Shown here piece after piece: positions 1 to 64,000 of a stretch of DNA of 64,000 bases. The position numbers were made by a program, and so were the translations under genes. The stretch is from Escherichia coli (GTDB taxonomy: Bacteria > Pseudomonadota > Gammaproteobacteria > Enterobacterales > Enterobacteriaceae). The stretch lies in the NCBI RefSeq assembly GCF_030013205.1, contig NZ_CP122648.1. One strand, written 5' to 3'. The notes beneath the pieces are model-generated. The model was not told the DNA's origin. It worked only from the letters and a program-made list of their open reading frames with translations, and made no database searches. How positions within the stretch are numbered: the first letter of the stretch is position 1; the number at the start of each line of letters is the position of its first letter.

Positions 1-1097
1 TGAAAGGACGTTGGGTAAAGTACCTTCTTATGGGCACGGTTGTGGCAATGCTTGCCGCCTGCTCTTCCAAACCAACCGATCGCGGACAGCAATATAAAGA
101 CGGGAAATTTACCCAGCCTTTCTCTCTGGTGAACCAGCCAGATGCCGTTGGCGCGCCGATTAACGCCGGTGATTTTGCCGAGCAAATTAACCATATCCGT
201 AATTCGTCACCGCGTCTGTATGGCAACCAGAGTAATGTTTATAACGCGGTGCAAGAGTGGCTGCGCGCAGGCGGTGATACCCGCAATATGCGCCAGTTCG
301 GCATTGATGCCTGGCAGATGGAAGGTGCCGACAACTATGGTAACGTGCAGTTTACAGGCTATTACACGCCGGTAATTCAGGCGCGCCATACCCGCCAGGG
401 CGAGTTCCAGTATCCTATTTACCGTATGCCGCCAAAACGTGGTCGTCTGCCGTCTCGTGCGGAGATCTACGCGGGGGCATTGAGCGATAAATACATCCTC
501 GCTTACAGCAACTCCCTGATGGATAACTTCATTATGGATGTGCAGGGTAGCGGGTATATTGACTTTGGTGATGGCAGTCCGCTTAACTTTTTCAGCTATG
601 CAGGGAAAAACGGTCATGCATATCGCAGCATTGGTAAGGTGCTGATCGACCGTGGCGAAGTGAAAAAAGAAGATATGTCGATGCAGGCGATTCGTCACTG
701 GGGCGAAACACACAGTGAAGCCGAGGTTCGCGAGCTGTTGGAACAGAACCCGTCTTTCGTCTTCTTTAAACCGCAATCTTTTGCACCGGTGAAAGGGGCA
801 AGTGCGGTGCCGCTGGTTGGCCGTGCTTCTGTTGCCTCCGATCGTTCAATTATTCCGCCAGGTACTACCTTGCTGGCAGAAGTGCCGCTGCTGGATAATA
901 ACGGCAAATTTAACGGTCAGTACGAATTGCGTCTGATGGTGGCGCTGGATGTCGGTGGCGCAATCAAAGGCCAACACTTCGATATCTATCAAGGGATCGG
1001 GCCGGAAGCCGGGCACCGCGCAGGTTGGTACAACCACTATGGACGTGTCTGGGTGCTGAAAACGGCTCCGGGCGCAGGTAACGTCTTTAGCGGCTGA
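1..1097 (+). CDS. mltA: membrane-bound lytic murein transglycosylase A; 5' end cut by window edge (start codon begins 1 nt before position 1)
   Basis: ORF 30..1097 continues in frame to position 1 (tg|aaa gga cgt tgg = MKGRW...); lipoprotein-type signal with LAAC lipobox; recognised MltA sequence. Confidence 0.9.
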   Translation, partial: KGRWVKYLLMGTVVAMLAACSSKPTDRGQQYKDGKFTQPFSLVNQPDAVGAPINAGDFAEQINHIRNSSPRLYGNQSNVYNAVQEWLRAGGDTRNMRQFGIDAWQMEGADNYGNVQFTGYYTPVIQARHTRQGEFQYPIYRMPPKRGRLPSRAEIYAGALSDKYILAYSNSLMDNFIMDVQGSGYIDFGDGSPLNFFSYAGKNGHAYRSIGKVLIDRGEVKKEDMSMQAIRHWGETHSEAEVRELLEQNPSFVFFKPQSFAPVKGASAVPLVGRASVASDRSIIPPGTTLLAEVPLLDNNGKFNGQYELRLMVALDVGGAIKGQHFDIYQGIGPEAGHRAGWYNHYGRVWVLKTAPGAGNVFSG

Positions 1098-1172
1098 TGT
1101 GATATTCTGTATGCCGTTTTTACGTATACGACAGGGTGAGGGATAACCTCGCCCTTTTTATTCTGAGGTGCT

Positions 1173-1979
1173 ATGTCTGTGGTAATTAGTGATGCATGGC
1201 GTCAGCGTTTTGGTGGCACAGCGCGTCTGTATGGTGAAAAAGCGTTGCAACTGTTTGCTGACGCGCATATTTGTGTGGTCGGTATTGGCGGTGTCGGTTC
1301 CTGGGCGGCGGAAGCGCTGGCGCGCACAGGGATTGGCGCAATCACGCTTATCGATATGGATGATGTGTGCGTCACCAATACCAATCGGCAAATTCATGCC
1401 CTGCGCGATAACGTTGGGCTGGCAAAAGCGGAAGTTATGGCGGAGCGTATTCGCCAGATTAACCCGGAGTGCCGTGTAACGGTGGTGGATGATTTCGTTA
1501 CGCCGGATAACGTAGCGCAGTATATGAGCGTGGGTTATTCGTACGTGATTGATGCCATTGATAGTGTACGGCCCAAAGCGGCGCTGATTGCTTATTGTCG
1601 GCGCAATAAAATCCCACTGGTCACAACCGGTGGCGCGGGTGGGCAGATTGACCCGACGCAGATTCAGGTTACCGATCTGGCGAAAACGATTCAGGACCCG
1701 CTGGCGGCGAAGTTGCGTGAGCGCCTGAAAAGCGATTTTGGCATAGTGAAAAACAGTAAAGGTAAGCTCGGCGTGGATTGCGTGTTCTCTACCGAAGCAT
1801 TGGTGTACCCGCAGTCAGACGGTACGGTGTGTGCTATGAAAGCCACGGCGGAAGGGCCGAAGCGGATGGATTGTGCATCTGGATTTGGCGCGGCGACGAT
1901 GGTGACCGCCACCTTTGGTTTTGTTGCGGTTTCTCATGCGCTGAAGAAGATGATGGCGAAAGCGGCCCGTCAGGGGTAA
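1173..1979 (+). CDS. tcdA: tRNA threonylcarbamoyladenosine dehydratase (E1-like, CsdL/YgdL)
   Basis: 268-aa ORF with ThiF/MoeB-type GIGGVGS nucleotide-binding motif; conserved position next to csdAE. Confidence 0.9.
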   Translation: MSVVISDAWRQRFGGTARLYGEKALQLFADAHICVVGIGGVGSWAAEALARTGIGAITLIDMDDVCVTNTNRQIHALRDNVGLAKAEVMAERIRQINPECRVTVVDDFVTPDNVAQYMSVGYSYVIDAIDSVRPKAALIAYCRRNKIPLVTTGGAGGQIDPTQIQVTDLAKTIQDPLAAKLRERLKSDFGIVKNSKGKLGVDCVFSTEALVYPQSDGTVCAMKATAEGPKRMDCASGFGAATMVTATFGFVAVSHALKKMMAKAARQG

Positions 1980-1986
1980 ACAATCA

Positions 1987-2018
1987 GGTCGGATGCGACG
2001 CGAACGTCTTATCCGACC
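1987..2018. repeat. REP-like palindromic unit between convergent tcdA and csdE
   Basis: ggtcggatgcgacgcg...cgtcttatccgacc imperfect palindrome typical of enterobacterial REP. Confidence 0.5.
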
Positions 2019-2029
2019 TGGTTCTGTGC

Positions 2030-2473
2030 TTAAACCTGCTTCGCCACAGCGATAATCGCCTCGCTTAACGCATTCAACCCCTGGCTGCGTGAGGCGCTAA
2101 GCTGCGCACGCAATCCCAGCTCATCAAACAATGCCAGCGGCGACTGTGCCTGCAATTCGGCGGCGGTTTTCCCCTCAACGGCAGTCAACAACACCGCCAG
2201 CAGGCCGCGCACAATGCGCCCTTCGCTGTCGCCAAAGAAATGCATCTTGCCGTTTTCAGCCATGGTATATCCCAGCCAGACGCGGTTTTCGCATCCGGCA
2301 ATCTCTTTAGCCTGCGCTTTTAACTCGTCTAGCAAAGCCGGAAGCTGTTTCCCCAGCATGATCAACTGGCGATATTTATCTTCCCATTGCGTCAACGGTG
2401 CGAAGGTATTGCGTAACGTTTCTGCGGTTACGGTTGTGCCGAACGGATGTCCGGCGAATTGCGGGTTCGTCAT
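2030..2473 (-). CDS. csdE: sulfur acceptor protein CsdE (SufE-like)
   Basis: 147-aa ORF, SufE-like sequence; start overlaps csdA stop by 1 nt. Confidence 0.9.
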
Positions 2474-3678
2474 TAATCCACCAATAATTCCAGCGCGCGG
2501 TCAACGGCATTCACCAGCGCATCCACATCACTCTTTGTATTATATGGCGCAAAAGAGGCGCGCAGTGTGCCGGTTACGCCTAATTCTGCCAGTAGCGGCT
2601 GAGCGCAATGCTGCCCGGCCCGCAGGGCAATACCGTACTCCGCCAGCAGCGTCACCATATCGCTGTGATGAACGCTAGCAAAATCAAAGGCCAGCAGGCT
2701 GGAATCCTGGCAGCGAAATGAGCGGAAGCCAGGACGTTTTGCCAGCGCATCTTCCGCCAGCGTTGCTAAGCTACGGCTCCAGCTTTCGGCCTGGTTGATA
2801 TCGTAATCTGCCAGCCATTCCAGCGCCGCGCTTAATCCTATGACACCAGCGACATTTGGCGTTCCGGCTTCCAGTTTCCACGGCGCAGATTGAGTCGTGA
2901 AGCCGTCAAAACTCACTTCGTGAATCATTTTGCCGCCACCCAGCCAGGGTGACATCGCTTCCAGCAGTTCTGATTTGCCATACAGCACGCCGATACCCGT
3001 CGGGCCATACAGTTTGTGACCAGAGAAAGCATAGAAATCAATATCCAGTTGCTGAACATCTGCGGGGACATGCACCGCCCCCTGAGCACCATCAACCATC
3101 ACCACCATCCCGGCTGAATGAGCAAAGGTAATCGCTCGCGCCAGATCCGGGCAACCGCCAGTGACGTTCGACATTTGTCCCAGAGCAAGAATTCGACTAC
3201 GAGGTGTGATCAGTTCTGGCAACAAATCGACATCCGGCAGTCGCTGCGCATTAAGCGGCAATTTCACCACTTTGGCTCCCGTTTGTTGGGCGACCATCAG
3301 CCAGGGGACGAGGTTAGCGTGGTGTTCTGCCACGCTGACAATAATCTCATCGCCCGGTTGCAGACGTGGACGCGCATAGCATTGTGCCACCATGTTGATG
3401 GATTCAGTGGTGCCGCGCGTCCAGACGATATTTTTGTCATCCGATGCATTCAGTAATTGCGCCACTTTCTCTCGTGCAGCTTCATAACGCGCGGTCAGGC
3501 GTTGGGCTTCGGCAAACTGGCTGCGATGGACGTTTCCGGCGCTCAGGCTGTAAAACTGTCGGGTGGCTTCAACCACGGCTTCAGGTTTAAGCGCGGTCGC
3601 GGCGCTGTCGAGATAGACGCCCGCATCCTGAAGTGCGGGAAACTGGGCGCGAAACTGCGCGGGATTAAAAACGTTCAT
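2473..3678 (-). CDS. csdA: cysteine sulfinate desulfinase / cysteine desulfurase CsdA
   Basis: Class V aminotransferase with SGHK pyridoxal-lysine motif; start set at MNVFNP (ATG at 3676-3678, GAGGAG RBS) rather than the upstream in-frame codon of the ORF track. Confidence 0.9.
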
Positions 3679-3866
3679 GGTACTCCTCGGCTTGATGCAC
3701 CGATCGTGACGCAAAATTCACTTTGATACAAGGAGAGTGCTAACCATCAGAATTATCTGGATATCCTGGCGAAGCCGCGTAAGTAACATATGCTGAATAG
3801 TGTTAGGCGTTAATTTTAGCCTGTTAATCAATACTATTAAGATTTATTAATCGCTTTAAGGAGAAG

Positions 3867-4097
3867 ATGATGAAAAAGACTGCCGCAATTATTTCTGCCT
3901 GTATGCTGACTTTTGCCCTGAGCGCCTGTTCCGGTTCGAACTATGTGATGCACACCAATGACGGACGTACCATCGTCTCTGACGGCAAACCACAGACTGA
4001 TAACGATACCGGTATGATTTCGTATAAAGACGCTAATGGCAACAAACAGCAGATCAACCGTACTGACGTGAAAGAGATGGTCGAACTGGATCAGTAA
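3867..4097 (+). CDS. ygdI: small lipoprotein YgdI (DUF903)
   Basis: Signal peptide plus LSAC lipobox; tandem ATG at 3867/3870 after AGGAG, true start could be 3870. Confidence 0.85.
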
Positions 4098-4113
4098 TTC
4101 GCGATCGCTAGGT

Positions 4114-4319
4114 AAAAAAAAGCACCGCAATTAGGCGGTGCTACATTAATCACTATGGACAGACAGGGTAAATGTACAGGAAGTGAAAAAAGGTAGCTTT
4201 GCTACCATGGTCTGAATCGCAGACCAATTGCAAACACAACAACACAACATCACAACCGTAAGCCAAAAGTTCACCAGAACACGCATTCCGATAAAACTTT
4301 TCGTTCCGGCTCAGGAAGT
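4114..4319 (-). ncRNA. gcvB: GcvB small regulatory RNA, divergent from gcvA
   Basis: Reverse complement reads ACTTCCTGAGCCGGAACGAAAAG...; contains the G/U-rich GTTGTGATGTTGTGTTGTTGTGTTTG region and ends in hairpin agcaccgcctaattgcggtgct plus U-run; matches recalled GcvB sequence. Confidence 0.85.
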
Positions 4320-4447
4320 GCCGCCACTATAGGTATTTGCTGGTAGAAGCTCAACGGACAATTTATAATGGCTCAGATTAAAAAAACTAATAGGTTACAC
4401 AGTGTGATCTAATTGTTAAATTCATTTAACATCAAAGTTTAAAAGCC

Positions 4448-5365
4448 ATGTCTAAACGATTACCACCGCTAAATGCCTTACGAGTTTTTGATGCCGCAGC
4501 ACGCCATTTAAGTTTCACTCGCGCAGCAGAAGAGCTTTTTGTGACCCAGGCCGCAGTAAGTCATCAAATCAAGTCTCTTGAGGATTTTTTGGGGCTAAAA
4601 CTGTTCCGCCGCCGTAATCGTTCACTCCTGCTGACCGAGGAAGGGCAAAGCTATTTCCTCGATATCAAAGAGATATTTTCGCAATTAACCGAAGCGACGC
4701 GTAAACTCCAGGCCCGTAGCGCCAAGGGGGCGTTGACGGTCAGTTTACTCCCCAGTTTCGCCATTCATTGGTTGGTTCCGCGACTTTCCAGCTTTAATTC
4801 AGCTTATCCGGGAATTGACGTTCGAATCCAGGCGGTTGATCGTCAGGAAGATAAGCTGGCGGATGATGTTGATGTGGCGATATTTTATGGTCGGGGCAAC
4901 TGGCCGGGGCTACGGGTGGAAAAACTTTACGCCGAATATTTATTGCCGGTGTGTTCGCCGCTACTGCTGACTGGCGAAAAACCCTTGAAGACCCCGGAAG
5001 ATCTGGCTAAACATACGTTATTACATGATGCGTCACGCCGTGACTGGCAGACATATACTCGCCAATTGGGGTTAAATCATATCAACGTTCAGCAAGGGCC
5101 AATTTTTAGCCATAGCGCCATGGTGCTGCAAGCGGCTATTCACGGGCAGGGAGTGGCGCTGGCAAATAACGTGATGGCGCAATCTGAAATCGAGGCCGGA
5201 CGTCTTGTTTGCCCGTTTAATGATGTTCTGGTCAGTAAAAATGCTTTTTATCTGGTTTGTCATGACAGTCAGGCAGAACTGGGTAAAATAGCCGCCTTTC
5301 GCCAATGGATCCTGGCGAAAGCCGCTGCTGAACAAGAAAAATTCCGCTTTCGTTATGAACAATAA
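4448..5365 (+). CDS. gcvA: LysR-family glycine cleavage system transcriptional activator
   Basis: 305-aa ORF with N-terminal LysR HTH; recognised GcvA. Confidence 0.95.
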   Translation: MSKRLPPLNALRVFDAAARHLSFTRAAEELFVTQAAVSHQIKSLEDFLGLKLFRRRNRSLLLTEEGQSYFLDIKEIFSQLTEATRKLQARSAKGALTVSLLPSFAIHWLVPRLSSFNSAYPGIDVRIQAVDRQEDKLADDVDVAIFYGRGNWPGLRVEKLYAEYLLPVCSPLLLTGEKPLKTPEDLAKHTLLHDASRRDWQTYTRQLGLNHINVQQGPIFSHSAMVLQAAIHGQGVALANNVMAQSEIEAGRLVCPFNDVLVSKNAFYLVCHDSQAELGKIAAFRQWILAKAAAEQEKFRFRYEQ

Positions 5366-5383
5366 TTTACGTAGGGTACGACC

Positions 5384-5779
5384 ATGACCAGCCGTTTTAT
5401 GCTGATTTTCGCCGCCATTAGCGGCTTCATTTTTGTGGCTCTGGGCGCTTTTGGCGCGCATGTGTTAAGTAAAACCATGGGGGCCGTTGAGATGGGCTGG
5501 ATCCAGACCGGTCTCGAATATCAGGCGTTCCATACGCTGGCGATCTTAGGTCTGGCGGTGGCAATGCAGCGTCGCATCAGTATCTGGTTTTACTGGAGTA
5601 GCGTTTTCCTCGCGTTAGGCACGGTGCTGTTCAGCGGCAGCCTTTATTGCCTGGCACTGTCCCATCTGCGTTTGTGGGCGTTTGTCACTCCGGTTGGCGG
5701 CGTGAGCTTCCTTGCGGGCTGGGCGTTAATGTTAGTTGGTGCTATCCGTTTAAAGCGCAAGGGCGTAAGTCATGAATAA
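5384..5779 (+). CDS. ygdD: inner membrane protein YgdD (DUF423)
   Basis: 131-aa hydrophobic ORF; conserved position. Confidence 0.85.
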
Positions 5780-6872
5780 GGTTGTATTGCTGTGCCGTCC
5801 GGGCTTTGAAAAAGAGTGCGCCGCAGAAATTACCGATAAAGCCGGCCAGCGGGAAATTTTCGGTTTTGCCCGCGTGAAAGAGAATGCGGGTTATGTGATT
5901 TATGAATGTTATCAACCTGATGATGGCGATAAGTTAATCCGTGAGCTGCCGTTCAGTTCATTAATTTTTGCCCGCCAGTGGTTTGTGGTGGGGGAACTCC
6001 TGCAGCATTTGCCGCCTGAAGATCGTATTACCCCCATTGTCGGTATGTTACAGGGCGTAGTAGAGAAGGGCGGTGAACTGCGTGTTGAAGTTGCCGATAC
6101 CAACGAAAGCAAAGAGTTGCTGAAATTCTGCCGTAAATTCACCGTGCCGCTACGCGCTGCCTTGCGCGATGCGGGGGTGCTGGCGAACTATGAAACGCCG
6201 AAGCGTCCGGTTGTGCATGTATTCTTTATTGCACCAGGCTGCTGCTATACCGGTTACTCATACAGCAACAATAATTCGCCGTTCTATATGGGCATTCCGC
6301 GCCTGAAATTTCCGGCAGATGCGCCGAGTCGTTCCACGCTCAAACTGGAAGAGGCATTTCATGTGTTTATTCCTGCGGATGAGTGGGATGAACGCCTGGC
6401 GAACGGGATGTGGGCGGTGGATTTGGGCGCTTGCCCTGGCGGCTGGACCTACCAACTGGTGAAGCGCAACATGTGGGTTTATTCCGTCGACAACGGCCCG
6501 ATGGCGCAAAGTCTGATGGATACCGGGCAGGTGACGTGGCTGCGGGAAGATGGTTTCAAATTCCGTCCGACACGCAGCAATATCTCCTGGATGGTATGCG
6601 ATATGGTTGAAAAACCGGCGAAAGTTGCGGCATTGATGGCGCAGTGGCTGGTTAATGGCTGGTGCCGTGAAACCATTTTCAACCTCAAACTGCCGATGAA
6701 AAAACGCTACGAAGAAGTGTCACACAATCTGGCGTATATTCAGGCACAGCTTGATGAACATGGCATAAATGCTCAGATTCAGGCGCGGCAGTTGTATCAC
6801 GATCGCGAAGAAGTGACGGTGCACGTCCGCCGTATCTGGGCTGCGGTGGGTGGTCGTCGCGACGAGCGATAA
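5772..6872 (+). CDS. rlmM: 23S rRNA 2'-O-ribose C2498 methyltransferase RlmM (YgdE)
   Basis: 366-aa ORF overlapping ygdD end by 8 nt; recognised sequence. Confidence 0.9.
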
Positions 6873-6903
6873 CAGGCAAGGCCGGGGCGTCGTCTCCGGC
6901 CTG
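6873..6903. terminator. stem-loop between convergent rlmM and fucR (candidate bidirectional terminator)
   Basis: caggcaaggccgggg / ctccggcctg inverted repeat directly after rlmM stop; no clean T-run. Confidence 0.35.
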
Positions 6904-6915
6904 CTATCCTTTCCG

Positions 6916-7647
6916 TCAGGCTGTTACCAAAGAAGCCGCAACCTGGCGCTCATCAGAAATAATGTGCGTGACCTCATCCAGATGCCCGATGCGGGCTTCC
7001 CCTGAACGATTAAATTTACTTTTATCAATCAATAACAACGATTGCGCGGCGCGTTTTAATAGCATTGATTTGTAATCAGCGTTGATGGCATTGGAGTCCC
7101 ACAGTGCGCCGCTGCTATCGATCCCTTCACAAGAAAAAATAAACAGATCGATTTCCAGCGATTTAAGTTGGGAAATCAGCGAGGGATTGACGTAACAACC
7201 ATATTTGCGCTCAAGTGTGCCGCCGGAACTGATCAGTTGAATGCGTTCACGTTTACCGAGTTCATGGCAAATCGGATGGCTATTGGTGAAGACCTGGATG
7301 TTGATGTCAGGCAACTGGCGTGCCAGATACCAGCAGGTTGAACTGGCGTCTAAGGCTATTACCATCCCTTCTTCAATCCACGCGAGCGCCTCGCGCGCGA
7401 TATCTGCTTTATGCGCATAATGGCTTTTCAGCCGGATGTGAAAGGGATCGCCACTGTCTTGATTTTGACGGTGGATATATTTAGCGCGCCCATGATTGCG
7501 CAGAATTTTACCCTGCGTCTGTAATTCATTGAGATCGCGACGAATGGTTTCTTTACTGACCTTTAGCTGTTCAGAGAGAGCTTCCGTGGTCAGGCTGGTA
7601 TGGTTCAGCAGCAGGTCGACTATCGCTTGCTGGCGTGCCGCTTTCAT
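6916..7647 (-). CDS. fucR: DeoR-family L-fucose operon activator
   Basis: Start set at MKAARQQ (ATG 7645-7647); ORF-track start at 7656 is an upstream in-frame GTG. Confidence 0.9.
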   Translation of the reverse strand: MKAARQQAIVDLLLNHTSLTTEALSEQLKVSKETIRRDLNELQTQGKILRNHGRAKYIHRQNQDSGDPFHIRLKSHYAHKADIAREALAWIEEGMVIALDASSTCWYLARQLPDINIQVFTNSHPICHELGKRERIQLISSGGTLERKYGCYVNPSLISQLKSLEIDLFIFSCEGIDSSGALWDSNAINADYKSMLLKRAAQSLLLIDKSKFNRSGEARIGHLDEVTHIISDERQVAASLVTA

Positions 7648-7704
7648 ATTTTTCACCCCATCATTCGATAACCGCCCGCGTCATGCGGGCGTACCGGTAT
7701 GAGA

Positions 7705-8127
7705 TTACGGTGTTACCCCTTTTTTTAAAAGAATATTCCCGTACTTCGCTCGTTCGCCTGTGATAACGATCGCAAAGGCTTTTTGTGCCCGTTCATAAAA
7801 CGCAAAACGATTGATGCGGATGATGTCAGGACAGGGGGCTTGTAGTGAAAGCGCATTACGGTAACGTCGTTCTACTTCAGGATCGAGAGTGTCACCTTCT
7901 ACCGCCGCCATCATCACCAGTGGCGGTGCATAACTGTCCAGTTCAAATAACGGGATAATCGCCTGGAGCAAGTCGCTCACCAACAGGCCATCAGCGCGGA
8001 TCACCTGCGGTCCCATCGAATGGGCGGGAAAGTGAGCATCGGAAAAAATAATTTCATCTCCATGCCCCATCTCTGCCAGCACTTTCAATAGTTCGGGAGA
8101 AATTAACGGCGAAATTGTTTTCAGCAT
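7705..8127 (-). CDS. fucU: L-fucose mutarotase
   Basis: 140-aa RbsD/FucU family ORF. Confidence 0.9.
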
Positions 8128-8128
8128 T

Positions 8129-9547
8129 TCACACTTCCTCTATAAATTCAGGTTCAGTTTGCGGGTAGAAATAACGGTACTGATAATGAATCTGCGCGCG
8201 AGCTTCCTCCGGGCTGTTAAATTCCCCTACGCCATACCAACCGAACAGCGCAGCTCCTGCGACGGTCGTTTCGGCGTCGTCGAGAACTTTTACCGGAATA
8301 TCAAGCATATTGGCTTTAATCTGATTCCACAATGTGTTGCGACTTCCTCCACCGACTAACAATAATTCAGAGGCTTTAAAGTGCCCGATTTTTTCCAGCA
8401 TCTGTAGATTGCGCTGTAATTGCGCAGTTAACCCTTCCAGCGCCGCGCGATAGAAATGCCCCCGCGTGGTATTAAGCGTCACTCCTTGCCAGCCAGCGTT
8501 CTGACACGACAATAAATCACACTGCATTTTTACGCCATCCGCGCCAGGCGCGATCAGACGAGCTTCTTCAATCAACATTTGCCAGGGTGTTTCAGCCGTC
8601 CAGAACAGTTTTCTCACCCATTCCAGCACGCCGGATGCCAGCCATTGCATACCTGGGTTATACAACCCTGCCTGGCTATCCAGTTCGCAGGTCGAACCGG
8701 CGTACTGACTTAACAGCGAAGTATCAACCTGGGCGCTACGGACCATTAAAATTTCCCATGTACCGGAAGAGAGCACGGGTTCATTTTGTTCGGCACCAGC
8801 GCCAAAAAGGGCGAACTGGGTATCGTGACCTGCGGAAATCACCGGTATGCCAACGGGTAAGCCGAGCATTGCTGCGGCGCTGTTCTGTAACGTACCAATC
8901 TGTTCACCCGCTTCCACCAGACGAGGGAAGAGTCGGCGTGGAATACCGGTGGCTTGTAAAATTTGCGGACTGAAATCGCGTTGCTGGATATCCAGCATCT
9001 GGCTGGTTCCGGCCATCGTGATATCAGTAGTGAATTCGCCGGTTAAACGGTGGTTAATCAGCGACGAAATAAAGAGCCAGGCGTGCGCGCGTTCCAGCAG
9101 TTGTGGATGATTTTCTTTCAACCACACCAACTTATATAACGTATTGAAACTAAAGGCTCCGACTCCAGAAATAGCCTGCAACTGCTGTGCGGAGATCAAC
9201 CGTTCAATATTGTCCATTACCGCTGCTGTTCGCGGACATTTCCAGCTAATGATCGGATAGAGCAGATTGCCTTGCTTATCTACCAGAGCGCCATCCACAC
9301 CAAAGGTGGTGACGGCGATACCGCGGATGTGGCAATCAGTCAGTTCACTATTGATTTGCCGACAGCAATCAGCAAAGCGTTGCAAAATGGCGTCTAAAGA
9401 CCACTGGTGCCAGGTGTTGTTTTCCATCGCGATATCGCTGGCATTAGGCGTTGAGGCGCGGGCAACAATTTTTCCCTGCCGATTAACCGCGATGGCCCTG
9501 ACATTGGTCGCGCCACAGTCGAGTACCAGGATAACTTCTTGTTTCAT
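8129..9547 (-). CDS. fucK: L-fuculokinase
   Basis: FGGY kinase; start set at MKQEVIL (ATG 9545-9547) with AGGAG RBS, 10 codons inside ORF-track start. Confidence 0.9.
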
Positions 9548-9655
9548 AATCGCTCCTGCAATATAGCCGGATAACATTGCTTATCCGGCTAACCACTCTT
9601 GCTTGTTCAGGCCCGGTAGCCGGAGCGACCGGGCATCACATCAGGGAGTAATGTA

Positions 9656-11431
9656 TTAACGCTTGTACAACGGGCCGTAGTTCTGGCAAGCGCGGTAATC
9701 CTGGCCTTCAATATCCATGCCGTGCGCGGCCCAGGCAGAAGGACGATACACTTTGGTCTCTTCAACGTTGTGCATACATACCGGGATACGCAGCATGGAG
9801 GCAAGAGTGATAAAGTCTGCGCCAACGTGGCCGATGGTCAGAACCCCGTGGTTAGCGCCCCAGTTCGCCATTACCGAGTACACATCCGTAAACGGCCCTT
9901 TACCGGTGAGGCGCGGTGCAAACCAGGTGGTTGGCCAGGTTGAGTTGGTGCGTTTGTTGAGGATGTCATGCACATCCTTCGGCAATTCCACGCTCCAGCC
10001 TTCCGCGATTTGCAGTACCGGTCCGAGTCCTTTGATGATGTTGACACGGGTCATGGTGAACGGGACGCCGCCTTCGGTAAGGAAGCGGGAAGAATAACCG
10101 CCGCCACGGAAGTATTCGTGGATCGCCGGGCACCATTCGGTAGCGGCGAGGCAAGCGTCAGCCTCTTGCTGAGAGATTTCCCAGTGTGGCTTCATCGTCG
10201 GGTTACCTTCGCTGTCGCGTTGTTTACAGGAACCGTCCAGCGCAGCAGAACCGGAGTTGATCAAATGGATGATGCCGTGTTCTGCCAGTCCATCGAGTTT
10301 ATGCCCCGTTACACGTTCAATTGCTTCTGGTGACCAGTAGGTACGCACATCGGCAAATACCTGAGCGGTGCCGGTGAGCTGGTGACCCATTAGCATTGCC
10401 ACGCCGTTAAGACTGTCGTTTTCGGTCGCCACGACAAAGGGTTCGCGCACGCCATTCCAGTCAAATGAACTGTTAAGGATCGCTTCGGCGGTGTCGCCAT
10501 TGGGATATTGATCGGTCCAGTGGCGTTGTCCCTGGAAGCCCGCAGCGATGGCGTTGTAGCCAAGTGATTCTTCCACGCGACCAATATCGGCCAGTTTGCT
10601 GTTGCCTTGCATCATGTCGCGGATACACATCGCCATCAGTAAACTTTCGCGCAGAACTGCGCGGCTTTGCTCGGCATTGCGTTGATACTGTTTGTTATTT
10701 TCATCTTCGCCATAGCGGAAGTTTTTATCAGCCCAGGCCAGCGCCATTTCCAGTTCGGCTTCGTCGTAAATCTTCTGATCGATACGGCGACGCAGTTCGG
10801 TCATATCCACCGCCTGGACTTTCATTCCCAGCCAGGATTCAAAGAAGTTGTGATCAACAATGGAACCGGCGATACCCATCGAAACGCCGCCCAGCGACAG
10901 ATAGCTTTTACCTTTCATGCTGGCGACGGCCAAACCGGCGCGGGCAAAGCGCAGCAGTTTTTCTTCAACATCAGCAGGAATCGATGTGTCATCGGCATCC
11001 TGAACGTCATGACCGTAAATGGAGAATGCCGGGATGCCTTTCTGGCTGTGAGCTGCCAGAGCCGCTGCCAGGTAAACAGCGCCGGGACGTTCAGTGCCGT
11101 TAAAGCCCCAAATGGCTTTCGGGCGGGTTGGATCCATGTCGATGGTTTCACTGCCATAGCACCAGCAAGGCGTTACCGTAATGGTGAGGCCTACATTCTG
11201 ACTGCTGAATTTTTCTTCGCAAGCAGCGGCTTCAGCCATACCCGCGATACAGGTATCGGAAATGACACACTCGACGGCAGCTCCGCAGGCATGGCGCAGT
11301 TTCTCGGTCAGCAGTGCGGCCGTGGCTTTCGCCATATTCATTGTTTGTTCTTCAAGCGACTCACGAACACCCATGCGACGACCGTCAATAACCGGGCGGA
11401 TACCAATTTTCGGTAAGCTGATTTTTTTCAT
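9656..11431 (-). CDS. fucI: L-fucose isomerase
   Basis: 591-aa ORF, recognised FucI sequence. Confidence 0.95.
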
Positions 11432-11463
11432 TACTGATTCCTCACTTTATTCGGAAAATATGT

Positions 11464-12780
11464 TCAGTTAGTTGCCGTTTGAGAACGGAAACGGGCAAAG
11501 ATAAAGATGACTGCGAAGCAGAGTGCCGGGATCAGTTCGGCAGTGGGGATGTTGCCCGCTGCGTCACTGACAAACCCCATGACCGGAGTGACAATACCGC
11601 CGCCAATAATGGTCATAACGATGAAGGACGAACCGTATTTGGTGTCCTGGCCGAGATTTTTAATGCCCAGCGAGAAGATTGTTGGGTACTGAATCGACAT
11701 AAAGGCACTGCATAAAGTCAGGGCTATTAAGCCCACATGACCGCCAGCGAAGGCTGAGATCAGGCACAGTGCCATAGCGATTAATGCGTAGGCGGCCAGG
11801 ACTTTGTGTGGTGCGAAGCGACTGATGAGCCAGGTACCGGTGAAACGACCAATAAAGAAGCACACCATGGTTCCGGTTAAATAGTTAGCGGCAAAGCCTG
11901 CAGTCATACCTGGAATTTCTTCTACAGCGTAGCGAATCAAATAGCTCCAGCAGGCCGTTTGTGCGCCGACATAGCAGAATTGCGCTAATACCGCCCAGCG
12001 CCAGTGACGAATACGCGCCAGACGAGAAAGCGATGCGGAGAACGATCCTTGTTTGGCGTCACTGTGATTATCACTCTGCAATGCCGGGAATTTCGTCAGC
12101 ATGATCAGCAGGGCGACCAGTAACACGATAGCCACGATGATCATATAAGGTGTCTGTACCGATAATACCAGGCTGTGTTTATACGCACTCAATTGCTCTG
12201 GAGACATTTTATCGAGAACGTCTTGCGATTGATGTGGCACGTTAGACAAAATAAGACTTTGCCCAAAGACAACCGCGATAATTGCGCCAAATGAGTTAAA
12301 TGTTTGCGCAAGATTTAAGCGGAAGTGACCACTGCTTTCCGGCCCTAATACCGTAACAAAAGGGTTTGCGGCAGTTTCCAGACAACCTAATCCGGCTGCA
12401 ATAATAAATAGGCCAACTAAAAATAAGGTGTAGTTCATTATTTCTGCAGCGGGCCAGAATAATGCAGCGCCCAAGGCATATAAAAATAATCCGGTAATAA
12501 TCCCTGCTTTATAACTGAGTTTTTTCATCAATATCCCGGCAGGGATTGGGATAATGAAATAACCAAAGTAAAAGGCCGATTGGATCAGGCCAGCCTGGAA
12601 ATTTGTCAGCGTAAAAGCCTGCTGGAATTGAGGTAATAAAATGTCGTTAAGGTTATTGGCTACCGCCCAAAGAAAAAACAGTGAGCACAGCAGCGCGAAT
12701 GGAATAATGTAACTTCTGCTTTGCCCTGCATCTTTATCTACCGCACGGTAACTCTGCGTTTGTATTGATGTGTTTCCCAT
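11464..12780 (-). CDS. fucP: L-fucose:H+ symporter (MFS)
   Basis: 438-aa polytopic membrane ORF, recognised FucP. Confidence 0.95.
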   Translation of the reverse strand: MGNTSIQTQSYRAVDKDAGQSRSYIIPFALLCSLFFLWAVANNLNDILLPQFQQAFTLTNFQAGLIQSAFYFGYFIIPIPAGILMKKLSYKAGIITGLFLYALGAALFWPAAEIMNYTLFLVGLFIIAAGLGCLETAANPFVTVLGPESSGHFRLNLAQTFNSFGAIIAVVFGQSLILSNVPHQSQDVLDKMSPEQLSAYKHSLVLSVQTPYMIIVAIVLLVALLIMLTKFPALQSDNHSDAKQGSFSASLSRLARIRHWRWAVLAQFCYVGAQTACWSYLIRYAVEEIPGMTAGFAANYLTGTMVCFFIGRFTGTWLISRFAPHKVLAAYALIAMALCLISAFAGGHVGLIALTLCSAFMSIQYPTIFSLGIKNLGQDTKYGSSFIVMTIIGGGIVTPVMGFVSDAAGNIPTAELIPALCFAVIFIFARFRSQTATN

Positions 12781-13097
12781 AGCATCCTCTTAGGTTCAGA
12801 AGCTTAAGCACGTAATCGGTTATGTTTTCAAAAGTGCAAAACCAGCGAGTTCGGGCTTCATATCAGTGAATATTTGCCTGTCAGAAATGAACTCATGGAT
12901 TCATTTTCAAATAAAAAACGCTCTGTAATATGACGGCGGTCACACTTATTAGCTGGGAGGTGACTTTATGTGACTACCATCACTTTAATAATCGAAATTT
13001 CATGCCCGTTTCAGAAAATAAATCATAAAAAACACAAACCCGATGACCGTATTAATTGTTTGTGCCGAAAACGGGCATTTCTGGCGAGAGGGAATGG

Positions 13098-13141
13098 AAA
13101 AATGACCGTTTTGATAAATATTTTTAAGAGCGGTCATTTTT
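13098..13141. promoter_or_regulatory. inverted repeat in divergent fucPIKUR / fucAO control region (candidate operator)
   Basis: aaaaatgaccg-N22-cggtcattttt; a third ATGACCG copy at about 13043; lies in 546-bp divergent intergenic region. Confidence 0.3.
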
Positions 13142-13326
13142 AATGGGGTTATAAAAAGAGAAGTTGCAGTTATTTACTGTGATTAGTTGAACCAGGTCAC
13201 AAAATATAAGCTTGTGAATTTCTTTCTTGTTAATCAGGAAGAAGATGGTGGGTAATTAAACGGCTAATTCAATAGTGTGAAAGGAACAACATTATTGCCC
13301 TGTTTTGAATCAGAGAGAGGTAGCTA

Positions 13327-13974
13327 ATGGAACGAAATAAACTTGCTCGTCAGATTATTGACACTTGCCTGGAAATGACCCGCCTGGGACTGAACCAGGG
13401 GACAGCGGGTAACGTCAGTGTACGTTATCAGGATGGGATGCTGATTACGCCTACAGGTATTCCATATGAAAAACTGACAGAGTCGCATATTGTCTTTATT
13501 GATGGCAACGGTAAACATGAGGAAGGAAAGCTCCCCTCAAGCGAATGGCGTTTCCATATGGCGGCCTATCAAAGCAGACCGGATGCCAACGCGGTTGTTC
13601 ACAATCATGCCGTTCATTGCACAGCAGTTTCCATTCTTAACCGACCGATCCCCGCTATTCACTACATGATTGCGGCGGCTGGCGGTAATTCTATTCCTTG
13701 CGCGCCTTATGCGACCTTTGGAACACGCGAACTTTCTGAACATGTTGCGCTGGCTCTCAAAAATCGTAAGGCAACTTTGTTACAACATCATGGGCTTATC
13801 GCTTGTGAGGTGAATCTGGAAAAAGCGTTATGGCTGGCGCATGAAGTTGAAGTGCTGGCGCAACTTTACCTGACGACCCTGGCGATTACGGACCCGGTGC
13901 CAGTGCTGAGCGATGAAGAGATTGCCGTAGTGCTGGAGAAATTCAAAACCTATGGGTTACGGATTGAAGAGTAA
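13327..13974 (+). CDS. fucA: L-fuculose-phosphate aldolase
   Basis: 215-aa class II aldolase ORF. Confidence 0.95.
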   Translation: MERNKLARQIIDTCLEMTRLGLNQGTAGNVSVRYQDGMLITPTGIPYEKLTESHIVFIDGNGKHEEGKLPSSEWRFHMAAYQSRPDANAVVHNHAVHCTAVSILNRPIPAIHYMIAAAGGNSIPCAPYATFGTRELSEHVALALKNRKATLLQHHGLIACEVNLEKALWLAHEVEVLAQLYLTTLAITDPVPVLSDEEIAVVLEKFKTYGLRIEE

Positions 13975-14001
13975 TTTCGTAAAGCAACAAGGAGAAGGAT
14001 G

Positions 14002-15150
14002 ATGGCTAACAGAATGATTCTGAACGAAACGGCATGGTTTGGTCGGGGTGCTGTTGGGGCTTTAACCGATGAGGTGAAACGCCGTGGTTATCAGAAGGCG
14101 CTGATCGTCACCGATAAAACGCTGGTGCAATGCGGCGTGGTGGCAAAAGTGACCGATAAGATGGATGCTGCAGGGCTGGCATGGGCGATTTACGACGGCG
14201 TAGTGCCCAACCCAACAATTACTGTCGTCAAAGAAGGGCTCGGTGTATTCCAGAATAGCGGCGCGGATTACCTGATCGCTATTGGTGGTGGTTCTCCACA
14301 GGATACTTGTAAAGCGATTGGCATTATCAGCAACAACCCGGAGTTTGCCGATGTGCGTAGCCTGGAAGGACTTTCCCCGACCAATAAACCCAGTGTACCG
14401 ATTCTGGCAATCCCCACCACAGCAGGCACTGCGGCAGAAGTGACCATTAACTACGTGATCACTGACGAAGAAAAACGGCGCAAGTTTGTTTGCGTTGATC
14501 CGCATGATATCCCGCAGGTGGCGTTTATTGACGCTGACATGATGGATGGTATGCCTCCAGCGCTGAAAGCTGCGACGGGTGTCGATGCGCTCACTCATGC
14601 TATTGAGGGGTATATTACCCGTGGCGCGTGGGCGCTAACCGATGCACTGCACATTAAAGCGATTGAAATCATTGCTGGGGCGCTGCGAGGATCGGTTGCT
14701 GGTGATAAGGATGCCGGAGAAGAAATGGCGCTCGGGCAGTATGTTGCGGGTATGGGCTTCTCGAATGTTGGGTTAGGGTTGGTGCATGGTATGGCGCATC
14801 CACTGGGCGCGTTTTATAACACTCCACACGGTGTCGCGAACGCCATCCTGTTACCGCATGTCATGCGCTATAACGCTGACTTTACCGGTGAGAAGTACCG
14901 CGATATCGCGCGCGTTATGGGCGTGAAAGTGGAAGGTATGAGCCTGGAAGAGGCGCGTAATGCCGCTGTTGAAGCGGTGTTTGCTCTCAACCGTGATGTC
15001 GGTATTCCGCCACATTTGCGTGATGTTGGGGTACGCAAGGAAGACATTCCGGCACTGGCGCAGGCGGCACTGGATGATGTTTGTACCGGTGGCAACCCGC
15101 GTGAAGCAACGCTTGAGGATATTGTAGAGCTTTACCATACCGCCTGGTAA
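14002..15150 (+). CDS. fucO: L-1,2-propanediol oxidoreductase (lactaldehyde reductase)
   Basis: Iron-containing alcohol dehydrogenase; start set at MANRM (second of tandem ATGs 13999/14002) after AGGAG. Confidence 0.9.
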   Translation: MANRMILNETAWFGRGAVGALTDEVKRRGYQKALIVTDKTLVQCGVVAKVTDKMDAAGLAWAIYDGVVPNPTITVVKEGLGVFQNSGADYLIAIGGGSPQDTCKAIGIISNNPEFADVRSLEGLSPTNKPSVPILAIPTTAGTAAEVTINYVITDEEKRRKFVCVDPHDIPQVAFIDADMMDGMPPALKAATGVDALTHAIEGYITRGAWALTDALHIKAIEIIAGALRGSVAGDKDAGEEMALGQYVAGMGFSNVGLGLVHGMAHPLGAFYNTPHGVANAILLPHVMRYNADFTGEKYRDIARVMGVKVEGMSLEEARNAAVEAVFALNRDVGIPPHLRDVGVRKEDIPALAQAALDDVCTGGNPREATLEDIVELYHTAW

Positions 15151-15168
15151 ATGCGCTGATGTGATAAT

Positions 15169-15198
15169 GCCGGATGCGACGTTTGCGCCGTATCCGGC
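15169..15198. repeat. REP-like palindromic unit after fucO
   Basis: gccggatgcgacgtttgcgccgtatccggc. Confidence 0.5.
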
Positions 15199-15204
15199 AC
15201 GCCG

Positions 15205-17438
<2,234 letters not shown>

Positions 17439-17495
17439 AGGAAATACATCGCGTTAAAACGGAGGAAGCGCCGCCCGAAAGCGGCGCGAAAGGAC

Positions 17496-18785
17496 TTAGC
17501 TGAACAGAGAGTAGAAGATTGCGGAGATTGCAATCAGACCCATCACGACAACGAATACGTTGCTGATGTGACCGCTGTACTTACGCATTGCCGGTACTTT
17601 CTGAATTGCGTACATCGGCATCAGGAACAGGATCATCGCGATGATTGGGCCGCCCAGGGTTTCAATCATACCCAGGATGCTCGGGTTCAGGGTGGCAACA
17701 ATCCAGGTCGTTACCAGCATGAACAGCGCAGTGATACGGTTCAGCTTGTTGATTTCGATAGACTTACCTTTACCACGCAGAGATTTAATCACCATACCGT
17801 TGAAGCCTTCACGTGCGCCCAGGTAGTGGCCGAGGAAGGATTTGGTGATAGCGATAATCGCGATAATCGGAGCCATCCACGCGATAACCGGTGCGTTAAA
17901 GTGGTTAGCCAGGTAAGACAGAATCGAGATGTTCTGCTCTTTAGCCGCAGCCAGGTCTGCCGGAGTCAGGCTCAGTACGCAGCTGAATACGAAGAACATT
18001 ACGGTCAGCACCATCATGATGTGTGCGAATGCCAGGATCTTCGAGCATTTCTGTTCTGCCATATCGCCGTACTCTTCACGCTTCGCAACAGCGAAAGAAG
18101 AGATGATCGGAGAGTGGTTGAACGAGAACACCATTACTGGAATTGCCAGCCACAGGGTCATCCACAGACCGTTTCCGGTTGCCGATGCAGTGTCCAGAGA
18201 CAGCGTTTCCAGTGCTGCGCCGTTCCACTGCGGGATCAGGTACAGAGCCAGCAGCATCAGTACGCCAACAAACGGGAATACCAGAATACTCATCGCTTTA
18301 ACGATCATCTGCTCACCGAAGCGAACGATGGTCATCATACCCACGATCAGGATCAGCGACAGAATCGCACGCGGCGGTGGTGTCATACCCAGCTGGTGAG
18401 ACATGAAGCTTTCAACTGTATTGGTGATTGCCACGCTATAAACCAGCAGGATCGGGTAGATAGCGAAGAAGTAGAGCAGGGTAATCAGTTTACCTGCGCC
18501 AATACCAAAGTGTTCTTCTACAACCTCGGTGATGTCTTCGCCTGGGTTTTTACCAGACAGTACGAAGCGAGTCAGGCCGCGGTGAGCAAAAAATGTCATC
18601 GGGAACGCAAGGATAGCCATGATGATCAGCGGGATCATACCGCCAACACCGGCGTTGATTGGCAGGAACAGCACGCCCGCGCCGATTGCCGTGCCGTAAA
18701 GGCCCAGCATCCACATGGTGTCTGTCTTGCGCCAGGCACTACGAGAGTCTTTCGACGCAATCGTGCTGGTTTGAGTCGTTTCCAT
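17496..18785 (-). CDS. sdaC: serine:H+ symporter (HAAAP family)
   Basis: 429-aa polytopic membrane ORF upstream of sdaB. Confidence 0.95.
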
Positions 18786-19341
18786 CTATTTCTCCTGGAG
18801 GAATGCAAATAATTCAGCTTTTAGCCAGTTCAGCCCGGGAAGGTGCCTGACCGTAAAAATGAAATCTGTCTATCGGCGATGGCTTAATCATTTACCGCCG
18901 TAATAATTTGAGGGCGGAAAGATACACACAAGTTATGTATCTATCAGTGATCTTGATCCCAAATACAATAATCTACTTGGAAGATAGATTATCCCAACGC
19001 TTTACTCTGTAAATCAAAAGTAAAAGAGAATTTAAGGGCAATATTTGCCCATTAAACGACATCTGACTTCTTCCGGGGCGCGCAATATATGTAGGTTGAA
19101 CTGAAAAAATCAATACTTTTAGTTAATCATGGCGATAATTTCTTTTTCATAGCGATAAAATGTGGTTTATGAAAATAGGGAAACGTTTGCGTTGCAATAT
19201 AAATTGTATGACATATTAACTGTGATGATATTTGTTGCGTGAGGGTGGTAAGAAACATTCATATAACAAATGAAATGAGTTGATGAGTAAGTGACCAAAA
19301 ACGAGAAAACCCGGCAACAAACGTCACCGGGGGAGGGGAGA

Positions 19342-20706
19342 TTACGTGCAGATTTCGTAGCAAGGGATGTAGGCTGAGCCTGGCAACTTCATACGATGCT
19401 GGGCAACAAAACCCTGTAGCAGGTCATCCATACGACGCATAATCTCTTTATCGCCGTTGATTTTATAAGGACCAAACTCTTCAATGGCGCGAATACCGAC
19501 TTCTTTTACGTTACCCGCCACAATACCGGAGAACGCACGGCGCAGGTCGGCAGCCAGCACTTCAACGGGTTGATCTGGGTAAAGCTTCAGATTAGCCATA
19601 TTCTCGTGAGACGGCTCAAACGGCATTTGCAAATCTGGCGCAATGCGCATTGACCAGTTAAAGCTGTAGGCATCGCCTGTGTCGCGGCGATTTTCTTTCA
19701 CCAGCGGCATCGATTTTTTCATCTGACGAGCGACTTCAGCGGCGTCATCAATGATGATGCGGTAATGGCGGCGCGCGTTTTCACCCAACGTATGCACGAC
19801 AAACTCGTCCAGTACGCGGAAGTAGTCGGCGCTCTCTTTCGGGCCGGTGAGGATCAATGGTAAAACCTGATCTTTGTTGGCCGGGTTCATTAAAATTCCC
19901 AGCAAATACAGCAACTCTTCTGCCGTACCCACACCGCCAGGGAAGATAATGATACCGTGAGCGATACGGACAAACGCTTCCAGACGTTTTTCGATATCCG
20001 GCATGATGATCAATTCGTTGACCAGCGGGTTAGGCGGTTCAGCGGCGATAATCGACGGCTCTGTCATACCAATAAAACGACTGTCTTTGTAACGCTGCTG
20101 TGCGTGTCCGACCGCAGCGCCTTTCATCGGCGCTTCCATCGCTCCCGGACCACAGCCGGTGCAGATATTCAGCTCACGCAGGCCCAGCTGATTCCCGACG
20201 CGACGGGCATACAAATACTCGTTTTCGTTAATTGAGTGCCCGCCCCAGCAGACCACCATATTTGGCGCTTCACCAACATGCAGCGCGCGAGCGTTACGCA
20301 AGATGGAAAAGACCAGGTTAGTGATGTGGACGGAGTTGTCGAGATTCAGGTTGGGAAAACGAACGGTGTTATGGATTTGCCCGTAAACGAAGAGAATGTC
20401 ACGCAGAACCGCGAACAAGTTGGCCTGCAAAGCGCGAATAATTCGCCCATCGACAAAAGCCTCTTCCGGGGGATTAATCAGTTCCAGCTTTACGCCGCGT
20501 TCACGGCGCAGGACGTTAATATCGAAATTTTCAAAACGAGACAGCAATTCTTTGCTGTTATCGGTCAAACTACCGGAGTTCAGTACGGCAAGTGAACAGT
20601 TGCGAAACAGTTGATAGAGGTCGCTGCTGGCGGTGCGTTTAAGCATATCCACTTCCAGCTGCGACAACATATCCATGGAGCCAAGCGGGCTAATATGTGT
20701 AATCAA
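19342..20706 (-). CDS. ppnN: pyrimidine/purine nucleotide 5'-monophosphate nucleosidase (YgdH, LOG-family)
   Basis: 454-aa ORF with LOG-type PGGxGTxEE motif. Confidence 0.9.
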
Positions 20707-20817
20707 GAAAAACTCCTTATGGGACGAATATCGTCATTCCCTTTGATTACAATAGCCCTGCCTGATGACCTTTCACAACCTTCTGCGTGAATCCAGCACG
20801 CAAAATTGAGAAAAAAT

Positions 20818-21666
20818 TTATTGCCGAACCAGTCTTGTGGTCGATGGGACAAAATCGCTATTACTGCGCCACGGGTTAATGTCCAGACCGCCACGACGGG
20901 TATAACGTGCGTAAACGCTCAATTTCTCTGGCTGGCAGAAGCGTAACAGGTCATTAAAGATGCGTTCCACGCACTGTTCGTGGAACTCGTTGTGATGACG
21001 GAAAGAAACCAGGTAACGCAGCAGTTTTTCTCTGTCAATTTGGCGTCCACGATACTGAATTTGGATCGATCCCCAATCTGGTTGATGGGTGATCAGGCAA
21101 TTTGATTTCAGCAGGTGGCTGACGAGCGTCTCTTCTACTACTTTTTCTCCACTGGTGGCATTCTCCAGATAGTCAGTAGTGAATTCATAGTTATCGATAG
21201 TGATATCCTGGTCATCAATGCAAGTGCCATTGAAATGACCTATCGGTTGGCCTTCCAGTTCATCAAGACGATATAACGCCACGCTAACCTTACCCTGAGC
21301 GCAAGTGCTTAAGTCGCGCTCCAGCGTCTGGCGCACCTCATCCCAGTTATTAAAACGCGTCTGGTTAAAACTGTTGAGATAGAGCTTAAAACTCTTCGAC
21401 TCAATCAGATTTGCGCTGGTGTAATCAAGTTCAACATGACCGACGGCGACCTGCGGCAAACCTTTCGCATTCAGCCAGGAAAGTTCATATAGCGTCCAGA
21501 TATCCGTACCGTGAAAAGGCAGGTTATCCGCTTTCAGACCCAGCGGATCGCGATTCAGACTACGCGGAACGCCTTGCAGTAGGCTGGCGTCATAGGTATC
21601 CCGGTAATCGGTTGATTTTCCAAGAGTCAGGCCCGCAAGTGCCTGATGGTTTGCATAAGAAGACAT
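20818..21666 (-). CDS. queF: NADPH-dependent 7-cyano-7-deazaguanine reductase (preQ0 to preQ1)
   Basis: 282-aa two-domain QueF ORF. Confidence 0.9.
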
Positions 21667-21733
21667 GTTTCACCGTCATAAACCAGATAAACTAAACGAC
21701 AAGTGTATCTGGTTTAAGTGAAGAGAGAAATTA

Positions 21734-22279
21734 GTGGACGATTTGACCGCACAAGCCCTGAAAGATTTTACTGCACGCTACTGCGATGCGTGGCATGAAG
21801 AGCATAAAAGCTGGCCGTTGAGTGAGGAACTGTACGGCGTTCCTTCACCGTGCATTATTTCAACCACCGAAGACGCCGTATACTGGCAACCCCAGCCGTT
21901 TACCGGGGAACAAAATGTAAACGCGGTTGAACGCGCTTTTGATATTGTGATACAACCCACAATTCATACCTTTTATACGACTCAGTTTGCCGGGGATATG
22001 CACGCGCAGTTTGGCGATATTAAACTGACATTGCTGCAAACCTGGAGTGAAGACGACTTCCGTCGGGTGCAGGAAAATCTGATTGGTCATCTGGTGACTC
22101 AGAAAAGGCTAAAATTGCCGCCCACGCTATTTATCGCGACGCTGGAAGAAGAGTTAGAGGTGATCTCGGTGTGTAATCTCTCCGGTGAAGTGTGTAAAGA
22201 GACGCTGGGAACACGTAAACGGGCGCATTTAGCCTCAAATCTTGCGGAATTCCTTAATCAACTTAAGCCTCTTCTGTAA
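21734..22279 (+). CDS. syd: SecY-interacting protein Syd
   Basis: 181-aa ORF, recognised Syd. Confidence 0.9.
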
Positions 22280-22298
22280 TCCAAATACCCCATCTGGT

Positions 22299-22316
22299 TG
22301 TGAGAGATCTCTTACA
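22299..22316. promoter_or_regulatory. UvrY (BarA/UvrY response regulator) binding palindrome upstream of csrB
   Basis: TGTGAGAGATCTCTTACA near-perfect 18-bp inverted repeat about 190 bp upstream of the csrB 5' end. Confidence 0.7.
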
Positions 22317-22489
22317 GACTCTGTAGGAGATCGCCAGGAAATAAGCGAATACTTAAAAAGATAAGAATCGTTATTTTCATTTAAAATCAATATATTGCTT
22401 GTTAATCCTTAACTTTCATATGAAATTTTCCTTAAGGCATTGTCTGTAAGCGCCTTGTAAGACTTCGCGAAAAAGACGATTCTATCTTC

Positions 22490-22857
22490 GTCGACAGGGA
22501 GTCAGACAACGAAGTGAACATCAGGATGATGACACTTCTGAAGGACACACCAGGATGGTGTTTCAGGGAAAGGCTTCTGGATGAAGCGAAGAGGATGACG
22601 CAGGACGCGTTAAAGGACACCTCCAGGATGGAGAATGAGAACCGGTCAGGATGATTCGGTGGGTCAGGAAGGCCAGGGACACTTCAGGATGAAGTATCAC
22701 ATCGGGGTGGTGTGAGCAGGAAGCAATAGTTCAGGATGAACGATTGGCCGCAAGGCCAGAGGAAAAGTTGTCAAGGATGAGCAGGGAGCAACAAAAGTAG
22801 CTGGAATGCTGCGAAACGAACCGGGAGCACTGTGAATACAGTGCTCCCTTTTTTTAT
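22490..22857 (+). ncRNA. csrB: CsrB, CsrA-sequestering small RNA
   Basis: About 370 nt with numerous CAGGATG / AGGA repeats; ends with hairpin gggagcactgtgaatacagtgctccc plus T-run; 5' end approximate. Confidence 0.9.
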
Positions 22858-22900
22858 TCCTGCTATTCTTCGCGGCAGTTTTTCTTATTGAGGTTGCTTT

Positions 22901-23230
22901 ATGACCACTCATGACCGCGTTCGTCTCCAGTTGCAGGCGCTTGAAGCGTTACTGCGTGAACATCAGCACTGGCGAAACGATGAACCCCAGCCGCATCAAT
23001 TTAATAGTACCCAACCGTTCTTTATGGACACCATGGAACCACTGGAGTGGTTGCAGTGGGTGCTGATCCCGCGAATGCACGATTTGTTAGAAAACAACCA
23101 GCCGTTACCGGGCGCTTTTGCCGTTGCTCCCTATTATGAAATGGCGCTGGCGACGGACCACCCGCAACGCGCGCTTATTCTGGCTGAGCTGGAAAAACTG
23201 GATGCTCTTTTTGCGGATGATGCGAGCTAA
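22901..23230 (+). CDS. yqcC: DUF446 protein YqcC
   Basis: 109-aa ORF; stop overlaps truC start (TAATG). Confidence 0.85.
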   Translation: MTTHDRVRLQLQALEALLREHQHWRNDEPQPHQFNSTQPFFMDTMEPLEWLQWVLIPRMHDLLENNQPLPGAFAVAPYYEMALATDHPQRALILAELEKLDALFADDAS

Positions 23231-24012
23231 TGCTGGAAATACTCTATCAGGATGAATGGCTGGTTGCGGTAAATAAACCCTCCGGCTGGCTGGTTCACCG
23301 CAGCTGGCTGGATCGCGACGAGAAAGTAGTGGTCATGCAAACCGTGCGTGACCAGATAGGCCAGCATGTGTTTACTGCTCATCGTCTGGACCGACCAACT
23401 TCTGGTGTGTTGTTGATGGGATTATCCAGCGAGGCCGGACGGCTGCTGGCACAACAGTTTGAACAGCACCAAATCCAGAAACGTTACCATGCGATTGTGC
23501 GCGGCTGGTTGATGGAAGAAGCAGTTCTGGATTATCCACTGGTGGAAGAACTGGACAAAATCGCTGATAAATTTGCCCGCGAAGATAAAGGCCCACAGCC
23601 AGCAGTGACGCATTATCGCGGTCTGGCGACCGTAGAAATGCCGGTAGCGACCGGACGTTACCCGACCACGCGCTACGGCCTGGTGGAACTGGAGCCGAAA
23701 ACCGGACGCAAGCACCAGCTCCGTCGCCATCTTGCCCATTTGCGCCACCCGATTATTGGCGACAGCAAACATGGTGATTTACGCCAGAATCGCAGCGGTG
23801 CTGAACATTTTGGCCTTCAGCGGTTAATGTTGCATGCCAGTCAGTTGTCATTGACGCATCCTTTTACTGGCGAGCCGCTGACTATTCACGCGGGCCTGGA
23901 CGACACCTGGATGCAGGCGTTATCACAATTTGGCTGGCGCGGTCTGCTTCCTGAAAATGAAAGGGTTGAGTTCAGTGCGCCATCGGGTCAGGATGGAGAG
24001 ATAAGTTCCTAA
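23230..24012 (+). CDS. truC: tRNA pseudouridine(65) synthase
   Basis: RluA-family pseudouridine synthase with HRLD catalytic motif. Confidence 0.9.
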
Positions 24013-24029
24013 TCCAGGGAGAAAACGGT

Positions 24030-24479
24030 ATGGCGGAAATTGGTATTTTTGTCGGCACCATGTACGGAAATTCGCTGTTAGTGGCGGAAGAAGCAGAAGC
24101 AATTCTGACCGCACAGGGCCACAAAGCAACGGTATTTGAAGATCCTGAATTAAGCGACTGGCTGCCCTATCAGGATAAGTATGTTCTGGTGGTTACGTCC
24201 ACGACCGGGCAGGGCGACCTTCCTGATAGCATTGTGCCGCTCTTTCAGGGAATCAAAGATACCCTGGGCTTCCAGCCGAATCTGCGTTATGGCGTGATTG
24301 CGCTCGGCGACAGTAGTTATGTGAATTTCTGCAATGGCGGCAAACAGTTCGATGCCTTGTTGCAGGAACAGAGCGCTCAGCGAGTGGGAGAAATGCTGTT
24401 GATTGACGCCAGTGAGAACCCGGAACCGGAAACGGAATCAAATCCGTGGGTCGAACATTGGGGCACGCTGTTGTCCTGA
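24030..24479 (+). CDS. yqcA: flavodoxin-like protein YqcA
   Basis: 149-aa ORF with flavodoxin signature (SxTGxxE-like, [10 protein letters not shown]). Confidence 0.85.
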
Positions 24480-24531
24480 TACGTTCAGCGAGCGGTAAAT
24501 GCCGTTTTAGCGGTGCTGAATCGAATCTTTT

Positions 24532-24588
24532 CAGGCAAATGCCAGTAAAAACTGCTTCATAGCGCGGATTTTTACTGGCGTTTGCCTG
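24532..24588. other. long inverted repeat (about 20-bp arms) downstream of yqcA
   Basis: caggcaaatgccagtaaaaa-N18-tttttactggcgtttgcctg, one mismatch; no T-run after it. Confidence 0.4.
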
Positions 24589-24913
24589 GAGTCAAGCGAT
24601 CCATTTCATACTCTTCTTTATTTCTTCGTTTTAACCCTTCCTTTCTTGTTCTTGTTTTCATTTCCGTGAAGTGGATTCCACCGTCCAGGGCTAATGCCAA
24701 AATCGGGCCTCATTGAACGCATTAATGTTGTGTTGTTGCACGGTGAGCCACTATGGCGCGCTTTTTATACTGCTATTGCCAGATATAAACACGCGCCGTA
24801 TTCGGCGAACGACCTATAAAAACGGCAAAAAACACCCTACGTCACCTCTGATTTCCTGGCGATGTCGCAGTCCAGAGTGAGCGTGGCTAACGCGAATTTT
24901 CAGGAGTGCAACA

Positions 24914-26266
24914 ATGAGTTCTTTAAGTCAGGCTGCGAGCAGTGTGGAAAAACGCACAAATGCTCGTTACTGGATAGTGGTGATGTTGTTTATCGTCACA
25001 TCCTTCAACTACGGCGACCGCGCTACGCTTTCTATTGCCGGTTCGGAAATGGCCAAAGATATCGGCCTTGATCCCGTGGGAATGGGCTATGTGTTCTCTG
25101 CTTTCTCATGGGCTTATGTTATCGGACAGATCCCTGGTGGTTGGTTGCTGGATCGTTTTGGTTCAAAACGCGTCTACTTCTGGTCGATCTTTATCTGGTC
25201 GATGTTTACCTTGCTGCAAGGCTTTGTCGATATTTTTAGTGGATTCGGCATTATCGTTGCCCTGTTTACGCTGCGCTTCCTGGTCGGGCTTGCTGAAGCG
25301 CCATCTTTCCCCGGCAACAGTCGCATTGTTGCGGCCTGGTTTCCGGCGCAGGAAAGGGGAACGGCGGTGTCGATTTTTAACTCCGCTCAATACTTCGCAA
25401 CGGTGATCTTCGCGCCGATTATGGGCTGGCTGACGCATGAAGTGGGCTGGTCACACGTCTTCTTCTTTATGGGCGGTCTGGGCATTGTCATCAGCTTTAT
25501 CTGGTTGAAAGTCATCCACGAGCCAAATCAACATCCGGGTGTAAATCAGAAAGAGCTGGAGTACATCGCCGCGGGTGGCGCGCTGATCAATATGGATCAG
25601 CAAAATACCAAAGTTAAAGTGCCGTTCAGCGTGAAGTGGGGGCAGATCAAACAGCTGCTCGGGTCACGGATGATGATCGGCGTTTATATCGGTCAGTACT
25701 GTATCAACGCCCTGACTTACTTTTTCATTACCTGGTTTCCGGTTTATCTGGTGCAGGCGCGTGGGATGTCGATTCTGAAAGCGGGCTTTGTGGCTTCCGT
25801 TCCGGCGGTTTGCGGTTTTATCGGCGGTGTGCTGGGTGGGATTATTTCCGACTGGCTGATGCGCCGCACGGGATCGCTGAACATTGCGCGTAAAACACCG
25901 ATCGTAATGGGCATGTTGCTGTCGATGGTGATGGTGTTCTGCAACTACGTCAACGTTGAGTGGATGATCATCGGCTTTATGGCGCTGGCCTTCTTCGGTA
26001 AGGGCATCGGGGCGCTGGGTTGGGCAGTAATGGCAGATACCGCGCCAAAAGAGATCAGCGGTCTTTCCGGTGGCCTGTTCAACATGTTCGGTAACATTTC
26101 TGGCATCGTCACGCCAATCGCAATTGGTTATATCGTTGGCACGACTGGCTCGTTTAATGGGGCGCTGATTTATGTTGGTGTTCATGCCTTAATCGCGGTA
26201 CTGAGCTACCTGGTGCTGGTGGGCGATATCAAGCGTATCGAGCTGAAACCTGTCGCGGGGCAATAA
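24914..26266 (+). CDS. gudP: glucarate/galactarate MFS transporter
   Basis: 450-aa polytopic MFS ORF. Confidence 0.9.
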
Positions 26267-26267
26267 G

Positions 26268-27608
26268 ATGACGACACAATCCAGTCCTGTTATTACTGAT
26301 ATGAAAGTCATTCCGGTCGCCGGGCACGATAGCATGTTGCTTAATATTGGTGGGGCGCATAACGCATATTTCACTCGCAATATTGTGGTACTCACCGATA
26401 ACGCCGGGCATACCGGCATTGGTGAAGCGCCAGGCGGAGAGGTGATTTATCAGACACTGGTCGATGCTATTCCGATGGTGTTGGGCCAGGAAGTTGCGCG
26501 CCTGAATAAAGTGGTTCAGCAGGTGCATAAAGGTAATCAGGCAGCCGATTTTGATACCTTCGGCAAAGGTGCCTGGACTTTTGAATTGCGCGTTAATGCC
26601 GTGGCGGCGCTGGAAGCCGCCTTGCTTGACCTGCTAGGTAAGGCGCTGAATGTTCCGGTCTGCGAACTGTTGGGGCCAGGCAAGCAACGCGAGGCTATTA
26701 CCGTCCTCGGTTATCTGTTTTATATCGGTGATCGGACCAAAACCGATCTTCCTTATCTGGAAAATACGCCGGGCAACCATGAGTGGTATCAGTTGCGCCA
26801 TCAGAAAGCGATGAACAGCGAAGCCGTTGTGCGTCTGGCGGAAGCCTCACAGGATCGCTATGGCTTTAAAGATTTCAAACTAAAGGGCGGCGTGTTACCT
26901 GGCGAGCAAGAAATCGACACTGTTCGTGCATTGAAGAAACGCTTCCCGGATGCGCGGATTACCGTTGATCCCAACGGTGCATGGCTGCTTGATGAAGCCA
27001 TTTCTCTGTGCAAAGGGCTGAATGATGTTCTTACCTATGCTGAAGATCCATGCGGAGCAGAACAGGGGTTCTCCGGACGTGAAGTGATGGCGGAGTTTCG
27101 ACGGGCGACCGGCTTGCCCGTCGCGACTAACATGATCGCCACCAACTGGCGCGAAATGGGCCATGCGGTGATGCTCAATGCGGTAGATATTCCACTTGCC
27201 GATCCGCATTTCTGGACGCTTTCCGGTGCAGTCCGCGTAGCGCAGCTTTGCGACGACTGGGGGCTGACCTGGGGCTGCCATTCCAATAATCACTTCGATA
27301 TCTCTCTGGCGATGTTTACCCATGTGGGTGCGGCGGCACCGGGTAATCCTACCGCTATCGATACCCACTGGATTTGGCAGGAGGGAGATTGTCGCCTGAC
27401 CAAAAATCCGCTGGAGATTAAAAACGGAAAAATTGCCGTTCCTGATGCGCCCGGTCTGGGCGTGGAACTGGACTGGGAGCAGGTACAAAAGGCGCATGAG
27501 GCCTATAAACGTCTGCCTGGCGGTGCGCGTAACGACGCGGGCCCGATGCAGTACCTGATCCCCGGCTGGACCTTTGACCGTAAACGTCCCGTTTTCGGCC
27601 GTCATTGA
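26268..27608 (+). CDS. gudX: glucarate dehydratase-related protein (enolase superfamily)
   Basis: 446-aa ORF, paralogous to the downstream gudD ORF. Confidence 0.9.
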
Positions 27609-27628
27609 TTTTGAAAAAGGACATAAAT

Positions 27629-28969
27629 ATGAGTTCTCAATTTACGACGCCTGTTGTTACTGAAATGCAGGTCATCCCGGTGGCGGGCCATGACAGTATG
27701 CTGATGAATCTGAGTGGTGCACACGCACCGTTCTTCACGCGTAATATTGTGATTATCAAAGATAATTCTGGTCACACCGGCGTAGGGGAAATTCCCGGCG
27801 GCGAGAAAATCCGTAAAACGCTGGAAGATGCGATTCCGCTGGTGGTGGGTAAAACGCTGGGTGAATACAAAAACGTTCTGACGCTGGTGCGTAATACATT
27901 TGCCGATCGTGATGCCGGCGGGCGCGGTTTGCAGACATTTGACCTGCGGACCACTATTCATGTGGTTACCGGGATAGAAGCGGCAATGCTGGATCTGCTG
28001 GGGCAGCATCTGGGGGTTAACGTGGCATCCCTGCTGGGCGATGGTCAACAGCGTAGCGAAGTCGAAATGCTCGGTTATCTGTTCTTCGTCGGTAATCGCA
28101 AAGCCACACCGCTGCCGTATCAAAGCCAGCCGGATGATAAATGTGACTGGTATCGCCTGCGTCACGAAGAAGCGATGACGCCGGATGCGGTGGTGCGCCT
28201 GGCGGAAGCGGCATATGAAAAATATGGCTTCAACGATTTCAAACTGAAGGGCGGTGTACTGGCCGGGGAAGAAGAAGCAGAATCTATTGTGGCACTGGCG
28301 CAACGCTTCCCACAGGCGCGTATTACCCTCGATCCTAACGGTGCCTGGTCGCTGAACGAAGCGATTAAAATTGGTAAATACCTGAAAGGTTCGCTGGCTT
28401 ATGCAGAAGATCCGTGTGGTGCGGAGCAAGGTTTCTCCGGGCGTGAAGTGATGGCAGAGTTCCGTCGCGCGACTGGCCTGCCGACCGCAACCAATATGAT
28501 CGCCACCGACTGGCGGCAGATGGGCCATACGCTCTCCCTGCAATCCGTTGATATCCCGCTGGCGGATCCGCATTTCTGGACGATGCAAGGTTCGGTACGT
28601 GTGGCGCAAATGTGCCATGAATTTGGCCTGACCTGGGGTTCACACTCTAACAACCACTTCGATATTTCCCTGGCGATGTTTACCCATGTAGCCGCTGCTG
28701 CACCGGGTAAAATTACTGCTATTGATACGCACTGGATCTGGCAGGAAGGCAATCAGCGTCTGACCAAAGAACCGTTTGAGATCAAAGGCGGGCTGGTTCA
28801 GGTGCCGCAAAAACCAGGATTGGGCGTAGAAATCGATATGGATCAGGTGATGAAAGCCCACGAGCTGTATCAGAAACACGGGCTTGGCGCGCGTGACGAT
28901 GCGATGGGAATGCAGTACCTGATTCCTGGCTGGACGTTTGATAACAAGCGCCCGTGCATGGTGCGTTAA
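27629..28969 (+). CDS. gudD: D-glucarate dehydratase
   Basis: Start set at [10 protein letters not shown] (ATG 27629) 8 codons inside ORF-track start; enolase superfamily. Confidence 0.9.
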
Positions 28970-28971
28970 GA

Positions 28972-29017
28972 CAGTAATCTCAAACCGGCTCTTTCAGGAG
29001 CCGGTTTGAGATTACTG
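28972..29017. terminator. long stem-loop after gudD between convergent gudD and barA
   Basis: cagtaatctcaaaccggctc tttcag gagccggtttgagattactg, near-perfect inverted repeat. Confidence 0.45.
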
Positions 29018-29029
29018 ACGAAGTGGCTT

Positions 29030-29145
29030 ACGGGGACGGTTTTCCCCTCGCCCTTTCAAGGAGAGGACCGGGGGGAGGGTAATCATTCGCACTTGCGTTG
29101 GCCTGTTCCCCTCACCCTAACCCTCTCCCCGGAGGGGCGAGGGGA
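29030..29145. repeat. GC-rich imperfect palindromic intergenic element (BoxC-like)
   Basis: cccctcgccc...ggagaggaccggggggagggt / ccctcaccctaaccctctccccggaggggcgagggg; the two arms are reverse-complementary; generates the spurious ORF 29006..29362. Confidence 0.35.
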
Positions 29146-29208
29146 CTGTCTGTGCTGTTCCCAGCATTGGCATTGGACGGAACCTATTTTGACTCGACAA
29201 GACGTCCG

Positions 29209-31965
29209 TTACCCGAGAATTTTGCTGGCTTCGCGCGCTACATTATCCATCTCGTCCAACAGTTCCAGCAGCTCCGGCTCCAAATCTTCTTCTTTAGTAC
29301 CGCTACGTAGCTGTTGTTCGATCAGTTGGCAGAGATTCTTCATACGCGGCACACCGCTATAGCCGCAACTGCCATGCAGTTTATGAATCAAATCAACCAG
29401 GCCTTCCGGGTTTTCTCCAACCAGCTGTTCCTCAACTTTGTTGCGAACTTCAGGCAGGAAATCGAGTAACATTTGCAGCATATCGCGCGCTAAATCGGTT
29501 TTTCCTGCTGCCTGGCGTAGTGCCAGTTGCCAGTCGAGGGTCGCATTCGGGTTCACCACAATTTCGTTGACTTCGGGCGTCACGACGCGAGAGGAAATAC
29601 CGCTGCCAGGCTTGTAGCGCAACAGCAAATTATGCAATCGTTCTTCTTCAATCGGTTTCGCCAGATAATCGCTCATCCCTGCGCCAAGCAGCTTCTCTTT
29701 TTGCCCGGCCATTGCATGCGCCGTTACCGCGATAACCGGCGTTTGTTGCTGATGGGGGAGCTGGTGGATGAGTTCGCAGGCCCGAATACCGTCCATGTCC
29801 GGCATTTGAATATCCATTAAGATCAAATCGAACGGCATCTGTTTCGCCCGTTCAACCGCCTGATGCCCGCTATCGCAAAGTTCCACATGTTGCACCATAT
29901 CTTCCAGCAATGCGCCGATAAGTTTCAGGTTAGCGGGGTTGTCATCAACCGCCATGACTGTCATTGCCAGCTTACTTTCATCGGTTACAGGCAAAAGCGT
30001 GTTTTGTTTGTGATGACAAAATTCCGTCAGGGCAGGTAACAGGCGCGTAGGTGTTAATGGTTTCAGCAGACACGCGCCGATACCATCTTGCTTAAGTTTT
30101 TCAGCATTGACTTGTGCATGGCAAGGAAGTGCCAGCATCAGAAAATCGGTCATCGATACCGCTTTCGCTAATCGCTCATGTTGCATTGTTAGCGGCTCGC
30201 GGAAGGTCACCGCAATGCCTAATAACATCATGTCGTAATGCGCGGGAGGTAGCGCGGAGAACGTTGGGCTATAAACCACTTCCAGCGGCGTTTCACTTAA
30301 AATATCCAGCGTGCATTGCGCTGCTGCGGAGTTTGGTTCGACATAGGCCAGGCGCTTGCCGGCTAGGCACTGGGTGGATGGCCCTTCGATAATAATGTTC
30401 GGGTTCAGATCGAGATTAATGTGGAACCAGAAAGTTGAACCGCGATTCGGCTGGCTATGGAACGAAATATCGCCGCCCATTTCATTAACCAGTTTTTGTG
30501 TAATCACCAGCCCCAGCCCGGTGCCACCATGACGGCGGGAAATACTGGCATCAGCCTGTCGGAAGGCCTGGAATAAGCGCGATTGATCGCGTTCAGGAAT
30601 ACCAATGCCGGTATCCCGAATCTGCACTTCAATCTGAACTTTGGTATTACTCAGCGCACGTTTTTCTACCAGAATATCAATGTTGCCATTCTCGGTGAAT
30701 TTAATTGCATTCCCTACCAGGTTAGTGATGATTTGCTGTAATCGCAGTGGGTCGCCAATTACGTTATCGGGCACGTCGCTCTTAATATTGAGCGTCAGTT
30801 CCAGCCCTTTATCGTGAGAAGAATGTGCCAGCAGGGTAACGACTTCATCCAGCGTGCTGCGTAGTGGGAATGGAATACTTTCCAGAATCAGCTTACCTGC
30901 TTCCAGTTTCGAGAAGTCGAGAACATCATTAATAATTGCCAGCAAATTATTTGCCGAACGTTCAATCGTATTCAGGTGATCGCGCTGCGTTGGTGTTAAT
31001 TCTGTTTTCAGCGTCAGGCGGGTAAAGCCAATAACACCATTCAGTGGTGTACGCAGCTCGTGTGACATATTTGCCAGAAACTCGGATTTAATACGCGCCG
31101 CTTCCTGGGCGCGCTTTTTCGCCAGATCCAACTCAACGTTCTGAATTTCCATCTGCTCCAGCGTTTCACGCAGATCGGACGTCGCCTGGGCGATATTGTG
31201 TTGCATCTCTTCGTGATAAGCCGCCAGCGACATTGCCATCGAGTTGATACCGTTTTTCAGCATATCCAGCTCGCCGAGCATAAATCCTTCCACACGGCTG
31301 TCGAGTTGCCCGCGACGGATGCGGTCGACGGTATTCACCATATTGCGAATCGGACCGGTTACATCGCGCATTAAGCGCCAGCCAAAAATAAGCGCAATAC
31401 CGATACAAAACAGCATCATCACGCTGGAAATAAAGATCTCTTTATATTGCTGCAAGCGAACCGATTTAAGATCCAGCTCAAGCGCAATATATCCCAACAT
31501 ATTTTGACTATTTTTGGCATCGCTACTGGGCGATTCGTCGGGGGAGTAACTCTCAGAAATAATCGGCGTGCGGAGGATCATAATATCGCCGTCACGAGTG
31601 ACAGTGAGCTGGCGAGGAAACGGCACGTTGCTGCCGAGCTGCATTGATGAGGGATCAAGATGAAAATTGGAGGTGACAAAGAGTCGGTTATTTTCATCAT
31701 AAACCGAAATCGCGCGAACAATATCGGAATGGCGACGATGCAGTACGCTTATTAACTGACCGATAGATTCGCGATTTTGCAGGCTCATGCCATATTCAGT
31801 AGAAACTGCAAGCGGCTCAATAATGCTGGCTCCGGCATCTTCCAGTTGACGCTGCAAGTCGTTATAGCGATGCACAACGAAAAAGATACTCAGCAATAAA
31901 CCAATAAGGACGGTCGGTGCCAGGATCAGAATCATCATGCGTGCGCGCAGGCTGTAGTTGGTCAT
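29209..31965 (-). CDS. barA: hybrid sensor histidine kinase BarA (BarA/UvrY two-component system)
   Basis: 918-aa ORF with HAMP, HisKA (SHELRTPLN), HATPase, receiver and HPt regions. Confidence 0.95.
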
Positions 31966-32021
31966 GGAGTTCCGTTATGGGACAATTAAGGTCACACTGT
32001 TAAATTGAGAAAGTCTCGCCA

Positions 32022-33323
32022 ATGGCGCAATTCTACTCTGCAAAACGACGCACGACGACGCGTCAGATCATAACTGTTTCAGTCAACGACCTCGACTCTT
32101 TTGGTCAGGGCGTGGCGCGACATAACGGCAAAGCGTTATTTATTCCTGGATTACTGCCACAGGAAAACGCGGAAGTTACTGTTACTGAAGATAAAAAACA
32201 GTACGCTCGCGCTAAAGTCGTGCGCCGGTTAAGCGATAACCCGGAACGCGAAACGCCACGCTGCCCTCATTTTGGCGTATGCGGCGGCTGTCAGCAACAA
32301 CACGCCAGCGTGGATTTACAGCAGCGAAGCAAAAGTGCGGCACTCGCCCGATTAATGAAACACGAAGTCTCTGAAGTGATCGCCGATGTTCCCTGGGGCT
32401 ATCGCCGTCGCGCGCGTTTAAGTTTGAACTACTTACCGAAAACACAGCAACTTCAGATGGGCTTTCGCAAAGCGGGCTCCAGTGACATTGTCGACGTTAA
32501 ACAATGCCCCATTTTAGTGCCCCAACTTGAAGCATTGCTGCCCAAAGTCAGGGCATGCCTGGGCAGCTTACAAGCTATGCGCCATCTTGGTCATGTTGAA
32601 CTGGTACAGGCAACCAGCGGCACGCTGATGATTTTGCGCCATACCGCACCGCTAAGTTCGGCAGATCGCGAAAAACTGGAACGCTTTTCGCATTCTGAAG
32701 GACTGGATCTGTATCTCGCCCCCGATAGTGAGATACTCGAAACCGTCTCTGGTGAGATGCCCTGGTATGACTCAAACGGGTTGCGCTTAACTTTTAGCCC
32801 GCGCGATTTTATTCAGGTCAATGCGGGTGTGAACCAAAAAATGGTAGCGCGTGCGTTGGAATGGCTGGATGTGCAACCTGAAGATCGCGTACTGGATCTG
32901 TTCTGCGGTATGGGCAACTTTACACTGCCATTGGCGACACAAGCTGCCAGTGTGGTCGGTGTAGAAGGTGTTCCGGCGCTGGTGGAAAAAGGCCAGCAGA
33001 ATGCGCGTCTTAATGGCTTACAGAATGTGACGTTTTATCACGAAAATCTTGAAGAAGATGTCACAAAGCAGCCGTGGGCGAAAAACGGCTTCGATAAAGT
33101 GTTGCTGGACCCGGCGCGAGCAGGTGCCGCAGGTGTTATGCAGCAAATTATAAAACTGGAACCTATTCGTATAGTTTATGTATCCTGTAACCCTGCAACG
33201 CTGGCTCGGGATAGCGAAGCGTTATTAAAAGCAGGATATACCATTGCGCGACTGGCGATGCTGGATATGTTCCCACACACGGGACATCTGGAATCGATGG
33301 TACTTTTCTCGCGCGTTAAATAG
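32022..33323 (+). CDS. rlmD: 23S rRNA m5U1939 methyltransferase (RumA)
   Basis: 433-aa ORF with TRAM domain, 4-Cys cluster and SAM-MTase fold. Confidence 0.9.
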
Positions 33324-33370
33324 TTGCGATTTGCCGATTTCGGCAGGTCTGGTCCCTAAAGGAGAGGACG

Positions 33371-35605
33371 ATGGTTGCGGTAAGAAGTGCACATATCAAT
33401 AAGGCTGGTGAATTTGATCCGGAAAAATGGATCGCAAGTCTGGGTATTACCAGCCAGAAGTCGTGTGAGTGCTTAGCCGAAACCTGGGCGTATTGTCTGC
33501 AACAGACGCAGGGGCATCCGGATGCCAGTCTGTTATTGTGGCGTGGTGTTGAGATGGTGGAGATCCTCTCGACATTAAGTATGGACATTGACACGCTGCG
33601 GGCGGCGCTGCTGTTCCCTCTGGCGGATGCCAACGTAGTCAGCGAAGATGTGCTGCGTGAGAGCGTCGGTAAGTCGGTCGTTAACCTTATTCACGGCGTG
33701 CGTGATATGGCGGCGATCCGCCAGCTGAAAGCGACGCATACCGATTCTGTTTCCTCCGAGCAGGTCGATAACGTTCGCCGGATGTTATTGGCGATGGTCG
33801 ATGATTTTCGCTGCGTGGTCATCAAACTGGCAGAGCGTATTGCTCATCTGCGCGAAGTAAAAGACGCGCCGGAAGATGAACGCGTACTGGCGGCAAAAGA
33901 GTGCACCAATATCTACGCGCCGTTGGCGAACCGTCTTGGGATTGGACAACTGAAATGGGAGCTGGAAGATTACTGCTTCCGTTATCTCCACCCGACCGAA
34001 TACAAACGCATCGCAAAACTGCTGCATGAACGCCGTCTCGACCGCGAACACTATATCGAAGAGTTTGTCGGCCATCTGCGCGCTGAGATGAAAGCTGAAG
34101 GCGTTAAAGCTGAAGTGTATGGTCGACCGAAACACATCTACAGCATCTGGCGCAAAATGCAGAAAAAGAACCTCGCCTTCGATGAGCTGTTTGATGTGCG
34201 TGCGGTACGTATTGTCGCCGAGCGTTTACAGGATTGTTATGCCGCACTGGGGATAGTGCACACTCACTATCGCCACCTGCCGGATGAGTTTGACGATTAC
34301 GTCGCTAACCCGAAACCAAACGGTTATCAGTCTATTCATACCGTGGTTCTGGGACCAGGTGGCAAAACCGTTGAGATCCAAATCCGCACTAAACAGATGC
34401 ATGAAGATGCAGAGTTGGGTGTTGCTGCGCACTGGAAATATAAAGAGGGCGCGGCAGCTGGCGGCGCACGTTCGGGACATGAAGACCGGATTGCCTGGCT
34501 GCGTAAACTGATTGCGTGGCAGGAAGAGATGGCTGATTCCGGCGAAATGCTCGACGAAGTACGTAGCCAGGTCTTTGACGACCGGGTGTACGTCTTTACG
34601 CCGAAAGGTGATGTCGTTGATTTGCCTGCGGGATCAACACCGCTGGACTTCGCTTACCACATCCACAGTGATGTCGGACACCGCTGCATCGGGGCAAAAA
34701 TAGGCGGGCGCATTGTGCCGTTCACCTACCAGCTGCAGATGGGCGACCAGATTGAAATTATTACCCAGAAACAGCCGAACCCCAGCCGTGACTGGTTAAA
34801 CCCAAACCTCGGTTACGTCACAACCAGCCGTGGGCGTTCGAAAATTCACGCCTGGTTCCGTAAACAGGACCGTGACAAAAACATTCTGGCTGGGCGGCAA
34901 ATCCTTGACGACGAGCTGGAACATCTGGGGATCAGCCTGAAAGAAGCAGAAAAACATCTGCTGCCGCGTTACAACTTCAATGATGTCGACGAGTTGCTGG
35001 CGGCAATTGGTGGCGGGGATATCCGTCTCAATCAGATGGTGAACTTCCTGCAATCGCAATTTAATAAGCCGAGTGCCGAAGAGCAGGATGCCGCCGCACT
35101 GAAGCAACTTCAGCAAAAAAGCTATACGCCGCAAAACCGCAGTAAAGATAACGGTCGTGTGGTGGTTGAAGGTGTCGGTAACCTGATGCACCACATCGCG
35201 CGCTGCTGCCAGCCGATTCCTGGAGATGAGATTGTCGGCTTCATTACCCAGGGACGCGGTATTTCAGTACACCGCGCCGATTGCGAACAACTGGCGGAAC
35301 TGCGCTCCCATGCGCCAGAACGTATTGTTGATGCGGTATGGGGCGAGAGCTACTCCGCCGGATATTCGCTGGTGGTCCGCGTGGTGGCTAATGATCGTAG
35401 TGGGTTGTTACGTGATATCACGACCATTCTCGCCAACGAGAAGGTGAACGTACTTGGCGTTGCCAGCCGTAGCGACACCAAACAGCAGCTGGCGACCATC
35501 GACATGACCATTGAGATTTACAACCTGCAAGTGCTGGGCCGCGTGCTGGGTAAACTCAACCAGGTGCCGGATGTTATCGACGCGCGTCGGTTGCACGGGA
35601 GTTAG
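33371..35605 (+). CDS. relA: GTP pyrophosphokinase, (p)ppGpp synthetase I
   Basis: 744-aa RelA/SpoT-family ORF. Confidence 0.95.
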   Translation: MVAVRSAHINKAGEFDPEKWIASLGITSQKSCECLAETWAYCLQQTQGHPDASLLLWRGVEMVEILSTLSMDIDTLRAALLFPLADANVVSEDVLRESVGKSVVNLIHGVRDMAAIRQLKATHTDSVSSEQVDNVRRMLLAMVDDFRCVVIKLAERIAHLREVKDAPEDERVLAAKECTNIYAPLANRLGIGQLKWELEDYCFRYLHPTEYKRIAKLLHERRLDREHYIEEFVGHLRAEMKAEGVKAEVYGRPKHIYSIWRKMQKKNLAFDELFDVRAVRIVAERLQDCYAALGIVHTHYRHLPDEFDDYVANPKPNGYQSIHTVVLGPGGKTVEIQIRTKQMHEDAELGVAAHWKYKEGAAAGGARSGHEDRIAWLRKLIAWQEEMADSGEMLDEVRSQVFDDRVYVFTPKGDVVDLPAGSTPLDFAYHIHSDVGHRCIGAKIGGRIVPFTYQLQMGDQIEIITQKQPNPSRDWLNPNLGYVTTSRGRSKIHAWFRKQDRDKNILAGRQILDDELEHLGISLKEAEKHLLPRYNFNDVDELLAAIGGGDIRLNQMVNFLQSQFNKPSAEEQDAAALKQLQQKSYTPQNRSKDNGRVVVEGVGNLMHHIARCCQPIPGDEIVGFITQGRGISVHRADCEQLAELRSHAPERIVDAVWGESYSAGYSLVVRVVANDRSGLLRDITTILANEKVNVLGVASRSDTKQQLATIDMTIEIYNLQVLGRVLGKLNQVPDVIDARRLHGS

Positions 35606-35608
35606 TCT

Positions 35609-35650
35609 TACATAGCTGGATATGGCGTCAGCCGTATCCAGCGATATCTT
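35609..35650 (+). terminator. stem-loop after relA
   Basis: gctggatatggc gtca gccgtatccagc then T-containing tail; occupies the short relA-mazG spacer. Confidence 0.4.
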
Positions 35651-35700
35651 TTACTCGAAGGTATTACACCTGACAGACCCGCAATTTTCAGGACATTCTA

Positions 35701-36492
35701 ATGAATCAAATCGACCGTTTGCTCACTATTATGCAGCGCCTGCGCGATCCGGAAAACGGCTGCCCGTGGGATAAAGAGCAGACATTTGCCACCATTGCGC
35801 CTTACACCCTTGAAGAAACCTACGAGGTGCTGGACGCCATCGCCCGTGAAGATTTTGACGATCTTCGCGGTGAACTGGGCGATCTGCTGTTCCAGGTGGT
35901 GTTTTACGCACAAATGGCCCAGGAAGAAGGGCGCTTTGACTTTAATGATATTTGCGCCGCGATCAGCGATAAATTAGAACGTCGCCATCCGCATGTTTTT
36001 GCTGACAGTTCTGCCGAAAACAGTAGTGAAGTGCTTGCCCGTTGGGAGCAAATCAAAACCGAAGAGCGCGCGCAGAAAGCGCAGCATTCGGCGCTGGACG
36101 ATATTCCTCGTAGTTTACCGGCTTTAATGCGTGCGCAAAAAATCCAGAAACGTTGCGCCAACGTTGGTTTTGACTGGACGACGCTTGGTCCGGTAGTCGA
36201 TAAAGTCTACGAAGAGATCGACGAGGTGATGTACGAGGCACGGCAGGCTGTTATCGACCAGGCTAAACTGGAGGAGGAAATGGGCGACCTGCTGTTTGCC
36301 ACGGTCAATCTGGCTCGTCATTTAGGGACAAAAGCGGAAATCGCATTGCAAAAAGCGAACGAAAAATTCGAGCGTCGTTTTCGCGAAGTGGAGCGTATTG
36401 TTGCCGCGCGTGGACTGGAAATGACAGGTGTTGACCTCGAAACAATGGAAGAAGTCTGGCAACAGGTAAAACGGCAGGAAATTGATCTCTAA
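35701..36492 (+). CDS. mazG: nucleoside triphosphate pyrophosphohydrolase MazG
   Basis: 263-aa ORF with tandem MazG motifs (EExYE...). Confidence 0.9.
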   Translation: MNQIDRLLTIMQRLRDPENGCPWDKEQTFATIAPYTLEETYEVLDAIAREDFDDLRGELGDLLFQVVFYAQMAQEEGRFDFNDICAAISDKLERRHPHVFADSSAENSSEVLARWEQIKTEERAQKAQHSALDDIPRSLPALMRAQKIQKRCANVGFDWTTLGPVVDKVYEEIDEVMYEARQAVIDQAKLEEEMGDLLFATVNLARHLGTKAEIALQKANEKFERRFREVERIVAARGLEMTGVDLETMEEVWQQVKRQEIDL

Positions 36493-36627
36493 GGGAATTA
36501 CGTGGTCAAGCGCGATTTGTGTCATTTTTTAAATGACAAGCGCTTGATTTGCGTCAAAAACATTTACCCCAAAGGGGCTATTTTCTCACTCCTGATTTCA
36601 ATAGTGCGCTGGCGAAGAGGAGGGATA

Positions 36628-38357
<1,730 letters not shown>

Positions 38358-38429
38358 GTAAAAAAGTTAGAACGGCAACGCGTACCCTGGGTACGCGTTG
38401 TTTGTCTGGAGTTTCAGTTTAACTAGTGA

Positions 38430-39743
<1,314 letters not shown>

Positions 39744-39768
39744 GTCTGACTTTATCTGATTTAAAAAT

Positions 39769-39794
39769 GCCAGCCTTCGGGCTGGCATTTTTTA
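39769..39794. terminator. intrinsic terminator after eno, likely bidirectional (also ends ygcG)
   Basis: gccagccttcgggctggc hairpin followed by TTTTTT on + strand and preceded by AAAAA. Confidence 0.7.
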
Positions 39795-39802
39795 TGGTTG
39801 AG

Positions 39803-48391: not shown

Positions 48392-49729
48392 ATGAACACT
48401 TCACCGGTGCGAATGGATGATTTACCGCTTAACCGTTTTCACTGTCGAATTGCTGCGCTCACTTTCGGGGCGCACCTGACCGACGGTTATGTTCTCGGCG
48501 TCATTGGTTACGCCATTATTCAGCTTACACCCGCCATGCAACTGACGCCGTTTATGGCGGGAATGATTGGCGGCTCGGCGCTACTTGGCCTGTTTATCGG
48601 TAGCCTGGTTTTGGGGTGGATCTCCGACCATATTGGTCGGCAAAAAATCTTCACCTTCAGCTTTTTGCTGATTACGCTCGCTTCGTTCTTACAATTTTTT
48701 GCCACCACGCCAGAGCATCTTATTGGACTGCGCATTTTGATCGGCATTGGTCTGGGAGGCGATTACTCAGTAGGCCACACCTTGCTGGCTGAATTTTCTC
48801 CGCGCCGCCATCGCGGTATTTTGCTGGGCGCATTCAGCGTGGTGTGGACCGTAGGCTATGTGCTGGCAAGTATTGCCGGACATCACTTTATTAGCGAAAG
48901 CCCGGAGGCCTGGCGCTGGCTGCTGGCATCGGCAGCTCTGCCCGCATTGTTGATTACGTTATTACGCTGGGGAACGCCAGAATCGCCACGCTGGCTACTG
49001 CGCCAGGGGCGTTTTGCAGAAGCTCACGCTATCGTGCATCGCTATTTTGGTCCCCATGTTTTACTGGGCGATGAAGTGGCAACGGCGACCCATAAACACA
49101 TCAAAACCTTGTTCTCTTCGCGCTACTGGCGGCGCACGGCGTTTAACAGCGTCTTCTTTGTCTGCCTCGTAATCCCATGGTTTGTGATTTATACCTGGCT
49201 GCCAACTATCGCCCAGACTATTGGTCTGGAAGATGCGTTGACCGCTAGCCTGATGCTTAATGCGTTGTTAATTGTGGGTGCGCTGCTGGGATTAGTTCTG
49301 ACGCACCTGCTGGCACATCGCAAATTTTTGCTGGGAAGTTTTTTGCTGCTGGCGGCAACGCTGGTAGTGATGGCTTGTTTGCCTTCCGGCAGTTCATTAA
49401 CGCTGCTGCTTTTTGTTCTCTTCAGCACCACCATTTCGGCAGTCAGTAATCTGGTGGGCATTTTGCCTGCGGAAAGTTTTCCTACTGACATTCGCTCGCT
49501 GGGCGTCGGTTTTGCCACCGCCATGAGTCGGTTGGGCGCGGCAGTAAGTACTGGCCTGCTGCCGTGGGTGCTGGCGCAGTGGGGAATGCAAGTCACCTTA
49601 TTGCTCCTGGCGGCTGTGTTGTTGGTTGGTTTTGTCGTGACCTGGCTATGGGCACCAGAAACCAAAGCACTCCCGCTGGTGGCGGCGGGAAATGTTGGAG
49701 GTGCGAATGAACATTCTGTTAGCGTTTAA
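48392..49729 (+). CDS. ygcS: MFS sugar transporter
   Basis: 445-aa polytopic membrane ORF. Confidence 0.85.
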   Translation: MNTSPVRMDDLPLNRFHCRIAALTFGAHLTDGYVLGVIGYAIIQLTPAMQLTPFMAGMIGGSALLGLFIGSLVLGWISDHIGRQKIFTFSFLLITLASFLQFFATTPEHLIGLRILIGIGLGGDYSVGHTLLAEFSPRRHRGILLGAFSVVWTVGYVLASIAGHHFISESPEAWRWLLASAALPALLITLLRWGTPESPRWLLRQGRFAEAHAIVHRYFGPHVLLGDEVATATHKHIKTLFSSRYWRRTAFNSVFFVCLVIPWFVIYTWLPTIAQTIGLEDALTASLMLNALLIVGALLGLVLTHLLAHRKFLLGSFLLLAATLVVMACLPSGSSLTLLLFVLFSTTISAVSNLVGILPAESFPTDIRSLGVGFATAMSRLGAAVSTGLLPWVLAQWGMQVTLLLLAAVLLVGFVVTWLWAPETKALPLVAAGNVGGANEHSVSV

Positions 49730-50486
49730 AGCCGAACCGGATGCCGGAATGCTGGCGGAAAAAGAGTGGCAGGCGGCGGCTCAGGGTAATAGCGGACCGG
49801 ATGTTTCGCTTCTGCGAAGTTTACTCGGTGCTGATGAACAGGCTGCCGCCGCGCTGCTGTTGACGCAGAGAAAAAACGGTACGTCGATGTCTTTAACCGC
49901 GTTGAGCATGGGGGATGAACGGGCGTTGCACTGGCTGCGCTATCTCATGGCTCATGGGTTTGAGGAAGCTGTATTGCTGGAGACGGCGGCAGATCTGCGC
50001 TTTGCGCCGGAATTTGTCGCTCGCCATATTGCCGAATGGCAGTACCAGAATCCGCTGGATCTGATAATTACCGGCTGCCAAAGCAGCGAAGGGCAGAATG
50101 GGCAAACGCCATTTTTGCTGGCGGAAATGCTGGGCTGGCCCTGCTTCACCCAGGTGGAGCGTTTTACTCTCGACGCGCCGTTTATCACCCTTGAACAGCG
50201 TACTGAAAACGGGCTGCGCTGTTGCCGGGTTCGCTTGCCTGCGGTGATTGCCGTGCGTCAGTGCGGTGAAGTGGCCTTGCCAGTACCGGGAATGCGTCAG
50301 CGAATGGCGGCGGGGAAAGCAGAAATTATCCGTAAAACTGTTGCTGCCGAATCGCCAGCGATGCAGTGTCGGCAACTGGCAAGAGCAGAGCAACAACGCG
50401 GAGCGACGCTGATTGATGGGCAAACGGTAGCAGAAAAAGCGCAAAAGCTATGGCAGGACTATTTACGCCAAAGGATGCAGCCATGA
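49707..50486 (+). CDS. ygcR: electron transfer flavoprotein beta-subunit-like (FixA-like)
   Basis: Start set at MNILLAF (ATG 49707, GGAGG RBS); overlaps ygcS end. Confidence 0.8.
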   Translation: MNILLAFKAEPDAGMLAEKEWQAAAQGNSGPDVSLLRSLLGADEQAAAALLLTQRKNGTSMSLTALSMGDERALHWLRYLMAHGFEEAVLLETAADLRFAPEFVARHIAEWQYQNPLDLIITGCQSSEGQNGQTPFLLAEMLGWPCFTQVERFTLDAPFITLEQRTENGLRCCRVRLPAVIAVRQCGEVALPVPGMRQRMAAGKAEIIRKTVAAESPAMQCRQLARAEQQRGATLIDGQTVAEKAQKLWQDYLRQRMQP

Positions 50487-51343
50487 ATCTCGCAATTGTG
50501 ACAATAAATCAGGAGAATGCCGCAATAGCGAGCTGGCTGGCAGAACAGGATTTCAGCGGTTGTACCCTGGCACACTGGCAGATTGAACCTCAGCCCGTAG
50601 TGGCGGAACAGGTGCTGGATGCGCTGGTGGAACAGTGGCAGCGAACGCCAGCGGACGTTGTTCTCTTTCCGCCGGGAACGTTTGGTGATGAACTGTCGAC
50701 CCGGCTGGCCTGGCGTTTACATGGTGCAAGCATCTGCCAGGTGACTTCGTTAGATATTTCAACCGTAAGCGTGCGCAAATCCCACTGGGGAAATGCGCTA
50801 ACGGCGACGCTGCAAACAGAAAAACGCCCGCTATGCCTTTCCCTGGCGCGTCAGGCGGGAGCAGCGAAAAACGCCACGTTGCCCTCTGGTATGCAGCAAC
50901 TGAAAATTGTCCCAGGTGCGCTTCCCGACTGGCTGGTTAGCATAGAGAATCTGAAAAATGTTAGCCGCGACCCATTAGCTGAAGCCAGACGGGTGCTGGT
51001 GGTGGGGCAGGGCGGAGAGGCAGATAACCAGGAAATCGCTATGCTGGCAGAAAAGCTGGGAGCCGAAGTGGGCTACAGTCGGGCACGAGTGATGAACGGT
51101 GGCGTTGATGCCGAAAAAGTGATTGGTATTTCCGGACATCTGCTGGCACCTGAGGTGTGTATTGTTGTTGGCGCTTCCGGCGCAGCAGCGTTAATGGCGG
51201 GCGTCCGCAATAGCAAGTTTGTGGTGGCGATTAATCATGACGCCAGCGCGGCGGTATTTTCACAGGCAGATGTTGGCGTGGTTGATGACTGGAAAGCGGT
51301 GCTGGAGGCACTGGTGACAAACATTCACGCAGATTGCCAATAA
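50483..51343 (+). CDS. ygcQ: electron transfer flavoprotein alpha-subunit-like (FixB-like)
   Basis: Start set at MNLAIV (ATG 50483) overlapping ygcR stop as ATGA. Confidence 0.8.
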   Translation: MNLAIVTINQENAAIASWLAEQDFSGCTLAHWQIEPQPVVAEQVLDALVEQWQRTPADVVLFPPGTFGDELSTRLAWRLHGASICQVTSLDISTVSVRKSHWGNALTATLQTEKRPLCLSLARQAGAAKNATLPSGMQQLKIVPGALPDWLVSIENLKNVSRDPLAEARRVLVVGQGGEADNQEIAMLAEKLGAEVGYSRARVMNGGVDAEKVIGISGHLLAPEVCIVVGASGAAALMAGVRNSKFVVAINHDASAAVFSQADVGVVDDWKAVLEALVTNIHADCQ

Positions 51344-51391
51344 CGTGCAGCCGGATGATCCTGCCTACGGTTCTGGGCTGGGGACTTGTAA

Positions 51392-51424
51392 GCCTGATAA
51401 GACGCGTCAAGCGTCGCATCAGGC
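51392..51424. repeat. REP-like palindromic unit between convergent ygcQ and ygcP
   Basis: gcctgataagacgcgtcaagcgtcgcatcaggc. Confidence 0.55.
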
Positions 51425-51489
51425 GCTGAATGTCGGATGTGGCGTGCAGCCTACAAATCACACAAATTCAATTCGTTACGATTATCCCG

Positions 51490-52065
51490 TCAAAGCAATT
51501 TTTTCGCTAGCGTCCAGACCCCGGTATTCGTGGTGGAAAGCGCCACAACACCCGCGTTAATCGCATTACGCGCATCTTCTTCATCGCACACCAGCCCGCC
51601 GGCAATCAGCGGTTGGCGGATTTTCTCCGTCACCCAGCCCAGCACTTTGGGCATACAGCCTGGCAGGATCTCAATACAATCCGGATTCGATTGCGCAACT
51701 TGCTTATCAATGTTGTGAAACGAAATTGAATCAACAATAAACAGGCGATGAATACAGAAAAAACCTTCCGCTCTTGCCGCTTTCAACATTGAGGCTTTGG
51801 TACTGATAATGCCGTCCGCCTCAGTCACCAGTTTCAAAAACTGAATCACCACTTCTTTATTTGACGCGCCTTCCAGCAAATCAACATGAATAAAAGCATA
51901 TTTTCCGGCGTTCTTAATCTTTTTAACGATATTACTGATGGTGCAGATATTGCCGTACAACACGGAAATAAACTGGCATTCAGAGTCGATTGCCAGTTGC
52001 AGGCTGGCATTATCTTTAACGGCAGCAATCACCGGATTCTGGCGGAGCAGGTGTAAGAGGGGCAT
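51490..52065 (-). CDS. ygcP: GlpP-family glycerol-3-phosphate-responsive antiterminator homolog
   Basis: 191-aa ORF; family assignment from recognised sequence (G3P-responsive RNA-binding antiterminator family). Confidence 0.8.
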   Translation of the reverse strand: MPLLHLLRQNPVIAAVKDNASLQLAIDSECQFISVLYGNICTISNIVKKIKNAGKYAFIHVDLLEGASNKEVVIQFLKLVTEADGIISTKASMLKAARAEGFFCIHRLFIVDSISFHNIDKQVAQSNPDCIEILPGCMPKVLGWVTEKIRQPLIAGGLVCDEEDARNAINAGVVALSTTNTGVWTLAKKLL

Positions 52066-52081
52066 AAATTATCCTTATTAT

Positions 52082-52342
52082 TTATCCAAAACGGTAGGTG
52101 ATGCCGAATCCGGAAGGCGGATAGCGCCACTGTTGTAGTGTTGATTCGTCGCACAGCAAACGGCAGGTGCCACACTCCAGGCAGCCGCGATAATCAACGC
52201 GTAAGTCACCTTCCGGTGTGAGCGAAAAAAGACCAGCCGGACAAGCGTTAATCAACCGTTGTACCGTCTGACGCTCAACGGAGTCAGCCGGAACAATGTG
52301 CGGCGCATCGGCAACGCGCCAGAGATTACGGGCTACAGACAT
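52082..52342 (-). CDS. ygcO: ferredoxin-like protein (FixX-like)
   Basis: Start set at MSVARN (ATG 52340-52342, CAGGAG RBS); Cys cluster CxxCxxC; ORF-track start is an upstream GTG. Confidence 0.8.
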   Translation of the reverse strand: MSVARNLWRVADAPHIVPADSVERQTVQRLINACPAGLFSLTPEGDLRVDYRGCLECGTCRLLCDESTLQQWRYPPSGFGITYRFG

Positions 52343-53604
52343 CGCAGACTCCTGATAACATCGCCCGCCAGATGCCACAGGCCGTGACGACGTAAATGAC
52401 GCCAGAATAACTGGCGCAGCGGTGGAACAGGTTTATCACCCTGATCCCATAAATCGCGGGAAATATCCTGCATTAACGCAGGCCACGCACGGTACCATCC
52501 AGGGCGTTGCAAAAGCGCCGGAACATGCTGATAACGTTGTAGAACATCCCATAGCAGGCTGCGCTCGACGTTGTGATGATAAAGCGCAAACAGATTTTGC
52601 GGCTCGCGGTGCTGGCAGGCGCTTATCAGCGTTTGTGCCGCCGCCTGCGCGCCAGTTAGCGCCATATCCATGCCGCGCACGGAAATTCCGGTATTGACGC
52701 AACTGCGCAACGTATCGCCCACCAGCAGCCAGCCGTTACCGGCGTATTGCACCGGCATACTGTGCAAGCCACCTTCTGGCACCAGATGCGCACCATACTC
52801 CAGTGATTCCGTGTTTTTGATAAGCGGGCGCACTGCCGGATGCGTTTTAAAGCGAGCCAGCAGCTCGCATGCCGGAGCACGACTTTGCGTAAGGGAGGAG
52901 AGCGGGCAAACAATCCCTAACGAGAGCGTTTGTTGATTAGTATAAAGAAATGCGCCGCCGGGTAAGTCATCACAGATCCCGCCGCTGAACAGCAACGCTG
53001 CGCCTTCGTTATTCTCCAGATGAAAACGTTCTTCAATAGCGGATGTTTCCAGCGACAGCACTTCTTTGATTCCTAACGCCATTGATTCGCCAGCAGGACG
53101 AGTCACTAACCCGTGACGTTCAGCCAGGACGCTGTTGGCACCTTCTGCCAGCACCACATAACGGGCGCGGAGAATATCGTCACCACAAATGACACCACAC
53201 ACCCTGCCGTTTTCTTCATACAGCGCATCCACCGTCGCACCAGGGATGCATTCGACACCTTCTTTTTCGGCTTCGGCAACCAGCCACGGATCGAACCGTG
53301 CACGTAATACACTCCAGGATTCACCGCCGGGCTGTAAGCTGGAAAACGTCGTTGCGCCATCCGGCGTTAGCAGAGAAAGGCTTTCGTGAGTGATGCGTCG
53401 TTCAAGAGGCGCGGTCAGATGAAATTGTGGGAGGAGTTCCGCGAGCGCCTGGGTATATAAACGCCCGCCGGAAAGATTTTTGCTGCCGGGGATTTCAGCG
53501 CGTTCCAGTAACAAAACGGATAAACCCGCTCGCGCGCAGCGTAACGCGCAAGCGGTGCCTGCAATACCGGCACCAATAATAATAATGTCGCAGTCGTCTT
53601 CCAT
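52333..53604 (-). CDS. ygcN: FAD-dependent oxidoreductase (FixC / ETF-QO-like)
   Basis: Start set at MEDDCDIIIIGAGIAG (ATG 53602-53604); GxGxxG FAD motif. Confidence 0.8.
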   Translation of the reverse strand: MEDDCDIIIIGAGIAGTACALRCARAGLSVLLLERAEIPGSKNLSGGRLYTQALAELLPQFHLTAPLERRITHESLSLLTPDGATTFSSLQPGGESWSVLRARFDPWLVAEAEKEGVECIPGATVDALYEENGRVCGVICGDDILRARYVVLAEGANSVLAERHGLVTRPAGESMALGIKEVLSLETSAIEERFHLENNEGAALLFSGGICDDLPGGAFLYTNQQTLSLGIVCPLSSLTQSRAPACELLARFKTHPAVRPLIKNTESLEYGAHLVPEGGLHSMPVQYAGNGWLLVGDTLRSCVNTGISVRGMDMALTGAQAAAQTLISACQHREPQNLFALYHHNVERSLLWDVLQRYQHVPALLQRPGWYRAWPALMQDISRDLWDQGDKPVPPLRQLFWRHLRRHGLWHLAGDVIRSLRCL

Positions 53605-53681
53605 GTCATGCCCCAGATATCCAGAACACAACACCCTAACATAGCGTTACTTAAGGGAAATTGACCGCCGACACACTCTTA

Positions 53682-54047
53682 TCATTCGCCGCGATAGATG
53701 CAACCTGCGGTGCAGGTTTCTTTCACCATAACCGCACTTAACAGCGGAACAACCGGTTTAACCTGATCCCAAATCCATTTTGCTAAAACCTCGCTGGTCG
53801 GGTTTTCCAGGCCAGGAATATCATTGAGATAATAGTGATCGAGGCGCTCGTAGGTTGGCTTAAACGCCGCTTTTAGTTCAGCGAAATCGATAATCCAGCC
53901 CGTATGCGGATCGACTTCCCCGGTAATTTCCAGTCGCACCATAAAGGAATGCCCGTGCAGGCGACCACATTTATGCCCTTCCGGGACGTGTGGTAAGCGG
54001 TGAGCGGCTTCGAAGGTGAAATCTTTAAATAACGTGGTGGACATCAT
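53682..54047 (-). CDS. queD: 6-carboxy-5,6,7,8-tetrahydropterin synthase
   Basis: Start set at MMSTTLF (ATG 54045-54047); ORF-track start is an upstream TTG extension. Confidence 0.9.
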
Positions 54048-54362
54048 AATTTCTCTACATGACGATAAAACCGCCGTAGAGTACCGGAAAGGCTGTTTTT
54101 TCGCATTATCTAAAACGACTTTGTTGCGCAAAATCGCTGATTTATCTTAATGATTGGCTAAATTCATTTGTTTTTCATTGGGTTGGTTAATCTGTTTTGT
54201 TGTTAAAGACTATTGCTAAAACAGGTTAGTCGATTTGGTTATTAGTTATCGCTATCCCGTCTTTAATCCACACCGTTCACCCCGTTAACCTTACCTTCTC
54301 TTCTGTTTTATGGGCGCTGACAGGGCGCAGAAACAGCTTTGCTTACTGGAACATAACGACGC

Positions 54363-56162
54363 ATGACGACACAGGTCCCACCTTCCGCGTTGCTTCCGTT
54401 GAACCCGGAGCAACTGGCACGCCTTCAGGCGGCCACGACCGATTTAACTCCCACCCAGCTTGCCTGGGTTTCTGGCTATTTCTGGGGCGTGCTCAACCAG
54501 CAGCCTGCTGCGCTTGCAGCGACGCCAGCGCCCGCCGCAGAAATGCCGGGTATAACTATTATCTCTGCTTCGCAAACCGGCAATGCGCGCCGGATTGCTG
54601 AAGCATTACGCGATGATTTATTGACGGCAAAACTGAACGTTAAGCTGGTGAACGCGGGCGACTATAAATTCAAACAAATCGCCAGCGAAAAACTGCTTAT
54701 CGTGGTGACGTCAACGCAAGGGGAAGGGGAACCGCCGGAAGAAGCCGTCGCGCTGCATAAGTTCCTGTTCTCCAAAAAAGCGCCGAAGCTGGAAAACACC
54801 GCGTTTGCCGTGTTTAGCCTCGGCGATAGTTCTTATGAATTTTTCTGCCAGTCCGGGAAAGATTTTGACAGTAAGCTGGCGGAACTGGGCGGTGAACGCC
54901 TGCTCGACCGTGTCGATGCCGACGTTGAATACCAGGCTGCTGCCAGCGAGTGGCGCGCCCGCGTGGTTGATGCGCTTAAATCGCGTGCGCCTGTCGCGGC
55001 ACCTTCGCAATCCGTCGCTACTGGCGCGGTAAATGAAATCCACACCAGCCCGTACAGCAAAGACGCGCCGCTGGTGGCGAGCCTCTCTGTTAACCAGAAA
55101 ATTACCGGGCGTAACTCTGAAAAAGACGTTCGCCATATCGAAATTGACTTAGGTGACTCGGGCCTGCGTTACCAGCCGGGTGACGCGCTGGGTGTCTGGT
55201 ATCAGAACGATCCGGCACTGGTGAAAGAACTTGTCGAACTGCTGTGGCTGAAAGGTGATGAACCTGTCACCGTTGAGGGCAAAACCCTGCCGCTGAACGA
55301 AGCGCTACAGTGGCACTTCGAACTGACCGTCAACACCGCCAACATTGTTGAGAACTATGCCACGCTTACCCGCAGCGAAACGCTGCTGCCGCTGGTGGGC
55401 GATAAAGCGAAGTTACAGCATTACGCCGCGACGACGCCGATTGTCGACATGGTGCGTTTCTCTCCGGCGCAACTGGATGCCGAAGCGCTGATTAACCTGC
55501 TGCGCCCGCTGACCCCGCGCCTGTATTCCATCGCCTCCTCGCAGGCGGAAGTCGAGAACGAAGTACACGTCACCGTTGGCGTGGTGCGTTACGACGTGGA
55601 AGGCCGCGCCCGTGCCGGTGGTGCCTCCAGCTTCCTCGCGGACCGCGTGGAAGAAGAGGGCGAAGTCCGCGTCTTTATCGAACATAACGATAACTTCCGC
55701 CTGCCAGCCAATCCGGAAACCCCGGTGATTATGATTGGCCCAGGCACCGGCATCGCGCCGTTCCGCGCCTTTATGCAGCAGCGCGCTGCTGACGAAGCGC
55801 CGGGTAAAAACTGGTTGTTCTTTGGCAACCCGCACTTTACGGAAGATTTCCTCTACCAGGTGGAGTGGCAGCGCTACGTGAAAGAAGGCGTATTGAGCCG
55901 CATCGATCTTGCCTGGTCGCGCGACCAAAAAGAAAAAGTTTATGTACAAGACAAACTGCGCGAACAGGGCGCGGAGCTGTGGCGCTGGATCAATGACGGT
56001 GCCCGCATTTATGTCTGCGGCGACGCTAATCGCATGGCGAAAGACGTTGAGCAGGCACTTCTGGAAGTGATTGCCGAATTTGGTGGCATGGACACCGAAG
56101 CGGCGGATGAATTTTTAAGTGAGCTGCGCGTAGAGCGCCGTTATCAGCGAGATGTCTACTAA
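54363..56162 (+). CDS. cysJ: sulfite reductase [NADPH] flavoprotein alpha subunit
   Basis: 599-aa ORF with flavodoxin and FAD/NADPH reductase domains. Confidence 0.95.
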
Positions 56163-57874
56163 TGAGCGAAAAACATCCAGGGCCTTTAGTGGTCGAAGGA
56201 AAACTGACAGACGCCGAGCGCATGAAGCTTGAAAGCAACTACCTGCGCGGCACCATTGCGGAAGATTTAAACGACGGTCTGACCGGCGGCTTTAAGGGCG
56301 ACAACTTCCTGCTGATCCGCTTCCACGGCATGTATCAGCAGGATGACCGCGACATCCGCGCCGAACGTGCTGAACAGAAGCTGGAGCCACGTCATGCAAT
56401 GCTGTTGCGCTGTCGTCTGCCGGGTGGGGTGATTACCACCAAACAGTGGCAGGCGATCGATAAATTTGCCGGTGAAAACACCATCTATGGCAGCATTCGC
56501 CTGACCAACCGCCAGACGTTTCAGTTCCACGGCATTCTGAAAAAGAACGTCAAACCGGTGCACCAGATGCTGCACTCGGTCGGTCTTGATGCGCTGGCGA
56601 CTGCTAACGACATGAACCGTAACGTACTCTGCACCTCGAACCCTTACGAGTCGCAGCTACACGCGGAAGCGTATGAATGGGCGAAGAAAATCTCTGAACA
56701 TCTGCTGCCGCGTACCCGCGCGTATGCGGAGATCTGGCTCGATCAGGAAAAAGTCGCCACCACCGATGAAGAACCGATCCTCGGTCAGACTTATTTGCCG
56801 CGTAAATTCAAAACCACGGTAGTGATCCCGCCGCAGAACGATATCGATCTGCATGCCAACGACATGAACTTCGTGGCAATCGCCGAAAACGGCAAGCTGG
56901 TGGGCTTTAACCTGTTGGTGGGCGGTGGGCTTTCTATCGAACACGGCAACAAGAAAACCTACGCCCGCACGGCGAGTGAGTTTGGCTATCTGCCGCTGGA
57001 GCATACGCTGGCGGTGGCAGAAGCCGTCGTGACGACTCAGCGCGACTGGGGTAACCGTACCGATCGTAAAAATGCCAAAACCAAATACACGCTGGAGCGC
57101 GTGGGGGTTGAGACGTTTAAAGCGGAAGTGGAGCGTCGCGCGGGGATCAAATTTGAACCGATCCGTCCATATGAGTTCACCGGACGCGGCGATCGTATTG
57201 GCTGGGTTAAAGGCATTGATGATAACTGGCACCTGACGCTGTTTATCGAAAATGGTCGCATCCTTGATTATCCTGGGCGTCCGCTGAAAACCGGCCTGCT
57301 GGAGATCGCGAAGATCCACAAAGGCGATTTCCGCATTACGGCGAACCAGAATCTGATCATCGCCGGTGTGCCGGAAAGCGAGAAAGCGAAGATCGAGAAG
57401 ATCGCCAAAGAGAGCGGGTTAATGAATGCCGTCACGCCGCAGCGTGAAAACTCAATGGCCTGCGTGTCATTCCCGACTTGCCCGCTGGCGATGGCGGAAG
57501 CGGAGCGTTTCCTGCCGTCTTTTATCGACAACATCGATAATTTAATGGCGAAACATGGTGTCAGCGATGAGCATATCGTGATGCGTGTAACAGGCTGCCC
57601 GAACGGTTGTGGTCGCGCGATGCTGGCGGAAGTGGGCCTGGTGGGTAAAGCGCCGGGTCGCTACAACCTGCATCTTGGCGGCAACCGCATTGGGACACGT
57701 ATCCCACGGATGTATAAAGAAAACATCACCGAGCCGGAAATCCTGGCGTCGCTTGATGAACTGATAGGGCGCTGGGCGAAAGAGCGCGAAGCGGGTGAAG
57801 GCTTCGGCGACTTTACGGTGCGTGCGGGCATCATTCGCCCGGTGCTCGATCCGGCGCGCGATTTGTGGGATTAA
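56162..57874 (+). CDS. cysI: sulfite reductase [NADPH] hemoprotein beta subunit
   Basis: 570-aa ORF; start overlaps cysJ stop (TAATG). Confidence 0.95.
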
Positions 57875-57894
57875 CCATCAGCCCGGTCTTGTAG

Positions 57895-57926
57895 GCCTGA
57901 TAAGACGCGTGAGCGTCGCATCAGGC
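57895..57926. repeat. REP-like palindromic unit between cysI and cysH
   Basis: gcctgataagacgcgtgagcgtcgcatcaggc. Confidence 0.55.
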
Positions 57927-57947
57927 AAGGCAAACTGTGAGGAACTT

Positions 57948-58682
57948 ATGTCCAAACTCGATCTAAACGCCCTGAACGAACTGCCGAAGGTAGATCGCAT
58001 TCTGGCGCTGGCGGAAACTAACGCCGAACTGGAAAAACTGGACGCTGAAGGCCGCGTTGCCTGGGCGCTGGATAATCTGCCCGGTGAATATGTACTTTCT
58101 TCCAGCTTTGGCATTCAGGCGGCGGTGAGCCTGCATCTGGTGAATCAGATTCGCCCGGATATTCCAGTGATCCTCACCGATACGGGTTACTTGTTCCCGG
58201 AAACCTACCGCTTTATTGACGAGTTAACGGACAAACTCAAGCTCAACCTGAAAGTGTACCGCGCTACCGAAAGCGCCGCCTGGCAGGAAGCACGTTACGG
58301 AAAACTATGGGAGCAGGGCGTTGAAGGCATTGAAAAGTACAATGACATCAACAAAGTCGAACCGATGAACCGGGCGCTGAAAGAACTGAATGCGCAAACG
58401 TGGTTTGCTGGCCTGCGCCGCGAACAATCCGGCAGTCGCGCCAATTTACCGGTGCTGGCAATTCAGCGTGGCGTATTTAAAGTGCTGCCGATTATCGACT
58501 GGGATAACCGAACGATATATCAGTATCTGCAAAAACATGGCCTGAAATATCATCCATTATGGGACAAAGGATATTTATCCGTCGGTGATACCCATACAAC
58601 CCGTAAATGGGAACCCGGCATGGCGGAAGAAGAAACGCGTTTCTTTGGCTTAAAAAGGGAATGTGGGCTGCACGAAGGGTAA
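57948..58682 (+). CDS. cysH: phosphoadenosine phosphosulfate (PAPS) reductase
   Basis: Start set at [15 protein letters not shown] (ATG 57948); ORF-track start 57795 runs through the REP element. Confidence 0.9.
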
Positions 58683-58849
58683 AATATCGTACCGCTTAAT
58701 AAACGTCTCTGTCTGAAAAGATGGGGGCGTTTTTATTTTGCGAGCAGCATTCCTGATTTTAAACGTGAACGCCGCTGGAAGAATTATCAGGTATAGAATG
58801 GCGTTGGGTGCTTGAGGCTGTCTGGCGTTAAGCATTCGCGAGGTTCCAG

Positions 58850-58954
58850 ATGGACAAAAGCCCCAGGCGATATTTCTATCAACCTGAGGCCAGCGTTCGA
58901 ACCCAAACAACTCGAATGTTAGTCTCTTCTTTGCAGGGAGGCAAGACATGCTGA
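58850..58954 (+). CDS. mok-like 34-codon upstream reading frame coupled to the hok-like ORF (hypothetical)
   Basis: ATG 58850; stop TGA 58952-58954 lies just after the hok-like ATG (58948). Confidence 0.3.
58859..58909 (-). ncRNA. candidate Sok-like antisense RNA (hypothetical)
   Basis: On - strand: TTGCCT -35 (58939-58944), 17-bp spacer, TAACAT -10 (58916-58921), then a stem-loop (gccccagg / cctgaggc) followed by TTTTG; antisense to the mok-like frame. Confidence 0.25.
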
Positions 58955-59100
58955 CAAAATATGCCCTTGTGGCAATCATAGTGCTGTGTTTTACAGTACT
59001 GGGATTCACGCTGATGGTAGGCGACTCGTTGTGTGAGTTGAGTATCAGAGAACGTGGTATGGAGTTTAAGGCAGTTCTCGCTTACGAATCGAAGAAGTAG
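58948..59100 (+). CDS. Hok/Gef-family type I toxin, 50 aa (hokX-like position between cysH and cas3)
   Basis: [50 protein letters not shown]: hydrophobic N-terminus, SLCE(L/I) and AxxAYES motifs shared with Hok/Gef; AGGGAGG RBS 6 nt upstream; GC hairpin cgcgggg/ccccgcg just downstream; below the ORF-track size cut-off. Confidence 0.75.
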
Positions 59101-59294
59101 CCACCACGCGGGGGTAAAACCCCGCGTATTGAATTGTGATGGTTTGGTCTCCTGCACCCTTTTTTAATTTATATTGTTTATGTGAATATTATGCCTATGT
59201 TTATTATTCATATATATTACGGATGAAAATTATTTGATTATTCATAATGTAAATATTTTATTGAACGATATATGTCACAGATAATTTTTAATAT

Positions 59295-61994
59295 ATGCGT
59301 AAATATCCTTTAAGTTTACTGAAGGATAAAAATATTGTGACTTTTTTTGATTTCTGGGGAAAAACCCGACGCGGCGAGAAAGACGGGGGCGACGACTATC
59401 ACCTTCTTTGCTGGCATTCGCTGGATGTAGCCGCGATGGGCTATTTAATGGTTAAAAGCAATTGCTTCGGGCTGGTTGACTATTTTCGTCAACTAGGTTT
59501 CGCTGATACGGAGCAGGCAGCACAATTTTTCGCCTGGCTATTGTGCTGGCACGATACTGGAAAATTTGCCCGCTCTTTTCAGCAACTTTACCTGCACCCA
59601 CAACTCAAGGTTCCGGAAGGCGCAAGAAAGAATTACGAAAAGATCTCTCATTCAACGCTGGGCTACTGGCTGTGGCATCATTATTTAAGTGAATACGAAG
59701 AATTGCTTCCTTCATCTTCACTCTCTCCGCGCAAACTTAAACGGGTGATGGAGATGTGGATGCCCATGACTACCGGGCATCATGGTCGGCCCCCTGACCG
59801 TATTGATGAACTGGATAATTTTCTGCCTGAAGACAAAGCTGCCGCACGAGATTTTCTCCTTGAAATCAAGGTACTGTTTCCGCTCATCGAGATCCCCGCA
59901 TTCTGGGATGATGACGAGGGCATTGAACTTTTAAAACAACTTTCCTGGTATATCTCTGCAACCGTCGTACTCGCAGACTGGACGGGATCGTCAACGCGGT
60001 TTTTTCCACGCGTTGCACAGGCAATGGATATTAAAGATTACTGGCAGAAGGCTTTAGTTCAGGCTCAAAACGCCTTAACCGTCTTTCCTCCAAAAGCACA
60101 AACCGCGCCTTTCACCGGAATTAATACACTGTTTCCTTTTATTGAGCACCCGACACCGTTACAGCAAAAGGTGCTGGATCTGGATATCAGCCAGCCAGGA
60201 CCGCAGTTATTTATTCTGGAAGATGTGACTGGCGCAGGTAAAACAGAAGCGGCGCTTATCCTGGCGCACAGGTTGATGGCTGCGAGGAAAGCACAGGGTT
60301 TGTTTTTTGGCCTGCCAACAATGGCAACGGCCAATGCCATGTACGATCGGTTGGTCAAAACCTGGCTTGCTTTCTATTCTCCAGAATCTCGCCCCAGCCT
60401 GGTGCTGGCACACAGTGCCCGCACATTAATGGATCGCTTTAATGAATCACTCTGGTCCGGTGATTTAGTCGGGTCAGAAGAACCGGATGAACAAACGTTC
60501 AGTCAGGGATGTGCGGCCTGGTTTGCCGACAGTAACAAGAAGGCGTTGCTGGCTGAAATTGGCGTCGGCACTTTGGATCAGGCGATGATGGCGGTGATGC
60601 CGTTCAAACATAATAATCTGCGGCTTCTGGGGCTGAGTAATAAAATCCTGCTGGCTGATGAGATCCACGCCTGTGACGCTTACATGTCATGCATTCTTGA
60701 AGGGCTGATCGAGCGGCAGGCGCGTGGCGGAAACAGCGTCATTTTGCTTTCTGCCACGTTATCTCAACAGCAGCGCGACAAACTCGTTGCTGCCTTTGCG
60801 CGTGGTACAGAGGGCCAGCAAGAAGCTCCGTTCCTGGAAAAGGATGATTACCCCTGGCTGACGCACGTTACGAAATCCGATGTGCATTCACACCGGGTAG
60901 CGACGCGCAAAGACGTTGAGCGTAGCGTGAGCGTGGGTTGGCTTCATAGCGAACAAGAATGTATTGCGCGTATCGAATCGGCAGTAAGTCAGGGGAAATG
61001 CATCGCCTGGATCCGGAATTCTGTCGATGACGCTATTAAGGTTTATCGTCAGTTGCTTGCCCGCGGCGTCATTCCTGCTTCCAGCCTTTCTCTGTTTCAT
61101 AGCCGCTTTGCTTTTAGCGATCGCCAGCGAATTGAAACGGAAACGCTGGCACGCTTCGGTAAAAGTTGTAGTTTACAGAGATCATCGCAACTCATTGTTT
61201 TTACACAAGTAATTGAACAAAGTGTGGATATTGACCTGGACGAAATGATATCCGACCTGGCCCCTGTTGATTTGCTGATCCAACGGGCGGGGCGATTACA
61301 GCGGCATATCCGCGATATTAATGGTCAGTTAAAGCGTGACGGAAAAGACGAGCGTTCCCCTCCTGAATTGCTGATTCTGGCCCCCGTCTGGGACGACGCT
61401 CCAGGTGACGAATGGTTCGGCAGTGCCATGCGTAACAGTGCATATGTCTATCCCGATCATGGACGAATCTGGCTGACGCAGCGTGTACTGCGTGAGCAAG
61501 GCGCGATTCAAATGCCACACGCAGCCCGCCTTCTTATTGAATCAGTCTACGGTGAGGACGTGGTAATGCCGGAAGGATTTGCCCGCAGCGAGCAGGAACA
61601 AGTGGGCAAATATTACTGCGATCGCGCAATGGCTAAAAAGTTTGTGCTGAACTTCAGGCCCGGCTATGCCGCCAATATCAACGATTACCTCCCGGAAAAA
61701 CTGTCGACACGTCTGGCTGAGGAGTCTGTTTCCCTGTGGCTGTCTACCTGTATTGCCGGTGTGGTGAAGCCTTATGCCAACGGTGCTCACGCATGGGAAA
61801 TGAGCGTTGTCAGAGTGCGTCGAAGCTGGTGGAAAAAACATCGGGATGAGTTTTCTTTACTGGAAGGGGATGCGTTCAGGCAGTGGTGCATTGAACAGCG
61901 GCAAGAGCCGGAGATGGCAAACGTGATTTTAGTCACCGATGACGAAAGTTGCGGGTATTCGGCTATGGAAGGATTGACTGGCAAGGTTGGTTGA
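59295..61994 (+). CDS. cas3: Cas3 HD-nuclease/helicase, type I-E (variant differing from my recollection of K-12 Cas3)
   Basis: 899-aa ORF: N-terminal HD motif (LLCWHDTGKF), Walker A (TGAGKTEA), DEIH box (LLADEIHACDAY); very AT-rich region immediately upstream. Confidence 0.85.
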   Translation: MRKYPLSLLKDKNIVTFFDFWGKTRRGEKDGGDDYHLLCWHSLDVAAMGYLMVKSNCFGLVDYFRQLGFADTEQAAQFFAWLLCWHDTGKFARSFQQLYLHPQLKVPEGARKNYEKISHSTLGYWLWHHYLSEYEELLPSSSLSPRKLKRVMEMWMPMTTGHHGRPPDRIDELDNFLPEDKAAARDFLLEIKVLFPLIEIPAFWDDDEGIELLKQLSWYISATVVLADWTGSSTRFFPRVAQAMDIKDYWQKALVQAQNALTVFPPKAQTAPFTGINTLFPFIEHPTPLQQKVLDLDISQPGPQLFILEDVTGAGKTEAALILAHRLMAARKAQGLFFGLPTMATANAMYDRLVKTWLAFYSPESRPSLVLAHSARTLMDRFNESLWSGDLVGSEEPDEQTFSQGCAAWFADSNKKALLAEIGVGTLDQAMMAVMPFKHNNLRLLGLSNKILLADEIHACDAYMSCILEGLIERQARGGNSVILLSATLSQQQRDKLVAAFARGTEGQQEAPFLEKDDYPWLTHVTKSDVHSHRVATRKDVERSVSVGWLHSEQECIARIESAVSQGKCIAWIRNSVDDAIKVYRQLLARGVIPASSLSLFHSRFAFSDRQRIETETLARFGKSCSLQRSSQLIVFTQVIEQSVDIDLDEMISDLAPVDLLIQRAGRLQRHIRDINGQLKRDGKDERSPPELLILAPVWDDAPGDEWFGSAMRNSAYVYPDHGRIWLTQRVLREQGAIQMPHAARLLIESVYGEDVVMPEGFARSEQEQVGKYYCDRAMAKKFVLNFRPGYAANINDYLPEKLSTRLAEESVSLWLSTCIAGVVKPYANGAHAWEMSVVRVRRSWWKKHRDEFSLLEGDAFRQWCIEQRQEPEMANVILVTDDESCGYSAMEGLTGKVG

Positions 61995-62091
61995 GATGCC
62001 TGCGACAGGGCTCTCTGAATAGTTGATACACCGAAAAGGATGGAATGATGGACAACCGACCAGGGATGGTCTTTTTTACGAGAGGATGCGT

Positions 62092-63654
62092 ATGAACTCG
62101 TTTTCACTTCTGACAACCCCGTGGTTGCCCGTTCGTTATAAAGACGGAACGACAGGCAAACTGGCGCCAGTCGATCTGGCGGATGAAAATGTTGTCGATA
62201 TCGCTGCGCCGCGGGCAGATCTCCAGGGGGCGGCATGGCAGTTTTTGCTGGGACTATTACAAACCAGCTTCGCGCCAAAAGATCAACGTCGTTGGGATGA
62301 TATCTGGGAAGACGGACTGGAAGCTGAAAAGCTACGGGAAGCATTGCTGTCATTAGACCATGCTTTCCAGTTCGGGCCAGATTCACCTTCATTTATGCAG
62401 GATTTTGAGGCGCTCACGGGAGATAAAGTTCCGGTCGCTTCGCTACTGCCTGAGATTCCCGGCGTTCAAACAACAAAGTTTAATAAAGACCACTTTATCA
62501 AGCGTGGTGTAACGGAATACCTGTGCCCACATTGTTCTGCGTTAGCTCTGTTCTCCCTACAGTTAAATGCGCCGGCAGGCGGCAAAGGCTATCGCACCGG
62601 TTTACGCGGCGGTGGGCCGATGACCACGCTGATTGAATTACAGGAATATCAGGGCAATCAACAAACTCCCTTGTGGCGCAAACTATGGCTCAACGTGATG
62701 CCGCAGGATGAAGCCGACTTACCGCTACCCAAAAAATTTGACGATCTGATTTTCCCCTGGCTAGGCCCGACGCGTACCAGCGAACTGGCCGGTGCGGTGG
62801 TAACCCATGATCAGGTCAATAAACTCCAGGCGTACTGGGGAATGCCGCGGCGTATACGTATTGATTTTAATACCACGACAGTCGGCAACTGCGATATTTG
62901 CGACGAGCAGAACGACGCGCTCCTGAGCCTGATGACGACCAAAAATTATGGTGCCAATTATGCCATGTGGCAGCATCCCTTAACGCCTTACCGTGTACCA
63001 CTTAAAGAGGGGGGCGAGTTTTACTCCGTTAAACCACAACCGGGCGGTTTAATCTGGCGCGACTGGTTAGGCCTTATCGAAACGGGTAAATCAGAAAACA
63101 ATACGGAACTTCCCGCGCTGGTGGTGAAACTCTTTAATGCCAGCAGTCTGAAACAGGCAAAAGTGGGCCTATGGGGATTTGGTTATGATTTTGACAACAT
63201 GAAAGCGCGCTGTTGGTACGAACACCATTTCCCGCTACTGCTCAATAAAAAAGAAGGCCAGATACCGAAGCTGCGGCTGGCTGCGCAAACGGCTTCACGG
63301 ATTCTGAGTCTGTTACGGAGTGCATTGAAAGAAGCATGGTTCTCCGATCCAAAAGGTGCAAGGGGTGATTTCAGTTTTGTGGATATCGACTTCTGGAACA
63401 AAACTCAGCATCGCTTCCTGAGGTTAGTGCGCCAAATTGAAGAAGGTCAGGATGCGGATGAATTACTCGGCAAATGGCAAAAGGAAATTTGGTTATTCGC
63501 GCGTCAGGATTTTGACGAGCGTGTATTCACTAATCCTTATGAGCCCGTTGATTTGAAACGCGTCATGACCGCGCGCAAGAAATATTTTACAACATCGGCG
63601 GAGAAGCAAAGTGCTAAAGCCGCCTGGGAGAAAAAGCAGGAGGCTGCTGAATGA
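62092..63654 (+). CDS. cse1: Cse1 (CasA), Cascade large subunit, type I-E
   Basis: Start set at MNSFSLLTTPWLPVRY (ATG 62092, GAGG 6 nt upstream); GLRGG motif; same architecture as K-12 CasA but different sequence. Confidence 0.8.
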   Translation: MNSFSLLTTPWLPVRYKDGTTGKLAPVDLADENVVDIAAPRADLQGAAWQFLLGLLQTSFAPKDQRRWDDIWEDGLEAEKLREALLSLDHAFQFGPDSPSFMQDFEALTGDKVPVASLLPEIPGVQTTKFNKDHFIKRGVTEYLCPHCSALALFSLQLNAPAGGKGYRTGLRGGGPMTTLIELQEYQGNQQTPLWRKLWLNVMPQDEADLPLPKKFDDLIFPWLGPTRTSELAGAVVTHDQVNKLQAYWGMPRRIRIDFNTTTVGNCDICDEQNDALLSLMTTKNYGANYAMWQHPLTPYRVPLKEGGEFYSVKPQPGGLIWRDWLGLIETGKSENNTELPALVVKLFNASSLKQAKVGLWGFGYDFDNMKARCWYEHHFPLLLNKKEGQIPKLRLAAQTASRILSLLRSALKEAWFSDPKGARGDFSFVDIDFWNKTQHRFLRLVRQIEEGQDADELLGKWQKEIWLFARQDFDERVFTNPYEPVDLKRVMTARKKYFTTSAEKQSAKAAWEKKQEAAE

Positions 63655-64000
63655 GTATTGTAAAAGAGGAGCACAAAGCCACGCTGCGTAAATGGCACGA
63701 AGAGTTGCAGGAAAAACGCGGCAATCGTGCCAGTCTGCGGCGTAGCACAACGGTTAATGATGTTTGTCTGTCAGAAGGGTTTCGTTCTCTGCTGATGCAG
63801 ACCCACACGTTGTGGAAAATTGAATCACAGGAGTGGCGTTTTACCGCACTGGCGCTGGTTGCCGCCGTTGCCGCCAATGTAAAAGCCATTGATGAACGGC
63901 AGCCTTTTGCCGCGCAGTTGGCGGCGGTAATGTCTGAGGGGCGTTTTACTCGCCTGTCGGCAGTCAAAACGCCGGATGAATTACTGCGCCAGTTACGTCG
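63651..64000 (+). CDS. cse2: Cse2 (CasB), Cascade small subunit; 3' end beyond window
   Basis: ATG 63651 overlaps cse1 stop (ATGA) after AGGAGG; ORF open to window end. Confidence 0.7.
   Translation, partial: MSIVKEEHKATLRKWHEELQEKRGNRASLRRSTTVNDVCLSEGFRSLLMQTHTLWKIESQEWRFTALALVAAVAANVKAIDERQPFAAQLAAVMSEGRFTRLSAVKTPDELLRQLR

Follow-up and report, generated by a model that had tools for sequence, protein, structure and literature searches.

A hairpin shared by the convergent genes gcvB and ygdI of Escherichia coli carries a U-tract in the gcvB direction only

We found that the GC-rich hairpin between the convergent genes ygdI and gcvB of Escherichia coli is followed by a run of U residues in one direction only. 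For gcvB the hairpin is a canonical Rho-independent terminator, but in the ygdI direction it lacks the U-tract by which an intrinsic terminator is defined. Nonetheless, published maps of RNA 3' ends place the ends of both transcripts at this hairpin. We consider it probable that the two RNAs share the hairpin asymmetrically, as a strong terminator of GcvB and, for ygdI, as a stem-loop that defines the 3' end of the mRNA through an inefficient stop combined with trimming. GcvB is among the best-studied small RNAs of the enterobacteria, and textbooks already place its gene between gcvA and ygdI; the locus described here is E. coli gcvB, and its biology is already known.

The DNA examined is a stretch of 64,000 nt from E. 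coli (contig NZ_CP122648.1, assembly GCF_030013205.1), called the window below. It is reversed relative to the K-12 chromosome, and a window coordinate equals 2947015 minus the K-12 coordinate. The alignment of the window to K-12 covered 2,201 bp without gaps and contained 21 SNPs, none of them in ygdI, gcvB or the hairpin; a SNP at 4109 is the sole difference within the ygdI 3' untranslated region (UTR). Of 5,426 complete E. coli genomes, 5,425 matched a 901-bp query (3700-4600), and in 5,387 the identity was at least 99%. The features of the locus are collected in Table 1.

Table 1. Features of the ygdI-gcvB-gcvA locus, with positions numbered in the 64,000-nt window
Feature	Position	Strand	Basis or remark
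ygdI coding sequence	3870-4097	+	ORF list; RefSeq 'YgdI/YgdR family lipoprotein'; identical to K-12
ygdI 3' UTR	4098-4146	+	stop codon to mapped ends; last 32-33 nt antisense to GcvB 3' end
gcvB, 206-nt GcvB sRNA	4114-4319	-	Rfam RF00022; K-12 b4443 (2942696-2942901)
A8 on +, equal to the GcvB U8 tail on -	4114-4121		sequence; tail of Rfam alignment
Shared GC-rich hairpin	4121-4142	both	folding; terminator scan match on - only
ygdI-side tail ACATTAATCACTATG, A/U-rich	4143-4157	+	on -, the part of GcvB directly upstream of its terminator
ygdI 3' end, LB OD 0.4	4145	+	K-12 2942870(-); 36,630 reads
ygdI 3' end, LB OD 2.0	4146	+	K-12 2942869(-); 1,164,820 reads
ygdI 3' end, M63 glucose	4145	+	K-12 2942870(-); 441,780 reads
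Internal GcvB stem-loop GGTAGCAAAGCTACC then T6, terminator-like	4186-4206	-	terminator scan; paired in Rfam consensus
C-rich, G-poor stretch (antisense of R1), candidate Rho-utilisation site	4223-4282	+	20 C vs 5 G
GU-rich region GGUUGUGAUGUUGUGUUGUUGUGUUUG	4231-4257	-	unpaired in Rfam consensus structure
gcvB promoter: -35 TTGAGC (4354-4349), 17-bp spacer, -10 TATAGT (4331-4326)	4326-4354	-	promoter scan
Perfect TATAAT, candidate gcvA -10	4364-4369	+	sequence; at least 95% conserved in 94 sequences
Dyad ATTA-N7-TAAT, candidate GcvA (LysR-type) site upstream of gcvB	4377-4391		conserved block
gcvA, LysR-type regulator of the glycine cleavage system	4448-5365	+	Pfam; RefSeq GcvA

The intergenic region from the ygdI stop codon to the gcvA start codon is exactly 4098-4447. 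Within it gcvB is divergent from gcvA, as the first-pass annotation of this DNA had stated, and convergent with ygdI, the stop codon of which lies 16 nt from the GcvB 3' end. The order ygdI (+), gcvB (-), gcvA (+) agrees with the RefSeq annotation, and the arrangement of gcvA, gcvB and ygdI has been tabulated for Salmonella too (PMC2515195). YgdI is a protein of 75 amino acids that has both features of a YgdI/YgdR DUF903 lipoprotein, namely the domain (Pfam PF06004 DUF903, E 7e-24) and a signal peptide ending in the lipobox LSAC. GcvA matched the Pfam families HTH_1 (2.5e-23) and LysR_substrate (1.4e-40).

An Rfam scan of the whole window matched gcvB to RF00022 over model positions 1-204 of 204, with a score of 199 bits (gathering score 42; E 1.1e-46). 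This strong, full-length match is the outcome of the covariance-model search that had been proposed as a check on the identity of the gene. The sequence is identical to that of K-12 gcvB (b4443), with 0 differences and with the same divergence from gcvA, and the GU-rich region, the internal stem-loop with its T6 and the 3' hairpin with its U8 are all present. The folding z-score of gcvB was -3.6. We take the GU-rich segment to be R1, the putative target-pairing seed region of GcvB, and the 3' hairpin together with the U-tail is known as the Hfq-binding 3' module of the RNA. GcvB represses mRNAs of amino-acid transport and metabolism in an Hfq-dependent manner (PMC11230228; PMC3879156), and its gene is regulated by GcvA and GcvR, with OxyR proposed recently (PMC11230228).

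The hairpin was found at exactly the positions first noted for it, and it folds in both RNAs. Its arms, AGCACCGC and GCGGTGCT, form an 8-bp stem that closes a 6-nt loop (AATTAG). With its flanks the hairpin had a folding energy of -15.4 kcal/mol on the plus strand and -14.3 kcal/mol on the minus strand, and the bare hairpin had -14.4 and -13.8 kcal/mol, respectively. The folding z-scores were -6.2 (+) and -5.0 (-), and none of 200 shuffled sequences folded as well. Therefore, the stable GC-rich stem-loop of an intrinsic terminator is present in the ygdI direction too. In the gcvB direction the whole of a Rho-independent terminator is present, in that the 8-bp stem contains 6 GC pairs and is followed by 7-8 T in 8 nt.

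The first-pass annotation had described the hairpin as flanked by A-runs and T-runs, and half of this description stands: the A8 lies upstream on the plus strand, but there is no T-run downstream. The first 8 nt past the hairpin on the plus strand, ACATTAATCACT, contain 3 T, compared with 7-8 on the gcvB strand. This tail begins with ACA, has no T in the first three positions, and is A/U in 7 of 8 positions. A U-tract immediately 3' of the stem is absent in the ygdI direction, where the RNA reads ACAUUAAU with 3 U in 8. The consensus terminator scan made no call on the plus strand; its two calls here, the hairpin and the stem-loop inside GcvB, are both on the minus strand. A T-score of the tails, with a weighting scheme after d'Aubenton-Carafa et al. 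1990, is illustrative only. Canonical bidirectional intrinsic terminators likewise consist of one GC-rich hairpin between convergent genes with both 3' ends flanking it, but they have an A-tract and a T-tract, whereas only one run is found here, with ACATTAAT on the side of ygdI, and all 109 loci compared below are one-sided in this way. The 'bidirectional terminator' of PMC11230228 was considered and set aside; the phrase is used there for a synthetic cloning part only.

The same asymmetry was found across the Enterobacterales. A DNA-pattern scan of species-representative genomes gave 120 loci, 111 of them with gcvB, and the 3' regions were compared for 109 loci, that is, 108 retrieved loci and this window, all with a complete 3' region. 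Eleven distant GcvB loci were confirmed as full-length RF00022 matches with 132-192 bits. The stem core GCACCGC/GCGGTGC was identical in all but one of the 109 loci (ACACCGC in locus L009), with a variable loop, and the gcvB-side tail had 7-8 T in 8 nt in every one of them. On the ygdI-strand side, more than 3 T in 8 nt occurred in 0 of 109. The idea that the flanking runs make the hairpin an intrinsic terminator both ways thus fails, because the T-run for ygdI is absent in the window as in all 109 loci.

A convergent ygdI was present in 72 of the 109 loci, and in 54 of these 72 a distance of 7-20 nt separates its stop codon from the end of GcvB. There was no ygdI at this place in the other 37, among them loci of Xenorhabdus, Photorhabdus, Proteus, Providencia, Morganella and Edwardsiella as well as of Kluyvera cryocrescens, Raoultella and one Enterobacter. 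Loci without ygdI keep the hairpin, the U-tail and the sequence on the other side of the hairpin, and since the hairpin is kept where ygdI is absent, GcvB alone explains it. The tail sequence ACATTAATCACT was shared by 57 of the 72 loci that have ygdI next to gcvB, and it occurred in loci that lack ygdI as well. The mean number of T in 8 nt of the ygdI-strand tail was 2.67 with ygdI and 1.86 without; we rejected adaptation to ygdI as the reason for the higher value, since the comparison is one between different clades and the tail belongs to the GcvB sequence. In most ygdI-less loci with enough downstream sequence (e.g. L048, L053, L110 and L116), a co-directional csdA lies 60-200 nt downstream of gcvB. 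Hence ygdI appears either to have been inserted between gcvB and csdA or to have been retained there in particular lineages. In one Proteus alimentorum locus (L028, 7763-8735), ten near-identical tandem tRNA genes with a spacing of about 99 bp were seen a few kb from gcvB.

Eight species have ygdI at a distance of 44-278 nt from gcvB, and they give a mixed picture as to a dedicated ygdI terminator. Samsonia erythrinae and Entomohabitans teleogrylli have a hairpin of their own after ygdI, followed by a T-rich tail, and in a third species (locus L096) a long compound hairpin, with TTTTTATTT after it, is arguably a dedicated ygdI terminator. No obvious separate ygdI terminator was seen in the remaining five of the eight. 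These sequences hint that the GcvB hairpin by itself may not be an ideal terminator for ygdI, and that a dedicated one may be used where there is room for it. The Samsonia hairpin in the spacer, AAAAACGCCAGCG...CGCTGGCGTTTTTGTTTT, is flanked by A- and T-runs and is of the type that had been described for E. coli, where it is absent. The separate hairpins after ygdI were seen where the ygdI-gcvB spacer measured at least 67 nt, among loci L087, L102, L096 and L016 with spacers of 67-141 nt.

The ends of the two RNAs are known from Term-seq of K-12. For strain MG1655, Adams et al. 2021 (eLife, PMC7815308, Supplementary file 1) list a 'primary' 3' end of ygdI, which lies antisense to gcvB (Table 1). 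Position 51 of 61 in the sequence column of their table is the 3' end, as we checked on the SgrS row. In three growth conditions the ygdI mRNA terminus was ...GCGGUGCUACA(U), 3-4 nt beyond the stem. The overlap of the ygdI and GcvB transcripts at the hairpin amounts to 32-33 nt when the annotated end of GcvB (4114) is used. In the operational sense, in which both 3' ends flank one hairpin and the transcripts overlap, the published Term-seq data make this a shared, bidirectional 3'-end hairpin. The earlier view that the hairpin is common to ygdI and gcvB is thus borne out by 3'-end mapping, but not by the flanking runs that had been given as its reason in the ygdI direction. The TERMITe 2025 and SMRT-Cappable-seq reports mention neither ygdI nor gcvB.

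A full-length 3' end of GcvB was listed in LB at OD 0.4 only, at K-12 2942894(+), which is window 4121, with 134,815 reads. This is the first U of the tail, compared with the eighth U (4114) in the annotation. The ygdI 3'-end reads were highest (1.16 million and 0.44 million) in the conditions in which the full-length GcvB end is unlisted, and because of this, antisense bleed-through from GcvB was ruled out as the source of the ygdI end; the signal was 12-32 times higher without a listed full-length GcvB end. From OD 0.4 to OD 2.0 in LB, the ygdI 3'-end reads rose about 32-fold, reciprocally to GcvB, to be among the very abundant ends; the rise could reflect strong expression in stationary phase or a very stable 3' fragment. 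In LB at OD 2.0 and in M63 the only 3' ends listed for GcvB were internal, at 4247 and 4252 (-), both inside the GU-rich region, which suggests that they are processed 5' fragments present when GcvB is low.

On the gcvB strand, a strong region of Rho termination is listed at K-12 2943134 (+), which is window 3881 (-) (Adams et al. 2021, Supplementary file 2). It lies inside antisense-ygdI, 233 nt beyond the GcvB 3' end, and its coverage upstream/downstream was 1860/44 without bicyclomycin and 1464/355 with the drug (Rho score 10.25, p 2e-71). It seems, then, that Rho halts within antisense-ygdI any transcription running past the GcvB terminator.

The positions of both 3' ends are given by these published data, and how the ygdI end arises is what we infer in the following. 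Because ygdI stops 16 nt from the GcvB 3' end, its transcript must enter gcvB DNA. We favour, with moderate confidence, a mixture that is weighted towards read-through, downstream release and trimming, in which direct termination has the lesser part. In the ygdI RNA, the hairpin would most likely be an inefficient pause site or terminator, and polymerases that read through it would probably be released further downstream. This release could plausibly be brought about by Rho that loads on the C-rich antisense copy of the GcvB GU-rich region, at 4223-4282, and exonucleases would then trim the ygdI RNA 3'-to-5' back to the hairpin. The C-rich stretch is in the top 0.5% of all 60-nt windows of the 64-kb window and lies 80-140 nt past the hairpin. 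There is precedent for such a course of events, in that Rho-terminated transcripts of E. coli have precise steady-state ends right after stable hairpins without a U-tract (Dar & Sorek 2018, PMC6061677), and the principle of downstream termination followed by trimming to a hairpin was stated by Adams et al. too (PMC7815308). The protective 3' stem-loops of Dar & Sorek 2018 likewise have an end after a U-less hairpin and a downstream region with more C than G. They are usually not preceded by an A-tract, whereas one is present here and belongs to GcvB. Also, that class is Rho-terminated, but no bicyclomycin-sensitive region is found on the ygdI strand in Adams et al. 2021: their bicyclomycin data (Supplementary file 2) list no Rho region on this strand from the hairpin to about 770 nt downstream, no entry naming gcvA or gcvB, and none at K-12 2942100-2942699. 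The data are from LB at OD 0.5 only, a condition of weak ygdI expression, and the 800-nt downstream window is taken up by gcvA mRNA, which makes for poor sensitivity. The negative result is therefore weak evidence.

The main alternative is a true bidirectional terminator, in which the polymerase transcribing ygdI is released at the hairpin with useful efficiency in spite of the missing U-tract. Release would be helped by the stability of the GC-rich stem and by the A/U content of the tail, and the ends at 4145/4146 would be a lightly trimmed product of termination. We regard this as possible but rather doubtful. It accords with the 'primary' ygdI end, which was mapped 3-4 nt beyond the stem under each of the three conditions, with the equal folding of the hairpin in both RNAs, and with a ygdI strand that has no downstream Rho region in the data from LB at OD 0.5. 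Two further observations count in its favour and against our preferred mixture, namely the tail that is A/U in 7 of 8 positions, which makes some direct termination plausible, and the tight ygdI-GcvB spacing conserved among the 72 species with ygdI (7-20 nt in 54 of 72), which fits a real ygdI terminator. Moreover, bidirectional terminators of convergent genes are common in E. coli and often unlike intrinsic ones (Ju et al. 2019, as summarised in bioRxiv 10.1101/2022.10.23.513370). Against efficient release stand the tail itself, with 3 T in 8 after an initial ACA and a negative consensus scan, the fact that a T-run has evolved on the ygdI side in no species compared, and the dedicated ygdI terminator of some species with room in the spacer. 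In addition, a steady-state 3' end reports RNA stability and not the site of polymerase release (PMC6061677). The position of the end, at +3/+4, does not discriminate between the mechanisms, because the Term-seq end of GcvB is at the first U and trimming thus occurs at true terminators too. According to a third explanation, the hairpin only pauses polymerase and head-on collision of the ygdI and gcvB polymerases releases both (model of Ju et al. 2019 and Wang et al. 2022). The genes are convergent with transcripts overlapping by 32-33 nt at one hairpin, and the model was devised for hairpins that terminate poorly alone (bioRxiv 10.1101/2022.10.23.513370). The bidirectional terminators mapped by SEnd-seq (Ju et al. 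2019; e.g. ynaJ-uspE, studied in the bioRxiv paper) are likewise convergent with overlapping 3' ends, and there, as at ygdI/gcvB, the hairpin is unlike an intrinsic terminator in at least one direction. Compared with these pairs, however, ygdI/gcvB has one strong classical direction, and the ygdI end appears independent of convergent gcvB transcription. Because the ygdI end is strongest in LB at OD 2.0 and in M63, where the full-length GcvB end is unlisted and gcvB transcription is presumably low, we judge a collision mechanism very unlikely. The complete intrinsic terminator of GcvB, kept in species without a convergent gene, argues in the same direction. So does the selection of gcvB mutations relieving the repression of yifK in a strain that carried ygdI::cat, inserted 71 bp beyond gcvB on its downstream side, which implies that GcvB repressed normally in that strain (PMC3879156).

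It is also conceivable that the overlap itself has a function, such that the 3' end of ygdI mRNA, complementary to the GcvB hairpin and U-tail, or convergent transcription modulates GcvB, or the reverse. The perfect overlap of 32-33 nt, the reciprocal abundance of the ygdI and GcvB 3' ends across growth conditions and the suppression by Rho of gcvB read-through antisense to ygdI would all suit such cis-antisense regulation, which we nevertheless consider extremely unlikely. Deletion of ygdI does not reproduce the acid-resistance phenotype of gcvB (PMC2676305), both RNA partners are locked in stable hairpins, and the reciprocal expression is explained by the known control of gcvB by GcvA/GcvR. 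Hfq CLASH gave one hybrid only for the ygdI 3' UTR, with aldB, and none with GcvB; a documented ygdI-GcvB pairing was dropped from consideration for this reason. The combined reading, in which the hairpin is a U-tract-independent stop for ygdI and antisense RNAs or polymerase streams cross-regulate and so contribute to the reciprocal expression, has in our estimate only a slight chance of being right. Asymmetric use of the hairpin, with read-through and trimming on the ygdI side, is the reading that we prefer to all of these. On this reading the ygdI 3' end at the GcvB hairpin may reflect protection of RNA and not termination, and the practical lesson is to check both tails before a hairpin between convergent genes is named a bidirectional intrinsic terminator. 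If ygdI does terminate efficiently without a U-tract, the hairpin would be another non-canonical bidirectional terminator of E. coli. The locus otherwise has little significance beyond completeness of annotation; what novelty is left, with a small chance, would lie in regulation through the overlap or in an efficient U-less terminator.

The control region on the other side of gcvB is strongly conserved. Across 97 sequences, this window included, gcvB lies next to gcvA and is divergent from it, and a segment of about 85 bp (4309-4392) was almost invariant among 94 distinct intergenic sequences of Enterobacterales. The -35 and -10 hexamers of the gcvB promoter are within this block, at a conservation of at least 80-95% in the 94 sequences, and the gcvB transcription start at 4319 is 7 nt after the -10. 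On the opposite strand, the -35 that goes with the candidate gcvA -10 is weak (TCAACG), so that the promoter scan did not list a gcvA promoter. The gcvA leader at 4395-4447 was poorly conserved in the same alignment of 94 sequences. The dyad in Table 1 was picked as a candidate GcvA site from the general features of GcvA sites, and it would presumably serve as one. The arrangement fits back-to-back promoters of gcvB (sigma-70) and gcvA that may share regulator sites, judging from the sequence.

Two further loci in the window were noted during the same work. The sRNA CsrB is present at full length at 22499-22858 (+) (RF00018, 382.9 bits, E 2e-111). A toxin-antitoxin locus of the hok/sok type lies at 58806-59100 (+), between cysH and cas3. 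Here a match to the Rfam family 'sok' (RF01794, 107.5 bits, 58806-63) overlaps the start of an intact 50-amino-acid Hok/Gef reading frame (58948-59100); in an identical strain, RefSeq lists the product of this frame as a Hok/Gef family protein. The RF01794 match is on the hok strand and therefore covers the leader of the hok mRNA, not the antisense RNA alone.

Follow-up and report, generated by a model that had tools for sequence, protein, structure and literature searches.

Several DeoR-family regulators of Escherichia coli work with CRP co-regulation, namely GlpR at the glp operons, AgaR at aga, UlaR at ulaG-ulaA, and DeoR at deoCABD. The FucR boxes of the fuc control region appear to differ from the operators known for these four proteins both in sequence and in their inverted spacing of 29 bp. 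A second kind of partnership with CRP is found at melAB (MelR) and at malE-malK (MalT), where an upstream activator helps CRP onto an imperfect site and CRP recruits RNA polymerase. The fuc region resembles these two systems in the stereospecific spacing between the activator and CRP sites, but FucR belongs to the DeoR family, whereas MelR and MalT belong to the AraC or MalT family. FucR is also unlike GlpR, AgaR, UlaR, and DeoR in that it acts from far upstream (-130 to -260) and through CRP. With these proteins it shares a DeoR-type helix-turn-helix, a sugar-phosphate sensor, several operators, cAMP-CRP, and an effector that is a phosphorylated intermediate; yet they are repressors that the effector releases, while FucR is an activator and binds in its liganded form (partly from PMC12632272).

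Induction of fucAO requires FucR and CRP, between which a cooperative step has been proposed (PMC11011485). The FucR motif comes from DAP-seq and is a single 15-nt box, given as ...AAACGG[T/G]CAT (Baumgart 2021, as quoted in PMC11011485) and, in consensus, as G/A C/T C/G A/C A/G A/T/C A/T CGG T/G CA T/A T/C/G (PMC11011485). Zhang et al. 2024 (PMC11011485) name two such boxes, OFucR2 (ccgaaaaCGGtCAtt) and OFucR3 (ttaagagCGGtCAtt). Mutation of OFucR3 lowers the fucose-induced activity of PfucAO more than 50-fold, mutation of OFucR2 lowers induced fucAO activity by about 30%, and the loss of induction upon box mutation is specific to FucR and to fucose (PMC11011485). Zhang et al. 2025 (PMC11894529) count four FucR operators, two of which, OR0 and OR1, are called 'putative' for fucPIKR. 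A literature search found no footprint or gel shift of FucR on individual boxes in the portions of text that it covered.

The window analysed here, a stretch of 64 kb, comes from an E. coli chromosome. Within it, fucP (11464-12780, minus strand) and fucA (13327-13974, plus strand) flank a spacer of 546 bp (12781-13326), and the gene order fucR-fucU-fucK-fucI-fucP <> fucA-fucO is confirmed. Many E. coli genomes carry this spacer with 100% identity, and a match is found in 5024 of 5426 complete ones. In the remaining 402 (about 7%) nothing matches the fuc control region; one of the matches is located on a plasmid. The regulator gene fucR (6916-7647, minus strand) is the last gene of the fucPIKUR operon and codes for a DeoR-family activator at 5.6 kb from the boxes. 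The assignment of FucR to this family in the original prediction is borne out by its Pfam domains, HTH_DeoR (E = 7e-23) and DeoRC (E = 2e-45). A PDB search for a relative of FucR with a solved structure returned nothing at E <= 1e-5; its weak matches are the sensor domain of E. coli DeoR (7l6l, E = 0.2) and unrelated winged-helix proteins.

The word ATGACCG is present in the spacer at 13043-13049 (plus strand), 13102-13108 (plus), and 13131-13137 (minus), that is, three times within 95 bp. The last two copies form the palindrome aaaaATGACCG-N22-CGGTCATtttt (13098-13141), in which exactly 22 bases separate the heptamers. These copies, the N22 palindrome, the repeat TGTGA-N14-TCACA, and the 546-bp spacer are the sequence elements on which the original prediction was built, and all are found as described. 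The published FucR core CGG[T/G]CAT corresponds to ATGACCG on the opposite strand, with a full form ATG[A/C]CCGTTT. When the fourth base may be A or C, ATGCCCG is added at 13002 (plus) and 13072 (minus), and CGG[T/G]CAT is then present on one strand of each of five boxes, named by their starts: a (13002), b (13043), c (13072), d (13102), and e (13131). Hence the count of three ATGACCG was right but the set was incomplete, both ATGCCCG having been missed. The earlier reader was misled by the counting of exact words: this gave three copies, not four, because box c has a G where K-12 has a T at the free position of the motif. Of OFucR2 and OFucR3, only the copy in OFucR3 was listed.

ATGACCG and ATGCCCG are very probably FucR operator cores in a control region shared by the two operons, from which liganded FucR and cAMP-CRP would switch on both fucPIKUR and fucAO. 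The candidate operators proposed by the original prediction agree with the published motif, with the effect of the OFucR3 mutation, and with conservation across genera. One might still object that the repeats arise by chance in an AT-rich spacer, or that they bind another factor (CRP or SrsR), since the 14 copies of ATGACCG in the whole 64-kb window are unremarkable (8.7 expected, and 14 is reached by 10 of 100 shuffles). Such an origin is highly improbable, because the local clustering has a P of about 1e-4 to 1e-6. On both strands, ATGACCG has 3 copies in the spacer and 11 in the remaining 63,454 bp (0.095 expected in the spacer, Poisson P = 1.3e-4), and ATGMCCG has 5 spacer copies in 136 bp versus 0.18 expected (Poisson P = 1.4e-6); among 200,000 shuffles of the spacer, at least 3 copies are found in 7 and 5 copies in none. 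Moreover, the word is unlike the CRP consensus, the FucR and fucose specificity of the published induction loss (PMC11011485) argues against another factor, and the position and orientation of the boxes are conserved out to Yersinia and Photorhabdus.

This conservation was analysed by searching a single genome of each species with FucA, which gave 80 loci, 49 of them with a divergent fucP. In 46 of these 49 the encoded FucP is at least 76% identical, and with the window's own this makes 47 spacers. An unbiased MAFFT alignment covers 17 genera, from Escherichia to Yersinia and Photorhabdus. In this alignment the cores of boxes b, c, and d (TG.CCG / CGG.CA with the TTT/AAA flank) are invariant, and boxes a and e are nearly so, with degenerate forms in Mangrovibacter, Rahnella, Kosakonia, and Photorhabdus. 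The cores stand out as conserved islands while the flanking sequence varies freely, and the fourth position of a box is also free, with A, C, or T. The motif conservation to which the original prediction looked is thus found: the boxes are kept from Escherichia to Yersinia in both position and orientation.

The distances between boxes are as conserved as the boxes themselves. Among the 47 spacers, adjacent boxes in (+,-) orientation lie 29 bp apart start-to-start in 73 of 87 cases and 30 bp in 11, so that 84 of 87 inverted pairs have the 29-30 bp that correspond to a fixed spacer of 22 bp. The N22 spacers are 84% A+T, versus 64.5% for the whole spacer. The distance from a to b is 41-42 bp, and only that from c to d changes between species (19-52 bp), the other spacings being fixed. 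As controls, one such pair is found in 247 kb outside the spacers, and two among 31 loci of FucA paralogues without fucP, one of which resembles a genuine fuc unit.

The FucA of these 31 loci without a divergent fucP is 82-88% identical to E. coli FucA. They include Citrobacter, Atlantibacter, Enterobacter hormaechei, Buttiauxella, and E. whittamii (L026, L033-L040, L044-L046, L048, L050, L052-L054, L056-L065, L067-L069, L072), and presumably represent a paralogue or a rearranged cluster. In Serratia sp. DD3 (L060:2310-2345), ATGCCCG-N22-CGGGCAT with an AT-rich spacer is found about 190 bp upstream of fucA, and no FucP homologue was detected adjoining this unit.

Starting from the fucP side, box a (13002-13011, minus strand) reads ATGCCCGTTT on the plus strand and AAACGGGCAT in the published orientation, and points toward fucP. 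Its position and orientation are kept in nearly all of the 47 spacers, and it is probably one of the two 'putative' operators OR0 and OR1 in the text of PMC11894529. At position a' (13028-13037, plus strand), which follows box a at a distance of exactly 22 bp, lies a conserved block, AAAAACACAA. It reads AAAAnCCACAG in other genera and is degenerate in Enterobacteriaceae, and in Photorhabdus (L076, L079, L081, L082) it is a perfect CGGTCAT. Judged by its sequence, a' resembles a degenerate partner box and is a plausible weak sixth FucR box; alternatively, it may be a site for another factor. Box b (13043-13052, minus strand; ATGACCGTAT on the plus strand), which the original prediction listed as its third copy, also points toward fucP, and its columns T264, G265, C267, C268, and G269 are invariant in the 17-genus alignment.

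Box b forms with box c a pair ATGACCG-N22-CGGGCAT, with 29 bp from b to c in 34 of 35 loci; the b/c and d/e pairs can both be written ATGACCG-N22-CGGKCAT. Box c is OFucR2 (13065-13079, plus strand) and is directed toward fucA. It reads ccgaaaaCGGgCAtt here and ccgaaaaCGGtCAtt in K-12, where the locus is the same, and the two differ by one change (T in K-12, G here), which turns CGGtCAt into CGGgCAt at the free position of the motif. Its AAACGG.CA is invariant across the 17 genera. Box e is OFucR3 (13124-13138, plus strand; ttaagagCGGtCAtt), identical to that of K-12; it is the right arm of the palindrome, points toward fucA, and has its centre at -130 from the fucA start.

Box d (13098-13111, minus strand; aaaaATGACCGTTT on the plus strand) is the left arm of the same palindrome. 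Read toward fucP it is atcaaaaCGGTCATtt, which matches every position of the published 15-nt consensus, and its columns T323, G324, C326, C327, G328, and T331 are invariant across the 17 genera. It has no counterpart among the operator sequences printed in the text of PMC11011485 and PMC11894529, and is a conserved box that is probably unannotated as an operator. Boxes a, b, and d, all read toward fucP, are AAACGGNCAT. A further CGGTCA at 12937-12942, inside OCrp0, matches a relaxed pattern and was rejected as a FucR box, its CGG not being conserved in distant genera. It lies 65 bp from box a in many Enterobacteriaceae and is probably only a part of the CRP site.

The palindrome as a whole (13098-13141; boxes d and e with a 22-bp AT-rich spacer) is a 44-bp inverted repeat, and the question arises whether the pair or the single box is the functional element at fucAO. 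Each 36-bp inverted pair ATGNCCG-N22-CGGNCAT could be an obligatory composite operator for a FucR dimer or tetramer. This fits with the 29-30 bp spacing of 84 of the 87 adjacent (+,-) pairs across Enterobacterales, with spacers that are AT-rich and hence bendable, and with the identity of 13098-13142, spacer included, across Escherichia (9 of 9 sequences, from 8 E. coli strains and E. albertii). The published truncations speak otherwise. V5 (-270), which is without boxes a and b, is fully active, so that removing box b, the partner of c, costs nothing, and V6 (-206) keeps about 70% of induced fucAO activity (PMC11011485). V6 starts at 13121 of the window, where boxes c and d and half of the d/e spacer are gone and box e is left alone; its loss equals that from mutating box c alone, with no extra loss from the removal of d. 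A single box is thus enough for most of the fucAO activation, and fucAO does not depend on the d/e palindrome as an obligatory unit. The DAP-seq motif, as quoted in PMC11011485, is likewise a single 15-nt box. An obligatory bipartite operator, downgraded on these truncation coordinates, is accordingly rather unlikely. By the same truncations, fucAO seems able to do without a, b, and d, and box d adds nothing measurable there.

The palindrome could also be read as a DNA cruciform, or as an RNA hairpin or terminator, rather than as protein sites. As single-stranded DNA, 13090-13150 does fold with a 12-bp stem (-10 kcal/mol, z-score -4.5 versus shuffles). A selected stem would be expected to keep its arms complementary, but the free central base of the arms is complementary in 42 of the 84 conserved pairs and non-complementary in the other 42, that is, there is no covariation. 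In addition, the element is probably untranscribed, being upstream of the fucA start (13264) as well as of the CRP sites and the likely promoter on the fucP side; a terminator-like site was sought and none found; and mutation of one arm abolishes only FucR-dependent induction (PMC11011485). The hairpin or cruciform reading was rejected for its lack of arm covariation, its probably untranscribed position, and the absence of a terminator-like site, and has hardly any likelihood left.

The nine Escherichia sequences differ from each other mostly in the c-d linker (13080-13097), a hypervariable stretch of 18 bp; further differences are at 13039-13041 and in the free base of box c. The linker marks the boundary between a fucP-side and a fucA-side module, and the operator boxes on either side of it are invariant despite its hypervariability among E. 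coli strains. Over 12990-13150, an identity to the window of at least 99% is found in only 59 of 5019 genomes, and 1472 are in the 90-95% band.

Four CRP sites are found in the spacer, each with its published sequence. OCrp0 (12926-12947, plus strand; core TATGA-N6-TCACA at 12929-12944) and OCrp1 (12966-12987, plus strand; core TGTGA-N6-TCACT at 12969-12984), both named in PMC11011485 and PMC11894529, lie on the fucP promoter side. OCrp2 (13183-13204, plus strand; ttagtTGAaccaggTCACAaaa) has its core GTTGA-N6-TCACA at 13186-13201 and its centre at -70.5 from the fucA start. The core matches 8 of the 10 positions of the canonical site (TGTGA-N6-TCACA), and OCrp2 has been validated by mutation and is essential for fucAO induction (PMC11011485). 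OCrp3 (13273-13294, plus strand; tagTGTGAaaggaacaACAtta) lies within the 5' untranslated region of fucA and has a 30% effect (PMC11011485). OCrp0, OCrp1, and OCrp2 are invariant across the 17 genera, whereas OCrp3 is conserved in Escherichia only (E. coli and E. albertii). Fixed distances separate the CRP sites from each other and from the boxes: OCrp0 and OCrp1 are 39-40 bp apart in all loci, the centres of OCrp1 and box a 28.5 bp in 36 of 36 loci, and those of box e and OCrp2 58.5-59.5 bp in 34 loci (59.5 bp in the window).

These sites also account for TGTGA-N14-TCACA (13178-13201), the only perfect 5+5 inverted repeat of its kind in the window. Its perfection and uniqueness might suggest a wide-spaced, noncanonical site for CRP or for another regulator. 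Yet the left TGTGA (13178-13182, plus strand) is not conserved outside Escherichia, its columns reading GCGGA, GTGTT, CTCAA, and others in other genera, whereas GTTGA-N6-TCACA is invariant (columns T408, G409, A410, and T417-A421 in the 17 genera), and the N6 reading is the one of the published and mutation-validated OCrp2 (PMC11011485). The halves of the palindrome are 14 bp apart, not 6 or, rarely, 8, and with its left half unconserved it fails the canonical CRP test. The unconserved left arm rules out the N14 palindrome as a CRP site; some regulatory role for the wide spacing is very unlikely, and from the alignment the palindrome is probably accidental. The original prediction was thus correct that it is not a canonical CRP site, but the remark was incomplete, as its TCACA is the right half of OCrp2. 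The published placement of CRP is not elsewhere; it is on this right half, reached through the N6 reading.

Put together, these elements suggest how the region may work. Fucose would be metabolised to fuculose-1-phosphate, and liganded FucR would then occupy the predicted boxes, which comprise five conserved ones and the degenerate a', arranged as inverted pairs with the fixed 22-bp AT-rich spacer. FucR and cAMP-CRP, held at fixed distances, would turn on both divergent promoters. Boxes c and e, directed toward fucA, activate fucAO according to the published mutagenesis (PMC11011485), e being the essential and c the auxiliary one, and box e would act through OCrp2, whose centre is 59.5 bp downstream of its own. 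For boxes a, b, and d, directed toward fucP, the most likely role is at the fucPIKUR promoter, by way of OCrp1 and OCrp0. Behind the 29-bp pairing there is probably a single FucR oligomer that bridges two opposed boxes, and the c-d linker, free in length and sequence, would divide a module of OCrp0, OCrp1, a, a', b, and c from one of d, e, and OCrp2. The joint reading, with c and e assigned to fucAO, a, b, and d to fucPIKUR, a FucR oligomer that couples the promoters by bridging opposed boxes, d as an unrecognised operator, and a linker that separates modules, is tentative, and as a whole falls somewhat short of being probable.

The substance of this layout is already published: the FucR motif, OFucR2, and OFucR3 appeared in 2021-2024, and the CRP sites earlier. 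In the text of PMC11011485 and PMC11894529 the operators are single 15-nt boxes, four in number, whereas five and a degenerate sixth are conserved here; neither the fixed 22-bp pairing nor the variable c-d linker is mentioned in the text of these two articles. The additions are modest, namely box d, a possible sixth position, the 22-bp pairing, the fixed CRP distances, and the variable linker. Their residual value is a refined layout of a textbook regulon, with five to six boxes at fixed distances, which gives precise mutagenesis targets for the cooperation of a DeoR-family activator with CRP at two divergent promoters. The layout is also useful for the design of fucose biosensors.

The promoter elements of fucAO are less clear than its operators. 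Transcription starts at 13264 (plus strand), a C placed 63 nt upstream of the fucA ATG by PMC11011485 and confirmed as this base in the window, and the proposed -10 element is AATTAA (13254-13259, plus strand; PMC11011485). A sigma-70 consensus scan of the fucP-fucA spacer gave no match, which is in keeping with promoters that depend on an activator but says little by itself. The -35 element of PfucAO is placed as 'TTGtgA at -96 to -91' (PMC11011485). At -96 to -91 (13231-13236) the window reads TAATCA, and TTGTGA is found at -115 to -110 (13212-13217), 36 bp from the proposed -10 AATTAA (-73 to -68). The published -35 assignment, as worded in PMC11011485, looks inconsistent with the sequence. 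The conserved GAT(G/A)(G/A)T at 13244-13249 might serve as the -10 instead.

In K-12, the tetranucleotide CTAG at -374 to -371 is a target of IS5, whose insertion there activates fucAO and leads to growth on propanediol (PMC11894529). At 12953-12956 this strain reads CTGG, so that the exact hot-spot tetranucleotide is missing, and the adjoining TTAG (12949-12952) remains.

Follow-up and report, generated by a model that had tools for sequence, protein, structure and literature searches.

An ordinary csrB locus of Escherichia coli lying about 6.4 kb from barA, most likely through passive synteny

The 64-kb stretch of Escherichia coli chromosomal DNA analyzed here (henceforth the window) contains a well-studied and ordinary csrB locus, the biology of which is already known. 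The best explanation for the whole, to which we assign a probability of roughly 0.92, is that this csrB operates through the published UvrY/IHF mechanism and that its proximity to barA most likely reflects passive synteny. The locus shows all of the testable features that define the CsrB family, the UvrY upstream site and BarA. The physical linkage of barA and csrB, which an initial annotation of the sequence had considered worth recording, is real, spans a gap of 6,350 bp and is conserved within a clade; it is also the only part of the biology of the locus that is not already present in the literature that we searched.

The csrB gene and its RNA

The genes and gene parts relevant to the locus are the following:

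21734-22279, plus strand: syd, the conserved upstream neighbor of csrB, with its stop 20 bp before the 18-bp inverted repeat described below
22490-22858, plus strand: csrB, a 369-nt small RNA, delimited by the RF00018 match and by alignment to K-12 b4408
22823-22858, plus strand: intrinsic terminator of csrB from a terminator scan, with an 11-bp stem (22823-22848), a 4-nt loop and then the T-run TTTTTTTATT
22901-24479, plus strand: yqcC-truC-yqcA, conserved genes downstream of csrB
24914-28969, plus strand: gudP-gudX-gudD, the glucarate operon, in the variable segment between yqcA and barA
29209-31965, minus strand: barA, a 918-aa ORF for the tripartite sensor kinase that phosphorylates UvrY

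The Rfam covariance model for CsrB (RF00018), named by the initial annotation as the decisive check, matches 22499-22858 on the plus strand over its full length (model positions 1-356 of 356), at a score of 382.9 bits, the gathering score being 71, and with an E-value of 2e-111. The curated csrB of K-12 MG1655 (b4408, 369 nt) aligns to 22490-22858 with 2 substitutions; by this alignment the 5' end first proposed at 22490 is exact, and the 3' end, first placed at 22857, falls one base short of 22858. The gene is intergenic: syd stops at 22279 and yqcC starts at 22901.

CsrB family RNAs sequester CsrA dimers via GGA motifs. The RNA specified by the window contains 22 of these (12.3 +/- 2.8 in shuffled sequences), along with 14 copies of AGGA versus 3.75 and 6 copies of CAGGATG versus 0.05 in the shuffles. 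In its predicted MFE structure, which is stabler than those of the shuffled sequences (z = -3.8), 19 of the 22 GGA motifs are single-stranded, 9 of them in hairpin loops. Extrapolating from the published K-12 CsrB, from which it differs at 2 of 369 positions, the window CsrB is predicted to sequester CsrA in the same manner. The intergenic location, the density of GGA motifs and their placement in loops or free regions, the terminator and the 18-bp upstream site together match the csrB criteria of Kulkarni et al. 2006, who also found the csrB-syd context to be widely conserved.

The automatic RefSeq (PGAP) annotation of NZ_CP062203.1, a genome identical to the window across the csrB-barA region, has no csrB feature (the gene would occupy 10991-11359 of our extract L001), unlike the curated K-12 record, which does carry csrB. 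Hence, covariance-model scans are still needed to see csrB, given that automatic annotation of an identical region omits it.

Across the csrB region, the window differs from K-12 by 8 substitutions in 636 bp. Two fall in the RNA: that at 22541 preserves a GGA motif and agrees with the Rfam consensus, and that at 22829 (A in the window, G in K-12) turns a G-U pair of the terminator stem into an A-U pair. Four lie in the AT-rich spacer (22391, 22394, 22398 and 22407), none of them at IHF-consensus positions, and one is found downstream of the RNA. The interval 22270-22390, which comprises the 18-bp repeat with its flanks, is identical in the two. The differences of the window locus from K-12 are strain-level variation only.

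barA and the surrounding genes

The assignment of 29209-31965 to barA in the initial annotation holds: the interval is a full-length ORF, it is annotated as barA in a genome identical over the region, and its product matches the NCBIfam equivalog NF008318 with 1619.4 bits against a cut-off of 890 over residues 1-917. The phosphorelay residues His302, Asp718 and His861 (numbering of Zere et al. 2015, PMC4682653) are all present in the expected motifs. A single substitution, D259A (window region of 31190), separates the protein from K-12 BarA and is situated in the stretch that links the transmembrane/HAMP region to the phosphorylated His302. The genes csrB and barA are on opposite strands in convergent orientation, with six genes (yqcC, truC, yqcA, gudP, gudX and gudD) between them; the 6,350 bp between their 3' ends agree with the distance of about 6.4 kb originally given. 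The role assigned to BarA as the sensor controlling csrB is borne out by the loss of in vivo UvrY binding at csrB upon deletion of barA (Zere et al. 2015), with the qualification that this control is exerted only through UvrY, whose gene is outside the window. Along with uvrY, csrA, csrC and csrD are also absent from the genes of the 64-kb window.

Just past barA and rlmD, at 33371-35605 and 13 kb from csrB, is relA, which places three loci of the Csr circuit in one 13-kb stretch; there is no evidence for a functional role of this clustering. relA is followed after a 95-bp gap by mazG (35701-36492), and the mazEF toxin-antitoxin pair, located between these two genes in K-12, is absent in the window strain. 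Positions 1-42068 of the window differ from NZ_CP062203.1 by one base, at 10816 in fucI, a gene that the annotation of that genome lists as a pseudogene with an internal stop. The same near-identical genome has an annotated CRISPR array at 41979-42374 (region 41979-42400); the window is identical up to 42068 and then diverges, presumably due to different spacer content. Type I-E cas genes are located near the window end, and a sok-type antitoxin RNA (Rfam match at 58806-58963, plus strand, 107.5 bits) occurs beside a Hok/Gef family gene upstream of cas3. Elsewhere, a GcvB match (4114-4319, minus strand, 199 bits) lies beside gcvA.

Conservation of the linkage across genomes

Within E. coli, a 1.2-kb query around the csrB site matches 5,425 of 5,426 complete genomes, several at 100%, and the 9.7-kb csrB-barA stretch is contiguous in 5,410 of the 5,426. 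The cross-species sample comprised the barA loci of 71 species, each taken with 10 kb of flank in both directions, with no Salmonella locus among them; in these, csrB was sought by nhmmer, the 18-bp repeat by pattern and the neighboring genes by tblastn. All 34 loci with enough flank, which come from Enterobacteriaceae of many genera and from Pantoea stewartii, show the order rlmD, barA, a variable segment, yqcA, truC, yqcC, csrB, syd and queF. The gap between barA and csrB in these loci ranges from 1,669 to 9,455 bp (median 7.3 kb), depending on the presence of gudPXD or other DNA; gud is absent, among others, in E. albertii (L004), Pluralibacter gergoviae (L022), L023 and L030. In five more Erwiniaceae loci the retrieved flank runs out at yqcA, and their csrB is probably located just past its end.

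Outside this clade the picture is different. A single-sequence nhmmer search, a method that could miss divergent RNAs, recovered no csrB near barA in Yersiniaceae, Hafniaceae and Moritella, and a scan with all Rfam models at the gathering threshold of the 10 kb around barA found no RNA of the Csr/Rsm clan in Yersinia, Rahnella, Rouxiella, Edwardsiella, Moritella and Alcanivorax. The tblastn and nhmmer searches placed none of syd, yqcC, truC, yqcA and csrB inside the 10 kb flanking barA in Yersinia nurmii, Rahnella, Rouxiella, Edwardsiella, two Moritella and Alcanivorax. In these loci, rlmD still adjoins barA, and csrB/rsmB adjoins syd in Yersinia, Photorhabdus and Pectobacterium (Kulkarni et al. 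2006). Taken together, these loci and the published tables suggest that when the genes are apart barA stays with rlmD and csrB with syd.

A few individual loci show departures of their own. The csrB of L032 (12942-13520; labeled 'Klebsiella sp. BIGb0407', with a BarA only 70% identical) is in the usual place, with a degenerate upstream repeat that gives no match within 3 mismatches (the best has 4). L029 (15982-17230), from an uncultured Enterobacteriaceae MAG, has two tandem csrB copies (15982-16336 and 16673-17022), each with its own upstream inverted repeat (1 and 2 mismatches). In Pluralibacter gergoviae (L022, 14441-15497), yqcC and csrB are separated by an extra 1 kb or so, compared with about 50 bp in other genera. 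In Candidatus Pantoea persica (L057, 17109-18994), the barA neighborhood has no match to rlmD, gud or yqcA, and two matches to the OmrA-B family of sRNAs are seen downstream of barA.

Significance of the linkage

These patterns are most likely explained by vertical inheritance of an arrangement in which two conserved sets of genes, rlmD-barA and yqcA-truC-yqcC-csrB-syd-queF, adjoin at a junction that varies among Enterobacteriaceae and Erwiniaceae. As the signal travels via a diffusible protein, there would be no cis requirement for barA and csrB to be close to each other. Gene order over this scale is commonly conserved for core genes in Enterobacteriaceae and Erwiniaceae. Passive retention following a chance origin is the more economical reading of the linkage, although it is not proven, and the survival of the linkage through repeated gain and loss of the intervening DNA counts against it.

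The alternative is that the linkage is selectively maintained, for example through co-transfer or co-retention of the genes or through a single chromosomal domain coordinating their expression. In its support, the two genes stay together in every one of the 34 Enterobacteriaceae and Pantoea loci although the insert between them varies, and relA, whose product ppGpp also activates csrB, lies in the same 13 kb. The nominal chance probability of 0.25-0.5% also speaks for selection, but it was worked out after the fact: we obtain about 0.25% for a named gene within 6.35 kb of barA and about 0.5% for either of the UvrY targets, rising to about 3.7% when any pair drawn from six core Csr genes is allowed, all calculated post hoc. 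On the other hand, BarA makes no contact with DNA at any point, the intermediary gene uvrY maps outside the window together with csrA, csrC and csrD, and barA and csrB, which occupy opposite strands, are separated by six genes unrelated to them. In Yersiniaceae, Hafniaceae, Moritella and Alcanivorax the linkage is absent and rlmD is what remains beside barA, and the published tables place the Yersinia csrB beside syd; moreover, conserved order at such a scale is normal for core genes in both families. On balance, we consider selective maintenance to be highly improbable.

Passive synteny also accords with the failure of the region to resemble a functional sensor-target cluster in three respects. 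First, neither the response regulator nor other genes of the pathway are co-located, with uvrY, csrA, csrC and csrD all outside the window. Second, the linkage is kept in Enterobacteriaceae and Pantoea (34 of 34) but does not hold within 10 kb in Yersinia, Rahnella, Rouxiella, Edwardsiella, Moritella and Alcanivorax. Third, the convergent genes share no transcription unit or control region, and there is no UvrY-type site near barA. No prior remark on the proximity of barA and csrB was found in the literature searched, by a search that is crude for such a question; Kulkarni et al. 2006 discuss the csrB-syd context and do not discuss barA.

The UvrY site and the control region of csrB

The control region contains the following elements, with positions relative to the K-12 start site at 22490 where indicated:

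22299-22316, no strand assigned: 18-bp inverted repeat TGTGAGAGATCTCTTACA, the UvrY-P upstream activating site, centered at -183/-182
22322-22335, plus strand: extra UvrY-type half-site TGTAGGAGATCGCC, 5 bp downstream of the inverted repeat, a degenerate second repeat with a conserved left arm
22386-22397, plus strand: IHF-type core ATCAATATATTG (matching WATCAANNNNTTR), centered near -98 in the interval between the inverted repeat and the promoter, as read from the sequence
22414-22425, no strand assigned: perfect 12-bp palindrome TTTCATATGAAA at -76 to -65, conserved in a part of the Enterobacteriaceae
22455-22483, plus strand: weak sigma-70 promoter, with -35 TTGTAA at 22455-22460, a 17-bp spacer and -10 GATTCT at 22478-22483

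The 18-bp near-palindrome upstream of csrB was initially taken to be the response-regulator site of the BarA/UvrY system, and it is letter for letter the site defined by ChIP-exo and DNase I footprinting in the study of Zere et al. 2015, who report the identical 18-mer centered at -183/-182 in E. coli csrB. Its center in the window, 22307/22308, is at the same -183/-182 relative to the start site. The repeat fits the UvrY/SirA/GacA pattern TGTAAGN6CTTACA, and a search for TGTGAGAGATCTCTTACA tolerating as many as 3 mismatches gives, apart from its reverse strand, no second match in the 64-kb window, with 0.01 expected. With up to 1 mismatch allowed, the published UvrY consensus TGTRAGN6CTYACA likewise matches nowhere else in the window, and this search recovered no second UvrY-type site, for instance near barA, where one would suggest autoregulation. 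In the phylogenetic footprint of the control region, which covered 36 sequences from other species, the exact 18-mer is present in most of the aligned promoters.

In the published experiments, phosphorylated UvrY protected the inverted repeat alone from DNase I, unphosphorylated UvrY gave no protection, and UvrY crosslinks were detected in vivo by ChIP-exo at -222 to -142 and at -56 to +25, with the inverted repeat not preserved at the downstream crosslink sites (Zere et al. 2015). As the K-12 sequence is identical to the window across 22270-22390, the UvrY ChIP and footprint on this repeat can be regarded as already published, and UvrY-P is expected to bind 22299-22316 in the window strain on the strength of identity with the footprinted K-12 site. 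A chance, non-functional palindrome in this strain, with csrB driven by promoter-proximal elements only, has to its credit just that the experiments come from a strain other than that of the window, and is effectively refuted by the uniqueness of the repeat in the window (0.01 expected), by its identity with the footprinted K-12 site including the flanks over 22270-22390 and by its exact conservation at a fixed distance across many genera.

In the published mechanism, then, BarA phosphorylates UvrY, the gene for which is elsewhere, and UvrY-P binds the inverted repeat at 22299-22316, as shown for the identical sequence. Without IHF neither UvrY binding nor csrB expression is complete, again as shown for the identical sequence; in the proposal of Zere et al. 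2015, IHF located about halfway, at roughly -98, would bend the DNA such that UvrY-P at -183 reaches the RNA polymerase. The weak sigma-70 promoter (-35 at 22455, -10 at 22478) would be the target of the looped UvrY-P, and the resulting 369-nt CsrB RNA, with its 22 mostly single-stranded GGA motifs, would sequester CsrA dimers.

The comparative data are in line with such a loop. The inverted repeat's center lies 145-149 bp (mode 147) away from the -35 element in 33 of the 35 sequences despite a divergent spacer, and we infer that this fixed spacing of about 147 bp between activator site and promoter, held across genera, is consistent with the published DNA-looping model. Within the spacer, the TCA and TTA columns of the IHF-type core are the best-conserved part of otherwise divergent sequence. 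Zere et al. 2015 locate a putative IHF site in the interval that separates the two crosslink sites, and they found CsrB to be about 10-fold lower in the absence of IHF; the core at 22386-22397 is probably equivalent to their site. The extra half-site is seen as TGTrrGAGATCGCC at a 23-bp offset from the start of the inverted repeat in 30 of 33 species, and TGTAGGAGA is noted by the same authors.

The promoter hexamers, placed by combining the sequence with the K-12 start site and so to be taken as putative, agree with the sigma-70 consensus at 7 of 12 positions, and a consensus promoter scan reported no strong promoter at csrB. A weak promoter of this kind fits the activator-dependent type. The -35 block CTTGTAAGAC and the block GATTCTA are both conserved, and in 33 of 34 sequences they stand at a constant offset of 23 bp. 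An inverted repeat, GACGA-N8-TCGTC (22475-22492), covers the -10 and the start site and was flagged on the minus strand by the terminator scan; in the Citrobacter sequences its arms are not aligned with complementary bases, as judged from the alignment by eye.

Zere et al. 2015 also report a modest direct activation of csrB by ppGpp and DksA, and that a defined system with UvrY-P and IHF alone did not transcribe csrB. This failure implies that the published mechanism is incomplete and suggests that a factor is missing. It is possible, if rather unlikely, that conserved elements of the control region bind such a factor; the main candidate is TTTCATATGAAA, followed by the -35 block CTTGTAAGAC, which resembles a UvrY half-site. 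In the form TTTCn4GAAA, allowing up to 1 mismatch, the palindrome occurs in fixed register in 15 of the 36 promoter sequences (about 40% of the genera sampled): it is present in Escherichia, Citrobacter, Pluralibacter, Pseudocitrobacter, Siccibacter and others, and Enterobacter, Kosakonia, Shimwellia and Pantoea lack it. By mean palindromicity, its offset ranks second in the region (z about 3.2). A literature search on TTTCATATGAAA returned only unrelated matches, mostly from cloning or expression in other organisms. That it is a real regulator site is a tentative proposition to which we give low odds; the reported need for an additional factor nevertheless makes it a cheap target for mutagenesis.

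The -35 block, as TTGTAAGAC, agrees with TGTAAGAGA, the UvrY half-site, in 7 of 9 positions, and was considered as a general explanation for the promoter-proximal ChIP-exo crosslink. This was rejected, given that the -35 region of K-12 csrC does not have the block; a general role for TTGTAAGAC in UvrY-dependent promoters would also go against the observation of Zere et al. 2015 on the downstream crosslink sites. The identification of the -35 block as a UvrY half-site is a weak lead.

Comparison with known systems

The closest counterpart is csrB of K-12 MG1655 (b4408), which shares with the window locus the neighbors syd and yqcC, the inverted repeat with its flanks, the position of the latter at -183/-182 and the RNA length of 369 nt. 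The csrB of Salmonella enterica, governed by BarA-SirA, has the same 18-mer inverted repeat (centered at -182/-181), the TGTAGGAGA half-site, an IHF site and the flanking genes yqcC and syd.

The second UvrY-activated CsrA antagonist of E. coli, csrC, is similar in having an upstream site of the inverted-repeat type and a GGA-rich RNA belonging to the same Rfam clan as csrB. It differs in its distant locus (yihA/yihI), in its weaker inverted repeat TGTGAGACATTGCCGATA, in the absence of a TTGTAAGAC block at -35 and, unlike csrB, in being IHF-independent in published experiments. Zere et al. 2015 found no IHF site apparent at csrC; we observe that AATCAGTGAATTG, upstream of K-12 csrC (L075 643-655, about -88), matches the IHF core consensus WATCARNNNNTTR.

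Further afield, no Pseudomonas rsm gene and no Vibrio csrB1-3 gene is flanked by the kinase gene in Table 1 of Kulkarni et al. 2006. That barA and csrB lie close together is a feature of gene order in Enterobacteriaceae and Erwiniaceae and does not hold for BarA/GacS systems in general. The regulatory logic itself is the same in the Pseudomonas GacS/GacA system with rsmX, rsmY and rsmZ and in Vibrio with csrB1-3: a tripartite kinase, a FixJ-type regulator, a palindromic upstream site and a GGA-rich sponge RNA, the last of these belonging to Rfam families other than that of csrB within the same clan.

Follow-up and report, generated by a model that had tools for sequence, protein, structure and literature searches.

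A single-copy stem-loop between yqcA and gudP in Escherichia coli: conserved boxes and a terminator-like core perfected in one lineage

Rho-dependent transcripts of the class described by Dar and Sorek (2018; PMC6061677) end just past stable stem-loops that lack a U-tract and are followed by a stretch richer in C than in G, and the stem-loops confer protection from PNPase and RNase II. The hairpin analyzed here, which lies between yqcA and gudP in Escherichia coli, shares many of these features. Specifically, it is stable (−40 to −46 kcal/mol), sits just past a gene without an intrinsic terminator, has no U-tract behind its outer stem and no A-tract before it, and is followed by a C-over-G tract (GC skew −0.68); read-through into the next gene is sensitive to bicyclomycin (BCM) as measured in 800-nt windows. 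It differs from the described class in its stem of 20–27 bp, which is two to three times longer, and in arms that carry conserved boxes older than such a role.

A second point of comparison is the glucarate/galactarate regulon, in which CdaR regulates the gud and gar genes according to a statement in PMC8170033 that cites Monterrubio 2000. The inverted boxes between garP and garD and the boxes at about −42 of the cdaR, garP and gudP promoters, all of them putative CdaR operators, share a GCAWWTGC core with the hairpin arms. The garP–garD pair is inverted, with 31–32 bp between 12-bp cores, as is the gud pair, and the −10 elements of the regulon promoters lie 24 nt from the box, an arrangement that recurs in the gud module of other genera. 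Unlike the regulon boxes, the E. coli arms read GGCA..TGCC, the leftward −10 is decayed, and the pair lies ~200 bp 5′ of the gudP core promoter.

The center of the hairpin calls to mind bidirectional intrinsic terminators, which combine an A-tract, a GC hairpin and a T-tract. Exactly this shape is taken by the inner part in Citrobacter, Superficieibacter, Raoultella and others, as in AAAACCCTTTCatacGAAAGGGTTTT from C. koseri. The E. coli version has an inner GC stem of only 4 bp, its T-tract is taken up into the long stem, and the outer stem has no U-rich tail. Template-switched quasi-palindromes (the Ripley model; the Lovett laboratory; Lavi et al. 2018) likewise display clustered substitutions in one arm, each of which raises complementarity, followed by high conservation of the perfect repeat; template switching is a mutational origin rather than a function, and is not directly observable in extant sequences. 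REP/BIME elements are, like this hairpin, intergenic palindromes at a gene 3′ end with a capacity to stabilize upstream mRNA, but the hairpin is single-copy, differs in sequence and has longer arms. With respect to these systems, the hairpin is an unannotated representative of an ordinary class of intergenic element, in which regulatory boxes and a terminator-like core have been perfected in one lineage, and it does not overturn current understanding.

The window, by which we mean the whole 64-kb stretch of E. coli chromosome that was analyzed, contains csrB, yqcC, truC, yqcA, a 434-bp spacer, gudP and gudX in this order (Table 1). Its + strand is the K-12 minus strand, so that a K-12 coordinate is 2947014 minus the window coordinate. 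The spacer (24480–24913) has the length that the sequence-only reading gave it, and the annotation of NC_000913 (K-12) places no feature there.

Table 1. Positions of features around the yqcA–gudP spacer, in window coordinates
Feature	Position	Strand	Basis or remark
csrB	22499–22858		Rfam search
truC	23230–24012		ORF list/annotation
yqcA (flavodoxin-like) CDS	24030–24479	+	ORF list; carries the name yqcA in NC_000913 and in further E. coli records
First, weaker stem-loop after the yqcA stop	24478–24527	+	CGTTCAGC pairs with GCTGAATCG, then UUUU; ViennaRNA −17.6 kcal/mol
Conserved block GCTGAATCGAATCT	24515–24528	+	Alignments; ACTGAATCG(A/T)GTTAGC in other genera
5′ arm	24532–24551	+	Box GGCAAATGCC (24534–24543), then A-tract AGTAAAAA
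Loop, 17 nt, with 4-bp apical mini-stem CUGC/GCGG	24552–24568	+	Fold
3′ arm	24569–24588	+	T-tract TTTTTACT, then box GGCGTTTGCC (24577–24586)
Highly conserved block GTCAAGCGATCCATTTCATACTC (GTCAAGCGACCTGTTTCACACTC in other genera)	24590–24612	+	Invariant TCAAG, GA, TTCA.A.T
Pyrimidine-rich C-over-G tract just past the hairpin, candidate Rho-loading (rut-like) region	24600–24660	+	GC skew
Proximal conserved blocks TTTCATTTCCGTGAAGT..TTCCAC and GGGCTAATGCCAAAA	24655–24701	+	24-genus alignment
Putative core gudP promoter	24724–24771	+	AATGTTGTGTTGTTGCACGGTGAG with invariant TGCACGGTGAG, 24 nt, −10 TATACT (24766–24771)
Bicyclomycin-sensitive (Rho) termination region, peak coordinate	24896	K-12 2922118, minus strand	Just 5′ of the gudP start codon; PMC7815308
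gudP (glucarate/galactarate transporter), first gene of gudPXD	24914–26266	+	ORF list, annotation

The hairpin is formed by the arms CAGGCAAATGCCAGTAAAAA (24532–24551) and TTTTTACTGGCGTTTGCCTG (24569–24588), which make 20 contiguous pairs, 19 of them Watson–Crick. The twentieth, T24540·G24580, corresponds to a G·U wobble if the RNA has the + strand sequence and to an A·C mismatch if it has that of the − strand. The sequence-only reading, which had described a perfect stem of about 20 bp with an 18-nt loop some 50 bp past yqcA and no T-run behind it, was right about the repeat; its word "perfect" is slightly overstated because of T24540·G24580. The loop is 17 nt rather than 18, and 52 nt separate the hairpin from the stop (24479). 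As stated, the stem has no T-run behind it; the bases that follow are GAGTCAAGCG. That the hairpin is not a canonical terminator likewise held up, as it has no U-tract and a promoter/terminator scan called no terminator at the site.

In the minimum free energy fold the stem lengthens to 23 + 4 pairs. On the + strand, 101 nt fold at −46.3 kcal/mol (z = −6.6), a stability equaled by 0 of 200 shuffles; the − strand fold is weaker (−38.3 kcal/mol) because the wobble turns into A·C. Searching the 64-kb window with the arm sequence at ≤3 mismatches returned only the two arm sites, and 100 shuffles of the window returned 0 matches at that threshold. The hairpin is real and not a product of chance, and it folds far better than shuffled sequence.

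Of 5426 complete E. coli genomes, 5425 carry the spacer with its hairpin, each at a single place. Since there is exactly one place per genome, the two-place match pattern seen in one genome search is the palindrome matching itself. A phage search gave no hairpin match, and in a plasmid collection there was no true-plasmid match, the three matches being chromosomes of 4.8–4.9 Mb filed as plasmids. Rfam searches of both strands at permissive thresholds (E up to 10) returned only chance-level matches in the E. coli spacer, and no family at the corresponding region of five other genera. These observations bear on the proposal that the hairpin is a REP/BIME repeat, the end of a miniature transposable element or IS, or a small-RNA or riboswitch gene of a described family. 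Its palindromic shape by itself invites that proposal, and REP-like elements do occupy the same spacer in C. koseri and the C. freundii group. Nonetheless, we find it scarcely credible for an element that E. coli has in one copy, that phages and true plasmids lack, that matches no Rfam family on either strand in five genera, and that is orthologous in position across genera. The genome-wide search for copies thus identified no repeat family, in agreement with the earlier judgment that the hairpin is not a REP unit, and the suggestion of a degenerate mobile-element end fails on the same grounds. Both a repeat or mobile end (no copies beyond the locus in the window, the 5426 E. coli genomes, plasmids or phages) and a known RNA family (no Rfam match in E. 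coli or the five other genera) were rejected.

Variation of the hairpin region within E. coli is slight. A 63-nt core is 100% identical in 4847 (89%) of the 5425 genomes. Among the variant alleles sampled, C24563T falls in the loop and C24542T in the 5′ arm, where it gives G·U on the + strand; a rare allele in strain ZF8-1 combines loop changes with C24575T (again G·U on the + strand) and G24588C, which breaks the closing pair.

Outside E. coli the comparison was made on 80 loci anchored on yqcA, one per species. The GTCAAGCGACCTGTTTCACACTC block comes after the hairpin position in 28 of them, at 308–334 nt from the gudP ATG but at 43–184 nt from the yqcA stop, and from the near-constant distance to gudP and the variable distance to yqcA we conclude that the module belongs to the gudP upstream region. 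Judged from these alignments, the E. coli hairpin is the Escherichia form of a module of ~110 bp located ~310–335 bp 5′ of the gudP start in many Enterobacteriaceae. The C. freundii complex, Enterobacter and others keep gudP and its core promoter and have no module. The two proximal blocks of Table 1, of which GGGCTAATGCCAAAA is box-like at 24689–24698, are retained even in genera that lack the hairpin module. As a minor observation, the GTCAAGCGATCCATTTCATACTC block bears a loose likeness to a CRP half-site or a −10 element.

In 26 aligned module sequences the order of blocks is ACTGAATCG(A/T)GTTAGC, TTC.GGCAAATGCC, GTAAAA, a variable center, usually TTTTTAC, then GGCATTTTCA and finally the GTCAAG... 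block. RNAalifold found no consensus structure for these 26 sequences. When the E. coli structure was imposed on the alignment, 70% of cells were paired as against 67.5% in shuffles, and only one pair clearly covaried, GCC[A]G/C[T]GGC (AU 7, CG 7, UA 3). An exceptional fold is confined to Escherichia (z about −5 to −9) and the closest relatives of that genus; in some Citrobacter the fold stands out moderately, and in Kosakonia, Phytobacter, Silvania and others it is unremarkable. An RNA structure conserved across genera was therefore rejected, there being no RNAalifold consensus and an E. coli structure barely above controls. Comparison of orthologous regions, which the sequence-only reading had proposed as a check, accordingly found a position that is conserved across genera and a long stem that is not; in the aligned sequences, the boxes appear conserved and their pairing does not.

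Between the boxes lie an A-tract, a short GC hairpin and a T-tract. The fold of this segment is significant in 14 of the 26 sequences, with a stem sequence that differs by genus, and in several other genera the inner hairpin is followed by T5–6, as in an intrinsic terminator. Kosakonia and Phytobacter have A-rich sequence on either side and possibly no hairpin. The inter-box segment thus looks like a bidirectional intrinsic terminator in several genera.

Each arm carries a self-palindromic box, GGCAWWTGCC. Because this box is its own near-reverse-complement, two copies pair in any orientation, and with A-tract and T-tract complementary as well, a single long hairpin can form from the entire stretch. 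The reverse complement of the 5′ arm box, GGCATTTGCCT, has 2 mismatches to the cdaR/garP box GGCATTTGCAC, and the E. coli 3′ arm box has 3. Of the 26 sequences, 19 have a 5′ box that departs from GGCATTTGCAC at no more than 2 positions, and only 9 have such a 3′ box; the S. arizonae box reads GGCATATGCAC. The TGCAC half-site, which never varies among the gudP, garP, garD and cdaR boxes, is missing from both arms in E. coli. The cdaR promoter shows GGCATTTGCAC and GGCATTTGCACAATG (TTGCAC, 24 nt, TATGCT), the garP promoter shows AGCATTTGCAC and AGCATTTGCACAATG (24 nt, TATACT), and the gudP promoter, conserved over 24 genera, has TTGCAC in the invariant TGCACGGTGAG, again 24 nt from TATACT. The garP–garD spacer holds the inverted pair TGTGCAAATGCT-N32-AGCATATGCACA with 12-nt arms, beside which the gud hairpin can be written as AGGCAAATGCCA-N31-TGGCGTTTGCCT. 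BLAST of the gud against the gar intergenic regions recovered only short shared words, which became meaningful only once the cdaR promoter was added. To our knowledge, CdaR binding sites have not been defined so far.

The spacing of the two boxes is close to constant: 43 bp in 12 sequences, 42 in 8, 41 in 1, and 33 in Salmonella and one poorly aligned sequence. The sequence between them is unrelated from genus to genus. Spacing that is kept while the intervening sequence differs suggests a helical-phase constraint on DNA rather than a free RNA loop, and the gud pair, at 43 bp start to start, shares with the garP–garD pair an inverted arrangement at a distance of about four helical turns.

A −10-like hexamer stands on the − strand at exactly 24 nt from the 5′ box in 13 of 20 non-Escherichia sequences, against a background of 1.2% per position, in seven spellings (TACACT, TAGGAT, TAGAAT, CATAAT, TAAAAT, TATGAT and TAAACT); two further sequences have one at 25 nt. 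The counterpart of GCTGAATCGAATCT in other genera sits in this 24-nt spacer, between the 5′ box and the hexamer. Downstream of this putative promoter, non-Escherichia sequences have an invariant GTCG and a conserved block that extends up to the yqcA terminator hairpin. Escherichia lacks the block, and E. coli has no TATNCT-type −10 at 24 nt from the 5′ box, with TAAAAC at 23 nt instead. We infer a leftward, activator-dependent promoter at the 5′ box in non-Escherichia genera.

These comparisons argue well, and in our judgment convincingly enough to call it likely, for an origin of the arms as the paired boxes of an old control module. Ancestrally the boxes were probably sites for the activator of the glucarate/galactarate regulon, for which CdaR is the candidate. 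Activator binding at the E. coli arms today appears doubtful, because TGCAC is absent and box matches are at chance level across the window: at ≤2 mismatches from GGCATTTGCAC, 30 were found against 31 expected. An exact GGCATTTGCAC at 43830 lies inside a coding region and was set aside as a chance match. The idea of a protein-binding structure, raised in the sequence-only reading, thus finds, as far as the arms are concerned, the strongest comparative backing, in conserved self-palindromic boxes, fixed spacing and likeness to CdaR-regulon boxes, and is weakened for E. coli by arms without TGCAC.

A reading confined to DNA would make the arms working paired operators for CdaR or another dimeric regulator, a distal activating or looping site for gudPXD of which the hairpin is a by-product. 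It would account for boxes that are conserved while pairing is not, for a spacing held at 41–43 or 33 bp around unrelated sequence, whose inter-box hairpin reaches significance in no more than 14 of 26 cases, for the same inverted pair in the garP–garD control region, for the box and layout common to the cdaR, garP and gudP promoters, and for the clustering of four GGCAWWTGCC-like boxes within 205 bp of the yqcA–gudP spacer. A box-like sequence match, GGTAAATGCC at 24494–24503, lies inside the stem-loop at 24478–24527. Several facts fit the DNA-only reading poorly, however. Besides the missing TGCAC half-site, the substitutions that distinguish the Escherichia 3′ box bring it no nearer to the regulon box (3 mismatches), the element lies ~190–245 bp 5′ of the inferred gudP transcription start, and the C. 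freundii complex and Enterobacter dispense with the module while keeping gudP and its core promoter; a bias toward G·U on one strand, described below, would also go unexplained. We therefore regard working operators in present-day E. coli as possible and on the unlikely side, and rank them second among the readings of present function.

In terms of how the long stem arose, the 3′ box is the informative part. It reads GGCGTTTGCCTGGAG in Escherichia and GGCGTTTTCATAGGG in the nearest relatives and outgroups, a difference of four clustered changes, three of which create pairs with the 5′ arm and turn an interrupted stem into a perfect one. Written out, the outgroup TTTTCATAGGG became the Escherichia TTTGCCTGGAG, so that clustered changes in one arm raised complementarity, which is the signature of a template switch. 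The mechanism by which quasi-palindromes undergo template switching has been described (PMC7202029), and Lavi et al. proposed it as the source of over-represented and over-conserved perfect inverted repeats in E. coli, where arms of at least 13 bp are enriched ~150-fold (PMC5941160). Across Escherichia lineages the loop is constant in length and widely variable in sequence; 10 of its 17 positions differ between E. coli and the Escherichia lineage L004, which share identical arms, and the L004 loop contains GCAAATG, identical to part of the 5′ arm. A divergent Escherichia sequence, L002, has two A·C mismatches in the stem. The stem thus looks to have been made perfect in Escherichia by template switching, and the best explanation of the hairpin as a whole would be a single-copy, chromosomal, lineage-specific perfected quasi-palindrome built from older intergenic pieces.

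Such an origin raises the prospect that the hairpin has no present function and is a neutral relic of an old control region, its arms homogenized by template switching and fixed by drift. Clustered substitutions that raise complementarity are what this would predict, template switching is a documented route to perfected quasi-palindromes and hence to over-conserved inverted repeats in E. coli (PMC7202029, PMC5941160), the GCAAATG of the L004 loop hints at templated copying, and other genera have lost the module repeatedly. A relic would not be expected, however, to keep a 63-nt core identical in 89% of 5425 genomes, to have E. coli stem variants that stay paired as G·U (the G24588C closing pair of the rare allele excepted), or to hold its arms identical where Escherichia clades have diverged at 10 of 17 loop positions. 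Moreover, the perfecting coincides with the loss of the yqcA terminator hairpin. Most other genera have a GC-rich hairpin, CCCTCC...GGAGGG, after the yqcA stop; in Escherichia it is absent, and only the weaker stem-loop at 24478–24527 is present. On balance, we consider a functionless relic improbable. More generally, perfect stems can arise and persist through templated mutation without function.

The reading that we rank first, and hold tentatively, is that the element serves E. coli today as an RNA 3′ stem-loop and insulator. Ancestrally, the boxes would have been paired activator sites, probably for CdaR, with the 5′ box driving a leftward promoter as it may in other genera. In Escherichia, the 3′ box would have been overwritten to complement the 5′ box, in a setting where the yqcA terminator hairpin is missing and the leftward −10 beside the 5′ box has decayed. 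Transcription of truC–yqcA in present-day E. coli would then enter the element directly, and a very stable, U-less stem-loop would form in + strand RNA. This stem-loop could act as a 3′-end barrier against 3′–5′ exonucleases for the truC–yqcA mRNA, while Rho may load on the C-rich, G-poor tract just downstream and terminate before gudP, which would insulate the gud control region from read-through.

Two features of the sequence are consistent with an RNA-level role on the + strand. First, in all Escherichia sequences the + strand fold exceeds that of the − strand in stability by 4–12 kcal/mol, and on the + strand the stem variants C24542T and C24575T pair as G·U, as does the fixed T24540·G24580; this G·U asymmetry rests on about three events, and the two A·C mismatches of L002 run against it. 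Second, nowhere in the spacer is the excess of C over G as strong as just past the hairpin (GC skew −0.68 at 24600–24659), and 24589–24668 contains 20 C against 9 G. With respect to Rho, Adams et al. 2021 (PMC7815308, supplementary file 2) list a BCM-sensitive termination region at K-12 2922118 on the minus strand, with upstream/downstream reads of 114/23 without BCM and 112/90 with BCM; because the windows are 800 nt wide, these counts leave the termination site unplaced relative to the hairpin. Part of the BCM signal before gudP could stem from the leader of the gudP promoter itself. The Term-seq tables of the same study (PMC7815308) contain no RNA 3′ end in the yqcA–gudP spacer, which low expression may explain, and neither the transcriptome supplements examined nor the literature gave a mapped 3′ end, transcription start or cleavage/RNase III site at the hairpin. 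An RNA processing structure, the other idea of the sequence-only reading, is plausible for E. coli itself.

Instead of shielding the mRNA, a read-through duplex of 23–27 bp might also expose it to cleavage by RNase III. RNase III substrates need roughly two helical turns of duplex, a length that this nearly perfect stem reaches with 20 contiguous pairs, or 23 + 4 in the minimum free energy fold. Cleavage would destabilize the truC–yqcA mRNA, in the manner of sib-like retroregulation, or sever the downstream RNA. The text of PMC6212723 describes RNase III sites as enriched in intergenic and untranslated regions; that text names neither yqcA nor gudP, and a destabilizing role would leave the conserved boxes unexplained. 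We accordingly think it quite unlikely that RNase III processing is what the hairpin is for.

Beyond the 3′ stem-loop and insulator that we favor, the spacer may hide a two-way module, in which a leftward promoter, inducible by glucarate, is under the control of paired CdaR-type boxes. Such a promoter would make a short non-coding or antisense RNA over the GUCGUUAUUUUGCUUACUGGC block in Salmonella, Citrobacter and others; in Escherichia the promoter would have decayed, leaving the module as a long RNA stem that couples truC–yqcA read-through, Rho and possibly RNase III to the glucarate operon. We offer this combination, its parts taken jointly, as a speculation with little probability.

Other candidates for the spacer were tried and either rejected or found no support. 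Small proteins from the − strand (ORFs of 42 and 34 aa) are contradicted by conserved blocks whose reading frames disagree between Citrobacter and E. coli and which are separated by indels. A − strand sigma-70 promoter called by the scan, TTGACT-16-AAAAAT, has a −10 that is not conserved in other genera. The GCTGAATCGAATCT block (24515–24528) fits the degenerate Cra/FruR consensus, which is unspecific, with 22 matches in the window against 13.6 expected. A Cra/FruR site at the CTGAATCG block is at most a lead, and a literature search found no paper linking Cra to gudP. Finally, a CRP site at GTCAAGCGA..TTCACA was dropped, there being one good half-site only and no literature support.

If the favored reading is right, an old protein-binding inverted repeat was turned by templated mutation into a stable RNA 3′ stem-loop after a terminator was lost. 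The comparison would also yield, for the CdaR glucarate/galactarate regulon, a candidate operator motif with a candidate promoter layout, namely GCAWWTGCAC, 24 nt and TATNCT, and a candidate leftward transcript beside gudP in Salmonella and Citrobacter. Use of glucarate by these two genera matters for growth in the inflamed gut. As for the length of the hairpin, which the sequence-only reading had called unusual, it is real and beyond chance, but the same window offers a comparable case: a second perfect, U-less hairpin lies just past gudD (28972–29017), with 20-bp repeat arms and a fold that reaches 21 pairs.

With respect to transcriptional control of the glucarate operon, a single arrangement, rGCATTTGCAC(AATG) followed after 24 nt by TATNCT, was found to be common to three promoters of the CdaR regulon, those of cdaR, garP and gudP. 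Specifically, the spacer between garP and garD contains two rGCATTTGCAC-type boxes, which are inverted and lie 32 nt apart. No published binding site was found in the literature on CdaR, and the shared layout, as a sequence pattern, is a candidate for the CdaR operator together with its promoter. Downstream of this layout, the inferred gudP 5′ leader (~135 nt, window ~24778–24913) contains inverted repeats that are kept across genera, for example TCATTCTGATTACCCTAC...TTCAGAATGA, and a published Rho-sensitive coordinate falls at 24896, just 5′ of the gudP ribosome-binding site. Taken together, these two features suggest Rho-dependent attenuation within the leader.

Coordinates of the promoter layouts, the minus-strand signal and the second hairpin
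Feature	Sequence	Coordinates	Strand	Remarks
cdaR promoter with shared layout	L096	2398–2445		
garP/garD region with shared layout	L082	~6995–7091		
gudP promoter with shared layout	window	24724–24771		
Minus-strand hexamer region, example locus	L022	2951–3040	-	
Second perfect hairpin	window	28972–29017		starts 2 nt past gudD stop; arms CAGTAATCTCAAACCGGCTC / GAGCCGGTTTGAGATTACTG

Farther upstream, the best-conserved part of the distal module is the block GTCAAGCGAcctgTTTCACACTC (24590–24612), which was present in 28 of the 80 yqcA-anchored loci with TCAAG, GA and TTCA.A.T as its invariant positions, and which is retained without the hairpin in Leclercia (L041), Kosakonia (L068) and Franconibacter (L080). 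The block resembles half of a CRP site, and its CA.A.T is similar to a -10 element. In E. coli 2014C-4135 (L084/L088), a copy of the IS66-family element ISEc23 carrying tnpA, tnpB and a transposase lies directly 3′ of GTCAAG, with its junction at 24596/24597, and thereby splits the gudP promoter from the hairpin. A similar truncated match (H20) suggests that other E. coli strains also carry insertions in this region.

Both hairpin arms are identical in E. coli and two other Escherichia lineages (L004 and L005), whereas the loop (24552–24568), although constant in length, differs between E. coli and these lineages at 10 of 17 positions; the GCAAATG of the 5′ arm also occurs in the L004 loop. 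In other genera, a -10-like hexamer is located on the minus strand 24 nt from the 5′ box (L022, L024, L007, L008, L023, L046, L050 and L062, among others). An invariant GTCG follows ~8 nt beyond it, and from there conserved sequence of the GTCGTTATTTTGCTTACTGGC type reaches as far as the yqcA terminator hairpin. Judged from these motifs, Salmonella, Citrobacter, Silvania, Phytobacter and Superficieibacter could produce a leftward transcript that is unannotated; the arrangement is missing from Escherichia.

Window 24515–24528, with orthologues of the form ACTGAATCG(A/T)GTTAGC, fits the Cra/FruR consensus, RSTGAAWCSNTHHW, at 13 of 14 positions. This fit is not significant because the consensus is overly degenerate, with 22 matches across the window against 13.6 expected.

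E. albertii (L016), along with L011, L014, L015, L019 and others, has no gudP within the 2.5-kb downstream flank of yqcA; the yqcA gene of E. albertii is immediately followed by a terminator hairpin of its own, ATGCCCTCTGAtaaTCAGAGGGCAT. Three PLSDB "plasmid" records of 4.8–4.9 Mb (H51–H53) are evidently E. coli chromosomes.

The second perfect hairpin, on the gudD side, has 20-bp repeat arms separated by 6 nt, folds into 21 pairs with a 4-nt loop (-37.4 kcal/mol) and has no T-run on its 3′ side; in appearance, this is a further 3′ stem-loop of the U-less kind. Beyond it, at ~29030–29150, lies repeat-like, GC-rich sequence.

Follow-up and report, generated by a model that had tools for sequence, protein, structure and literature searches.

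A BoxC inverted pair beside a single-copy hairpin in the gudD-barA spacer of Escherichia coli

Strand switching at quasipalindromes is a known mutational mechanism, reportedly set out in the Ripley model and followed in E. coli by the Lovett laboratory with lacZ quasipalindrome reporters. For REPs, effects on mRNA stability are documented and a family of mobilising enzymes, RAYT, has been described; we know of neither a documented role in mRNA stability nor a mobilising enzyme for BoxC, a repeat also published as PIT, TMECO and HPG1/HPG2. BoxC, PIT elements and 'TMECO' have been treated as one motif, 23 copies of which are tabulated for K-12 (Holder et al. 2015, PMC4666352). At five K-12 loci two units stand as an inverted repeat, and an A unit is always paired with a B unit (Holder et al., PMC4666352). 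The BoxC literature also includes Kaplan et al. 2016 (PMC5100583) and Hoyne/Maher 2000, and among the earlier work cited in PMC2267715 and PMC4666352 are Bergler 1992 and papers by Bachellier from the 1990s. Formation of an intrastrand triplex or a G-quadruplex comes from published in-vitro work.

The window analysed here is the whole of a 64,000-nt stretch of E. coli DNA (contig NZ_CP122648.1), read on one strand. Within it, the convergent genes gudD and barA are separated by an intergenic spacer of 239 nt that is 100% identical to the corresponding spacer of the swine isolate K_EC180. The part of the spacer from 29156 to 29191 is confined to the allele described below, while 29192-29208 is common to all alleles. 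The features, with the evidence for their limits, are these:

26268-27608, plus strand: gudX
27629-28969, plus strand: gudD, glucarate dehydratase, last of gudP-gudX-gudD (ORF listing; K_EC180 RefSeq annotation)
28972-29017: hairpin with a perfect stem of 20 bp and a loop of 6 nt, derived by extension from the conserved, putative gudD/barA terminator hairpin
28975, 28978, 28980 and 28981: four lineage-specific substitutions, from parent GAAAACCA to GTAATCTC (parent-allele alignment)
29006-29362, plus strand: spurious 118-aa ORF with a TTG start, antisense into barA from 29209 (ORF listing)
29033-29155: BoxC inverted pair in complete form, made up of a type B unit, a spacer and a type A unit, the repeated unit found at other loci too (blastn match limits and K-12 pair alignment)
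29045-29080, plus strand: BoxC/TMECO type B unit, degenerate, CCCTCGCCCTTTCAAGGAGAGGACCGGGGGGAGGGT, 33/36 identical to K-12 TMECO no. 10
29081-29107: 27-nt inter-unit spacer, TAAT.ATTCGCAC...GGCCTGTT, conserved among pairs
29108-29143, minus strand: BoxC/TMECO type A unit, CCCTCGCCCCTCCGGGGAGAGGGTTAGGGTGAGGGG, identical to K-12 TMECO no. 23
29156-29208: remainder of the spacer up to the barA stop codon (allele comparison)
29209-31965, minus strand: barA, sensor histidine kinase, convergent with gudD (ORF listing; K_EC180 annotation)
32022-33323, plus strand: rlmD (ORF listing; K_EC180 annotation)

Farther along the window, relA (33371-35605) is followed directly by mazG (35701-36492), with an intervening stretch of 35606-35700. 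The mazE-mazF toxin-antitoxin pair, which lies between relA and mazG in K-12, is missing both here and in strain ST2747.

Our overall account, to which we would give a probability of about 80%, is that a BoxC pair and an independent terminator hairpin of the locus lie side by side in the spacer. An earlier note, made from the sequence alone, had taken 28972-29150 for one compound structure. Its coordinates were essentially right, except that the GC-rich element reaches about 5 nt further, to 29155; the idea of a single structure did not survive, as the hairpin is single-copy in every genome, specific to the locus, and occurs with either kind of spacer, BoxC or REP. The hairpin and the GC-rich element are two unrelated features, adjacent by happenstance.

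The GC-rich element (29033-29155) is 123 nt long, with 64% GC as against 51% in the window. It is indeed an imperfect palindrome, as that note had it: arms of 40 nt each (29043-29082 and 29106-29145, with 23 nt between them) are 75% complementary, and the 20-mers quoted from the two halves are present, the one matching the reverse complement of the other at 15/20 positions. The 123 nt fold as a single long hairpin on either strand (-70.9 and -63.6 kcal/mol, z ~ -5; for the -70.9 kcal/mol fold, comparison with shuffles gives z = -5.0). Comparison with the 22 E. coli BoxC members in the supplement of PMC2267715 bore out the guess of a BoxC-type repeat, the right half being 49/51 identical to member eco:22 and the left half, reverse-complemented, 44/49 identical to member eco:10. 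The copy count by blastn that the note had proposed as a check found the element in many copies per genome, and it is thus not the single-copy, unconserved sequence that would have spoken against BoxC.

The BoxC/PIT/TMECO consensus tested was CCCTCNCCC-N3-6-GGGNGAGGG-N3-GGGNGAGGG (Holder et al. 2015, PMC4666352). On the minus strand, the right unit fits it without deviation (29109-29143), where chance would give 0 matches, and is the only match in the 64-kb window; no further BoxC copies were found there. The left unit (29045-29080) does not match the strict consensus, because two of its G-tracts are interrupted, GGAGAGGA and GGGGGGAGGG replacing required G-tract blocks. In the sister allele of CUVET16-394, the B unit is intact (allele alignment), and the left unit is therefore a decayed member of BoxC. 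The loops are CCG in the B unit (plus strand) and TTA in the A unit (minus strand). By a motif check, the minus strand of the A unit carries the HPG1 G-quadruplex motif (29108-29130), and the B unit has none. The sole other canonical G-quadruplex motif in the 64-kb window, GGGCATCGGGGCGCTGGGTTGGG at 26002-26024 (plus strand) in the gudP/gudX region, is unrelated to BoxC.

Over its full length, spacer included, the pair is homologous with the K-12 pairs at ygfF-gcvP, hrpB-mrcB, fepB-entC and alx-sstT (mean column identity 83%), and the 27-nt spacer is kept in the alignment of these four K-12 pairs. Judged by its sequence, then, the GC-rich element is an inverted BoxC pair in the known paired form, type B(+)/A(-). 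It is ordinary repeat DNA, of a kind and a paired architecture already published; what is new here is only the allele frequencies at gudD-barA and the apparent templated perfecting of the adjacent hairpin. The part of the Holder et al. supplement that was available holds no gudD/barA entry. An Rfam scan of 28800-29400 at E <= 10 returned no family for the element; its candidates (generic miRNA hairpins and a weak match to a Ruegeria sRNA) all lay far below gathering scores.

Matches to the BoxC element were found by blastn in 5407 of 5426 complete E. coli genomes, with 1-25 places in each (median 14); the source strain has 16. Only 25 of the 66,688 places are plasmid-borne, so the family is essentially chromosomal, and it is dispersed. 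Strict motifs also turned up in incidental loci of Enterobacter, Lelliottia and Pseudocitrobacter.

A BoxC pair between gudD and barA is present in 188 of the 5426 genomes (3.5%; 174 with a shorter query). The K-12 spacer is of nearly equal length, but its central ~170 nt are unrelated to those of the window, and the other common-allele genomes that were fetched share the K-12-type spacer. The palindromic unit within it recurs at no fewer than 40 places per genome and is a REP-type repeat. The comparison with outgroups drew on three within Escherichia, namely E. whittamii and two divergent representatives of 'E. coli' species, and did not extend to E. albertii, E. fergusonii or Salmonella; the REP-type spacer occurs in all three. 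Since the Escherichia outgroups carry the REP-type spacer, the BoxC allele is the newer state, a minority form in which the BoxC pair has taken the place of a REP-bearing segment. In other genera, among the matches listed, what comes after gudD is another hairpin and, in place of barA, a gene that begins MKIVIAPDSYKESLSA (presumably the glycerate kinase gene garK), and for this reason these loci are uninformative on the ancestral state.

In SCPM-O-B-8794, E69 and E. whittamii, the REP-bearing segment lies between two copies of a terminator-like hairpin. The two copies form an identical 23-nt direct repeat, AACGGCTCCTTACAGAGCCGTTT, in E. coli SCPM-O-B-8794, and in the outgroups the left copy has retained the A-tract and the right copy a T8 tract. 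It looks as if, in these outgroups, one bidirectional terminator was duplicated around an inserted REP segment. The region downstream of gcvP is a second locus where BoxC-pair and REP alleles alternate. In K-12, the ygfF-gcvP pair lies at 1478-1603 of the fetched locus, an arrangement found in ~56% of genomes; O157:H7 and strain 1435 lack both ygfF and the BoxC pair after gcvP and have a REP-like palindrome in their place.

gudD ends at 28969, and the hairpin beside the element starts 3 nt beyond its stop codon. Its 20-nt arms (28972-28991 and 28998-29017) are 100% complementary, as the note had reported. The RNA fold has an energy of -37.4 kcal/mol, against -13.5 +/- 2.9 for shuffled sequences (z = -8.4; 0/200 shuffles as good), and the DNA fold one of -24.5 kcal/mol (z = -11). 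The core stem (28982-28991 and 28998-29007) is more widely shared than the rest: the inner 10-11 bp (AAACCGGCTC/GAGCCGGTTT) are kept across ten distinct Escherichia alleles, with variation amounting to one compensatory C-G to U-A and three changes to G-U, while the outer ten pairs are complete only in the window among the ten alleles compared. The covariation of the core is weak support, since the sequences are few (10) and shuffle controls were not exceeded.

On the barA strand of K-12, TGGTTTTCTG comes after the hairpin, which passes a scan for intrinsic terminators there. Given the consensus scan and the conservation, the common-allele hairpin may well terminate transcription of barA; it is read as a barA terminator because a T-tract follows it on the barA strand. 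On the gudD strand, neither allele has a canonical T-tract. The same kind of scan over 28800-29400 of the window gave 0 terminator-like sites on either strand.

How the window's stem became perfect is suggested by its closest alleles. The spacers of ST2747, ETEC1738 and AST215 equal that of the window except for the four substitutions at 28975, 28978, 28980 and 28981 and two scattered changes. The four substitutions complement 29014, 29011, 29009 and 29008, respectively, and they fall at exactly the four formerly unpaired positions of the outer stem. The predicted stability of the stem goes from -22.2 kcal/mol in the parent form to -37.4 kcal/mol in that of the window, and the T-tract on the barA strand, UUUUGGUUUUCUG, is converted to UUUGAGAUUACUG. 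The perfect stem occurs in 17 of the 5426 genomes, all from Sus scrofa, with O139:H1 and ETEC isolates among them; arms as long as 20 bp are recent and peculiar to these 17 genomes and do not characterise the locus.

The simplest reading of this pattern of mutations is that one templated strand switch at a quasipalindrome perfected the stem. In the swine-associated lineage, a single templated event may have copied the right arm onto the left by an intramolecular strand switch, and this event would have both given the perfect 20-bp stem and destroyed the T-tract. Background divergence from ST2747, the nearest available parent allele, is 0.94% over 19.6 kb, and other clusters of SNPs are present elsewhere in the region compared with that strain. 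Conversion from another locus, as a source for the new left arm, is unlikely because the hairpin region is single-copy: no second copy that might have donated the new arm (CAGTAATCTCAAACCGG) was found. Perhaps replication stalling at the BoxC pair, which lies 16 nt from the hairpin, triggered the template switch, an idea we offer with considerable doubt. If it is true, the locus would be a natural case of non-B-DNA repeats driving templated mutagenesis of adjacent regulatory hairpins.

The BoxC allele itself is prone to change. In MS 69-1, a 70-nt deletion between CCCTC repeats has left a single hybrid unit, and in AST215, a 6-nt duplication of ACCCTA inside the A unit has added an extra C-tract. 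In the lineage of the window, the already decayed B unit has undergone a further T-to-G change (allele alignment). Raised variability at BoxC loci has been published, and the deletion, duplication and decay seen here agree with it. The visible effect of the BoxC pair is local sequence instability, through deletion, duplication and point decay of units.

What else the pair might do can be judged from its settings and from published tests. The pair is non-coding, chromosomal, dispersed, structure-prone repeat DNA, whose single strands can fold into a long hairpin, and most likely it has no locus-specific function here. The pairs examined sit between co-directional, divergent and convergent genes, which argues against a fixed transcriptional role. 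The scan of the region found no promoter-like site at the element. Published tests, made on BoxC elements other than pairs in the context of a 3' UTR, found no promoter or terminator activity, and published work found no stable triplex in vivo. These results together with the varied orientations favor a structure-prone repeat without function. But 'no function' leaves unexplained why BoxC units differ unusually little from copy to copy and from genus to genus, a uniformity that may point to some constraint or to a process of homogenisation. The main rival holds that selection has kept the BoxC pair, either alone or together with the extended hairpin, as an RNA module where the 3' UTRs of gudD and barA overlap. 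Such a module would block 3'-5' exonucleases or insulate transcription, as the REP would in the other allele. REPs stabilise upstream mRNA, as is well established, and the BoxC pair stands where the majority allele has its REP segment; downstream of gcvP, too, some genomes have a BoxC pair and others a REP-like palindrome. Both strands give very stable folds (z about -5 to -8), and with the T-tract of barA lost in this lineage, another structure at the 3' end may matter. The negative published tests count against a stabiliser or insulator, however, as does the occurrence of pairs in every gene orientation, including a position between divergent promoters at fepB-entC. Moreover, only 3.5% of genomes have the allele with the pair, and decay of the B unit is under way in this lineage. 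We consider such a module unlikely, if still worth keeping in mind.

Might the pair of ~123 bp have been inserted here as a miniature inverted-repeat transposable element? Its ends resemble terminal inverted repeats (..TTTTCCCCTCGCCC / GGGCGAGGGGAC..), the spacer inside it is conserved, its copies are dispersed, and at two loci it is present in some genomes and absent from others. Against this, neither a clean empty site nor a target-site duplication was found at gudD-barA or ygfF-gcvP, since the alternative alleles at both places are replacements, holding other sequence in place of an empty site; a transposon-like origin is for that reason unsupported. There are also almost no plasmid copies, published work describes stable orthologous loci without mobile-element association, and insertion of this kind is quite improbable. 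To our knowledge, BoxC has no cognate transposase. Still harder to credit is a product encoded by the region, whether the 118-aa ORF or a small RNA gene. The ORF exists and the region folds strongly, but the ORF starts with a TTG within the hairpin, and of its 357 nt, 154 run antisense to barA. The ORF is impossible in the 96% of genomes with the other allele. No Pfam family rises above cut-off, and a CDS is annotated in none of the fetched RefSeq records (seven of them with the BoxC-pair allele); nor was there a promoter-like site or an Rfam family. A YmjE-like Pfam match to residues 40-68 of the translation of 29006-29359 (E = 0.032, 14.6 bits against a cut-off of 27 bits) is compositional and is attributed to chance, as ymjE of K-12 itself is without BoxC sequence. 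The ORF, created by the repeat together with the antisense strand of barA, is spurious, just as the earlier note had said.

A BoxC pair without locus-specific function, beside an independent hairpin, has little import for biology at large. Annotators would do well to mark the region as a BoxC pair and to leave the 118-aa ORF uncalled; BoxC has been repeatedly rediscovered under new names because neither Rfam nor RefSeq has a feature for it. The gudD-barA spacer plainly illustrates how an intergenic region can be switched: ~96% of genomes have a REP allele and 3.5% a BoxC-pair allele. That BoxC pairs and REPs are interchangeable 3'-end cassettes is conceivable but doubtful. The perfecting of a hairpin by four bases would make a tidy natural example of quasipalindrome template switching. 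And the apparent terminator of barA has lost its T-tract in a porcine pathogenic lineage, where altered read-through could in principle matter, because BarA controls the Csr system.

Set beside known systems, the element most resembles BoxC/PIT/TMECO. It has the same sequence (by match to the consensus and identity to K-12 copies), the same A and B units and the same inverted A+B pairing; the same intergenic, chromosomal placing, with ~14-25 detectable copies per genome; and the same G-quadruplex/triplex motif in the A unit and local instability. It differs from BoxC of K-12 in that the gudD-barA spacer is without BoxC there and that the B unit of the window falls below consensus. REP/BIME elements are likewise short, structured and intergenic, are found at the 3' ends of genes, and are represented at this very spot by the REP-type unit of the majority allele. 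However, REPs are ~35-40 nt in length and present in hundreds of copies, and the window's element contains no REP palindromic unit sequence and has no sequence alignable with the REP-type segment of the K-12 allele. The conserved central core of ERIC (taken here to be the ERIC2 primer sequence) had no match with <= 3 mismatches in the whole window.

The hairpin has its own parallels. Like bidirectional terminators between convergent genes, it has a GC-rich stem right after the stop codons and an A-rich tract to one side; unlike them, the form in the window has lost the T-tract and fails the scan that the K-12 allele passes. With quasipalindrome mutation it shares a simultaneous cluster of changes that turns an imperfect inverted repeat into a perfect one, each change templated, as it would seem, by the opposite arm. 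The event here would be a natural one, fixed in a terminator hairpin and read from a comparison of alleles, not from experiment.

Follow-up and report, generated by a model that had tools for sequence, protein, structure and literature searches.

The 95 bp that separate relA from mazG in this Escherichia coli genome are best read as the ancestral, unoccupied allele of the mazEF insertion site, a reading to which we give a probability of about 0.9. According to it the spacer carries a hairpin derived from a repetitive extragenic palindrome (REP), a mazEF cassette replaced that REP in K-12-type genomes, and the allele present here would never have received the cassette. The empty relA–mazG site is an ordinary, lineage-typical polymorphism that has already been described: in many mazEF-less strains, UTI89 among them, relA and mazG form an undisturbed bicistronic operon, and the insertion of mazEF took place independently of function (Fraikin, Goormaghtigh & Van Melderen 2020, PMC7167474).

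The relA–mazG junction in the window

The window referred to here is the whole 64-kb stretch of DNA that was analysed. Its annotation places rlmD upstream of relA–mazG, and pyrG and eno downstream. The relA and mazG genes are adjacent on the same (+) strand with neither a gene nor a promoter-like site between them, and their ends agree with the RefSeq annotation of strains K_EC180 and ETEC4079. The features of the junction are as follows.

33371-35605, + strand: relA (GTP diphosphokinase), 744 aa (ORF list; NCBIfam NF008124 equivalog, 1678 bits; RefSeq annotation of ETEC4079 and K_EC180)
35603-35605, + strand: relA stop codon, TAG
35606-35700, + strand: relA–mazG spacer, 95 bp, putatively the mazEF insertion site in its ancestral, unoccupied state (K-12 alignment; E. 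coli junction count; homologous spacers elsewhere)
35606-35660, + strand: segment of about 55 nt missing from K-12-type (mazEF+) genomes (K-12 alignment; right boundary fuzzy, 35643-35666)
35615-35642, + strand: putatively REP-derived hairpin GCTGGATATGGC-GTCA-GCCGTATCCAGC, followed by GATATCTTTT (terminator-like scan, fold, REP alignment)
35667-35700, + strand: mazG leader, common to mazEF+ and mazEF- genomes (alignments, direct reading)
35701-36492, + strand: mazG (nucleoside triphosphate pyrophosphohydrolase), 263 aa (TIGR00444, 419 bits; NF007113, 370 bits; RefSeq WP_001071643.1)

The corresponding interval in K-12 is 731 bp long, with mazE and mazF inside it. A first-pass annotation of this DNA claimed that the two genes are missing between relA and mazG, and this is borne out; the gap of 95 bp is exact, and it is too short for a toxin ORF of MazF size. 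Searches of the 64-kb window by tblastn find no homologue of the toxin MazF, a PemK-fold endoribonuclease (K-12 MazF query; best E = 3.1), and none of MazE, the AbrB/SpoVT-type antitoxin whose ORF lies immediately ahead of the toxin ORF and overlaps it (K-12 MazE query; best E = 3.7), and alignment to K-12 shows no counterpart in the window of the mazE promoter/operator palindrome (K-12 AAATTTGCTCGTATCTACAATGTAGATTGA...). The description of the gap as holding just a terminator-like hairpin is also accurate, in that the spacer consists of one hairpin with a 12-bp stem and the mazG leader.

Over positions 28000-44000 the window has 100% identity to ETEC4079, an ETEC strain from pig, and 99.5% identity to several porcine strains, of O139:H1 and other types; one of these is K_EC180, for which a literature search gave no result. 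O139:H1-ST1 has been typed as Clermont group E, the group to which O157 also belongs (PMC6230658), and the phylogroup of the window is assigned indirectly, from the 99.5% identity to O139:H1 together with this published typing of O139:H1-ST1.

Comparison with K-12 and with outgroup genomes

Alignment of the window with K-12 places the left breakpoint immediately past the relA stop codon and the right one some 45-60 nt ahead of the mazG ATG. Approximately 55 nt, hairpin included, are present in the window alone, and approximately 690 nt are present in K-12 alone. The K-12-type replacement of about 690 bp runs from the mazE promoter/operator through mazE and mazF to a point about 45 nt beyond mazF. 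Its right edge is set at some 45 nt ahead of the mazG start codon by the K-12-type sequence that E. albertii keeps downstream of mazF. The relA–mazE–mazF–mazG (chpA) locus of K-12 thus resembles the window in its relA end, its mazG start and a 29-nt stretch of the leader (CACCTGACAGACCCGCAATTTTCAGGACA), all of which are identical, but differs in carrying the mazE promoter/operator, mazE and mazF over 731 bp, and in having no REP hairpin. A Shine-Dalgarno sequence, AGGA, is located at 35690-35693, 7 nt ahead of the mazG ATG. Because a deletion cannot generate the hairpin, the two alleles are related by replacement and not by simple loss.

The direction of this replacement is indicated by the outgroups. 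A survey of the mazG locus in 80 Enterobacterales species found MazE/MazF between relA and mazG in none of the 80 loci, the gaps being mostly 43-170 bp. The same 95-bp spacer with its hairpin is present in two Escherichia lineages other than E. coli, whose flanks are about 92% (L003) and about 95-96% (L004) identical to those of E. coli. The spacer of Citrobacter gillenii has the same length, 95 bp, and can be aligned with that of the window from one end to the other, with a canonical REP lying over the window hairpin. The roughly 55 nt that K-12 lacks can be aligned in full with the relA–mazG spacers of Citrobacter, Klebsiella and Salmonella, which contain REPs. Since the spacer is homologous to those of the outgroups, and 0/80 of the surveyed loci contain mazEF, we infer that it represents the ancestral unoccupied site.

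The composition of the K-12-type cassette (promoter/operator, mazE and mazF, with no terminator) matches that of published toxin-antitoxin (TA) cassettes that move horizontally, in which a promoter/operator is present and a terminator is absent (PMC5120126). Relatives of mazEF with 65-69% DNA identity are carried on conjugative plasmids of Klebsiella, Providencia and Proteus, and these fit a mobile origin of the cassette. A near-identical (99%) match listed as a plasmid in PLSDB, NZ_OL790696.1, is really a 4.8-Mb E. coli chromosome and was disregarded.

Probable REP ancestry of the hairpin

The hairpin begins 10 nt past the relA stop codon and spans 28 nt (35615-35642), with 12 base pairs, of which 7 are G-C, and a 4-nt loop. 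The tail that follows, GATATCTTTT, contains only four consecutive T residues, and these come after a 6-nt spacer. The hairpin passes a simple terminator scan, although the same scan yields 0.7 sites per shuffle by chance; the 110-nt region around it folds at -37 kcal/mol (z = -4.7 relative to shuffles). The stem is kept at 12/12 pairs in eight Escherichia sequences despite five substitutions, one of which is compensatory (T-A to C-G). An Rfam scan of 35300-36000 at E <= 1 gives no match, and the hairpin thus does not belong to a curated RNA family.

On the strength of its sequence and position we regard the spacer hairpin as a decayed REP. REP elements are imperfect palindromes of about 30-35 nt that lie outside genes, just past a 3' end, and the 28-nt palindrome of the spacer is of this kind; it aligns with the canonical REPs that Citrobacter and Klebsiella have in this place, GTAGGCCGGATAAGGCG...CCGCCATCCGGC. 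Its core, GCYGGATANGGCG, is common to the canonical REP at 15186, giving two matches in the window where 0.04 are expected. The REP/BIME sequences of Citrobacter, Klebsiella and Salmonella share with it their location directly after the relA stop codon and the core GCYGGATA..GGCG/…ATCCRGC. The Escherichia hairpin nonetheless departs from the usual REP in having an ATAG and not a GTAG head, and a perfect 12-bp stem where that of a REP is mismatched; the other genera also have two or three REPs in the spacer, whereas Escherichia has one clear hairpin. Among the Escherichia sequences the GTAG head is found only in lineage L003, the E. coli hairpin having ATAG. The canonical REP element elsewhere in the window (GCCGGATACGGCG...CGCATCCGGCA) is at 15186-15198 on the - strand, and its core is the same as that of the relA–mazG hairpin.

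Distribution of the empty site in E. coli

The distribution of the two alleles was scored in 5,426 complete E. coli genomes, with a junction query of 59 nt for the empty site, and with the cassette counted as present at 80% or more of the K-12 cassette. The empty junction occurs in 1,006 of the genomes (18.5%), CFT073 included, and the K-12 cassette in 4,416 (~81%). The idea that the junction might mark a notable deletion is not sustained, and the junction is lineage-typical, being shared by these 1,006 genomes and two further Escherichia lineages, with homologous counterparts in other genera.

The mazEF-less strains UTI89 and CFT073, both of phylogroup B2, are like the window in the 95-bp spacer, the hairpin and the mazG leader. 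CFT073 is 100% identical to the 59-nt junction query over query bases 3-59. CFT073 differs in its relA stop codon, which is TAA instead of the TAG of the window, and in small changes in the last 25 nt before mazG. Its flanking genes are about 98% identical to those of the window, so the window represents a different lineage, one related to pig ETEC and O139:H1 strains and not to B2. The reference state for this locus is the empty site and not the K-12 arrangement. As mazEF is an accessory cassette, the physiology ascribed to it (RNA cleavage under stress, a proposed programmed cell death, defence against phage) should not be taken for granted in this pig-associated lineage.

Probable exchange of alleles between lineages

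The state of the site does not follow the flanking genes. The mazEF+ strain AHB5 has a MazG protein identical to that of the window (WP_001071643.1), with mazG DNA that is 99.5% identical, and the mazEF+ strain PMV-1 has a mazG that is 99.7% identical to that of mazEF- CFT073. Strain 2017-02-2CC combines a K-12-type MazG protein with an empty, divergent junction resembling that of the non-coli Escherichia lineage L004. Because cassette state is decoupled from flank haplotype in this way, both alleles have evidently been carried around by homologous recombination in the conserved flanks.

With alleles exchanged by recombination, the ancestors of the window lineage may never have been mazEF+, or may have been and then have regained the empty allele. 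A possible scenario, but one we consider unlikely, is that the lineage once carried mazEF and lost the cassette through homologous recombination in the relA and mazG flanks, which imported an empty allele of the ancestral type. The decoupling of flank haplotype and cassette state in AHB5, PMV-1 and 2017-02-2CC is compatible with such an import, as is the presence of mazEF in O157, which is typed, like O139:H1, as Clermont group E (PMC6230658). However, no single empty-site donor lineage stands out as markedly closest to the window in the relA 3' end and mazG, and the same mosaic would arise equally from the cassette moving into lineages. Under an import the allele itself would still be ancestral, but the history of the strain would be one of loss and not of never having acquired mazEF.

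A mazEF remnant in E. albertii and the case for deletion

The relA–mazG spacer of E. albertii NBRC 107761 (locus L005:3740-4000) is 261 bp long and contains a remnant of the cassette. The remnant matches the mazE operator at 27/30 nt, the 3' codons of mazF at 15/15 and the K-12-type spacer between mazF and mazG at 68/74. REP elements fill the middle of the spacer, and a direct repeat, AACTCA, flanks a small internal deletion in the remnant. These pieces imply that mazEF once sat between relA and mazG in E. albertii, through either an old insertion or transfer between species. As E. albertii is an outgroup to E. coli, its remnant must be counted against an ancestral empty site: the cassette is either old or has been exchanged between species, and the equation of empty with ancestral is not readable from a simple species tree. 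Although E. albertii and the window are both without a functional mazEF at this locus, E. albertii has a true loss scar, whereas the window would have an allele that was never occupied.

E. albertii demonstrates decay of the cassette in place, and the K-12-type order is that of the E. coli majority (4,416/5,426 genomes). Both observations would favour a deletion in situ, with mazEF excised from this DNA molecule, for example between short direct repeats, and the 95 bp left as a scar. We consider this very improbable, since some 55 nt at the junction, including the 28-nt hairpin, do not exist in mazEF+ genomes and cannot be created by a deletion, and the junction bases are homologous to the spacers of genera that never had mazEF here. 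Moreover, the window, unlike E. albertii, retains nothing of the mazE operator, of mazE and mazF themselves or of the K-12-type spacer between mazF and mazG. A search for a deletion scar or short direct repeats yields nothing relevant at the window junction, which consists of non-homologous replacement sequence. With a hairpin that mazEF+ genomes do not have and no cassette remnant, the alignment in practice refutes a scar. The first-pass annotation had left it that mazEF was either deleted or never acquired; the second alternative is favoured, as a statement about this allele, and the first, in the sense of a deletion in situ, is rejected by the alignment.

Second-site copies

It is scarcely credible that a K-12-type mazEF module has instead been relocated to another place on the chromosome or to a plasmid of this strain. 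TA modules are mobile and plasmid-borne mazEF relatives exist, but nothing direct points to relocation, and the genome counts argue against it. The 1,006 empty and 4,416 filled sites add to 5,422, the exact number of genomes that hold the relA–mazG region, so the two states are mutually exclusive; there is no room for a second-site copy in the empty-site genomes, and K-12-type copies at other sites in them are very unlikely. The K-12 cassette gives 4,467 megablast matches, every one of them chromosomal, with essentially one per genome. Further, the window contains no MazE or MazF homologue, and in the near-identical K_EC180 the paralogous chpSB is likewise missing from its canonical place between ppa and ytfP.

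We note that the ppa–ytfP spacer of K_EC180 (L094:38168-38546), from which the chpS–chpB module is absent, contains a weak ChpB-like trace on the correct strand (50% over 28 aa, E = 0.002), which suggests decay of chpSB at this site. The chpSB module is present in only 3,086 of the 5,426 E. coli genomes.

Expression of relA and mazG

In K-12, mazG is co-transcribed with the autoregulated mazEF genes (Gross et al. 2006, as cited in PMC5120126). A simple scan of 35300-36000 in the window finds no sigma-70-like promoter on either strand, and since there is none in or near the spacer, relA and mazG are predicted to be co-transcribed, with transcripts that start at the relA promoters running through the hairpin into mazG. 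Such a REP-type hairpin, with its weak U-tract, would probably act as a leaky or partial terminator, or as a 3'-exonuclease barrier that stabilises the relA mRNA. The expression of mazG would then follow relA transcription instead of MazE/MazF autoregulation, and in empty-site strains generally it is probably tied directly to the transcription of relA.

Other insertions at relA–mazG

Several Enterobacterales have other genes in the same spacer. A parDE system is located there in Salmonella (PMC7167474), and we note a parDE pair in Superficieibacter sp. 1612_C1 (L018:3174-3786), identified as ParD (TIGR02606) and ParE (PF05016). The spacer of Buttiauxella agrestis (L042:2341-3928) contains genes for Hcp/TssD, a DUF4225 protein and a 109-aa membrane protein, and that of S. 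electus (L016:3566-3904) contains an orphan homologue of the Buttiauxella 109-aa membrane protein (29% identity, E = 3e-7). The relA–mazG spacer looks like a hotspot for toxin/antidote modules. That the REP-bearing spacer is a recurrent landing pad for toxin/antidote cassettes across the Enterobacterales is a speculative extension of this that we regard as doubtful. If insertion does target the REP hairpin, for instance through recombination associated with REPs, the window would carry an intact target in its empty allele, and comparison of empty and filled sites could reveal how chromosomal TA cassettes integrate. Set side by side, the empty, filled and decayed sites yield the exact boundaries of the cassette, and may help in the study of TA module integration.

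Among the various other observations at this locus, relA of K-12 MC1000 (L002:36-3606) is split by an IS2 insertion, apparently the classical relA1 allele, which has no bearing on the empty site.

Elsewhere in the window there is a small type I-E-like CRISPR array at 41974-42252, between queE and ygcE, with five repeats of GAGTTCCCCGCGCCAGCGGGGATAAACCG at a 61-nt period; it was missed by Tandem Repeats Finder and shown by a separate repeat search. The O139:H1 and K_EC180 relatives are about 121 bp longer than the window across 28000-44000, and two more CRISPR repeat-spacer units would fit this difference. In the annotation of ETEC4079, ygcG (window ~39803-40675) is a pseudogene with an internal stop, and a Hok/Gef family toxin gene (~58948-59100) lies just upstream of cas3 (from ~59295).

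Follow-up and report, generated by a model that had tools for sequence, protein, structure and literature searches.

With the hok copies of Escherichia coli K-12 inactive, it has long been a question whether chromosomal hok loci act at all. The region considered here is the intergenic one between cysH (ending at 58682) and cas3 (ATG at 59295) in a 64,000-nucleotide stretch of E. coli DNA, referred to below as the window. In this region, which has cysI and cysH on its upstream side and the cas3 gene of a type I-E CRISPR-Cas system on the other, an original prediction made from the letters alone had placed an unannotated type I toxin locus of the Hok family. Judged from its sequence, the region 58806-59165 is almost certainly the chromosomal hokX/sokX type I toxin-antitoxin locus of E. 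coli with all of its sequence elements whole, and with equal confidence we regard hokX as a sister paralogue of hokE. The locus as such is an ordinary one that is already described, and neither its existence nor its identity is new.

The hokX toxin gene

The toxin gene occupies positions 58948-59100 (+), starts with ATG, and encodes a peptide of 50 amino acids, which on identical DNA in RefSeq carries the accession WP_000956460.1. In this frame the original prediction had recognized a Hok/Gef signature, and a search with the family HMM confirmed it. The peptide matched the Pfam model HOK_GEF (PF01848) over the full profile (residues 5-46 on profile positions 1-42 of 42) with an i-Evalue of 3.5e-11 and 43.0 bits, and PF01848 was found in all 318 homologues listed. 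The peptide consists of an N-terminal hydrophobic stretch (residues 5-24) followed by DSLCEL and AVLAYESKK, and the hydrophobic helix, the SLCE cysteine, and the AYE motif that characterize Hok/Gef proteins are all present; the columns of DSLCEL and AVLAYESKK are conserved in related loci. The best NCBIfam models were those for HokA (NF007290) and the Hok subfamily (NF007279), both narrower than the Hok family and both scoring below the curated cut-off (57.7 vs. 89 bits and 41 vs. 73 bits, respectively). The encoded product is therefore a Hok protein, yet not HokA, and the name given by PGAP is still 'Hok/Gef family protein'.

The start codon is preceded, at a distance of 6 nt, by the Shine-Dalgarno sequence GGGAGG (58936-58941, +), in agreement with the strong ribosome-binding site that had been claimed for this frame. 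The element overlaps the proposed -35 hexamer of the sok promoter on the other strand. Its sequence, GGAGGCAA, is invariant in an alignment of 13 related loci, consisting of the window copy and 12 others: three other hokX alleles, two hokE copies, and seven loci from other genera, namely Klebsiella, Citrobacter rodentium, C. amalonaticus, Enterobacter kobei (two copies), Scandinavium, and Superficieibacter.

The leader, the mok-like frame, and the putative hok promoter

Upstream of and extending into the toxin frame, positions 58806-58963 (+) matched the Rfam family RF01794 over the whole model (1-157 of 157), with 107.5 bits (gathering score, 59) and an E-value of 5.8e-25. With the peptide assigned to Hok/Gef by Pfam and the leader to the hok/sok model by Rfam, the proposal of a Hok-family type I toxin locus is well founded. 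RF01794 is labelled 'sok antitoxin', yet the 157 nt that it matches are on the hok-sense strand, whereas the annotated K-12 sokX is 59 nt long and lies on the opposite strand. Because its match is hok-sense and 157 nt long, RF01794 in effect models the leader of the hok mRNA, not the Sok strand.

The leader contains a mok-like frame of 34 codons (58850-58954, +), with the Shine-Dalgarno sequence GAGG (58840-58843) 6 nt before its ATG. The TGA of this frame lies inside ATGCTGA (58948-58954), so that the frame ends at hok ATG+7, 4 nt past the hok ATG; a short overlapping frame with its stop just past the hok start had been expected here, and this 34-amino-acid frame is its counterpart. AAG, ACG, or ACA stands in place of the mok ATG in the HokE/HokX-like loci from Klebsiella, Citrobacter rodentium, C. 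amalonaticus, and Enterobacter kobei. The loss falls in alignment columns 57-66 (window 58846-58856), and the remainder of the leader is conserved. As the mok frame is also short in seven of 13 sampled hokX alleles (see below), either mok coupling may be inessential in the HokE/HokX-like clade, where it may not be universal, or many copies may be inactive.

A consensus scan of 58650-59350 for promoters and terminators returned only the terminator of cysH and a chance promoter-like site inside hok. The promoters of both hok and sok, as well as the Sok terminator, went unreported in this interval, and for this reason both promoters are described here as putative. For hok, the proposed -10 hexamer is TAGAAT (58794-58799, +), located 6 nt upstream of the GGGTGC with which the Rfam match begins. 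A hexamer of the form TAnnAT occurs at an equal distance in 13 of 13 related loci, and a good -35 hexamer was not found for this hok promoter. The cysH terminator itself (58701-58732) is an intrinsic one, with a stem of 14 pairs followed by a T run. An Rfam match to ctRNA_p42d at 58699-58741 coincides with the hairpin of this terminator, and was rejected as most likely due to chance (26.4 bits vs. a gathering score of 50).

The antisense RNA SokX

On the opposite strand, positions 58850-58908 (-) are identical in 59 of 59 nucleotides to the 59-nt 'small RNA SokX' annotated in K-12 MG1655 (b4701; NC_000913.3, 2887353-2887411), which in that genome is located between cas3 and cysH. In the predicted fold of this RNA (-23.8 kcal/mol, z -3.29), a small hairpin at the 5' end precedes a long one that leads into UUUUGU. 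As expected for a hok/sok locus, the antisense gene lies opposite the leader and the start of the mok-like frame, and it is predicted to be expressed. A candidate promoter was found at 58916-58944 (-), with the hexamers TTGCCT (58944-58939) and TAACAT (58921-58916) separated by a 17-nt spacer, and with about 7-8 nt from TAACAT to the annotated 5' end of sokX (58908). The consensus scan missed this promoter because only eight of the 12 consensus positions match. Given this weak match, the assignment is based on how the hexamers are placed with respect to the 5' end annotated for sokX, and on conservation, both hexamer positions being kept across the 13 related loci. Of the sok-like antisense unit that had been predicted, the RNA gene was thus located, at 58908-58850 (-) for sokX vs. 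approximately 58859-58909 in the prediction, while the accompanying promoter and terminator stayed under the thresholds of the scan and the promoter is put forward on the grounds given above. Two further sRNA genes are present in the window, those for CsrB (22499-22858, +; 382.9 bits) and GcvB (4114-4319, -; 199 bits).

Predicted fold of the hokX mRNA

The full-length hokX mRNA is predicted to cover 58806-59165 (+), about 360 nt, with its 5' end taken from the start of the RF01794 match and its 3' end from the T run at 59160-59165 past the fbi-like element. Folding of 58806-59169 gave a structure of -127.1 kcal/mol (z -3.35 vs. shuffled sequences) with the ends paired. In the MFE as well as in the centroid structure, a tac-like 5' element, GGGUGCUUGAGGCU (58806-58819, +), pairs with positions 59146-59159 of an fbi-like 3' element, GGUCUCCUGCACCC followed by TTTTTT (59146-59165, +), such that GGGUGC..GAGGCU at the 5' end is matched by GGUCUC..GCACCC at the 3' end. 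This tac-fbi arrangement is a defining trait of hok mRNAs.

The pairing between the ends is conserved. All 13 loci retain the six GGGUGC/GCACCC pairs in the RNAalifold consensus, which has compensatory changes at 23 of its 90 pairs; these include pairs from the post-stop hairpin, the Sok-target stem, and the hairpin at the 5' end. Beside the end helix, the column pair 9/372 varies on both sides: hokX has U/U, Klebsiella and Scandinavium have U-A, and hokE and Citrobacter have C-G. The post-stop hairpin starts 6 nt past the hok stop, at 59107-59126 (+), and has the composition CGCGGGGG-TAAA-ACCCCGCG. It is paired in both the fold and the consensus, with compensatory changes, and the GC hairpin that had been pointed out directly after the stop is accordingly present as CGCGGGGGTAAAACCCCGCG.

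Distribution in E. coli and relation to the cas genes

The window copy is situated just 3' of cysH, on the cas3/iap side, and contains the sokX sequence, an order that is the same as in RefSeq genomes and in published descriptions of hokX/sokX. Strain K_EC180 has DNA identical to 58690-59300, and its CDS bears the RefSeq name 'Hok/Gef family protein' (WP_000956460.1), a protein accession shared with BL21. The locus was hence unannotated in the ORF track that accompanied the original prediction, but not in RefSeq. The novelty implied by that prediction did not hold, as thousands of RefSeq genomes carry an annotation of the gene, and published work already uses the name hokX/sokX and covers how the locus relates to the cas-E variants.

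It has been published that hokX/sokX lies beside cysH and that only strains with the K-12 (E2) cas variant lack it (PMC3903273, PMC7232551, PMC12736100). In a toxin-antitoxin survey of AIEC, the copy in the cysH-iap region was described as a homologue of hokX of E. coli B, and a CRISPR study of urological E. coli reported hok and sokX adjoining cysH in 90% of the strains, with sokX alone, like K-12, in the rest. A hok sok system was likewise found in all strains but those with the E2 (K-12-type) cas-E variant (Almendros et al. 2014).

We identified the hokX ORF (at least 90% identity) in 4218 of 5426 complete E. coli genomes, in a single copy each and always on the chromosome, and the HokX peptide is 96-100% conserved over these 4218 genomes. 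A K-12-type junction, in which the hok ORF is deleted and sokX is left, was observed in 1173 of the 5426 genomes. Jointly, the two states were found in 5391 of 5426, and the counts reproduce the published relation between hokX and the cas-E variant. In K-12, the homology to the window breaks off exactly past the hok ATG, at window 58950, and a stretch of 91 unrelated bases separates this point from the K-12 cas3. The expectation that K-12 keeps a sokX remnant at this position was therefore correct: b4701 is identical to 58908-58850 (-), and homology stops after the hok ATG. Equally, an intact toxin frame adjoining the CRISPR-Cas operon had been claimed for the window, and the 50-amino-acid ORF is indeed whole, with the cas3 start at 59295. 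A rare third state was observed in NCCP 13918, where the match ends about 80 nt past cysH with casA directly after, both hok/sok and cas3 being deleted. The hokX locus was in addition found beside iap in strains without any cas genes.

No copy was detected on a plasmid-labelled replicon in a near-identity DNA search of the E. coli genome set. A plasmid origin was rejected, since near-identity copies are chromosomal only and the full-length matches in PLSDB are records of 4.8-5.4 Mb, evidently mislabelled chromosomes.

From the end of the hok mRNA to the start of cas3, the 125 bases at 59170-59294 have a G+C content of 18%, vs. 51% for the whole window, and presumably represent the cas3 promoter and silencing region. 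They are missing in K-12-type strains, which have a different spacer of 91 nt at this place.

Relatives of hokX

The hokX/sokX locus of K-12 MG1655 (sokX, b4701) occupies the same site as the window copy and has an identical sokX, to which the window adds the hok ORF and the 3' elements. The closest paralogue of hokX is hokE, with 40 of 50 residues identical (80%) and a DNA identity of about 80% over leader and ORF. The hokE/sokE locus shares with hokX the tac element, the sok promoter hexamers, the hok Shine-Dalgarno sequence, the GC hairpin, and the fbi element, and in K-12-like strains hokE carries IS186/IS421 in the equivalent hairpin, as hokX does in some strains. It differs by its chromosomal site, near entD/ybdK, and by its upstream frame, which, when read from the equivalent ATG, continues into hok in the same frame to give an 83-aa product, whereas the frame of hokX stops at the hok start.

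With the hok/sok (parB) system of plasmid R1, hokX/sokX has in common the Pfam family, the Rfam leader model, the pairing of the 5' and 3' ends, an antisense RNA that overlaps a leader frame, and an overlap of the antisense promoter, putative in hokX, with the Shine-Dalgarno region of hok. In R1, however, mok overlaps most of hok, whereas the mok-like frame of hokX ends at the hok start. The Hok toxins of plasmids share only 40-44% peptide identity with HokX, which is chromosomal. In other Enterobacteriaceae, homologues are located at unrelated chromosomal sites, for example at mutS or at sugar and transport genes. Tandem duplicates of hokE-like loci, each with its own leader, were observed in an E. 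coli STEC record (194-346 and 697-849) and in Enterobacter kobei (972-1175 and 1501-1653).

Damaged and whole hokX alleles

The states of hokX alleles were scored in a sample of 13, the window copy included, which is a small sample and not a census of the 4218 genomes. The mok-like frame is whole (34 codons) in six of these 13 alleles and has 18 codons in seven, where it is ended by a TAG or TAA about 40 nt ahead of the hok ATG. Alleles of the O55:H7/O157 type and several others have the frame cut in this way, while that of the window is whole. The O55:H7 allele in addition carries the substitution Cys29Tyr.

In three of the 13 alleles (BL21, EPSSH018, and CUVET20-1667), the GC hairpin contains an end of IS186/IS421, ATAAGCGCTAACTTAAGGGTTG, which is inserted at one point, after GGGGGTAAAACCC, and in both orientations; an equal insertion was observed in one hokE locus. 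The hokX of E. coli B/BL21 encodes the same protein as the window, but BL21 has the IS186-type insertion in its post-stop hairpin and the window is without it. The GC hairpin looks like a hot spot for IS186, and its form, with a G run and a C run, is that of what we take to be the IS186 target consensus. In BL21-RIPL, the IS186 end beside hokX is followed by tRNA-Lys, cpoB, pal, and tolB, not by cas or iap, which indicates a large rearrangement with its breakpoint at the IS186 insertion. The window copy has neither the mok truncation, the IS186 insertion, nor Cys29Tyr, and is one of three such copies among the 13 alleles.

Proposed mechanism

The mechanism proposed here is modelled on hok/sok of plasmid R1, from which we infer transcription, processing, coupling, and toxicity; what the sequence itself provides is the homology of the peptide, the leader, and sokX, the place of each element, and the conserved pairing of the 5' and 3' ends. 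A weak constitutive promoter would give rise to a stable mRNA of about 360 nt (58806 to approximately 59165), in which the pairing of tac with fbi would keep the message translationally inert and closed to the antisense RNA. Slow trimming of the 3' end would then free the 5' end and allow the leader to refold, whereupon translation of the mok-like frame (58850-58954) would deliver ribosomes to the overlapping hok start. The short, unstable SokX (58908-58850, -) is expected to pair with the mok start and thereby to block translation of mok, and hence of hok, with the duplex marked for RNase III. If SokX levels fell, the 50-aa Hok peptide would enter the inner membrane and cause the membrane potential to collapse. 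Chromosomal hok loci that were tested reportedly gave no post-segregational killing (Pedersen and Gerdes 1999), and such killing by the chromosomal hokX copy is not expected to matter.

Alternative explanations

It is conceivable, if on balance unlikely, that hokX is a decaying relic, whole in its elements yet silent or non-toxic in vivo and persisting as nearly neutral. Lesions of the locus are indeed common in E. coli: 1173 genomes have lost the hok ORF, and in the allele sample mok is cut in seven of 13, an IS186-type insertion is present in three of 13, and Cys29 is replaced by Tyr in O55:H7. The five hok loci of K-12 are moreover described as non-functional in an AIEC paper (citing Pedersen and Gerdes 1999). 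None of these lesions is found in the window copy, however, and the conservation of the peptide at 96-100% in 4218 genomes, together with RNA pairings that are kept with compensatory changes across genera, argues for ongoing selection on both the peptide and the RNA structure.

The same lesions have a reading in the opposite direction. The window allele belongs to a minority (three of 13) in which mok, the hairpin, fbi, and the cysteine are all whole, and repeated, independent damage elsewhere, counted here as mok stops, IS186 insertions at a single hot spot, and the deletion that accompanies the E2 cas swap, might mean that an active HokX is costly and for that reason inactivated time and again. 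Strains such as that of the window would then carry a truly active Hok module with a physiological role, for example in persistence or in abortive infection against phage; this is a speculative proposal to which we attach a low probability.

A link to the neighbouring CRISPR-Cas operon was also considered. CreTA are RNA toxin-antitoxin pairs that guard CRISPR-Cas, and hokX/sokX resembles them as a small toxin-antitoxin module adjoining cas genes. It lies directly upstream of the type I-E operon, with the end of the hok mRNA about 130 nt ahead of the cas3 ATG at 59295, and its occurrence among strains correlates with their cas-E variant, as might be expected of a guard or addiction element. The two are, however, unrelated in sequence and mechanism, hokX encoding a peptide toxin that would be repressed by its own antisense RNA and not by Cascade, and the SokX architecture shows no dependence on a Cas protein. 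Since hokX is present next to iap in strains that lack cas genes, K-12-type cas operons manage without hok, and relatives in other genera occupy unrelated sites, the guard role was rejected and is regarded by us as extremely improbable. That the toxin frame is a chance small intergenic ORF unrelated to Hok, for which its small size alone could speak, can be dismissed in view of the E-values of 3.5e-11 (Pfam) and 5.8e-25 (Rfam) and the occurrence of PF01848 in 318 homologues.

Significance

For the hokX/sokX locus of the window, the main value of the analysis lies in correct annotation, as an ORF cut-off of 60 amino acids conceals a genuine and conserved toxin gene. In E. coli, hokX/sokX furthermore offers a handy way to locate the edge of the exchangeable CRISPR-Cas I-E module. 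If the pattern of whole and damaged alleles holds in a full census, it could point to natural strains that are fit for testing the function of chromosomal hok.

Follow-up and report, generated by a model that had tools for sequence, protein, structure and literature searches.

Introduction

CRISPR-Cas systems of type I-E in Escherichia coli are generally silent in the laboratory. For the K-12 set (cas3/ygcB, casABCDE, cas1 and cas2), Pul et al. are said to have found in 2010 that H-NS controls the cas promoters, and we take the K-12 cas3-casA intergenic region to hold the H-NS-bound Pcas promoter, which is under the control of H-NS and LeuO.

That E. coli carries two variants of the type I-E genes is already known, having been described in 2014. 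In that work, cas-E1, with which hok/sok, IG4 and the leader L1 are associated, was identified as the major and ancestral variant, and cas-E2, the variant of K-12, as a minor set of 45.6% GC that arrived later as a replacement (Almendros et al., 2014; mBio 5:e00767-13, PMC3903273). According to the same study, hok/sok is present in every strain except the E2 carriers, and the CRISPR-II leader and array are common to E1 carriers, E2 carriers and strains that lack cas genes. Two I-E sequence variants emerge once more from a survey, published in 2025, of urological strains (PMC12736100). Here we analyse a type I-E locus in a 64,000-nucleotide stretch of an E. coli contig (NZ_CP122648.1), referred to throughout as the window, and compare it with these described systems.

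Results

Identity and layout of the locus

The 4.9-kb stretch that closes the window (59101-64000) almost certainly belongs to the chromosomal type I-E CRISPR-Cas operon that E. coli carries between cysH and iap, in its cas-E1 variant, and covers the promoter-proximal end; nothing that we saw contradicts the identification as cas-E1. In the gene map of the window, cas3, cse1 and hok/sok sit downstream of cysJIH (Table 1), and the layout in the cysH–iap slot is the one that Almendros et al. (2014) call arrangement A. Described cas-E1 systems, such as that of O157:H7, occupy the same locus with the same gene order (cysH-hok/sok-cas3...cas2-CRISPR2.1-iap), and their Cas3 (899 aa) and Cse1 (520 aa) have the lengths found here.

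Table 1. Positions, strand and supporting evidence of the features discussed, in window coordinates.
Feature	Coordinates	Strand	Evidence
Distal CRISPR array (CRISPR-II / CRISPR2.3 position), 5 repeats	41979..42251	+	pattern search
hok/sok type I toxin-antitoxin locus, intact, in the cysH–cas3 gap	58806..59100	+	Rfam RF01794, Hok ORF
GC-rich hairpin ACGCGGGG-GTAAAA-CCCCGCGT, just 3' of the hok stop	59106..59127	+	centroid fold, 8 base pairs
Variant-specific AT-rich intergenic region, 17.2% GC, directly upstream of cas3	59167..59294	+	GC, homology breakpoint
cas3, cas-E1 allele, HD nuclease and SF2 helicase fusion, 899 aa, intact	59295..61994	+	ORF, profile matches
cas3-cse1 spacer, 97 nt, 49.5% GC	61995..62091	+	length and GC
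cse1/casA (cas8e), large Cascade subunit, 520 aa	62092..63654	+	ORF, start codon, TIGR02547
cse2/casB (cas11e), first 116 of 178 codons, gene cut by the window end	63651..64000	+	sequence, TIGR02548

As a near-identical reference we used the complete genome of E. coli K_EC180 (NZ_CP062203.1), which differs from window positions 50101-64000 by 2 mismatches in 13,900 nt; Cas3 differs by a single residue (V61 here, A61 there). In K_EC180 the operon continues beyond cse2 with cas7-cas5-cas6e-cas1-cas2, a leader, a CRISPR array and iap, so that the continuation and adjacent array which an earlier note on this DNA, made from the sequence alone, had proposed to look for are present in this genome. 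All eight cas genes are intact there, including a casB of 537 nt that encodes the full 178 residues. The longest open reading frame for cse1 (62023-63654, 543 aa) opens with TTG, but the RefSeq start in K_EC180 corresponds to the internal ATG listed in Table 1, which is preceded by GAGAGG at 62080-62085. The ATG of cse2 overlaps the cse1 stop codon (ATGA), and its frame runs out of the window.

Profile searches bear out the reading of these genes in the earlier note as cas3-cse1-cse2 of type I-E. Cas3 matches the NCBIfam profiles TIGR01596 (cas3_HD; 87.7 bits, cutoff 43.45, residues 38-233) and TIGR01587 (cas3_core; 224.6 bits, cutoff 102.45, residues 306-676), and carries the Pfam domains Cas3_HD and Cas3-like_C_2. 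Cse1 matches TIGR02547 (casA_cse1; 607.3 bits, cutoff 70) over all 504 profile positions (1-504), and the 116 residues of Cse2 inside the window reach 60.6 bits against TIGR02548 (casB_cse2; cutoff 28.5). The equivalog profiles for the K-12-type proteins stay below their cutoffs, PRK09694 for Cas3 at 419.7 bits (cutoff 569) and PRK09693 for CasA at 100 bits (cutoff 576).

The motifs that the earlier note had listed for the two large proteins are all seen in alignments with K-12. In Cas3 the HD residues (H86, D87), Walker A (G313, G315, K316, T317), the DExH residues (D455, E456, H458; DEIH here, DEVH in K-12), the SAT motif (S486, A487, T488) and motif VI (Q663, R664, G666, R667) are invariant, and in Cse1 the GLRGG motif and both CxxC pairs have their counterparts in the alignment with K-12 CasA (PDB 4QYZ, chain 4QYZ_A). 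Among solved structures, Cas3 matches 4Q2C (E=6e-80), which we take to be Thermobaculum terrenum Cas3, and 4QQW (E=6e-63) from Thermobifida fusca, with homology spanning about 750 residues; Cse1 matches the sequence of the K-12 CasA structure over its N-terminal 300 residues (E=2e-15). The structurally characterised type I-E Cas3 proteins (4Q2C, 4QQW/6C66) and E. coli Cascade complexes (4QYZ, 4TVX, 5H9F) are distant relatives, and a sequence search of the PDB found no solved structure for an E1-type Cas3 or Cse1.

Divergence from the K-12 set

The E1 locus and the K-12 cas-E2 locus share subtype, chromosomal slot and gene order, together with the HD, SF2, GLRGG and Zn-cysteine motifs and a near-identical CRISPR repeat (at most 1 base apart). 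The proteins themselves differ across most of their length, as the earlier note had stated: we looked for the high identity to K-12 that would speak otherwise, and BLASTP against MG1655 gave 28.9% over 817 aa for Cas3 and 21.1% over 517 aa for Cse1, while full-length Cse2 gave no significant BLASTP match to K-12. Downstream, using the proteins of the near-identical genome, identity to K-12 is 30% for Cas7, 35% for Cas5 and 27% for Cas6e, compared with 85% and 84% for the adaptation proteins Cas1 and Cas2. The flanking proteins are almost unchanged (CysH 99.6%, Iap 99.1%, CysD 100%). At the nucleotide level there is no match to K-12 between window position 58950 and cas1. This gene set is one of the two divergent I-E sets whose existence in E. 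coli the earlier note had invoked, namely cas-E1 of Almendros et al. (2014; PMC3903273).

The point at which K-12 homology stops, 58950, falls within hok/sok. This locus consists of a sok/mok region (58806-58963; sok matches Rfam RF01794 with 107.5 bits) and a Hok reading frame (58948-59100, 50 aa), which has a below-cutoff NCBIfam HokA-like match (E=9e-16) and is annotated by RefSeq in the near-identical genome as 'Hok/Gef family protein'. K-12 has no hok gene and keeps only sokX, and an intact hok/sok is a marker of the cas-E1 or 'arrangement A' layout. In other strains, IS421 (IS186-like) has a point of insertion at the GC-rich hairpin that follows the hok stop: F829 carries an IS421 transposase in the hok–cas3 gap, and in many genomes the alignment to the 4.9-kb query starts no earlier than base 11 (window 59111).

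The AT-rich region upstream of cas3

Directly upstream of cas3, where the earlier note had remarked on a very AT-rich stretch, GC content falls to 16.3% at 59160-59294 and 17.2% at 59167-59294, compared with 50.7% for the whole window; 95 of 63872 128-nt windows are equally low or lower. E. coli genomes that lack the E1 set are homologous only up to base 66 of the query (window 59166), and among E1 strains the region that begins at the next base is kept at 87-99.5% identity. We presume from its sequence that 59167-59294 is the promoter or control region of cas3 and a candidate H-NS target, and, by position only, it presumably corresponds to what Almendros et al. (2014) call 'IG4'.

The arrangement of non-coding DNA differs from that of K-12, in which the long AT-rich stretch lies between cas3 and casA (414 bp, 29.5% GC) rather than upstream of cas3; the E1 counterpart of that gap has 97 bp and 49.5% GC. 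A promoter scan of 61700-62092, which spans the cas3-cse1 gap, found no sigma-70-like promoter. At 62058-62081 the gap has a weak terminator-like site, a weak 5-bp hairpin with a T-run behind it, and the fold of the gap is no better than those of shuffled sequences (z = +0.55); a repeat search of 58600-64000 gave short chance matches only. Because the gap is short, is not AT-rich and shows neither a recognisable promoter nor a strong terminator, cas3 and the Cascade genes may, in contrast to K-12, share transcripts at least in part. In this reading of the regulation, which we hold with less certainty than that of the mechanism below, transcription of cas3 would start within the 17%-GC region, likely a promoter that H-NS binds and that is normally silent. 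A fuller version of this wiring, with a single AT-rich control region from which cas3 is co-transcribed with Cascade, cas1 and cas2, and with a cas3 mRNA that is possibly leaderless or nearly so and starts from the hexamer GATAAT, is conceivable but, in our estimation, doubtful.

Silencing of this region by H-NS is plausible from its composition. DNA of 17% GC over 128 bp is the kind that H-NS prefers, and the K-12 cas promoters are, as noted above, reportedly under H-NS control. The region might instead escape H-NS silencing and be an ordinary weak or constitutive promoter, possibly a leaderless one, or AT-rich junction DNA carried in with the cassette. The promoter scan speaks for this: within the AT-rich stretch it found no consensus sigma-70 promoter, only weak matches at 8 of 12 positions, and no good -35/-10 pair upstream of cas3. 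Among -10-like hexamers the best is GATAAT (59280-59285), which is conserved and stops 9 nt short of the cas3 ATG, and no Shine-Dalgarno sequence was seen before that ATG. Furthermore, the stretch starts exactly at the homology breakpoint, and it contains just one weak match, at 8 of 10 positions, to the H-NS motif TCGATAAATT, a count that is uninformative. Weighed against the base composition and the precedents in K-12 and, as described next, in S. Typhi, these observations leave a region free of H-NS silencing as the unlikely, though serious, alternative to H-NS silencing.

Published precedent for H-NS silencing comes from Salmonella Typhi, in which cas3, said to run divergently from the Cascade operon, is silenced by H-NS together with the cse1 operon (PMC8039139). 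Salmonella is an imperfect precedent for E1: in the one locus that we compared, cas3 is inverted and the interference proteins are only 35-56% identical to those of E1. Serovar Senftenberg NCTC10384 has the same eight genes as E1 in a syntenic slot (cysJIH ... iap-like aminopeptidase - cysD), and its proteins are closer to E1 than those of K-12 are (Cas3 44%, Cse1 45%, Cas7 56% and Cas1 83% identity to E1). However, its cas3 lies on the opposite strand to cse1, the two diverging across a 357-bp, 37%-GC region, whereas those of E1 are codirectional; sopD stands between cysH and cas3, and hok/sok is absent. A literature search found no data on H-NS at cas-E1 in E. coli, and a CRP/glycine-cleavage study of the cas3 promoter is uninformative on E1 because it used MG1655 only. 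If H-NS does act at the E1 region, its spreading over the gene bodies would be less expected than in K-12, since the E1 genes have about 51% GC and those of K-12 45.6%.

CRISPR arrays and predicted function

The earlier note had associated the standard K-12-type 29-mer with these genes. The exact repeat is real, but it lies outside 59101-64000, in a distal array about 17 kb upstream of the cas genes, which the cas operon would serve in trans. This array has four exact copies of the 29-mer GAGTTCCCCGCGCCAGCGGGGATAAACCG, one degenerate terminal repeat and four spacers of 32 nt; it was found by pattern search and went unreported by Tandem Repeats Finder because its spacers differ. The array next to the cas genes falls past the end of the window. 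In NZ_CP062203.1 it is made up of 7 repeats, in a one-base variant (GTG... instead of GAG...), and 6 spacers, each 32 nt long, and its leader shares 96-100% identity with the leaders of three other E1 genomes and is visibly unlike that of K-12.

One spacer of the distal array (42069-42100) matches coi of phage P1/P7 at 32/32 bases, next to a PAM, ATG, in keeping with the AWG consensus, and was therefore acquired in the past from a real E. coli phage. A whole-array search of phage records found no phage protospacer for the cas-adjacent array of K_EC180. The matches in whole-array phage searches were mostly to records that bear CRISPR arrays themselves and look like bacterial contamination or mislabelled entries.

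By analogy with the established biochemistry of K-12 and Thermobifida fusca, the E1 operon would carry out crRNA-guided, PAM-dependent interference and spacer acquisition. Cas6e would cut the array transcripts, and Cascade would assemble on each crRNA from Cse1, two Cse2, six Cas7, Cas5 and Cas6e. Cse1 would read the PAM, followed by R-loop formation, and would recruit Cas3, which would use its HD domain to nick the displaced strand and would degrade that strand during 3'->5' translocation; Cas1-Cas2 would insert new spacers.

An intact locus need not be an operating immune system, and this one might be permanently silent (cryptic) or serve a non-immune role such as gene regulation. I-E arrays in E. 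coli turn over slowly, the K-12 system is silenced by H-NS, and with 4 and 6 spacers the two arrays are short. Cas-dependent regulation of porins and OmpR has, moreover, been reported in S. Typhi (PMC8039139). Yet none of the eight genes is broken in the near-identical genome, the catalytic motifs are conserved, the distal array holds the perfect P1/P7 coi spacer, and silence in the laboratory leaves induction in nature possible. We thus judge a cryptic or non-immune locus rather improbable, and an immune function remains the reading that we prefer.

Prevalence and origin of the E1 set

Among 5426 complete E. coli genomes, 2416 (about 45%) carry the E1-type gene set at this locus and 1118 the K-12-type set; both are chromosomal in every case, as are all 3315 places matched in the E1 search. 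Over the 4.9-kb stretch, the 2416 E1 genomes, O157:H7 among them, show 89-100% nucleotide identity to the window, and 23 genomes reach at least 99%. The comparison with O157:H7 that the earlier note had called for gave 93.4% nucleotide identity over the 4.9 kb for strain F7349, and 94% identity for Cas3 at the protein level. Against three other E1 genomes the divergence is mosaic, with identities of 93.6-96.2% for cas3, 82-96% for cse1, 85-97% for cse2 and 94-99.9% for cas7 and cas5. The differences from other cas-E1 systems are allelic only.

The low identity to K-12 (just 21-29%) and the 23 genomes that match at 99% or more could suggest an exotic I-E system recently imported into this strain or a small lineage, displacing 'normal' K-12-like genes, but we give this practically no credence: the set lies at the same chromosomal place in nearly half of the complete genomes, including O111:H8 as well as O157:H7, its measured GC of 51.5% is close to the 50.7% of the genome while the K-12 set deviates at a measured 45.6%, the published phylogeny makes E1 ancestral and the E2 of K-12 the replacement (PMC3903273), and its mosaic nucleotide divergence of 4-7% from other E1 alleles falls inside known E1 diversity. 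A recent import was accordingly rejected as refuted by the high prevalence counts and the genome-like GC content.

Discussion

As a discovery, this locus carries little weight, since the 2014 paper already described both I-E sets, where they lie, how their GC content differs and which of them replaced the other. Its meaning lies rather in which set has been studied: nearly all mechanistic and regulatory work on 'E. coli CRISPR' concerns the minority K-12 (E2) set, and the E1 set is present in twice as many complete genomes. If a single control region does drive the whole E1 operon, Cas3 would not be separately limiting, unlike in K-12 hns mutants, and the regulatory rules derived from K-12, which place Pcas in the cas3-casA gap, would not hold for most E. 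coli. Because the interference proteins are only 21-35% identical to those of K-12 and the control regions are laid out differently, the regulation of E1, its PAM and priming rules and its sensitivity to anti-CRISPRs should not be assumed from K-12, and the E1 strains concerned include O157:H7 and other pathogens.

An interference module unlike that of K-12

The last 10 kb of the window carries cysJIH, a hok/sok locus and the start of a type I-E cas operon. NCBIfam identifies the 899-residue protein as Cas3, with above-cutoff hits to cas3_HD (residues 38-233) and cas3_core (306-676), the second protein as full-length Cse1/CasA (TIGR02547, 607 bits), and the truncated third as Cse2/CasB; Pfam and a PDB sequence search are in agreement. 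We correct an earlier reading of the cse1 start codon to the one used by RefSeq in K_EC180 (NZ_CP062203.1), a near-identical complete genome from swine in Korea. This ATG sits six bases past GAGAGG, and the cse1 stop and cse2 start overlap as ATGA. The annotated cas3 ATG lacks a Shine-Dalgarno sequence, and an in-frame GTG at 59337, 14 codons into the gene, has AAGGA ahead of it; this GTG is a possible alternative start, the choice between the two being uncertain. Elsewhere in the window, Rfam matches cover the full length of CsrB (22499-22858, + strand) and GcvB (4114-4319, - strand), two small RNA genes expected in this region of the E. coli chromosome.

Features at the end of the window
Feature	Position	Basis
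cysJ	54363-56162	ORF call
cysI	56162-57874	ORF call
cysH	end at 58682	ORF call
sok antitoxin RNA	58806-58963	Rfam match
Hok ORF, 50 aa	58948-59100	ORF call
GC-rich hairpin, GGGG-N6-CCCC type, just after hok	59106-59127	fold
cas3, 899 aa	59295-61994	ORF call and NCBIfam
cse1/casA, 520 aa from ATG 62092 (maximal ORF 543 aa, 62023-63654)	62092-63654	RefSeq start in K_EC180 and NCBIfam
cse2/casB, truncated by window end	start 63651	ORF and NCBIfam

The earlier note had described an 899-residue Cas3 and a Cse1 with the expected motifs that differ from the K-12 proteins over most of their length, and alignment bears out both points. The HD (H86 D87), Walker A (G313-x-G315-K316-T317), SAT and QRxGR motifs of Cas3 are invariant, the DExH box is DEIH here and DEVH in K-12, and GLRGG and both CxxC pairs are common to Cse1 and K-12 CasA. 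Identity to MG1655 is 28.9% for Cas3 and 21.1% for Cse1, not the high identity that the note had named as refuting its reading. Cse2 has no significant match to its K-12 counterpart, and Cas7, Cas5 and Cas6e, read from K_EC180, are 30%, 35% and 27% identical to theirs. The K-12-specific NCBIfam equivalog models were missed widely (Cas3, 419.7 vs 569 bits; CasA, 100 vs 576). In contrast, the adaptation proteins Cas1 and Cas2 are 85% and 84% identical to those of K-12, and the flanking genes encode almost the same proteins in both (CysH, 99.6%; Iap, 99.1%; CysD, 100%). DNA homology to K-12 ends at 58950, where the hok ORF starts, returning weakly at cas1 (71%) and strongly in the array (94.7%). 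Taken gene by gene, these identities indicate replacement of the interference module as a whole, with the adaptation module and the repeat retained.

The locus belongs to the E1 cluster

Two cas-E clusters have been defined from 131 strains (Almendros, Mojica, Díez-Villaseñor, Guzmán and García-Martínez, mBio 2014, PMC3903273). E1, the major cluster (53.5% GC), groups with E. albertii and a Salmonella outgroup; E2 (45.6% GC) takes in K-12 and most carriers in phylogroup A, together with S. dysenteriae Sd197 and E. fergusonii. Leader and upstream intergenic region are both cluster-specific (L1 and IG4 in E1, L2 and IG5 in E2), only E2 carriers lack hok/sok, and E2 is interpreted as having replaced E1 later, in modular fashion, via insertion sequences (PMC3903273). 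The window locus matches E1, in keeping with the note's interpretation. The existence of two variants is already known from that 2014 study, and two were found again in a 2025 survey of urological strains (PMC12736100). We measured 45.6% GC for the K-12 set and 51.5% for the window allele, the layout of which matches the ancestral "arrangement A" of Almendros et al.

Counted as present at a coverage of at least 80%, the 4.9-kb stretch occurs in 2416 of 5426 complete E. coli genomes, including O157:H7 and O111:H8, and is always chromosomal; in one matching chromosome, ISEcp1 lies within the E1 operon. The K-12 counterpart is present in 1118, a number that includes many laboratory derivatives of K-12. 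In genomes that lack the E1 genes, homology to the query runs through its first 66 bases and no further, so variant-specific DNA begins at about 59167, the exact start of the AT-rich stretch upstream of cas3.

The hok/sok locus (58806-59100) is intact between cysH and cas3. K-12 keeps only sokX, its cas-E2 module having taken the place of all DNA from the hok start codon on. The hairpin just after hok is an insertion hot spot for IS elements: in many genomes the alignment begins only at 59111, and in E. coli F829, IS421 lies exactly at the hairpin (locus record L006, 7834-8946). The E1 operon of F829 also lacks cas7, cas5 and cas6e, with a 322-aa "Cas1" ORF directly 3' of cse2 (L006, 14089-15057), and has thus undergone an internal deletion of Cascade genes.

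Downstream genes, arrays and variation within E1

K_EC180 is identical to window positions 50101-64000 bar two bases, one of which falls in Cas3 codon 61 (V in the window, A in K_EC180). Extension into this genome confirms the downstream genes and adjacent array that the note expected: the operon goes on with cas7e-cas5e-cas6e-cas1e-cas2e, followed by a 96-nt leader, seven repeats with six 32-nt spacers, iap and cysDNC. The cas-adjacent repeat (K_EC180 locus record L002, 17853-18247) is GTGTTCCCCGCGCCAGCGGGGATAAACCG, one base apart from that of the distal array of the same genome, which has the K-12 form GAGTTCC.... The K-12-type 29-mer reported in the note does exist in the window, its position now corrected to this distal array (41979-42251).

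Spacer 2 of the distal array (42069-42100) matches coi, the C1 repressor inactivator gene in the phage immC region, at 32/32 bases in phages P1, P7, phiW39 and SJ46 (100%). The match takes in the final G of the repeat as well, and the P1 protospacer has ATG ahead of it, fitting the AWG-type I-E PAM consensus. Very AT-rich DNA lies on both sides of the array (41742-41987 and 42264-42760), and GC reaches its minimum for the window in the downstream block (14%, near 42378).

Only 23 genomes match the 4.9-kb stretch at 99% or more, most matching at 90-96%. Divergence from three other E1 genomes is mosaic, with nucleotide identities of 93.6-96.2% in cas3, 82-96% in cse1, 85-97% in cse2, 94-99.9% in cas7, 95-99.9% in cas5 and 95-99.5% in the flanking cys genes. 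This pattern fits the recombination and higher variability described for Cascade genes (PMC3903273), and the window allele is not a separate variant.

Related loci outside the E. coli chromosome

For Salmonella we compared one locus, from serovar Senftenberg NCTC10384 (NZ_LN868944.1). It is syntenic, but cas3 is inverted relative to cse1 and separated from it by a 357-bp region of 37% GC, sopD lies between cysH and cas3, and the interference proteins share only 35-56% identity with their E1 counterparts. K-12 Cas1 is 93% identical to its Senftenberg counterpart and 85% to that of E. coli E1; for Cas2 the figures are 89% and 84%, so both K-12 proteins are nearer to Senftenberg. PLSDB files NZ_LN868944.1 (728 kb) under plasmids, along with several E. 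coli records of 4.8-4.9 Mb; all of these look like chromosomal sequence.

On the conjugative IncHI2A plasmid pIOMTU792 (NZ_LC542972.1; locus record L008, 12001-24218), a chromosomal E1 segment without cas3 (5'-truncated cse1, cse2, cas7, cas5, cas6e, cas1, cas2 and iap) adjoins ISEcp1-blaCTX-M-15. The block as a whole splits a plasmid DUF6012 gene and has the appearance of an ISEcp1 transposition unit that acquired the cas genes.

Function and regulation

The type I-E systems of K-12 and T. fusca have been studied biochemically and structurally. By homology with them, Cas6e would process the array transcripts and Cascade would form on each crRNA; Cse1 would read the PAM, an R-loop would form, and Cas3 would be recruited to nick the target and degrade it processively, with new spacers inserted by Cas1-Cas2. 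The genes are intact and their catalytic motifs conserved, and we infer from the same homology that the system may be active in immunity. The coi-matching spacer, with its AWG-type PAM, lends indirect support to working machinery.

The region directly upstream of cas3, called very AT-rich in the note, measures 16-17% GC, where the window overall has 50.7%, and is among the window's two most AT-rich spots. It is conserved among E1 strains (87-99.5%), and the sigma-70 matches in it are all weak; 9 nt separate a conserved GATAAT from the cas3 ATG. In K-12, a long AT-rich region (414 bp, 29.5% GC) instead lies between cas3 and casA, which we take to be the mapped site of the H-NS/LeuO-controlled Pcas promoter. 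The E1 gap between cas3 and cse1 is 97 nt at 49.5% GC; scans of it for promoter-like sites found none, and its predicted folding is no better than chance. In S. Typhi, cas3 and the cse1 operon are both silenced by H-NS (PMC8039139). A literature search for H-NS tests on E. coli cas-E1 found no paper, and H-NS silencing of the E1 stretch is reasonable but unproven. The layout, with a short gap devoid of promoter-like sites and an AT-rich stretch upstream of cas3, points to possible co-transcription of cas3 with the Cascade genes in E1. We hold this tentatively, as a somewhat doubtful possibility; it is the only mildly novel, testable idea that the locus offers.
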